DNA of 32,000 nt from Candidatus Hermodarchaeota archaeon (GTDB taxonomy: Archaea; Asgardarchaeota; Heimdallarchaeia; Hodarchaeales; Hodarchaeaceae). The notes under the pieces are model-generated. The model searched no databases. It was not told the DNA's origin and saw nothing but the letters and a program-made list of their open reading frames with translations. Below are positions 1 to 32,000 of this stretch, piece by piece. Location of the stretch: the NCBI GenBank assembly GCA_048886185.1, contig JBHLKY010000006.1:30001-62000 (forward strand). The letters are read 5' to 3'. Position 1 is the first letter of the stretch. Every line of letters starts with the position of its first letter. The translations under genes and the position numbers were made by a program.

Positions 1-547
1 AAGAATATTTTCAAACATGAGTTAACACCACTTTGTTGTATGTAATTGAAGTGAGTTAGAGTAGAATTACCATTTGAAACCACATTTTGAAATATTTTTC
101 ATACTTGTGGCTCGTGTAGTGGTCTATTCTTAATGTATTTATTGTTAGTACAGGAGATTTTCACCTTGAAAAAAGAAATCCTAGTTCAAATTGAATATAG
201 AATCTTTTGGGAGTCTTTTTCTGCTTCTGAATGAATCGAAAAATAGTAAAAAGTATCTGTTGAACCTCAATAATGAACTTGTGCTTTTGTAGTTCGATAT
301 TCTTGTAGAAGTTGTATTTTGGTAGTAAATTATAGGTGTAAAACTATTCTGAATGTTGTTTCTAAAAATTGACGATGATAATTTACTCTCGCAGTTCAAT
401 ACTGTGGAAATGTGTTCAAATTAATTTCAGAGAAGACACAAACTCAAAGTCTATGAAATAATTAATCTATAACAATGTATTTGAGGGAATTCATGACCCT
501 TTCTGGTCAAGTATGGTAAATAAAGCAACTTCTAATATAAGAAGGAA

Positions 548-1669
548 TTAAAGCTCTTTTACAGTAGGAACAGTAGGAATTGCCTTGTTTAACTCTCTTA
601 ATATTCGATCTGAGGCTTTTCCGTCACCATAGATCGAAGGTTTGGCAATAATTTTCTTCTTGATCATTACTTCAATCGCTTGTGCTATCAATATTGGATT
701 ATTCCCTACAATTTCATTAGCTCCTTCTTCAACGGTTTCCAACCATTCTGTCTTGTTCCTTAATGTTATACAGGGAACTTCTAACAGGTATGCCTCTTTT
801 TGTAACCCCCCAGAATCAGTTAACACTAATTTGCTATTCGCAACTAAATTTAAAAAAATATGATATGATTGGGGGTCTATCAATTTGATATTCGGTGGAA
901 TTTTAATGTTTGTTTTTTCTATAATCTTTTTAGTGTGTGGATGAATGGGAAATATGGAAGAAATCCCAGTTTTTCCAATTGAAAGGAATATTTTATTAAG
1001 CTTCTCTGAGTCAGCCAAGGTTTCACGTCTGTGAAGAGTCATAATTAAATAGTTTTTCTCCTCAATTCTTAAATTATCAGCTGTAGACTCAAATAATTTC
1101 TTATCAATTATCCTCTTTTTTTCTGAAATTAATAATTCTTGCATTGTATCACCAGTAAAGATAATTGCGCCGAGGGCTGATTCTTTTTCTAAATTCTGAA
1201 TAGCTGTTTTAGTTGGAGCGAATAGAAGGGCCGATCCATGATCGATTAATCGACGGTTAATTTCTTCTTGCATCCTTAAATCAAAACTTCTTAGTCCTGC
1301 TTCGATATGACATACAGGAATTTTCAGGAACATACCCGTAAGGGCTCCCGCTAATGCTGAATTGGTGTCCCCTGGAATTAGCAATCCATCAAATTCTCCC
1401 TTCTTGAGAATGGGAGTAAGTTTCTCGATAATTTTACAAATGTGATAGTCCGTGGATCCTGACCGTACATCTAATTCATGATCAGGAGAATCCATTAACA
1501 GATTTCTAAAAAATAAATCGGATAGATAAGAGTCATAATGCTGCCCAGTGAAGATATGGACAATTTCAATCTCAGTTAGCGATTTTACATTCCTAAGAAT
1601 AGGTACAGATTTAATAATTTGGGGTCTAGTCCCTGTAACAAGTGCGTACTTTTTTACCATAATAACCAT
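548..1669 (-). CDS. wecB: Non-hydrolysing UDP-N-acetylglucosamine 2-epimerase, WbpI-like subfamily
   Basis: Motifs GTRPQIIK, TGQHYD, GDTNSALAGAL, HIEAGLRS, EEINR, TDSGGLQKEA, TLRNKTEW, YGDGKAS. The start may be ATG 1660 (MVKKY). Confidence 0.93.
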   Translation of the reverse strand: MVIMVKKYALVTGTRPQIIKSVPILRNVKSLTEIEIVHIFTGQHYDSYLSDLFFRNLLMDSPDHELDVRSGSTDYHICKIIEKLTPILKKGEFDGLLIPGDTNSALAGALTGMFLKIPVCHIEAGLRSFDLRMQEEINRRLIDHGSALLFAPTKTAIQNLEKESALGAIIFTGDTMQELLISEKKRIIDKKLFESTADNLRIEEKNYLIMTLHRRETLADSEKLNKIFLSIGKTGISSIFPIHPHTKKIIEKTNIKIPPNIKLIDPQSYHIFLNLVANSKLVLTDSGGLQKEAYLLEVPCITLRNKTEWLETVEEGANEIVGNNPILIAQAIEVMIKKKIIAKPSIYGDGKASDRILRELNKAIPTVPTVKEL

Positions 1670-1862
1670 CAGCTTAATCTAATAAATAATAATTTTATTG
1701 AAATGAACTATTATATATTTAAAAAAAGTGGTTTCGGGTAAATATCGTGAACTAGCCTGAAGTTCTAACAGAATCACCTTTTCAATAATATATTAATTAT
1801 CATTACCTTTTTGAAAAATATGTCTAGTCTTTTACTAATATAATCTGAAAAGGGGGTTCTGA

Positions 1863-2747
1863 TTAAAGAATATTTTTCAACTTTCTTGGCAAATTAGCCA
1901 GCTGGTATTTGAATAAAAATTTTCGTGTCTTTTGTTGACGGGATGAAAGATTAAATTGCCATCCGTTTGAAAAATAACCTGCTATAAGTCGTACCGCGGA
2001 TCTTATGCCAAATTTCTGTGTTAAAACAAACCTCAATCCTCGTAAAATGACTATTACAGGATTATATCCCATCGCACGCATTCCCCGTCCCCAATCAAAG
2101 AAATCTACTGTTCCTTGTCCTATTCGCGAAACAAAATATTTTATATCAGAGAAACTGCGTACCTCTAGCCCTAACCTTAAACATTCCATTTGACATTGTG
2201 ATTCCCAACCATAAGATACCGGATATTTTTCCCCATACCATTCCCAAAAACGTACATCAAAAATTCGTCCAGACCCTCGTGCGTGATCTGGGTTCATAGG
2301 AGCATGTGGCGGATGACCCGAAGCTATTGCTAGTCGTGGATTCTTAACAAAACAACCCAGTAGTTTTTTGATATATTCTGGTTCTAACAGGGTATCGGCT
2401 CCTAGTACCATTAAGAAATCATAATGGTCTTTGCAGGCTTCCTCAAACCCCTTATTAAACGTTTGAGCTATCAACGGTTTGCCTACAAGACTTTTTCCAC
2501 CTATTCTTTCAGGACGTTCCAAAACTTTCAATGTGAAGCTTTTAGGTTTAAAGTAAGACAGGATGGTTAAGGTATTATCTTTAGATCCATCGTCAACTGC
2601 TACAACAATAGAAGGTGGATAAGTTTGTCTTTCTAATGATTGAAGCGTTGCTAAAATATGTTTTTCTTCATTTCGAGCAGGGATAACAACATTAATAATT
2701 TTTTTTGTCTCAGTATCCACTGAATGATTTGTATTCATCTTATTCAT
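1863..2747 (-). CDS. Glycosyltransferase family 2 (GT-A)
   Basis: N-terminal VVIPARNEE and VDDGSKDNT; the DxD site reads GADT. Confidence 0.88.
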   Translation of the reverse strand: MNKMNTNHSVDTETKKIINVVIPARNEEKHILATLQSLERQTYPPSIVVAVDDGSKDNTLTILSYFKPKSFTLKVLERPERIGGKSLVGKPLIAQTFNKGFEEACKDHYDFLMVLGADTLLEPEYIKKLLGCFVKNPRLAIASGHPPHAPMNPDHARGSGRIFDVRFWEWYGEKYPVSYGWESQCQMECLRLGLEVRSFSDIKYFVSRIGQGTVDFFDWGRGMRAMGYNPVIVILRGLRFVLTQKFGIRSAVRLIAGYFSNGWQFNLSSRQQKTRKFLFKYQLANLPRKLKNIL

Positions 2748-2767
2748 AGATTAAAACCCTAAATAGC

Positions 2768-2779
2768 CTATTTAAATAG
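2768..2779. promoter_or_regulatory. Palindromic TATA-like element in the divergent GT2/GT4 intergenic region
   Basis: Perfect 12-bp palindrome CTATTTAAATAG, containing TTTAAATA on both strands, 21 bp upstream of the GT2 ATG. Confidence 0.35.
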
Positions 2780-2944
2780 TTGTACAAAGGATTGATACAA
2801 AAAATGTTATTAAAGCATAAAAAAGCTTATCTTAATGTAATTATTGCTATTAAACTAGTCTACAATATTCTTGAAATGCCATTCATTCTATATGAATTAA
2901 AAATTAGACTATAGTTCTTTTGAAAATGGTGGTTCTTAATCATA

Positions 2945-4036
2945 TTGAAAATTCTAGCTCTTAGGGTTCTGGCTTGGGATATTACAGCCCGTCTTCCTCA
3001 ACGAATTGACTTTATAAAAGATCGGATCTCAAGGAAAGTAGAGTACTCCGAAATTTATATTGCACCTATTCATGCTTTGGGTTATTATTTTGGATACATA
3101 ATTAGTTTCATTTTAACAATTCCACGCCTTCTAAGTAGAAAGTATGACATTCTTCTAATTGAAAATGCGTATCTAGTTATTTTTGGAATAATAGCACGAT
3201 TATCGGGGAGAAAGGTCATTACAGAGTATGTTGATTATTATCCTGCTATGCTCCAACGAATTTATCGGACGAGAAAGCTCCGTTTTTTTGTAGCAGTAAT
3301 GTTATGCAGGATGTTTTCGAAACTAACAAATCGTGTGATTGTAGAAACACAATTAAGTAAATTTATGGTCACATCACTTGGGATTCATCCTTCAAAAGTC
3401 CGTGTGATCAGTCAATCACCGGACATTTCTATAATAAAACGTTATAATCGACAAGAAATACGTAAAAAATATGGGATTAAGAAAGATGACTTTGTTATTG
3501 GTTATCTTGGTAAATTTACAGATCATTATGGTTTAGAGATAATTCCTACTGCTACTGCAATAGCTCGTAAGCAGATAAAAAGAAATTTGATCTTATTTAT
3601 GGTAGGTGAGGGAGAATTTCTTTCAAAAATAAAAGAACAAATAAATTGCTTAGCTCTAGAGAATGTGATTTTTACAGGAAGAATTCCATTCACAGAGGTA
3701 TCGAAATACTATTCTACTTTTGACATTCTTCTTTATACACCAAATACAGCTTCAGGAATAAAATTAGCCGAAGCTCTCGTTATTGGTGTTCCTGTCATAA
3801 TTGGGGCGGGGTATGCCACTGAATTCATTAAAGATGGTTTTAATGGATTTGTTGCTGAAACACGAACGGCAGAAGCTTACGCTAAGAAGATCGTGGAATT
3901 TGAAAAATGGAATAAAAAAGATATCAAAGAATTAATCAAGAAAATCAGAAAATACGCCCATAAAAGGTTTGTTCTTGCTTATAAATCGTACTTTTTATTG
4001 TTCAATGAAGTTTTCAATCTTTCTCCTTACAGCTAG
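2945..4036 (+). CDS. Glycosyltransferase family 4 (GT-B), TTG start
   Basis: IGYLGK, MVGEG, VIFTGRIP, FDILL and GIKLAEALVIGVPVI form a GT-B C-terminal signature; the first Glu of the EX7E motif is absent. Confidence 0.85.
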   Translation: MKILALRVLAWDITARLPQRIDFIKDRISRKVEYSEIYIAPIHALGYYFGYIISFILTIPRLLSRKYDILLIENAYLVIFGIIARLSGRKVITEYVDYYPAMLQRIYRTRKLRFFVAVMLCRMFSKLTNRVIVETQLSKFMVTSLGIHPSKVRVISQSPDISIIKRYNRQEIRKKYGIKKDDFVIGYLGKFTDHYGLEIIPTATAIARKQIKRNLILFMVGEGEFLSKIKEQINCLALENVIFTGRIPFTEVSKYYSTFDILLYTPNTASGIKLAEALVIGVPVIIGAGYATEFIKDGFNGFVAETRTAEAYAKKIVEFEKWNKKDIKELIKKIRKYAHKRFVLAYKSYFLLFNEVFNLSPYS

Positions 4037-4114
4037 TTCCTAAAGCGTCATTTTACTGAAAATAGACATCTTACATATTTTATGAATAAATCAGGACTTA
4101 TTTTGAGAGAATGG

Positions 4115-5101
4115 CTATGGTACGCTTTCTCGAAGTCTTTTTGTAATAATTATGAGAAAAACCAGCCCTAGGGTGACACCAAACCATAAAGTGGTCATAC
4201 GGATTAAAATAACTAAAGCTCCTGCGGTTGACAAGCTTATCACTAAAAGGTTAACTAAAAATACCTCCATACTTCCCTCCATTACACCTAAACCCCCTGG
4301 AAGAAATGAAATCGCGCCTAGGAGAGAAGATGTTGCATAAATAAAGATTGAAGCTTCAAAAGTAATTTGAATCCCCAAGTTTTGAGCTAACAAATAAAAT
4401 CCCAACCCTTCACATGCCCATCCGATAGTACCAAGCGCTAGAGCTCCTAAAAACACATTCAAATTAAAAGTGACTACCACATCTGAACGAAATTTATCGA
4501 TTTTCATTCCAATGTCAGCCCATGGTTGTAAATGAAAGATCCAGCTAACTAGATTATACAATGAATCGAATAAAAGGACTAAAACACCTAGGAGGATTCC
4601 TAAAAGAATAATGATCAATACAGGTAAATAATCTATGGATTGTTGATAGCCTAGAACCATTACTCCAAGTAATGCTAGTAAAGTCACTGCTAATAAATCA
4701 ATTAAACGTTCTGAAAATGTTGATGCAAGTCCTTTTGATAACTCTACTGAGCTTGTTTTTCTTAGAAAAAAAGCCCTAATTGCTTCTCCAACTTTTGCAG
4801 GAGTTATGGATAGGCTTAATCCAGCAAAGAATATTAAAAGATTATCTTTGAGTGGAATTTCCAGTTCTAGACTCCGAGTAAAGAGAATCCATTTGAAGAA
4901 CCGACAGAAATAATTTGTTAGACTTAATAATATAGCTAAAAGAATTACTGCAGGATTAACACTTATTAAATTCTTTATGAGTTCCTCCCAATCACTTAGT
5001 AACATTATAAGAAGGTATACAAATACTGCTAAGATTATACCGAATATAAATGAACGAAAACTTAAAATCTGCGCATAAGGCCCTTGTTTTGTTGTTTCCA
5101 T
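4115..5101 (-). CDS. UPF0104 / lysylphosphatidylglycerol-synthase-TM (flippase-like) membrane protein
   Basis: About 8 hydrophobic helices; ITPAKVGEAIR, SERLID and PGGLGVMEG motifs. Confidence 0.85.
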   Translation of the reverse strand: METTKQGPYAQILSFRSFIFGIILAVFVYLLIMLLSDWEELIKNLISVNPAVILLAILLSLTNYFCRFFKWILFTRSLELEIPLKDNLLIFFAGLSLSITPAKVGEAIRAFFLRKTSSVELSKGLASTFSERLIDLLAVTLLALLGVMVLGYQQSIDYLPVLIIILLGILLGVLVLLFDSLYNLVSWIFHLQPWADIGMKIDKFRSDVVVTFNLNVFLGALALGTIGWACEGLGFYLLAQNLGIQITFEASIFIYATSSLLGAISFLPGGLGVMEGSMEVFLVNLLVISLSTAGALVILIRMTTLWFGVTLGLVFLIIITKRLRESVP

Positions 5102-5145
5102 TGATTAAACCAAGAATAAAATTAATATGTTGCTACATGGTCTAG

Positions 5146-6219
5146 CTATTGAAATTCTAACAATCGTTTTAACTGAGGATGTTTTGAAAGCTTTTTAATT
5201 ACTCTTTTGATATCTCGGGCTTTTTCTCTATGACAAATAAAAACACAATCTTCAGTATCAATAACCACAATATTTGAAATCCCGAAAATGACGATAGGTT
5301 TTTCTCCAAAAATTACACTATTTTTCACGTCTATTCCTAGAAAATCCCCCTGTATAATATTTCCTTTGGAATCAGTGTCTAAAATACGGTCTAAAGAATC
5401 CCATGTTCCTATGTCATCCCAGTAGAAATCACCCATGACAACAACTAAATCAGATGTTTTTTCCATGATACCATAGTCAATGGATACATTGGAGAGAGGG
5501 AGGAAGGCGTCATAAGCCTGTTTTTCATCAAATTTAGTTATTATGATTCGTTCAAGAGCTTGATACAAAGCAGGCATATGTTGACGAATTTTTTGATATA
5601 AGAATGAAGGTTTAACGATGAACATCCCCGAATTCCACAGATACCCCCGCTCAATGTATTTTTGGGCGTTTTTTTCATCTGGTTTCTCTTTAAAACTCTT
5701 AACTTCGTAAACTGGAACTGAAATTTCTTCAATCATCTTTCCTGGATTGATATATCCAAAACGTGTTTCTATTTGTCTCGGTTTTATCCCAATTGTGGAT
5801 ATCTTCCCTTTTTCAGCGAATTGTATAGCAACCGCTAATACTTCTTTGAATCGAATTACATCTGGAATATAATAGTCCGCTCCCATAAAGAGTGTGACTT
5901 CATCTTTATTTTCGTAAAGGAGTTGAGCACAAACATATCCCATTCCCGCTGCAGAATCCCGACCTAATGGTTCTACTGCCATACGAACATTAGGTAATTG
6001 TTCTTGAATTAAAGGAGCTAGTTCTTTTCGTGTAGATATGATTATATTATCAATTCCCACAATTTGAGTTGCTATCTCAAAAGTTCGTTGGATCAAAGAT
6101 TGGTTTCCATTAAGAGAAATGAATTGTTTGGGCCAATTCTCACGTGATTTTGGCCATAAGCGTTCGCCTCCTCCTCCAGCTAGGATAACTATGAAGACCA
6201 CTTGTTTCGCCTCAATCAT
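5146..6219 (-). CDS. manC: Mannose-1-phosphate guanylyltransferase
   Basis: ILAGGGGERLWPKSR..PKQF, EPLGRDSA, FKEKP, WNSGMF, SIDYGIMEK, WDDIGTW. Confidence 0.93.
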   Translation of the reverse strand: MIEAKQVVFIVILAGGGGERLWPKSRENWPKQFISLNGNQSLIQRTFEIATQIVGIDNIIISTRKELAPLIQEQLPNVRMAVEPLGRDSAAGMGYVCAQLLYENKDEVTLFMGADYYIPDVIRFKEVLAVAIQFAEKGKISTIGIKPRQIETRFGYINPGKMIEEISVPVYEVKSFKEKPDEKNAQKYIERGYLWNSGMFIVKPSFLYQKIRQHMPALYQALERIIITKFDEKQAYDAFLPLSNVSIDYGIMEKTSDLVVVMGDFYWDDIGTWDSLDRILDTDSKGNIIQGDFLGIDVKNSVIFGEKPIVIFGISNIVVIDTEDCVFICHREKARDIKRVIKKLSKHPQLKRLLEFQ

Positions 6220-6532
6220 ATAGAATAAAAGCTCCAGCTTCTAATCCGAACTCTATATCATGAGTTAATACTTTCGCTGAAAGAAATATAATCGGAATAT
6301 GCTTGTATCTGTTATCTTCTTTTAATTGTCTACATAAATCCAGACCATATAAACCAGGCATTCTAATATCTAGAAGTATAAGATCGGGAGACTTCTTAAC
6401 TTGTTCTAGTGCTTGATTCCCGTTTATTGCGTTCCAAATCGTGAAACATTCGTGTTCTAGGATTGTACTAAACATTTCAAGCGTATCTTCCTCATCATCA
6501 ACAATTAATATCGTAGTTTTTTCTGTGGACAT
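6212..6532 (-). pseudogene. Response-regulator receiver domain truncated at the C-terminus
   Basis: ILIVDDEE, PDLILLDIRMPG (phospho-Asp) and IIFLSAK are present, but the protein ends GLEAGAFILYD* without the conserved Lys-Pro (beta5-alpha5). It overlaps manC by 8 nt. Confidence 0.7.
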
Positions 6533-6622
6533 TGTTAACCCTAAATTGAAAGAACATAGATAATTTGTGCCGATTGTAGTAAATCTTTAAGTATAATTTT
6601 TTTAAGATTGTGATTAAAATTA

Positions 6623-7762
6623 TCAACAGAACAAATTATACAATGTCCCACGCTCACAAGGTATTCTTTGAAGCTGGTGAATACTTGTTTGAAACTTTTC
6701 TGGTGTTATAAATTGTCCAAATGTTCCTCCTGCTGATCGGGTAATATTTTCCTCAAATAATGTTCCCCCAAAATCATTACATCCACTTTCTAATGTTATC
6801 TTAGCCAGAGGGAACCCTAATTTCACCCAAGACGTCTGAATATTCCTAAAAGTTTCTCCCAAAAACAATCTGGAAACAGCATAAAACTTGATATAATCTA
6901 ACTTGCTTAATTCCTGTATATGAAAGGATGTATCTTTCTTCAACCGTGTATTGGCCGCGATGAAAGGGAGGGGAATAAATTCTGTGAATCCACCTGTTTT
7001 TTCCTGAATTATTTTTAATAAGGAGAGATGGTGTATCCAATGGTTTGAATTTTCTATATGGCCAAAAAGGATTGTTGCTGTAGTTGGAATTCTTAATTGA
7101 TGGCATTGTTCGATGATATCGATCCATTCACTACTACTTAACTTAGCAGGGCAAATAATTTTGCGAATCTTGTCATCTAGTATCTCTGCTGCAGTTCCAG
7201 GAACAGAGTCCAAACCGTTTCTTTTAAATTCTTTTAAAACATCTACGACATCTTGCCCTATAGATTTAGCTGCATGAACAATTTCTTGAGGAGAAAACGC
7301 ATGAATATGTATAGTAGGATCAATACTCTTAAGATTTTTAATGATTTCAAGATATGTATCGAAAGTAATATTCGGATGAATCCCTCCTTGGACACACACC
7401 TCTGTTATACGATATGGATGGGTTTGATTAATTTTTTCACGCAAGAATTCAGTTGAGATATCAATATACCCATCGATTGAATCAACTGGTACAGAATATG
7501 CACAGAAAAGACAATTCTTAGAACAGACATTGGTGAAGTTGATGTTACGATTAACAACATATGTTATTATCGAACCTACTTGACGTTTCCTAATAATATC
7601 TGCAACCTGACCTAAAAGAAGTATTTCACGTCCCTGTGACGAAAATAAAATTTTAAGCTCATTGATTGTAGGAATTTGCTCATCTAATGCTCTTTTTAGA
7701 ATATCACGAATTTTTTTCCTAGCTATTCGAAGATCAACCTCCAAGCGATCAATTTTCATCAT
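6623..7762 (-). CDS. cofH: FO synthase subunit 2 (radical SAM)
   Basis: TYVVNRNINFTNVCSKNCLFC (CX3CX2C), EVCVQGG, HAFSPQE, PGTAAEIL, FIPLPF, IQTSWVKLG, NDFGGTLFEENITRSAG. Confidence 0.93.
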   Translation of the reverse strand: MMKIDRLEVDLRIARKKIRDILKRALDEQIPTINELKILFSSQGREILLLGQVADIIRKRQVGSIITYVVNRNINFTNVCSKNCLFCAYSVPVDSIDGYIDISTEFLREKINQTHPYRITEVCVQGGIHPNITFDTYLEIIKNLKSIDPTIHIHAFSPQEIVHAAKSIGQDVVDVLKEFKRNGLDSVPGTAAEILDDKIRKIICPAKLSSSEWIDIIEQCHQLRIPTTATILFGHIENSNHWIHHLSLLKIIQEKTGGFTEFIPLPFIAANTRLKKDTSFHIQELSKLDYIKFYAVSRLFLGETFRNIQTSWVKLGFPLAKITLESGCNDFGGTLFEENITRSAGGTFGQFITPEKFQTSIHQLQRIPCERGTLYNLFC

Positions 7763-8913
7763 TGTTCAACAGCCATCCTGATTTTTTGGTTTTTAATCCT
7801 CGCTAGCTCATGAACTCGCTCTGAAAGCCACTCTGTATTTATGAACCGAGGATAAACAGGGAGTCTCTCACGTAAAGAATATCCAGCTTGTTTTGTTACC
7901 TCTTCAAGTTTTGAAATTGAAGGCCATTTATGATCTGGATTAATATAATCATGTGTGATCGCTGATATCCCCCCCCAGTCAGACATCCCGGCCTTTATAA
8001 AGCGATCCTCATAATTTTGTACAAGATTTGGTGGAATTTGTATTGATACATCTGGTGGGAGAATATGGCGGGCGACAATTAGGATTTTTTCCATTAAATC
8101 TAGAGAGGGAGGGGAATAATTCGCCATAATGCTGTTTTTATGAGGTTGAAAATTCTGAATAATCACCTCTTGAATGTGTTGATGCTTTTGATGAATATTT
8201 TTCAAAGCAAATAGACTTTCAACAATTTCTTCAAGAGTTTCACCAATTCCAATTAATATTCCACTTGTAAAGGGAATCTTAAGTTCTCCAGCAGAAGTAA
8301 TGGTCTTAATTCTTTTTTTAGGGTGTTTATCAGGAGATCGAAAGTGAGGTAATCCAGCTTGAGTAAGTCGTATGCTTATTGTTTCTAACATCAGTCCGAT
8401 ACTAGCTGAAACTTCCCGTAAATGTCTAAGCTCATCCAAAGTCAAAGTTCCAGCATTAATATGAGGTAAAAGATCGTATTTCAAAGCTTTTTCTGCAATA
8501 AAGTGTGTGTAATCTGTTGTTGACTCAAATCCATGCTTAGTTAACCACTTTTTGGCAACAGAGTGTTTTTTCTCGGGTTTTTCACCCATTGTAATAAGAA
8601 CTTCAGATACTCCTTGGTTTTGAGCAAGACTTAAAATCCTTTCAACTCTCTCAGGTTTCAAGAATTCTTGACCTGGAAGTACTTTAGAACGATGAAAACC
8701 GCAGTAATCACATACATTGCTACAAAGAAATGTTAAGGGAATGAAAACGTTTGTAGTGAACGTAATATGATGTTCATAAGCATTAATTGCAATAGATTGA
8801 GCGGACTTTTTCCATAAATCAATTTCAGCTGAATTATTTCGATATAGAAATTCTACTATTTGACTAACGGTTGTAGCTTCAGGAGGACTAATTTTGGAAG
8901 TATTAGGTATCAA
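7759..8913 (-). CDS. cofG: FO synthase subunit 1 (radical SAM)
   Basis: FIPLTFLCSNVCDYC, GEKPE, LPHINAG, GLMLE, PDKHP, FTSGILIGIGE, QEVIIQNF, QIPPNL, DWGGIS. TTG start; ATGA overlap with cofH. Confidence 0.93.
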   Translation of the reverse strand: MIPNTSKISPPEATTVSQIVEFLYRNNSAEIDLWKKSAQSIAINAYEHHITFTTNVFIPLTFLCSNVCDYCGFHRSKVLPGQEFLKPERVERILSLAQNQGVSEVLITMGEKPEKKHSVAKKWLTKHGFESTTDYTHFIAEKALKYDLLPHINAGTLTLDELRHLREVSASIGLMLETISIRLTQAGLPHFRSPDKHPKKRIKTITSAGELKIPFTSGILIGIGETLEEIVESLFALKNIHQKHQHIQEVIIQNFQPHKNSIMANYSPPSLDLMEKILIVARHILPPDVSIQIPPNLVQNYEDRFIKAGMSDWGGISAITHDYINPDHKWPSISKLEEVTKQAGYSLRERLPVYPRFINTEWLSERVHELARIKNQKIRMAVEQ

Positions 8914-8930
8914 AACTAGATCTCCATACT

Positions 8931-9602
8931 TTAATGTGAATTTATATCTATCTGTTCTAATATTCTTGCAAGATGATTTGATTCAAAAACCATCGACAAA
9001 TGCTTTTTTAAATATTTGACATCATTAAGAGTATCCAAATCTCGAGCAAAAGGATCAAATTTAAGTACACGATACTTTAGATTCTTTAAATTAGCCTCTC
9101 TTTGAAATTTGGTGCAACTATTCATTCCGAATTGAAATGATAATAAATCACTCCTCTTTAGAAATAGGGCAGTGGTTCCCCTGTTTTGATCATTGGATAT
9201 CGATGGAATAATCAGAACATCGTTATTTTGAATTTCATTCAACAATTTCTCAAAAAAAACCTCAGAAATATATGGTAAATCTGGCATAATAATTAAAATC
9301 GATTTATCGGTGGATATTTTTTGAACTGCTTCTGATAATGCTACATTTAAATCGACACCCGAATCACAATATGTGAATGTGGCTCCCAAGTTTATACTAT
9401 TATTTATAATAGAGATTGAAGGTGAAATCACGCCAAAAGGGCATGAAACTGATTTTATTATTTCAATAGTTTGATAAAAAATGGTCTCTACAAGGTTATC
9501 TATAAGTGGTGAGAATTCAGCGGGGATTGCTTTTTTTATGCGTGTCTTAGTTTCTAAAAAATCCTTAATGGGAATAAGAATAATGAGGTCAGATCTTTTC
9601 AG
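8931..9602 (-). CDS. cofC: 2-phospho-L-lactate/PEP guanylyltransferase; extended to a CTG start (223 aa)
   Basis: The ORF-track fragment has DLN, MPDLP, GTT, FG and DLDT..D. The frame stays open 57 codons upstream of GTG 9431 and encodes LIILIPIKDFLETKTR, the CofC N-terminal IPxK..KxR motif. An in-frame TAA lies just upstream of CTT-CTG, and SD GAAGGTG sits 8 nt before CTG 9602. Confidence 0.85.
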   Translation of the reverse strand: MKRSDLIILIPIKDFLETKTRIKKAIPAEFSPLIDNLVETIFYQTIEIIKSVSCPFGVISPSISIINNSINLGATFTYCDSGVDLNVALSEAVQKISTDKSILIIMPDLPYISEVFFEKLLNEIQNNDVLIIPSISNDQNRGTTALFLKRSDLLSFQFGMNSCTKFQREANLKNLKYRVLKFDPFARDLDTLNDVKYLKKHLSMVFESNHLARILEQIDINSH

Positions 9603-9649
9603 AAGTTAAACACCTTCATCTGTTTAAAAAACATTGAAATTTATTATTT

Positions 9650-10411
9650 CTAAAAGTGTTTCACGAGAGAATGAAAAAGCAATGGATTGTTGTTAGCTGC
9701 TCTAGCAACCGAGAAAAACTGTACACCGGTATTTAGAACAGCTTGAGCACTTTTTTTATCCACTATAGAATTGTTTCCGATAAGAGGGGTATTTACATTG
9801 TTCTTATAATGCTTTAATAAAGCTAAATCAGTCCCTTTTTTTCCTATTTTATAGGAATCAATGTGCAAAAAGTCGAGTTGCCACTGCTTAACTCGAGGGA
9901 TAAATAAATCTGGATCGATTGCGTTTCCTCGAATCTTCAAAGAAACTTCAAAATCTTTTGACTGAAATACCCGAATGACATCTGTGAGCACATCAAAACG
10001 CTGTAAAAGACCCTGACCCCCTCCTTTTTGTGTTACTTCAGGTTGTTGACAATGAGCATTTATTTCAAGAATTGGATTCTCTTTTCTCGACGACAGATCA
10101 TGAAAATCTCTAGCAAATTTTCCAGCATTTTCAGAGTTGTTGATTCTTAGGTTGATGATAAGCTGAGAAAAATTAGAGATTTTATTAGCTTCTCTCAATA
10201 TTTGGCTTGATTCTTTTCCAACTTGAAGAGTGAATTCTTCTCGGCCCCTCTGAAGGATTTGATTTGAAGCCATAATCATTTCTTTACCTATTGAATATCC
10301 TCCGATAGTGACCCTCCCAGCGCCACCTTCTGATAAACATTGATTGGCAAAATCACCATTAGTTATTCCAGCCATTGCAGCCAGAATGCTTGGATTTACA
10401 AGAGTCCCCAT
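9650..10411 (-). CDS. Archaeal Dus/NifR3-related FMN TIM-barrel protein (MJ0144-like)
   Basis: ILAAMAGITNG, EINAHCQQPEV with a Dus-type Cys, GGGQGLL, VSLKIRG, LHIDS, IGNNSI, SVARAA. Its ATG abuts the cofD TGA. Confidence 0.8.
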   Translation of the reverse strand: MGTLVNPSILAAMAGITNGDFANQCLSEGGAGRVTIGGYSIGKEMIMASNQILQRGREEFTLQVGKESSQILREANKISNFSQLIINLRINNSENAGKFARDFHDLSSRKENPILEINAHCQQPEVTQKGGGQGLLQRFDVLTDVIRVFQSKDFEVSLKIRGNAIDPDLFIPRVKQWQLDFLHIDSYKIGKKGTDLALLKHYKNNVNTPLIGNNSIVDKKSAQAVLNTGVQFFSVARAANNNPLLFHSLVKHF

Positions 10412-11344
10412 TCAGCTACGATCCATAATTCGCTTAAACAAGCGGATAGCGTCATTCTTGGTGCGAATGTATATATCATCCAAAATTGGTTTAATCCCTT
10501 TTCCTTTGATTTCATCAATGTACTGCTTATCTGTATGATGAATCACCAAAGCGTCTAATACATCATGAAACATTTCTGCAATTACTGTAGGAGAAACATC
10601 ATGTCCCCACGCTCTTAAGAAATCCGCTGTTGGACCTGAAACGGGAGCTGATCCAATTATTGGACTAATAGCAACACGATAAGCTGAAGCGTTTTGTAAC
10701 GCTTCACGCAAAGGATACAGAGCTAGAATTGGTCCAATTGAGGAAATAGGGTTACTTGGACCGATTATAATTGTATTGGCTCTTTCAATGACATTTAGAA
10801 CCTGATCTGTTGTATTTCTAAGATCTCCTTCAAAAAACACATTTTTAACAGGTAATTTTCCCTTATATTTCACCCAAAACTCCTGTAAATGGAGTGTTTG
10901 ATTGGGTGTCCTAACTTTTGTTTGAATAACTTGATCTGCCATTGGTAATATACGAGATTGTATGTTCAACCTTTCCCTTATAATTTCTGTTGCCTCTGTA
11001 AGAGATTTTCCGTTATTCAGTAAATATGTTCTGAATAAGCATAATCCAGTATCAAAATCACCGAGATTGAACCAAATATCTTCTTTAAGTTGATCTTTAA
11101 GAAATTCAACTAGTTTAAAAGTATCATTCTTTATTCCCCACCATTTTTCTGTATCAATAAGATTGCTTAATGTCAATAAAATACTATCGATGTCAGGTGA
11201 TACATATAACCCGTAGAAATCCCAATCATCCCCAGTGTTTCCAATAACAGTAATTTGATGAGGATCAATAATCTTTACTACCCCGTGTAACAATTTAGGC
11301 GTTCCAGTACCCCCTGATAAGAAAACAACGCTTGGAGAACTCAA
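10412..11344 (-). CDS. cofD: 2-phospho-L-lactate transferase
   Basis: LSGGTGTPKL, NTGDD, VSPDID, WFNLGD, LPM, HLQEFWV, IGPSNP..SIGPIL, SPIIG..PVSGP. Confidence 0.95.
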   Translation of the reverse strand: MSSPSVVFLSGGTGTPKLLHGVVKIIDPHQITVIGNTGDDWDFYGLYVSPDIDSILLTLSNLIDTEKWWGIKNDTFKLVEFLKDQLKEDIWFNLGDFDTGLCLFRTYLLNNGKSLTEATEIIRERLNIQSRILPMADQVIQTKVRTPNQTLHLQEFWVKYKGKLPVKNVFFEGDLRNTTDQVLNVIERANTIIIGPSNPISSIGPILALYPLREALQNASAYRVAISPIIGSAPVSGPTADFLRAWGHDVSPTVIAEMFHDVLDALVIHHTDKQYIDEIKGKGIKPILDDIYIRTKNDAIRLFKRIMDRS

Positions 11345-11450
11345 TTTGTCATCTCCTTGGCTGAAATTAACTAATTTCTTTATTTTCTCTTCATTATCCC
11401 CCCCGTTATTTTAATAATAGTCTCGTAATCATCACCATGATTGAATAGCT

Positions 11451-12569
11451 ATGACTACACAAAACAATGAATGGGATCTTATTTTCCTTGGTGAAAATGA
11501 AAGTATAAATACTCAAACAGTTTGGCATGCTGCTAGCTTGGCAAGAAGTAGGGGAATCCAAAAACGCGATCTTGTCATTATTGACTGGCCAAAGGATCCA
11601 ATTGTCTGTTGTGGACTTCATCAATCCTTAAACCATGTGGTAGATCTGAATTATTGTGAAACACATAACATTCCAGTCGTCAGACGAGTTTGTGGAGGAG
11701 GTGCAGTTTTACTTGACTCAAACCAGCTCTTTTATAATATTGTGGCTCATATCGATTCTAATATTGTCCCACGCCAGATTATTAATTTATATTCAAAACT
11801 TCTCGAACCTGTTGTTAAAACTTATCGTCATTTTAATATTGAGGCTGAATATAGACCAGTGAACGACATTTTGGTCAAGGGGCGCAAAATTTCAGGAAAT
11901 GGAGCTGCTCTCTTAGAGAGTGCTCAAGTTTTGGTCGGGAATTTTATATTAGATTTTCCTCGTAAGGAGATGACCCAAATACTGCGGGTACCAGACGAAA
12001 AATTTCGTGATAAAGTCTATAAATCTTTAGAAGCTGGAATAACATCCTTCAAAGATGAGTTAGGTTACATTCCAAAACGAACTGATATTATTGATTCATA
12101 TACAGAACAACTTGAATCACTCCTCAATATTCACCTGACTTCAGCTACATTGGAACCAAAGACAATTGAATTGATGGAACAATTAAATTCTACCTATTTA
12201 ACAGATGAATGGAAATTTCAAGTGTCTCAAAGAGGGAAAAACCTGATTCATAAAGTTAAAATTCAAGCTTCAAATTACGTTGTTGAGGGAACCTATAAAT
12301 CAACAGGTGGCTTAATACAGGTGATTTGTGAGTTTCAAGGGTCAGTTCTTTTGGATATTCTAATAAGTGGTGATTTCTGGATTTATCCTGATCTTATCCT
12401 TCCTCAATTGGAGCAATATCTTCGTAAAGTTGATTTGAAGAAGATTGATTTGACATCTCATATTGAATCATTTTTATTCAATAATAATTGTGAAAGTCCT
12501 GGTACTACAGCAGCAGATTTAGCAAAATCAATACATAACGCATATGAGAACATTTCTCACGGTTCCTGA
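11451..12569 (+). CDS. lplA: Lipoate-protein ligase A family, catalytic domain plus C-terminal domain
   Basis: IVCCGLHQ, VVRRVCGGGAVLLD, NDILVKGRKISGNG, VGNFILDF; C-terminal YKSTGGLI and ISGDFW. Confidence 0.85.
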   Translation: MTTQNNEWDLIFLGENESINTQTVWHAASLARSRGIQKRDLVIIDWPKDPIVCCGLHQSLNHVVDLNYCETHNIPVVRRVCGGGAVLLDSNQLFYNIVAHIDSNIVPRQIINLYSKLLEPVVKTYRHFNIEAEYRPVNDILVKGRKISGNGAALLESAQVLVGNFILDFPRKEMTQILRVPDEKFRDKVYKSLEAGITSFKDELGYIPKRTDIIDSYTEQLESLLNIHLTSATLEPKTIELMEQLNSTYLTDEWKFQVSQRGKNLIHKVKIQASNYVVEGTYKSTGGLIQVICEFQGSVLLDILISGDFWIYPDLILPQLEQYLRKVDLKKIDLTSHIESFLFNNNCESPGTTAADLAKSIHNAYENISHGS

Positions 12570-12690
12570 TGACTATGAAGGTTAGATGGCGAAAAATCCG
12601 TCATTCGACGTGTTAGCTTAATATAGAGGCTCAAGAATCTGTTTAAGGTTAAAATAAAACTTTTTTACAGAAAAACTGTTGAATTTCACC

Positions 12691-13125
12691 CTAAATTGGT
12701 TGTATTCTCCAGAGTTGATAAATCTCAAAAATAAAGATTAAAATTCCAACAAGAGAGAAGATTACGAATAGAATTTCTACAAGTAGTGGTGTATCACCTT
12801 TAAAAAGTACTATGATTGTAAAAACGATCATTATGACTAAGTAAAAAGATAAATAACCCATAAAACGTGGGATAAGTCTTCGACGCAATCCAATAATTCC
12901 AGTATCTACTTCCTCCTTGATAAAATATTTACCTGTTTGATCTTGTGAAACCAAATCCACTTGAACTAGCTTATTAATATGATATGAAACCGAAGATGGG
13001 GAGGGAAGATCAAGTTCCTTTTGAATCTCACGAATACCTGAATTTCCCTGTTTAAGTAAGTACCAATAAATCTGAAGAGTTTTTCCTTTAAGAATTTCAT
13101 TTCGCTTTAAAGATTCTTCATTCAT
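12691..13125 (-). CDS. Winged-helix (ArsR-like) DNA-binding protein with two C-terminal TM helices
   Basis: TLQIYWYLL..GIREIQKELDLPSPSSVSYHINKL..KYFI is a wHTH, followed by two hydrophobic helices (FMGYLSFYLVIMIVFTIIVLF; LLVEILFVIFSLVGILIFIF). Confidence 0.8.
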   Translation of the reverse strand: MNEESLKRNEILKGKTLQIYWYLLKQGNSGIREIQKELDLPSPSSVSYHINKLVQVDLVSQDQTGKYFIKEEVDTGIIGLRRRLIPRFMGYLSFYLVIMIVFTIIVLFKGDTPLLVEILFVIFSLVGILIFIFEIYQLWRIQPI

Positions 13126-13298
13126 TGGCCCATTCCCACTTAGATGCTGAACACACTATAAAACTTCTCAAATATTTCGTCATTGGACTTTTCTTGAGTT
13201 TCCTGACATAGAATAAATGGCTTTCCCATTGTTGGAGCATCTTATTTAATATTCTTATCATTATCTACTTTTTGATCCTTTTTTCCTTATTTATTAAA

Positions 13299-13350
13299 AT
13301 GTCTTATGAAGTTCAAGACATATTCAATCTTTTTGTACAATATGTACAAA
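13299..13350. promoter_or_regulatory. Two adjacent inverted repeats, putative operators
   Basis: ATGTCTT-N9-AAGACAT (13299-13321) and TTTGTACA-ATA-TGTACAAA (13332-13350), between the divergent wHTH and surface-protein genes. Confidence 0.5.
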
Positions 13351-13440
13351 TAACCTGAACATCCCGTACCAAAGCATAATTATTTTAGAAAGATAAATCG
13401 AGGTTTTCCACAATAGTTATGGTTAAGGAAGGATGATTCA

Positions 13441-15267
13441 TTGAACTATAATGAAACAATAATAAAATCAAGTATTTTAATGATAGTATTAGGAGGTGCA
13501 ATTGCTGTAGGAACACTTAGTTCTGTTTTTATTCTCTACAATCTGAGTTTTCCTGATAAATTAGAAACTTTAAATCATAGTATCGACAATAGTATACCTC
13601 CTTCTACTAATAATGGTTTAATTATAAATTACCTCGTGGACTTTGTTGGGAATTGGAGTAATTTGGAAAGTTGTCCTGCTAATGGGCGCTATTTCACAGA
13701 CTATTCGATTAATCATGAAATCGAATTATTTGGAGCAGCAACTTTTGAACTTAAAGGAAATGGAAACTTAATGTTTAACCTTACAACTCATGATTGCGAA
13801 CGTAATTTAACCACTGGTGATTCCCTTCTTTTTAATTGGATGGATTTTGGGCCTCTAGATGACGCATGTTATATCGGGGTTGTTTTGCGCTTTAGAATTG
13901 ACACAGGGGAAACCAAGATCATTTATGTCGGAAAGCATTTTCATTGCCTCTATGGAAATGGATCTGTTGCTGTTTTAAAATTTGCCAGCCCAATAGTCGA
14001 GTTAGGAACAGTTTGGGAACAGTGGGGTATTAAGATGAATCCCTTTTTTGAGTTCTTTAATACCACAAGCATGACCCTGTTTGCGATATCATTTATTCAT
14101 CAAAGTACAGATGCCAATAACGGCCCAAGATTTGTACGCTACTCCCAACCTCTTTTAGTTGGTGAATTACCGAAAAGTTCCGAGAGTACAGGCGCATTTC
14201 TAGGTACTTTCACTCCATCTCCAAGTGATGGTTTAATTACAAATTACCTCGTGGACTTTGTTGGGAATTGGAGTAATTTGGAAAGTTGTCCTGCTAATGG
14301 GCGCTATTTCACAGACTATTCGATTAATCATGAAATCGAATTATTTGGAGCAGCAACTTTTGAACTTAAAGGAAATGGAAACTTAATGTTTAACCTTACA
14401 ACTCATGATTGCGAACGTAATTTAACCACTGGTGATTCCCTTCTTTTTAATTGGATGGATTTTGGGCCTCTAGATGACGCATGTTATATCGGGGTTGTTT
14501 TGCGCTTTAGAATTGACACAGGGGAAACCAAGATCATTTATGTCGGAAAGCATTTTCATTGCCTCTATGGAAATGGATCTGTTGCTGTTTTAAAATTTGC
14601 CAGCCCAATAGTCGAGTTAGGAACAGTTTGGGAACAGTGGGGTATTAAGATGAATCCCTTTTTTGAGTTCTTTAATACCACAAGCATGACCCTGTTTGCG
14701 ATATCATTTATTCATCAAAGTACAGATGCCAATAACGGCCCAAGATTTGTACGCTACTCCCAACCTCTTTTAGTTGGTGAATTACCGAAAAGTTCCGAGA
14801 GTACAGGCGCATTTCTAGGTACTTTCACCCCAGAATGGTTAGTTCCTTCCCCGCCTCTTAATCTACAGGCCACAGCGGGAAATAACAAAATTTATTTAAC
14901 TTGGGAGGCACCGAGTGATAACGGTAGCTCTAATATATTAGATTATAGGATTTATCGATCTACAGCTCTTTCAGACTATTCATTATTAGGAATTACTTCA
15001 GGTACAGAGCTTATTGACGCAACTGTAATCAACGGACAGACTTATCACTATATAGTGACAGCAAGAAACATTGTTGGCGAAAGTGACATCTCGAATGAAG
15101 TAACTGTAACTCCAATATCCTCTACCTCAGATTCAATCTCTACTACTATGTCTTCTTCTAAAATCAATGGTTATGAAATTACTCCTGGATTTACCATTTT
15201 TTGGATCATTCTCCCTATATTTCTAATTTTAGGGATTAAGAAAAGAAAGCTTTATTATAAAGAATAA
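13441..15267 (+). CDS. Cell-surface protein: N-terminal signal/TM, two identical ~200-aa domains, FN3, Ser/Thr linker, PGF-CTERM-like anchor
   Basis: Hydrophobic N-terminus; duplicated domain with 4 Cys and 5 N-x-S/T sequons per copy; FN3 (PSPPLNLQA..LTWEAP..YRIYR..YHYIVTARN..GES); C-terminal TPGF-TM-KKRK. TTG start after an AAGGA/GGATGA SD-like site. Confidence 0.85.
   Translation: MNYNETIIKSSILMIVLGGAIAVGTLSSVFILYNLSFPDKLETLNHSIDNSIPPSTNNGLIINYLVDFVGNWSNLESCPANGRYFTDYSINHEIELFGAATFELKGNGNLMFNLTTHDCERNLTTGDSLLFNWMDFGPLDDACYIGVVLRFRIDTGETKIIYVGKHFHCLYGNGSVAVLKFASPIVELGTVWEQWGIKMNPFFEFFNTTSMTLFAISFIHQSTDANNGPRFVRYSQPLLVGELPKSSESTGAFLGTFTPSPSDGLITNYLVDFVGNWSNLESCPANGRYFTDYSINHEIELFGAATFELKGNGNLMFNLTTHDCERNLTTGDSLLFNWMDFGPLDDACYIGVVLRFRIDTGETKIIYVGKHFHCLYGNGSVAVLKFASPIVELGTVWEQWGIKMNPFFEFFNTTSMTLFAISFIHQSTDANNGPRFVRYSQPLLVGELPKSSESTGAFLGTFTPEWLVPSPPLNLQATAGNNKIYLTWEAPSDNGSSNILDYRIYRSTALSDYSLLGITSGTELIDATVINGQTYHYIVTARNIVGESDISNEVTVTPISSTSDSISTTMSSSKINGYEITPGFTIFWIILPIFLILGIKKRKLYYKE
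13626..14828 (+). repeat. Intragenic tandem direct repeat, 2 x 588 bp, period 615 bp
   Basis: 13626-14213 matches 14241-14828 with no mismatch found by eye. Homology extends about 13 bp left, with one T/C difference (13625/14240). Confidence 0.97.
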
Positions 15268-15319
15268 CAACATACCCTTACCTAAATAAATAATCTCAGG
15301 AAAAATCTTCACTTAGGGG

Positions 15320-15484
15320 ATTCTAATAAGTAGTGATTCCTGATTTGTTGCAGTCTCATTCTTCCTCAATTCTCACATAGAATCATTTTTAAACAGTAAT
15401 AGCTGTAAAAGTTCAGGCATTACAGCAGAAGATTTGGCACAACCAATTCATAACGCTTATGTGAACATTTCTTGCTGTTCTTAA
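15320..15484 (+). pseudogene. Decayed copy of the lplA 3' end (lplA 12357-12569)
   Basis: 15371-15484 reads SHIESFLNSNSCKSSGITAEDLAQPIHNAYVNISCCS* against lplA SHIESFLFNNNCESPGTTAADLAKSIHNAYENISHGS* (24/114 nt differ; 25/37 aa identical). 15320-15371 matches lplA 12357-12409, with Trp->TGA, a 1-nt indel and a 47-nt deletion. Confidence 0.9.
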
Positions 15485-15513
15485 CACTTCAAAAGATACT
15501 TAGTGAATTCATA

Positions 15514-16140
15514 ATGTCTTCCTCCTCTGCGGATTGGGAATCTTATGCGAAAAACACCAGATCTGCAATCATCCAAGCATATTATTTTTTTACATTGTGG
15601 AGAAATTACCTTATTTTATTAAGTGGTTTAAAAATACCTCAGGGTTCTTTATTAGAGCTAGGCTCCTCGACAGGCTTGAATTCGTTACGTCTTTCAAAAA
15701 AATATAAGCTAAAACCAACTTTAGTAGACATATCGAGACTTGCACTAAAATCCGCATATAGCCTTTATCATCAATCCAATATAATTCCAGAATTAATACA
15801 AGAAGACGTGTTAACATTATCTCTTAATCGTAAGTTTGATTTTGTCCATTCACATGGATTACTAGAGCACTTTAGCCAATCAGCCCAAAAAATTGTTTTT
15901 CACAATCATGCGAAACATGTTTGTCCAGGGGGATGGCTTATTTGTTGGGTTCCGACCCCTGATATATTGTATCGTTTAAATCGCTGGTATTTAGAACGAA
16001 CAGGTCAATGGATATTCGGTTATGAAAAACCATTTCACAATAAGGACTTTATTTCCCTTTTTAGGCAAGAATGTTTTCAAATCAAAAAAATAAGTCATCT
16101 CCCAGGTTGGCTAGGGATTGCAGCAAAAAAACCTCAATAA
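15514..16140 (+). CDS. Class I SAM-dependent methyltransferase
   Basis: LLELGSSTG (motif I), LVDIS, EDVL, FDFVHSHGLLEHF, PGGWL. ATG 15514 is preferred because TTG 15472 lies inside the lplA remnant. Confidence 0.85.
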   Translation: MSSSSADWESYAKNTRSAIIQAYYFFTLWRNYLILLSGLKIPQGSLLELGSSTGLNSLRLSKKYKLKPTLVDISRLALKSAYSLYHQSNIIPELIQEDVLTLSLNRKFDFVHSHGLLEHFSQSAQKIVFHNHAKHVCPGGWLICWVPTPDILYRLNRWYLERTGQWIFGYEKPFHNKDFISLFRQECFQIKKISHLPGWLGIAAKKPQ

Positions 16141-16158
16141 TGAAAATTAAAGTTCACT

Positions 16159-17136
16159 TTAGAAGATTGAAGGCTCCTCATCAGGATTAAATGAAAAAAT
16201 ATCACTAGGAGGCAAGATACGGGCCACTTTCCCAGTTTTTCCATGGATAGAATATGGTAATCGGAGTAAACGTCGTAAATCGATAGTTACCTTATGATCA
16301 ATACGAGGTACCCATCGACGTAAAATTTCATCGTACTTATTTATTTTTGCGATACGAAGATTAATGTTCCGCAGAAGATTATCATCCATATTTCCTTCTT
16401 GGTGTTCTAGCTGCTTCATGATATTTGTAGCAGAAGTAGAACCAAGACCTAAGTTTATGAGGTCTTTTCGACGGACATTTTTAAGAAAGTACTTGAAAAC
16501 AGTATGTTCAATTCGATTACGAAAATCATACTTTAATTTCTCACGATCTTGAATTCTAGCTGTTTCTGCTTCTCCATGAATGACTGAAAGATAATCGATT
16601 ATCGACATGCGTTGTTCTTGATTTAATAAAAAACCTAGGTTGTCATTAACCCATCCGTGCACACCCCGACGCCCAGAAAATACCCATTTAATTTCCTTCA
16701 TTCCAAAATCAAGTCGTAATGTTTCATCTATGATATCGACAGCTAGATTTACTAGTTGCCAACACCGAATGCACACCTGGTCAGCCCCTTGACACTCACA
16801 GATAAACTGACGAACTACATCATACTCGTTCAGGTCAATATCAAAGACAAGTTCATGTCCAAACCACTCGAGAGTATGAATAGGGGTTTCTCGAGTGGGT
16901 GACTCATTATAAACTGCACCAATATAAGCATGAAAAGGAGTCCGATCCACCAAGAAATCAATCAAGGCTTGAGGATTTTCAAACGAAATATTCCGAAAAA
17001 ACTTCCCTCCGAGTGTAGCAAAACCAAATTCGCGAGTTGAAAATTTCGAGAAATTTATAACTGATTTAAGCTCATCAATATTGAATCTTGTGGAATAATA
17101 ATCACGAAGGGCTGTTCGCTGTTGAACTCGATTCAC
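16159..17136 (-). CDS. priS: DNA primase catalytic subunit, eukaryote-like
   Basis: REFGF, IGAVY, ELVFDIDL, Zn knuckle CECQGADQVCIRCW, WVFSGRRGVH, RIDHKVT..LLRLPYSIHGKTGK. GTG start overlaps the priL TGA (GTGA). Confidence 0.96.
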   Translation of the reverse strand: MNRVQQRTALRDYYSTRFNIDELKSVINFSKFSTREFGFATLGGKFFRNISFENPQALIDFLVDRTPFHAYIGAVYNESPTRETPIHTLEWFGHELVFDIDLNEYDVVRQFICECQGADQVCIRCWQLVNLAVDIIDETLRLDFGMKEIKWVFSGRRGVHGWVNDNLGFLLNQEQRMSIIDYLSVIHGEAETARIQDREKLKYDFRNRIEHTVFKYFLKNVRRKDLINLGLGSTSATNIMKQLEHQEGNMDDNLLRNINLRIAKINKYDEILRRWVPRIDHKVTIDLRRLLRLPYSIHGKTGKVARILPPSDIFSFNPDEEPSIF

Positions 17137-18467
17137 TGACCTGTTTCCACCTTATTTTTCGATGCTGTATCACTCTCTTTTTCGTCGACTATTAATCCTT
17201 CAATTTTACTGGCAAACCTAGCCCATTGCAACGGATGTACTATCTTTCCATAAAATGTTCTGCCATATATTATAGGAAAATATTCTGTGCACGCTAAGGT
17301 GGGATTACTACTGCTTTGAGAAATAATTCTCTCTAGTTGTTTCTTAGAGGGAACAATAGATTTTTTATTTGTAAGATAGTTGTTACTAAGAAATTCGATT
17401 AATATTGCTGGATCTAAATGGATAAAAGAACAGAAGTAACTTGTTGCAATGGTAGAACACTTGGGAACATCATAATCCTTTTTTCCACCTTCTAATCCAT
17501 ATAAATGGCGTATTTGATAACCTGATGTTCTTTGAAATTCTGCATAAGTGATATTCCGATTATCTACAGATTTTTCAAACCAATAGTGTAATTGATCGTC
17601 AACTGACATCCCAATTTTCTTTAGAAAAAAACCTAATTGAAGGCGGTGGGCATGAATTAACCGTCCTGTACTCTCAAATTCGGAAAATAAAAATATCATA
17701 CACGGTGGAAAGATTTCAGGATGAGATTGTAAATCTTTACCCTCAAATTCATCAGAAGAAAATTGTGAACGGATTTTTGTGTGTTTTGCAAGATTTTGTT
17801 CGATTTCTTGAACCGTTTGATCTATAATTTCATTCATTCCCAATAGATCTTGTGCTTTTTCAATATCGTTTTGAAATTTTTCTTCAAAGGCTTTTTTAAG
17901 ACTTCCCCGAAAAGAATTTTCATTTGAAATGATCCACCCTTTACGAAGATATCCTCTACGATTTGAGACCATCCATGGAACCTGTGAGAAATGTACACAG
18001 ATCAAAAAATCACTTGCTATTCTTCCTCGCCCTGAATGAAACTGGTGATACAACTCTGCCAGATTTTCATTATTGTTTTCATCCATTTCAGATTTGAAAT
18101 CTTCATAATCCATTACATTATTATTTCCAAAGAGATGTCTAAAAATGCTCTTTTTTTGGTCTATAGTTGTCCGATCAGAATATAAGTATTCAAATAAATC
18201 TCCTTCTGACTCTATAAGCCATGCTTCTAAACGCCGATTAGTGGCAGCAATTAATCGAAGTAAATATGCTCCTAAGCGGTAATCGTAATAGTTGTGACTT
18301 AAAGATTCATCCTCTGTTGGTGGAAAATGATCTCGAACAACTCGTGACCGACCTTGGGGTAGCTGTTCCAGAAGCTCAACACGTTTCCATGCAAGTTGTT
18401 TCCATTTAGCGATATCAATATCAAGGTCTGGTGGTGATTGTAAAATGAACCAGTCTGGTAATGACAC
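17133..18467 (-). CDS. priL: DNA primase large subunit, eukaryote-like, with Fe-S domain
   Basis: YLLRLIAA..EAWLIESEGDLF, FPPCM, HAHRLQLGFFLKKIG, YQIRHLYGLEGGKKDYDVPKC..YFC, LACTEYF..HP. Confidence 0.92.
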   Translation of the reverse strand: MSLPDWFILQSPPDLDIDIAKWKQLAWKRVELLEQLPQGRSRVVRDHFPPTEDESLSHNYYDYRLGAYLLRLIAATNRRLEAWLIESEGDLFEYLYSDRTTIDQKKSIFRHLFGNNNVMDYEDFKSEMDENNNENLAELYHQFHSGRGRIASDFLICVHFSQVPWMVSNRRGYLRKGWIISNENSFRGSLKKAFEEKFQNDIEKAQDLLGMNEIIDQTVQEIEQNLAKHTKIRSQFSSDEFEGKDLQSHPEIFPPCMIFLFSEFESTGRLIHAHRLQLGFFLKKIGMSVDDQLHYWFEKSVDNRNITYAEFQRTSGYQIRHLYGLEGGKKDYDVPKCSTIATSYFCSFIHLDPAILIEFLSNNYLTNKKSIVPSKKQLERIISQSSSNPTLACTEYFPIIYGRTFYGKIVHPLQWARFASKIEGLIVDEKESDTASKNKVETGQ

Positions 18468-18573
18468 ATTAAGTCTCTTCTTTGTGCGATTTTGAGCTTA
18501 TTGAAGGTAAAATTTTTCTTGACTCATAGGACAGGGGCTATAAAAATTCTAAGATCCCTTTTCAAAAGTTTTA

Positions 18574-18598
18574 TTGAACTTTTTTATTTTAAGTTCAA
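18574..18598. promoter_or_regulatory. Inverted repeat upstream of priL-priS
   Basis: TTGAACTT-N9-AAGTTCAA in the divergent intergenic region. Confidence 0.3.
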
Positions 18599-18749
18599 GA
18601 TTTTTATTCATCTAATCTAAAAAATACTTCAACTCTTATAAATTAAGGAGTTTTTTCAACTCAATAAGAGTAAAAAATTTGACTTGCAAACCTATGAGAA
18701 GATCATCTTGAAATTAAAAGGAAACATTTCTACTTAAATCCCAGAACTG

Positions 18750-19352
18750 GTGAGTTCAATTCCGAGTATTTATCGTCAGTACTGCATGACAAAGATGGAT
18801 ATAGTTGAACAACTCATTCCGAAGGAAGAGGGTTGTATTCTGGATGTTGGATGTGGTGATATAAATGTTACAGGACATCTTTACTGTCATCGACGTTTGA
18901 GACAAACTAACAGGAGAGTCATAGGACTCGATATTAATCCTGGACAACAAGAAGATGTCATCCAAGCCAGCGCGATGAATATTCCATTTGCGGATCAATC
19001 AATTGAATATGTGGTATCCTTTGATGTGATCGAGCATATTACGGACTATTCCGTAGTGATTGAAGATATGTTGAGGGTAGCAACTCGCCGTGTCATTATA
19101 ATTGTACCAACAACTAAAAATCAGTTTATCCGACCAATCTTCAATTTTCTTCGTCGAATGTTACGTGGGGTTGATAATTTTATTTTTCAAGGTCATTATT
19201 ATGAATTTTATCCACATGAAATATGTACACTCAAGGGCCACTCATACGCTTGTAAAATGTTTACAATAGATTATCCTATTCTTGGTTCTTCCATTTTTCA
19301 CAGAAAAGGACTAATCACTGCTGGTATTTATGTATTTGATAGAATTAAATAG
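18750..19352 (+). CDS. Class I SAM-dependent methyltransferase (type 11-like)
   Basis: ILDVGCG, IGLDIN, ASAMNIPFADQSIEYVVSFDVIEH. Confidence 0.87.
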   Translation: MSSIPSIYRQYCMTKMDIVEQLIPKEEGCILDVGCGDINVTGHLYCHRRLRQTNRRVIGLDINPGQQEDVIQASAMNIPFADQSIEYVVSFDVIEHITDYSVVIEDMLRVATRRVIIIVPTTKNQFIRPIFNFLRRMLRGVDNFIFQGHYYEFYPHEICTLKGHSYACKMFTIDYPILGSSIFHRKGLITAGIYVFDRIK

Positions 19353-19376
19353 ATAAATGGTTTAACATCTAGAGAT

Positions 19377-20552
19377 CTAGGTTGAAATCTCTTCTAAATC
19401 TTTGGAAGTCACCCGAGTTTTTCCTGCAATATAAACTAAAAGCCCTACAAGAATAATAAAATAAAACTTAACTAATTGAACTAATATTGCTCCTGCTGCA
19501 GCAGGTGTTGTTCCCAAATTAAGGCCTAGTTCCAAAAAAACTGTTAATGTAACCTCCTTCAACCCAGCCATCCCAGGAATACCAACAGGAATGGCATCTA
19601 TTGTTCCTCCAAGAAAATTAACCGCAGCGACCTGATCAAGCAATATAGGAATTCCAATAGAATGGAGAATAAAATAAATCGCAATCCAGTGAGCAATTTG
19701 AGAAAAGAAAGCTAAAATAAGTGCTAGAAGGGATAATACCTTATTCTGGGCTAAATATTTAAACTGGATACTAAAATCATCTATGATTTGTTCACTTGGC
19801 TGTATAACATTATTCATAAATTTCCCAATAAGAGGCACGGGAGACAAAGTATTCAAAACAACTGCTACGACCTTTTTTACAGAAGTAGGACTTATTACGA
19901 TAAGAAAGAAAAAAGCTATTATTATTAGAGATAATAAGGAGATCATTAAAATGAAAGTAAATGCGACATCGTTAGATAATGGTTGTCCAGTTCTATTTTC
20001 AATAATATCACTAAAATACATTAACATAGCAAAAGCCACAAAGATTGAGATAGGAATGAAAGCAATCAGACCACAGAGTCTATGAGCTACAACACTGTAT
20101 AATATTTCTCCACTAGTTGCTTTACGATCTGCTTTTTCATTAATAAACTCTTTAGTTCCCAAGACAATCTTCATCAGACTCTCAATGGCTCCAGCACTAG
20201 GAATTAGTAGTCCGTAGGAAAATGACGCAAGTTGAATACGATAAACTGATGAGGTTGATGGACGAATAGAGGAAATTCCTAACAGAATTTTCCAAGCAAG
20301 AGTATCAAATAAAAGAGCAATGAATGTGAAAAGCGCCCCTGGAACTAAAATAAAGAGATTTGCATTAAACATAATTTCAAGCATTGTAAAAATACTTACG
20401 TTTCCTAGATATAAATAGATTAATAGAACTAATGCAGCAAAACCCAGTAAAAATATAGTTCTTTTGTCAAACGCTTTTCGTAGAGAGATCTCAGTCTCTT
20501 TAGTAACCGATTCTGATGAGGGTTCCACTAAATCGACCTCTGAAGTGGTCAT
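19377..20552 (-). CDS. Second UPF0104 / flippase-like membrane protein
   Basis: Multi-TM protein with LIPSAG, VVAHRL and IPVGIPGMAGLKE, the PGGxGxxE-like motif of the family. Confidence 0.78.
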   Translation of the reverse strand: MTTSEVDLVEPSSESVTKETEISLRKAFDKRTIFLLGFAALVLLIYLYLGNVSIFTMLEIMFNANLFILVPGALFTFIALLFDTLAWKILLGISSIRPSTSSVYRIQLASFSYGLLIPSAGAIESLMKIVLGTKEFINEKADRKATSGEILYSVVAHRLCGLIAFIPISIFVAFAMLMYFSDIIENRTGQPLSNDVAFTFILMISLLSLIIIAFFFLIVISPTSVKKVVAVVLNTLSPVPLIGKFMNNVIQPSEQIIDDFSIQFKYLAQNKVLSLLALILAFFSQIAHWIAIYFILHSIGIPILLDQVAAVNFLGGTIDAIPVGIPGMAGLKEVTLTVFLELGLNLGTTPAAAGAILVQLVKFYFIILVGLLVYIAGKTRVTSKDLEEIST

Positions 20553-20622
20553 GAGGCGAGACCTTCATATATTCTTTTGCTAAAATACATTATGCACCAA
20601 TCCTGCCACAAGATGGTTTGAA

Positions 20623-21795
20623 ATGAATATCCCAGATTTAGTCTTTGTCTATTTGGGGCCTATTCTATACAACCTTCTTTTCATCTCATTGTGGATCCTC
20701 TGGTTTATGTACCATCGTGAGGAAGAAAATACTAGGGTAAAACGTTTTTTCAAATGGTATCTTCAAAATGATAAATGGTTCTATCCCATAACAGGATGTT
20801 TAATTGTTATATTTCTATATCTATTGTTCTCTTATGCGATAATAAACACTGATGTCGATGATGCTATAACATCTGCAGTTCAGGCTTTTCTAAACGGAAC
20901 CAATCCCTATCAGGAAGACGTTGTAGAGCATTTTATAGACTCTAAAATGGTTCTAGGTCGTTACCATTATTTTCCTCCTGATTTACTCACATATAGTCTC
21001 TTTTATATCTTAGTTGGTCGCATATTTTCTTCCCTTGGCACATATTGGTTTGTACCCTTACACTTTATATTAATAGTTCCTGGATATTGGATAGTTACCC
21101 AGGTTGTAGACTGGCCTCATAATAGATTATTTCCATTTACTCTACTTCTTATTACTCCCTTCTTATTTACCAATTCGATGCTTATGTGGTTTTTTTTCCT
21201 TATTGGCTATTATTTTTATGAGAAAAAGGAACAACACACACTCGGTATGGTATTCTATGTGATAGCAGCCTCGGTCAAATACATGGTTGGATTTATCATA
21301 CTCTTTTATTTTATCCAAAGCTTAAGGGAGCTATTTACAGAGGGAAAATTGATTAACGATTTACAGCTAATTGGCCAGAAATTATCACCATTTATAGTTT
21401 CTAGTTTCATCCTGACATTATTTTGTCTGCCATTTGGGCTCTTTGATGTTTTAACCTCGGTCTTTATTTATCAGGGGGTTCCTCAGTCTAGGGAAGATGT
21501 CGCGCAAGCAGTGGGGCCTCTATTAATCGAAATACTTAACCTCATGAATTTAAAATCGCTCTATATTCCTATTGCTACAGCCATCATCGCTATAGCTTTA
21601 CTATTATTAATAAAAAGTCCCCCATATGACCAGATCATGCATATCTCTTTCCTTGCTATGATCATCCTCCCTTTCTACGCAACAGAGCTCTTTATCATCC
21701 TTCCTTTTTATTTTTGGTTCAAAGAAGGAGCTAAATCTATTGTAGTCAATACGAATAAAGAACTATCATATGAGCTTTTTTCCCATCCCATGTAA
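20623..21795 (+). CDS. Polytopic membrane protein, probable GT-C fold glycosyltransferase (GT87/DUF2029-like)
   Basis: About 10 TM helices; first external loop DVDD..AVQAFLNGTNPY..YHYFPP; later ASVKY. Confidence 0.55.
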   Translation: MNIPDLVFVYLGPILYNLLFISLWILWFMYHREEENTRVKRFFKWYLQNDKWFYPITGCLIVIFLYLLFSYAIINTDVDDAITSAVQAFLNGTNPYQEDVVEHFIDSKMVLGRYHYFPPDLLTYSLFYILVGRIFSSLGTYWFVPLHFILIVPGYWIVTQVVDWPHNRLFPFTLLLITPFLFTNSMLMWFFFLIGYYFYEKKEQHTLGMVFYVIAASVKYMVGFIILFYFIQSLRELFTEGKLINDLQLIGQKLSPFIVSSFILTLFCLPFGLFDVLTSVFIYQGVPQSREDVAQAVGPLLIEILNLMNLKSLYIPIATAIIAIALLLLIKSPPYDQIMHISFLAMIILPFYATELFIILPFYFWFKEGAKSIVVNTNKELSYELFSHPM

Positions 21796-21813
21796 ACTCA
21801 CAAGATCAGAATA

Positions 21814-22056
21814 TCAACGCTTTCTATCAGCTATAGTAGTAATAACAGAAATACTACGTACAGAAAAGCGATCATCAACATAAAGAATGCGAACATGCTT
21901 CTCTTCAGAATCAGTGAGACCATGAATGTCAACCACTTGACACACTCCAGAAATAGAAGGTTTGTAATCGTTCCTATTCATCTTTAATGGGATGGCTTTC
22001 CTGCAAACAGAACAGGGTTCACAATTAAGATCCACTAGATCACTCTTTGAGGACAT
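21814..22056 (-). CDS. Small hypothetical protein, possible metal-binding (CxxC + His + His)
   Basis: CSVC, DIHG and KHVRILYVDD..VRS in 80 aa; ATG start; no competing ORF. Confidence 0.6.
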   Translation of the reverse strand: MSSKSDLVDLNCEPCSVCRKAIPLKMNRNDYKPSISGVCQVVDIHGLTDSEEKHVRILYVDDRFSVRSISVITTIADRKR

Positions 22057-22298
22057 TATCCGTCTCGCCTGATGTGCTTTCGTGAAAGAACTCCAATCAG
22101 CTTAGCTTCAAAAACCTTTGCAAATTCTTTTTCTTGTTTCTTGCAAACATCCTCATATTAATGACCTTTTTAATTCCAAATTTCCCTTGTTTCTCTTAAA
22201 ACCGATATTCTACTTATTACATAAATTTAAATAAGAATATTTTTTCTAAAATCCTTAAACAACCAGATAATTTAACTGAAGAATCAGGAGATTTACCT

Positions 22299-22637
22299 GT
22301 GGATGATGAGGAACCTGTTGTTGACACTCCTTGGGGTAAATTAATCACATCTAAAGGATTGAGAATTCTCCTTACAGGATTTGAAAATGATTTAGAGAAA
22401 ATAGGAAAGAGTATTTCTCGTATTGAAACAAGACTAAATGAAATTGAAGGTACGCAATCGAATGAAAATCTTAAAAGCCGAATTCAGGCAATTGAAGGGT
22501 CTTTAAAGTCACTTGAAGATGAAATACAGCAATTTCGAGACAAACAGACAGCATTTGCTGCTCATATGAAAAAAACCCTCCAACTCTTCTATTCCAAGCT
22601 GGATGAAATCACGATTCAAAAGAAGACGGAGGAATGA
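22299..22637 (+). CDS. Small coiled-coil hypothetical protein
   Basis: GTG start after SD AGGAGA; heptad pattern over about residues 30-105; no TM segment. Confidence 0.7.
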   Translation: MDDEEPVVDTPWGKLITSKGLRILLTGFENDLEKIGKSISRIETRLNEIEGTQSNENLKSRIQAIEGSLKSLEDEIQQFRDKQTAFAAHMKKTLQLFYSKLDEITIQKKTEE

Positions 22638-22640
22638 ATT

Positions 22641-24896
22641 TTATAGAAGATTACTATCCCCTGAAGAGTTTAAAATAGTTTGAATTCGTATAGCTAGTTT
22701 TTTGCCAATTTGTGGAACAGCCATTAATTCATCTAGATCCGCTAAAGCAATAGCTTGAATGGTTTGAAATTTCTCCAATAATCCTTTCGCTTTTGCAACA
22801 TTAATCCCAGGAATCGCTGCTAACATAAATAGTTGAATTTCTCTAATATTTTGTTCTTTTTTTGATACAGTAGGTAATGAGTATTCAACAGAAGCATCTC
22901 CTTGCTCATGCTTAGCCAGTTGGTACAGAAGTGCCGCAGTTTCTGAATCAGTTCTAGTAAATACTATAGGAATCTGAAAATCAAGAATTATAGAACTAAT
23001 TGCACCCATAAAGCTATTTATATGAATTTGACGTTCGATTGCATCTATTTCTACCTGAATCAACAGCAAAGGGAACTTTTGTTGAGCCAATCGTGCCAAT
23101 TGGGAGTCTTGATTTGGTGAGGGGGGTTGAAATAATCTTCCATCTATGATAGAATCCACAAAATCTGAATAGGACTTTCGTTCAACCACTAAACGATTTG
23201 AAAGAACGTAATCACCCACTTCTAACTCTTGGGAATGTAAATGAACACCTTGTTGTTTTAATAATTTTGGTACACGACTCGTTGTTTCTCGAGTGTCAAC
23301 AATAATGTGAGGTTCAGAGGATTCCTCCTTACTTGTATCTTTCTTGTCTTTTTCCTCAAAAAAACTGTCTAATGTTCCTTGACTTTCTCCTCCTTTGGTT
23401 TTCAGTAAAAATGGGAGTTCTTTTTTTAGAAATTTACTCATTTTCTTATTCTTTCTTTTGATTGCCCAGTACATAGCTTCATCACGAGTACCCTTGGTTA
23501 CAAGATGAATGACTCGTGATCTTTTCTTCCTTCCTCTTCCTTGACGTTGAATTGCCCTAACAACAGAAGGTACAGAATCATAAAACACAACTAGATCGCA
23601 ATTTCCGACATCTAATCCTTCTTCGCCAACTGAAGTGCTAAGAAGAATCCTCACATCACCTTGTTTGAAACTCTCAACAATATCAATCTGTTGCTTTTGT
23701 GATAGTCCTCTATCCTCCTTCGTACTCGAATGGCCTATGAATATTCCTGCTTCAATATTATTTTTAGACAATTCTTCATTGAGGAATCTGATCGTATCGC
23801 GGTAATTACTGAATATAATAATCCTAGAATCCTGAGTAGTGCCTAGTTTTGATATCTCGTTGATTTCATTTATTAAATGTTTGAGCTTGGGGTGGATTAT
23901 TGGCTTTTCTGATAACATTCTTTCAAGTTGAATGATCCTAGGGTCTCCCAGAAATGACTTTAATGCTTTTGATGAAACTTTTCGGCGCCATTTTTGAATA
24001 CTGAATAGTGCTTGAGGAAATCCTTGGCTTTCCACGAGTTCTTTAAGATGTTGTACACGAATTAGGTTCGAACTGTGTACTAAAAACTCACCAAAAGCGG
24101 GATTCTCCTTTGTAAGCATCACAATCCGCTGATGAATTCCTAGAGCTTCTTTCTTACCAATATATCTCAAGTCTAGATTCCCTGGAATATGCTCTTTCAT
24201 GTCTTGTACTAATTCATCCTGATAACTCTGTAATTCTTTGAGAACTGTCTCATATTCTACGGGAAGTTTAATCCAAATGACTTTAGGGGTGTGAATGGAA
24301 ATATATTCACTAACATCTAGATCAGAAGTGTCTGTAACTGATATCTTGGAAATTTGGAGATTTTCACAAACTTCGAGTATTTTGTCAGGATTATTACCAG
24401 GGGTTGCTGTAAAACCGATAATCTGACAATTGGCTTGTTTTGCAATTCCCACATACGCATAATCCCCAGTTGCTCTATGTACCTCATCAATACAAAGCAA
24501 CACAACATTTTGAAAACTAAATCGATTAAAAGTGATGTCATTTTCGATAGTTTGGGGTGTCCCTACAATGATTTTAGCAGTTGGATAAAATTTTTCTCGT
24601 TTTGTAGGAGGAACTTCTCCTGAAACCTCGAGAATCATATCAGGATTCAAATTTCCAATGAATTCCAGAAACATCTCTTTAATCTGATGAACCAATGGCC
24701 GTGTGGGTGTTAATATGAGGATCTGTTTAGTAGGATCTTTTTTCAGATGATAGGCAGCTAAATACGCCATGATCACTGTTTTCCCCAATCCTGTTGGAAG
24801 GACGACCAATGTGTTCCCTGGATGAGTAACACACTCAGAAAAGATAACTTGTTGGTAGATTCGTGGTTCAGTGGCACTGGTTAAGGATTCATCCAA
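22641..24896 (-). CDS. hef: Hef helicase/nuclease (FANCM/XPF family): SF2 helicase + ERCC4 + HhH2
   Basis: LPTGLGKT, PTRPLVHQ, DEVHRATGDYAY, TATPG, HPKL, TSVGEEGLD, QRQGRGR; nuclease motif GDY..VERKS..D; two HhH motifs (IPGI, VPQIG). TTG start after SD GAGGT. Confidence 0.95.
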   Translation of the reverse strand: MDESLTSATEPRIYQQVIFSECVTHPGNTLVVLPTGLGKTVIMAYLAAYHLKKDPTKQILILTPTRPLVHQIKEMFLEFIGNLNPDMILEVSGEVPPTKREKFYPTAKIIVGTPQTIENDITFNRFSFQNVVLLCIDEVHRATGDYAYVGIAKQANCQIIGFTATPGNNPDKILEVCENLQISKISVTDTSDLDVSEYISIHTPKVIWIKLPVEYETVLKELQSYQDELVQDMKEHIPGNLDLRYIGKKEALGIHQRIVMLTKENPAFGEFLVHSSNLIRVQHLKELVESQGFPQALFSIQKWRRKVSSKALKSFLGDPRIIQLERMLSEKPIIHPKLKHLINEINEISKLGTTQDSRIIIFSNYRDTIRFLNEELSKNNIEAGIFIGHSSTKEDRGLSQKQQIDIVESFKQGDVRILLSTSVGEEGLDVGNCDLVVFYDSVPSVVRAIQRQGRGRKKRSRVIHLVTKGTRDEAMYWAIKRKNKKMSKFLKKELPFLLKTKGGESQGTLDSFFEEKDKKDTSKEESSEPHIIVDTRETTSRVPKLLKQQGVHLHSQELEVGDYVLSNRLVVERKSYSDFVDSIIDGRLFQPPSPNQDSQLARLAQQKFPLLLIQVEIDAIERQIHINSFMGAISSIILDFQIPIVFTRTDSETAALLYQLAKHEQGDASVEYSLPTVSKKEQNIREIQLFMLAAIPGINVAKAKGLLEKFQTIQAIALADLDELMAVPQIGKKLAIRIQTILNSSGDSNLL

Positions 24897-25263
24897 ATTA
24901 AACCTACCTCACTCAAATAACCTTAATATTTTCTAAGACAATTGAATTCCTGAGTTACTTAAGCGTTATGCGTTTTAACAATATACATCTTCTTATCTCA
25001 ACCTTGCACTAAAAAACCCAGAGAGTGCTTAATACAAAGTAAAGAATTAAAAAACAACGATTTATCCATTCAATCCCACTTTAAAATGATAATGGCAAGA
25101 GTTGGACAAGGAGAAGCTTCGAGCCTATAGTAATATCCCTGAAAGCCAATAATTCATAGATTAAGTATCAGATAAGCTAACTTCGCTAAGAGTAGATTAG
25201 ATTTCTTTAGAAAAATATCTTTAAAAATCAAGAAAAACATAACTCCTCAAAATTCATCGATTA

Positions 25264-26106
25264 ATGAAAAAAGTGAAAAAAATGACAGAAAAAGAAGAAA
25301 CTCAAGAAGAAGTGATACCTATTACTGAAATAGAACGTAAAATCACCGTAGACCTATGGAAAACTAAGTTACATGGAGAAATAGTCGGAATAAAGCAAAA
25401 GGAAGAATATATGGCAAAATCTCGCCAATTTTCACGAGATCTTGAACTCATTGGAGAGGTTAAGGAAAAAAAGAAAGGAGAAGAAGAGACAATTGGATAT
25501 GTTGGTTATCGGAAGGGCCTATGGGATGAAGAGAAAGATGAATTGGAAAGACGATTAGTAATCAAGCTATTTTCTAAATCAATGTACTATCAAGGAACTT
25601 TAGAAGAAATGGTTGGACGTGAGTTTACTCGTTCTCTCTCAGCGAGACATGATTTTCCAAGTTTTAATTTAATGATTGACGATTATGACTATTTGATTCC
25701 ATTAAATAAAATTCGTGGCGGATGGTTTGTTCCAGAATGGTTTGTTTTCCGTATTGATGATGAAGAAGGATTTATCCCTATAATTTTGAAGCATAAAATG
25801 GGTCTTGGTATTGATTATCGTGTTGTGAATGGAATCGGGGACTCTCAGTTTGGTATTATTGATGGAAAAAAATTCGATATTGGAGGTAAATATGAAATCA
25901 CACTAAAAGCGACTGATAAGCGTCTTGTTGATAATGTTCTTGTACGTGTTTTAATCCTCTTTGCCACATCCTTGAAGTTTCATGAGGATATTTTCAAGAA
26001 AATCAAAAAAGGGACTAAAAAAATGAAAAAAAATGAATGGTTTCCTCAACTTTCAAATGAGGAGAAACTTCTTCGTCGTAATCCCCGAGCCATCCTTCAA
26101 AAATAG
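25264..26106 (+). CDS. Hypothetical beta-rich protein, possible Tubby/LURP/scramblase fold
   Basis: 280-aa ORF (start may be ATG 25282). Repeated short beta-strands and a hydrophobic C-terminal helix. The fold is an inference. Confidence 0.7.
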   Translation: MKKVKKMTEKEETQEEVIPITEIERKITVDLWKTKLHGEIVGIKQKEEYMAKSRQFSRDLELIGEVKEKKKGEEETIGYVGYRKGLWDEEKDELERRLVIKLFSKSMYYQGTLEEMVGREFTRSLSARHDFPSFNLMIDDYDYLIPLNKIRGGWFVPEWFVFRIDDEEGFIPIILKHKMGLGIDYRVVNGIGDSQFGIIDGKKFDIGGKYEITLKATDKRLVDNVLVRVLILFATSLKFHEDIFKKIKKGTKKMKKNEWFPQLSNEEKLLRRNPRAILQK

Positions 26107-26145
26107 AAAATGGCCATTTCTGCACCTTCTGAAAAAATTAGATGA

Positions 26146-27828
26146 ATGATTGAGATTAATCATCTATTGGTTGATTCTATGAATGTTTCTCTCATTAAAA
26201 GAGCTCAGAGAGATATCTGGATAATGATTATTCCCCTCATAACCATCTATCCAATCATATCAGTTACTCGCGGTAATTTCTCACTTAATGCGATACATCA
26301 TGATAAACGACTGCAATTCAATATCCCTGGAAAGGTGGTTGATACAAGGGATAATCTTGAAAGTGTACTTTCTATAACGCATCATGATCCTAGTAAAGCT
26401 CAAGAAGGATTGACAATCTTCACTATATGGCGAATTACTCATCATGCTCCTGAACTTCACCTGATAGATGCAATGATAGTAATCACAGATATGGAGGGTA
26501 ACGTAGAAGAGATGTTAACTTTTCCAATAGAGGATAAACCAGAATTGGGTATCCTACCCATGGATCCTGAGTTTATTGATTCTACGACTTTTGTTTGTAT
26601 TCTAGGACCTAATCTTATCCTCTTTAATAATCAAATAGAAGTTACCGAAGTCCTCCCTATTCCTTCTGGGCATCATGATGTGGAATATAATCCTATTACA
26701 GATACATTTTTGACTGTTCACTTCACCCAATATGGATACTTTCAGGATGAACCTTTATTGTTTGATGATATTCGCGAATATAATCGATTTGGGGCTGAAG
26801 TATGGTATTGGAATAGCAGTGACCACATTCCTTTCAACAAAACATACTTTACAAAGGAAATGTTTTACAACACTTATCAATGGACTCATGCAAATACGAT
26901 CTTTTGGGACATTGAGGATCATGCTATCTACTATAATTGTAGACATTTGGATACTTTCTATAAGATTGATTATCCTAGTGGGGAGATTCTTTGGGCTGCA
27001 GGAAAGATGGGGAACTTGAAGTTATTTGATATTCGAGGTAAGGCAAAAGAAAGTCTTTTTTATCATAGCCATGCGGTTGAAGTAATTGGACCGAACCGCT
27101 TTATCATTTTTGATAATGATTACTTTAACACCACTCGAGACAATCCACAAGAAGCACAGGGAATATCTCGGATATTAGAAGTAATTGTGAATGAAGAAAC
27201 AATGACAATGAATGAAACTTGGTCATGGTCAGGCCCATCAGAGTATTTTGGGGATGTATGGGGAGATGCTGATCGCTTACCGAATGGGAATCGATTAGGT
27301 ACGTTCGGTGTTCCTACTCATCCCGCTTATATAACTGAGGTAAACCCAGAAGGTACTATTGTCTGGGAATTAGCACTGGAACAAGAAATATGGGATTACC
27401 TAGGAATTTATAATGCAGATCGATTTTTTGAAGCACCATTAATTGAAATTAATCAAACAGACTATACACAAACTGAAGACAAAGATTTAGAAATACAGGT
27501 GAGGACTTGGGATACATTTGATACTAGACTTACGAGAGAGGGATTATTGACTATTACAGAAGGAAGGGAAGTGATAGAATCAGTTGATTTCACATTTTCT
27601 CCTCATTGGCAAGAAACTATTGTTAATACAAGTGTTTCATGTACAGGAGAAGGAGAACGAACTCTAGTACTCACAATAACAAATGAAGATGACCTCAGCA
27701 CAAGCGTAACCATTACGATTAATGGAGGAGTAACCACTCAACCAGTAGTTGGATGGTTGTTCATCCCAATATTTTCTGGGATGATAGCCATAACAGCTGT
27801 AAAAAAGAAAAAGAAAGCAGTTTTCTAA
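26146..27828 (+). CDS. Aryl-sulfate sulfotransferase (ASST) family, secreted and C-terminally anchored
   Basis: GHHD, WTHAN, RHLDTFYKID..GEILW, FYHSH, IFDN, SRILEV, GDADRLPNGN; then a beta-sandwich segment and TM + KKKKK. Confidence 0.82.
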   Translation: MIEINHLLVDSMNVSLIKRAQRDIWIMIIPLITIYPIISVTRGNFSLNAIHHDKRLQFNIPGKVVDTRDNLESVLSITHHDPSKAQEGLTIFTIWRITHHAPELHLIDAMIVITDMEGNVEEMLTFPIEDKPELGILPMDPEFIDSTTFVCILGPNLILFNNQIEVTEVLPIPSGHHDVEYNPITDTFLTVHFTQYGYFQDEPLLFDDIREYNRFGAEVWYWNSSDHIPFNKTYFTKEMFYNTYQWTHANTIFWDIEDHAIYYNCRHLDTFYKIDYPSGEILWAAGKMGNLKLFDIRGKAKESLFYHSHAVEVIGPNRFIIFDNDYFNTTRDNPQEAQGISRILEVIVNEETMTMNETWSWSGPSEYFGDVWGDADRLPNGNRLGTFGVPTHPAYITEVNPEGTIVWELALEQEIWDYLGIYNADRFFEAPLIEINQTDYTQTEDKDLEIQVRTWDTFDTRLTREGLLTITEGREVIESVDFTFSPHWQETIVNTSVSCTGEGERTLVLTITNEDDLSTSVTITINGGVTTQPVVGWLFIPIFSGMIAITAVKKKKKAVF

Positions 27829-27854
27829 TTATCTGAACAATTTGCTTTCTTATA

Positions 27855-29096
27855 TTAAATGTATCTGAGGAATGAATCAGGATATCTTTTCTTCAAGTTA
27901 CGGAATTCAATACACACAGGATAGAGAATAAGTAAACCGAGAATCCAGACGAGTATTGTTATCTGGAGTGAGAAGGATTTTTCGAGCCCAAGAGTAAAAG
28001 GAACAATTCCATATACAATTAAATGTGCACAATAAAAGAAAAGTGCAGCAGTTCCAAAGACAATTATGGGATTTACTAATTTCTGAAAATCTTGCCTGTC
28101 CTGATAGTAAAATGCCAAGGCAAGGGCTAAACACATTCCACCTAAAGTCCAAAGTAGGAAAACAGTATCAGGAGGATACTTTGACATAAAGAAAAAATTC
28201 TGAATGCTAAAGGCATTTTCTATTAAAACACCATCTCTAAGCCAAATTGGGAAGTAACTCGTGGATTTTCCTTGAACAAATCGAAGAATAAAGAATCCAC
28301 TAATTGATAAAAGACCAATCTGTAAAAGACGCTTCGCAATGTACTTATTAGAGTCAGGAAGCTGTTTTTTTTGTATTTGTACCAACCACCTACCGAATAC
28401 AACACCCAAACCCATTACACCTAACCATGGTTCAAGGGGATACAACCCGTAAGGCCATTGAGGCCATTTTAAGGCTACTTGAAGCCAAGTAATGAGATCA
28501 GGGAAACTTGAGAAAAGAGGTTCAATGATGAAACCAGGGTAAAGCACAGCGAATTCCACTGGATGTTGCCCAGGCTCTTCAAAAAGTTGATTCCAAAGAA
28601 ATTCTCCAAATATTGGGGATAACATCAGAAATAATGAGAGTCCAAGAATAATTTTAGTATCTAGCTTCCGTATAAAAGCAAAAACAATGAAACCTACTCC
28701 AATTGCTGCTAACACACCGAAATAAAACGGTGCAGCATGGAATAACCAAGCGATTAATGTCCATTCAATTAAAAGGAGACATAAACCTCTAATGACCAGG
28801 TGTTTTGTTACATCTTCATGTGAAAATCCTGTATCCAATCGTTTTGTTTCAAATAATATAATTGAAGTCCCAGCTAGAAATATGAATGTTGGAGCACATC
28901 AATGAGAGACAAACCGAATTAAAAATTGAAGTAGGTCAGGTAAAACAGCTGGTCGTTGTGAAAACCAAAATTCACCAAAAAATCGGCCTGAATTCCAATA
29001 AGTAGAAGCATGATCAATAGCCATTAGTATGATAGCCAGTCCTCGGACAAAATCAATCGCGGGAATACGCAGAATAAATCTTATTCTTGAATTCAA
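27855..29096 (-). pseudogene. DUF1624 / HGSNAT-like membrane acyltransferase interrupted by one in-frame TGA
   Basis: RIPAIDFVRGLAIILMAIDH..RFVSH*CAPTFIFLAGTS continues in frame into 27855..28838 (LIIRG-like, GVLAAIG, YPLEPWLG, KYPP, ALFFYCAH). The TGA is at 28899-28901. Confidence 0.85.
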
Positions 29097-29151
29097 TTCA
29101 TTATTTTCCTTTTCATTCAGTAGTAATGCATTTGATTTTATTTTCTTGTTG

Positions 29152-31110
29152 TTATTTTTTTTTCACTATCCAAATGATATAACCTAATACAACACAAAAA
29201 GTGAGAAAAACAACGGAAAGCTCAATAAATTCAATCAGCTGAGCTTTATACCAGGTCTTGTACACTAATACAGTCTGCTCTGCAGATTTTAATTGAACAA
29301 GAACATCAGATTCATACAATAAAAAAACCAATGCTGGATTCCCCTTCGCTGTGAGCTCAAAATTCAGTATCGTGGTGCCATTTATCCAGACTTGCTGATA
29401 ATAATAGTTGAATAACTCTTGGATATCCGTTACCCTAATGAAAAGTTGCTGGGAATAGGGATACTCGTTTTTGTCTTCATTAAGATCTTCAATTGCGACT
29501 GACATTGACCCCAGAGCAGAATTGTATTCAACGTGCTTGAAGCTATATTTAGGAAGAAAAGGATTATCAAACCAAGGGTAGAAATACCAATCTAAGGATT
29601 TTCCAAGTATTTTTTCAAAGGATTTTTGCAGATCTGGAAAAGTGGCGATTTTGAAATGATGCTCTTGAAAGAAATCCTTTAGTCCCGCCAAAAAGTTTTC
29701 AGGCCCAATAGTTAAACGAAGTTTTTGAAGAATTAAAGGGGATTTTGTATAAGCAGTATAACGGTAACTCATATTAGTATAAAGAAAATCATAAATCGAT
29801 TGATTAATTATACTCGCTTGCTTATTGTCTTCATAATAAGTCCTCACGATATTTAAAGGCCAATATTGCTCAAAAAAATTCCAGTCAGGATAGTAAAAAT
29901 CAAAATAGTAATCAGTGGACCAACTCGTTAATCCCTCATCCAAGTGACCCCAATCGATCTGATCATTTCCAACGAGCTGGCACCACCATTGATGTGCCGT
30001 TTCGTGGGCAATAATTAGTTCTTGATAAAATTCAGGGGCATCAGGGTGTTGATCTTGAATAGATTCTGATATTTGAACCTGACATGGATACTCCATCCCG
30101 CTATAAAATCCATATGCTTCTACCAAGTTGTAAGTAGCATAAGGATATGAACCATAAGAATTCATAAATAGAAGGAGCGAATTGACAGCTATATCAAGTG
30201 TATGTTCCGCCCAGGAACCAGTACTGTGAGGTAAATAATAACTGCTTACATTAATACTATTATCCCCGATTATTGTGGATTCAACCTGAAAATACCGCGA
30301 AGCAGAGAAGACTACTTCACGAACAGGATAATGAGGATTGTAGTAATTTTTGGTCGTTATTCCATCAGTTGAACTGTAAATCAATTCACCTGTTGCTGCA
30401 ACAATCATTCCAGTTGGTACCTCAACCATTAGGTCATAATAGGCCATATCAAAATAGAAGGGATCACCAATAGAAAGATATGGGTCAATATTCCAGCCAT
30501 CATATTTGTCATACACACAGGGTATTGGATAAAATGCAGTACAAGTAAACATGCGTGATCTGTTACTATCAAAACCATAAGAATTTGCCCTATCTTGACC
30601 ATCAGGAAGGGTGGTATTAAAGACTATACGAAGCGAGGTACTTTGATTGAATTCAAGAGGTGAAGAAAGGTTCACCCACATTAATTGTTGATCAGAAAAA
30701 ACCTTATAGGGGAGATCAATGGAAGGAGAACCTGTAGTTGTGACATTAAAAATCAAGATATCTCCTTCCCGACTTTTGAATTGCATACCAGAAGGATAAA
30801 GATGGAATGGAATGGAGTCAAGTGTGATTGGATCATTGTTGAGATAAACCACTGTTAAATTGCCTTCAATTACTGATAATGCTTCATCTAATTTTACTGA
30901 CAATGATAGATTTGAAAATATTCCTTCTTGCTTAATAATATCACTTTTAGCATCTCTATTTACAAGTGAATTCTTAATATTCTTACTATTGCTTGTTAAT
31001 AAGCGATTTTTACTAGAATTCAATGTGATTTCAGCCTTGAAGTTTTCTAGACCAGTAATGAAAATAAGAGAAAATATAAACACCAGTATGAAGACCTGTG
31101 ACTTTCTCAT
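29152..31110 (-). CDS. M1-family Zn aminopeptidase, secreted and C-terminally anchored
   Basis: SGMEYP (GAMEN-like), HETAH-X18-E, AYTKS. A signal peptide MRKSQVFILVFIFSLIFITG begins at ATG 31110, so the track's extra 82 codons are probably not translated. Confidence 0.9.
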   Translation of the reverse strand: MRKSQVFILVFIFSLIFITGLENFKAEITLNSSKNRLLTSNSKNIKNSLVNRDAKSDIIKQEGIFSNLSLSVKLDEALSVIEGNLTVVYLNNDPITLDSIPFHLYPSGMQFKSREGDILIFNVTTTGSPSIDLPYKVFSDQQLMWVNLSSPLEFNQSTSLRIVFNTTLPDGQDRANSYGFDSNRSRMFTCTAFYPIPCVYDKYDGWNIDPYLSIGDPFYFDMAYYDLMVEVPTGMIVAATGELIYSSTDGITTKNYYNPHYPVREVVFSASRYFQVESTIIGDNSINVSSYYLPHSTGSWAEHTLDIAVNSLLLFMNSYGSYPYATYNLVEAYGFYSGMEYPCQVQISESIQDQHPDAPEFYQELIIAHETAHQWWCQLVGNDQIDWGHLDEGLTSWSTDYYFDFYYPDWNFFEQYWPLNIVRTYYEDNKQASIINQSIYDFLYTNMSYRYTAYTKSPLILQKLRLTIGPENFLAGLKDFFQEHHFKIATFPDLQKSFEKILGKSLDWYFYPWFDNPFLPKYSFKHVEYNSALGSMSVAIEDLNEDKNEYPYSQQLFIRVTDIQELFNYYYQQVWINGTTILNFELTAKGNPALVFLLYESDVLVQLKSAEQTVLVYKTWYKAQLIEFIELSVVFLTFCVVLGYIIWIVKKK

Positions 31111-31498
31111 GGAAGGATTTTTCCTATTTATTTTTCTTGGAATATTACTGAGACTGTACATTCCATCATATTGAAGAGAACCAGACCAAACTTCTCTAAC
31201 ACCTGATTGGTGATATCTATGAGCTATTCTACCAGAATTTGATCTGTTTTGTCTGTTAGCTGGCTGGAAATGCTTTGTTTTTCCATTTTTTCTGCGTTTG
31301 AGATTTATCCGAATTATAATATATATCAACTCACTTTGAGGAATTATTAATTTCAAGTTTTGGAATTCAAATATTAGTTTAGAAACTATTCGATTTCCGA
31401 ATACTCGAAAAATATAGTTAACCCCAAAACAAATTTATCTGCATAAATCTTCATTATTTTAAAATTAGGGGGCTGTAGAGGGCTTTTCAGAAAAGAAC

Positions 31499-31762
31499 TT
31501 ACCCATACTGCTGCTTAGAATAGCTAATAAATCGATTAATATACATCCAAGAGTAATAGTTCATTAGAAGAACTCCGTTTAGTAACAGTTGGAGACTAAT
31601 AATTAAAATGATCCAAGCAGGAATTGCCAGTACAGTCCAAGGCATTAGGGGACTCCAAAGAATAACAACAAGAAAGAATATCCCTAGTCCACCTATAATA
31701 TTATAATTCAGAATTCGTCGAAAATTGTCATCCTCGAGTGCTATATTATAATTCAGGATCAT
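31499..31762 (-). CDS. Small 2-TM membrane protein downstream of PadR
   Basis: Two hydrophobic segments; 13 bp after the PadR stop on the same strand. Confidence 0.5.
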   Translation of the reverse strand: MILNYNIALEDDNFRRILNYNIIGGLGIFFLVVILWSPLMPWTVLAIPAWIILIISLQLLLNGVLLMNYYSWMYINRFISYSKQQYG

Positions 31763-31775
31763 TCATTTGGTGAGT

Positions 31776-32000
31776 TCACTTCTCTTCAGTCAACAGTTGA
31801 TTGATAAGGGATTGAAGATCCAGCCAATCCCTTTTCTTTTCGTTTAAAACCTGCACTCCCTTTTGAGTTAAAGAATAAACTGACTTTTGCCTAATAACTC
31901 CCTTTGAATGGGAAGTAGTTTCTTCAATGTCTTTGGCTAATAACCCCATTGATTCTAATTTTACCATGTGAGGATAAATAGTTCCTGCTCGAAATGAAAT
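31776..32000 (-). CDS. PadR-family transcriptional regulator, 5' end outside the window
   Basis: The frame is open to the window edge: ISFRAGTIYPHMVKLESMGLL..RQKSVYSLTQKG..W (PadR GTIYP and Y.LT..G motifs). Confidence 0.85.
   Translation of the reverse strand: MSFRAGTIYPHMVKLESMGLLAKDIEETTSHSKGVIRQKSVYSLTQKGVQVLNEKKRDWLDLQSLINQLLTEEK

Follow-up and report, generated by a model that had tools for sequence, protein, structure and literature searches.

The window analysed here, a stretch of 32,000 nucleotides from a Candidatus Hermodarchaeota archaeon, carries on its minus strand a single head-to-tail operon in which cofD, a gene for a Dus-like TIM-barrel protein, cofC, cofG and cofH follow one another in that order. 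The first gene, cofD (10412-11344), encodes the 2-phospho-L-lactate (or enolpyruvyl) transferase and is identified by TIGR01819 (304 bits, cut-off 257) and PF01933. It is followed by the gene of interest (9650-10411), which on the evidence of TIGR00736, PF01207 and a model structure encodes a protein of 253 amino acids, a Dus-like FMN TIM barrel belonging to the MJ0144 or 'archaeal Dus' family, and which we consider a candidate F420 side-chain ene-reductase. A first-pass annotation of this DNA had placed the TIM-barrel gene between cofD and cofC with its ATG directly after the cofD stop codon, and the sequence bears this out, as the cofD stop abuts the ATG in a TGAATG junction (10409-10414). 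Next comes the guanylyltransferase gene cofC (8931 to about 9602; TIGR03552, PF01983), and then the genes for the two radical SAM subunits of FO synthase, cofG (7759-8913; NF004884, 424 bits) and cofH (6623-7762; TIGR03551, 420 bits), which overlap by 4 nt. The listed cofC open reading frame matches its profile only from position 50, and the typical CofC N-terminus is encoded by an in-frame extension upstream of it. This frame is open from a TAA at 9606-9608, and its first 58 or so conserved codons include no ATG, GTG or TTG. Since the conserved N-terminus thus precedes the first such codon of the frame, cofC probably starts at a CTG (9600-9602) or at an ATT. Beyond cofH lie genes for a receiver domain, a sugar nucleotidyltransferase and a membrane protein, and the divergent gene upstream of cofD is lplA-like; none of the genes flanking the operon on either side is F420-related. 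The CofE of the host genome (4.84 Mb, 96% complete) is a stand-alone protein.

The Dus-like protein had been described in the first-pass annotation as a short relative of MJ0144 and the Dus enzymes that retains the Dus-type cysteine but apparently not the C-terminal tRNA-recognition domain, and our analysis agrees on each of these points. TIGR00736, the profile of the MJ0144 family, matches it over its full length (E 3e-45, 154.5 bits, profile positions 1-226 of 231), and with 41.3 bits it passes the gathering cut-off of 20.4 bits of the Pfam Dus family, PF01207, the match ending at position 226 of 311 and thus covering the barrel part only. Although TIGR00736 is the best-matching family, the score remains under the equivalog cut-off of 218.7 bits, and for this reason we take the protein to be a diverged Asgard branch of the MJ0144 family. 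Among the five genomes of relatives that were tested, only the Methanobacterium copy passes this cut-off. The closest protein relatives carry the labels Heimdallarchaeota or Hodarchaeota. Relatives are either 236-277 amino acids long or, in a long-form clade with a C-terminal extension, about 370-390; a search of this extension against Pfam matched no family. AlphaFold, supplied with a 50-sequence alignment, predicts with high confidence (pLDDT 96, pTM 0.93) nothing beyond one (beta/alpha)8 barrel, a helical domain being absent and the C-terminus being formed by the last barrel helices (H236-252). The nearest structure found by Foldseek is E. coli DusB (6ei9; E 2.6e-10, TM 0.70), followed by DusC, human Dus2 and T. 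maritima TM0096 (1vhn) and, after the Dus enzymes, by dihydroorotate (DHODH) and dihydropyrimidine (DPD) dehydrogenases.

At the residue level the protein carries the signature of the 'archaeal Dus' family, N118-A-H120-C121-Q-Q123, K159-I-R161 and H183-I-D185, the first of these within the motif EINAHCQQPE (residues 116-125). Cys121 aligns with the catalytic cysteine of Dus, and the residue that follows it is Gln here and Arg in most family members. Invariant or nearly so across the family are N118, H120, C121, Q123, K159, R161, H183, D185, N213, N214 and S215, with H120, C121, K159, R161 and D185 identical in all 50 aligned sequences; the same is true, or nearly so, of G56, R57, E59 and F60 in a family-specific GRxEF loop, which sets the protein apart from the Dus enzymes. 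Five of the six residues essential in Thermus thermophilus Dus are retained (N90, C93, K132, R134 and H164 correspond to N118, C121, K159, R161 and H183), whereas the sixth, Arg166, is replaced by the invariant D185, and the Gly and Pro that flank the cysteine in Dus enzymes by His and Gln. Kasprzak et al. (2012) noted the same substitutions when they filed the family as 'archaeal Dus' (NxGCP to NxHC(K/R), KxR retained, HxR to HxD), and MJ0144 (UniProt Q57608) serves as the representative of 'archaeal Dus' in a later paper on Dus enzymes. The tRNA role of the MJ0144 family, however, is derived from homology alone, the literature that we searched containing no experimental test of it.

The linkage to the cof genes, whose conservation the first-pass annotation had put forward as a check on its proposal, proved clearly positive. 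Among the 301 Asgard genomes sampled, the Dus-like gene has strong matches, besides the host genome, in 58 others from eight GTDB families, and cofD is present in 58 of these 58; 242 of the 301 genomes gave no match. By family (numbered f1, f2 and so on in our sample) the gene occurs in 19 of 20 genomes of f1, 21 of 29 of f3, 3 of 5 of f12, all five of f20 and all six of f23, and also in f5, f13 and f15. One metagenome-assembled genome labelled 'Thermoproteota' at NCBI was grouped with the Asgard genomes in the genome collection used. All 29 loci fetched from other Asgard genomes place the gene directly downstream of cofD, even at identities down to 34%, and comparison of coordinates puts it in the same position in about 22 more; the junction is either abutting, as here, or a 4-nt overlap. 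Outside the Asgard archaea, cofD and the Dus-like gene share 4 nt in contigs of Theionarchaea and Methanofastidiosa, and the vicinity contains no further cof gene. The order in 29 loci of Methanobacteriaceae is purO-cofE-cofD-arfA-Dus-like, with arfA lying between cofD and the Dus-like gene, and Methanotorris has an arfA-Dus-like pair. A second sample comprised 151 genomes of the GTDB phylum that contains Methanosarcina. Exactly one copy of the gene is present in 100 of these, and cofD lies immediately upstream in 35 of the 100, a linkage that is ambiguous in this phylum because the Dus-like gene sits here between cofD and methanopterin-type genes (CitG-like, DUF447, DmrX). The matches in 16 of the 35 are divergent, and the three that were fetched have 69-75% GC and look haloarchaeon-like. 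In the tree, the cofD-adjacent genes are spread over at least five deep clades.

What do Asgard archaea that have cofD carry in place of this gene? The origin of the phospholactyl bridge of archaeal F420 has long been an open question, and the lactate kinase proposed for it, CofB, was never found. Bashiri et al. (2019) showed that a nitroreductase fold reduces dehydro-F420-0 in mycobacteria, whose PEP route needs this activity and whose reductase is what archaeal CofE is without. The only archaeon with an FbiB-like protein in that study was Lokiarchaeum; for the others, PEP as the precursor would call for 'an unknown dehydro-F420-0 reductase'. In 10 of 15 Asgard loci without the Dus-like gene, the neighbour of cofD is a nitroreductase gene of PF00881. 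It stands by itself in some loci (cofE-NTR-cofD or NTR-cofD-cofC) and is joined to CofE in others, giving an FbiB-like protein of 470 amino acids. A profile built from these cofD-flanking nitroreductases detects orthologues at 157-337 bits in about 100 Asgard genomes, all of them without the Dus-like gene, and such high-scoring orthologues adjoin cofD wherever coordinates were compared. They are present in 4 of 4 genomes of f8, 9 of 76 of f11, 66 of 68 of f14, 16 of 19 of f17 and 4 of 4 of f19, as well as in f10 and f29, and the nine in f11 are exactly those with cofD. The two genes never occur together in the Asgard sample, save for two weak nitroreductase matches in f23 (131-136 bits, on contigs other than that of cofD). 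As related genomes are not independent, this exclusivity may go back to a mere handful of evolutionary events. The best nitroreductase match of the host genome reaches 90 bits and lies far from the cof genes, and in the sample of Methanosarcina's phylum the FbiB-type model finds nothing above 133 bits.

One slot beside cofD that is taken, in the Asgard sample, by either of two unrelated flavoenzymes, with no co-occurrence of the two, is a classic sign of non-orthologous displacement. The Dus-like protein would accordingly parallel FbiB's C-terminal domain and the stand-alone nitroreductase-fold reductases (Actinobacteria and Thermomicrobia; CofE-NTR in Lokiarchaeia) in its proposed FMN-dependent enolpyruvyl reduction, as it does in its position next to cofD or cofE and in its restriction to genomes with cofD. 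The parallel is one of analogy and not of homology: the nitroreductases have an alpha+beta fold, and as a TIM barrel without a match to PF00881 the Dus-like protein can at most be their functional analogue. Then again, neither reductase is found in a number of genomes with cofD, namely in the Asgard families f2, f4, f6, f7, f9, f18 and f22 and in about 48 of the 148 cofD genomes of Methanosarcina's phylum; a renewed search of five genomes without the gene, at E 1e-3, yielded no divergent Dus-like homologue. This indicates that the step is not universally needed or that a third solution exists.

A further indication comes from structure prediction. CofD and the Dus-like protein, each supplied as an alignment, were modelled together, as the first-pass annotation had suggested, and the resulting complex scored 0.61, compared with 0.00 for the best of three controls. 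Of solved complexes, 58 of 80 attain this level, and of mismatched pairs 2 of 110, counts that are only rough because our own alignments were used. Contact agreement between the runs was at least 87%, and the partner pLDDT was at least 89. The contacts on the side of the Dus-like protein are formed by residues 43-64, including the GRxEF loop, and those on the side of CofD adjoin its invariant GPSNP region. Judged from the order of secondary structure elements in the model, residues 43-64 appear to be placed at the barrel's side or back and not at the active site. No solved complex of this sort is known to us; the model supports binding of the Dus-like protein to CofD but stops short of demonstrating it.

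Taken together, these findings lead us to suggest that the Dus-like protein is fairly probably an ene-reductase that forms the lactyl group of F420 somewhere in the pathway. Because its gene fills the slot of a known F420 side-chain reductase, it is a testable candidate for the lactyl-forming step. The more specific assignment as dehydro-F420-0 reductase we put forward with reserve, giving it somewhat less than even weight. In this scheme, CofC and CofD would build dehydro-F420-0 from phosphoenolpyruvate, and the CofD-bound Dus-like enzyme would then convert the enolpyruvyl group, by reduction of its C=C bond, into the L-lactyl group of F420-0, with C3 receiving a hydride from reduced FMN and C2 a proton from Cys121. 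This would be the chemistry by which Dus, DHODH and DPD act on the C5=C6 bond of pyrimidines, the Dus enzymes presumably sharing with the Dus-like protein the addition of a hydride from FMNH2 and a cysteine proton to a conjugated C=C bond, and it would make the protein a substitute, though no homologue, for FbiB's C-terminal nitroreductase-fold domain. FMN binding, substrate, reductant and stereochemistry are in this scheme what we infer. A precedent for the transformation exists in MurB, the UDP-N-acetylenolpyruvylglucosamine reductase, in which a flavin-dependent enzyme likewise converts an enolpyruvyl ether to a lactyl ether. The comparison is drawn from general knowledge and not from sequence or structure, MurB having an unrelated FAD-binding fold, another substrate and a D-lactyl product. 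The earlier proposal of a dehydro-F420-0 (or EPPG) reductase rather than a tRNA modifier is thus supported, at the level of comparative genomics, by the linkage to cofD and the exclusivity with the nitroreductase, and the case for a tRNA role is weakened. Our search found no literature that links the MJ0144 family to F420, subscription journals being poorly covered in it.

At which step, then, would the enzyme act? Reduction might take place earlier, the Dus-like enzyme converting PEP to 2-phospho-L-lactate (2-PL), or EPPG to LPPG, and so replacing the never-found lactate kinase. We regard this as rather unlikely, yet it has substantial arguments on its side. The archaeal CofC/CofD pairs tested by Hasan et al. 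(2022) proved highly specific for 2-PL, which those authors reinstated as the likely precursor in archaea; this favours a reduction before CofC over one after CofD. Pairs that prefer or require 2-PL include those of M. jannaschii and M. mazei, the source of their 2-PL is unaccounted for, and the genomes of M. jannaschii and Methanosarcina do carry a member of the MJ0144 family. The invariant residues R57, N87, R89, N118, H120, K159 and R161 would suit a small anionic substrate, and all of the linkage evidence fits a step at PEP or EPPG equally well. On the other hand, the Dus-like gene holds the slot of an enzyme whose known substrate is dehydro-F420-0, and it is coupled to cofD, not to cofC, its product being modelled in complex with CofD. 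If Lokiarchaeia use PEP together with an FbiB-like reductase, the simplest parallel would moreover be the same substrate. Dehydro-F420-0 is hence favoured, though not decided on, by the slot that the gene has in common with the FbiB-type enzyme, by its coupling to cofD and by the complex model.

Other redox roles linked to F420 or flavins can be envisaged, such as an enzyme binding FO or F420 at the uracil-like ring (for hydride exchange between FMN and the deazaflavin, repair or salvage), or a step in the formation of the pyrimidine precursor shared with riboflavin; a deazaflavin-using or salvage enzyme had also been named in the first-pass annotation. The retention of five of the six essential Dus residues is compatible with a role of this sort, since the deazaflavin and 5-amino-6-ribitylaminouracil both contain a uracil-like ring, and arfA, the gene for GTP cyclohydrolase IIa/III, adjoins the Dus-like gene in Methanococcales and Methanobacteriaceae. 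The arfA neighbours had led us to consider a riboflavin-precursor reductase in particular. This candidate is weakened by the host genome, in which a RibD_C-type reductase (136.6 bits) is available for the ribosyl reduction and arfA is missing, and by the confinement of the gene to cofD genomes in the Asgard sample, as riboflavin is needed by all. Nor would any such role explain the exclusivity with the FbiB-type reductase, and we therefore hold this group of functions to be decidedly improbable.

The function under which the family is filed, that of a minimal archaeal dihydrouridine synthase acting on tRNA or other RNA, would make the position beside cofD a conserved accident. It can draw on the PF01207 match, on DusB and DusC as the closest structures, on the retained Dus Cys, Lys, Arg, His and Asn and on the classification by Kasprzak et al. 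(2012). In addition, the gene is the sole PF01207 match in the host genome, so that paralogy gives no argument against a tRNA role. Against it stand the missing helical tRNA-binding domain, the exchange of the essential Arg166 for Asp and of GCP for HC(R/Q)Q, and a gene context of cofactor biosynthesis instead of translation. Of four methanogen genomes examined, those of Methanosarcina, Methanobacterium and Methanoperedens have, in addition to one copy of the family, a separate Dus-like open reading frame of approximately 305-350 amino acids. Dihydrouridine has been reported to be rare or absent in hyperthermophilic Methanococcales, and yet members of the family occur in two such hyperthermophiles, M. 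jannaschii and Methanotorris igneus. Finally, the gene is missing from those 242 Asgard genomes and occurs in the sample only together with cofD. We thus consider it very improbable that this is the function of the protein, which may nevertheless have a second, RNA-directed activity.

A role in methanopterin biosynthesis, for instance as a flavin-dependent reductase converting the ribofuranosyl to the ribityl group of the aminobenzene intermediate, is suggested by the long form of the gene (about 378 amino acids; Methanosarcina, Methanocellales, Archaeoglobi and others), which is followed by a CitG-like gene, DUF447 and the dihydromethanopterin reductase gene DmrX (TIGR02700, 302 bits) and lies near a gene for a pterin-binding protein; in Methanosarcina's phylum, however, cofD adjoins the CitG-like gene and DUF447 even where the Dus-like gene is absent, this being a mixed coenzyme cluster. 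As a general function we reject this role, which is scarcely credible given that the host genome has no beta-RFAP synthase (MptG), CitG-like or DUF447 gene and that the Dus-like gene does not track MptG across the Asgard genomes, four carriers being without MptG, two carriers having it and three non-carriers having it too.

We return, therefore, to the reduction of the F420 side chain. It is just short of an even prospect, in our estimate, that the whole 'archaeal Dus' family, MJ0144 and its relatives, is the lactyl-forming reductase of F420, acting in complex with CofD on the enolpyruvyl group derived from PEP, and not an RNA modifier. If this is true, the scheme in which 2-phospho-L-lactate is supplied by the lactate kinase CofB would be wrong for these lineages, and the database annotation of the MJ0144 family as 'tRNA-dihydrouridine synthase' would need correcting. 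The only proposed archaeal Dus would thereby be removed, which would reopen the question of what makes the dihydrouridine in archaeal tRNA. A compact part for heterologous F420 production would also be gained. With a named gene and a clear assay, the use of PEP in methanogens, haloarchaea and Asgard archaea could be settled. On this reading, the step would be served in archaea by no fewer than two unrelated enzymes, the Dus-fold barrel and the FbiB-type nitroreductase, each of which would repeatedly have taken the place of the other.

FbiB-type nitroreductases, the known type of dehydro-F420-0 reductase, are more widely distributed in Asgard archaea than previously reported. Whereas an FbiB-like protein had been stated to occur among archaea only in Lokiarchaeum (Bashiri et al. 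2019), we find cofD adjoined by FbiB-like CofE-nitroreductase fusions (470 aa) and by free-standing nitroreductase genes in seven Asgard families (loci L119-L133; genomes G147, G210, G279, G001, G118, G060, G155, G004, G029 and G240). The lineages carrying such a cofD-linked fusion or nitroreductase probably use the PEP/dehydro-F420 route.

The long form of the Dus-like family carries a C-terminal extension of about 120 aa in which a C-x10-CC-x5-C motif occurs twice (L055:6700-7077; other long forms in L089, L117 and L161). No Pfam family was found for this extension, which looks like an iron-sulfur module and as such could feed electrons to the FMN. Two of the loci seem to be mislabelled in public records: the MAG of L044, listed under 'Thermoproteota', is the same genome as a member of Asgard family f12 in our collection, and the gene on the 'Anaerolineales bacterium' contig (L097) is almost the same as Methanosarcinales copies, at a branch length of 0.002.

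In the window, the cofC frame (8931-9608, minus strand) is open from a TAA at 9606-9608, downstream of which it encodes a CofC N-terminus of the typical kind, and its earliest ATG, GTG or TTG lies at 9431, some 58 codons in. Translation therefore likely starts at a CTG (9600-9602) or an ATT (9579-9584); alternatively, cofC may be N-terminally truncated. Divergent from cofD lies an lplA-like lipoate-protein ligase gene (11451-12569, plus strand), an arrangement that recurs in 10 of 11 loci from Hodarchaeales-group relatives (L033-L043; exception L039). Outside the window, the same genome has a second CofE-like gene (G000:C8:42397-43059; 175.6 bits, just under the TIGR01916 cut-off) in addition to a regular stand-alone cofE (C8:168466-169197).

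Throughout the phylum of Methanosarcina, cofD clusters with CitG-like, DUF447 and DmrX genes (L148, L149, L154, L158-L164). Such clusters are also present in GC-rich (67-75%), haloarchaeon-like genomes; according to the literature, methanopterin-specific biosynthesis enzymes are absent from haloarchaea.

Finally, many cofD-bearing genomes (Asgard families f2, f4, f6, f7, f9, f18 and f22; G460, G487, G504, G475, G546 and others) lack both the Dus-like gene and an FbiB-type nitroreductase. In these genomes the lactyl group would have to come from a third reductase or by a third route, unless the step is dispensable there.
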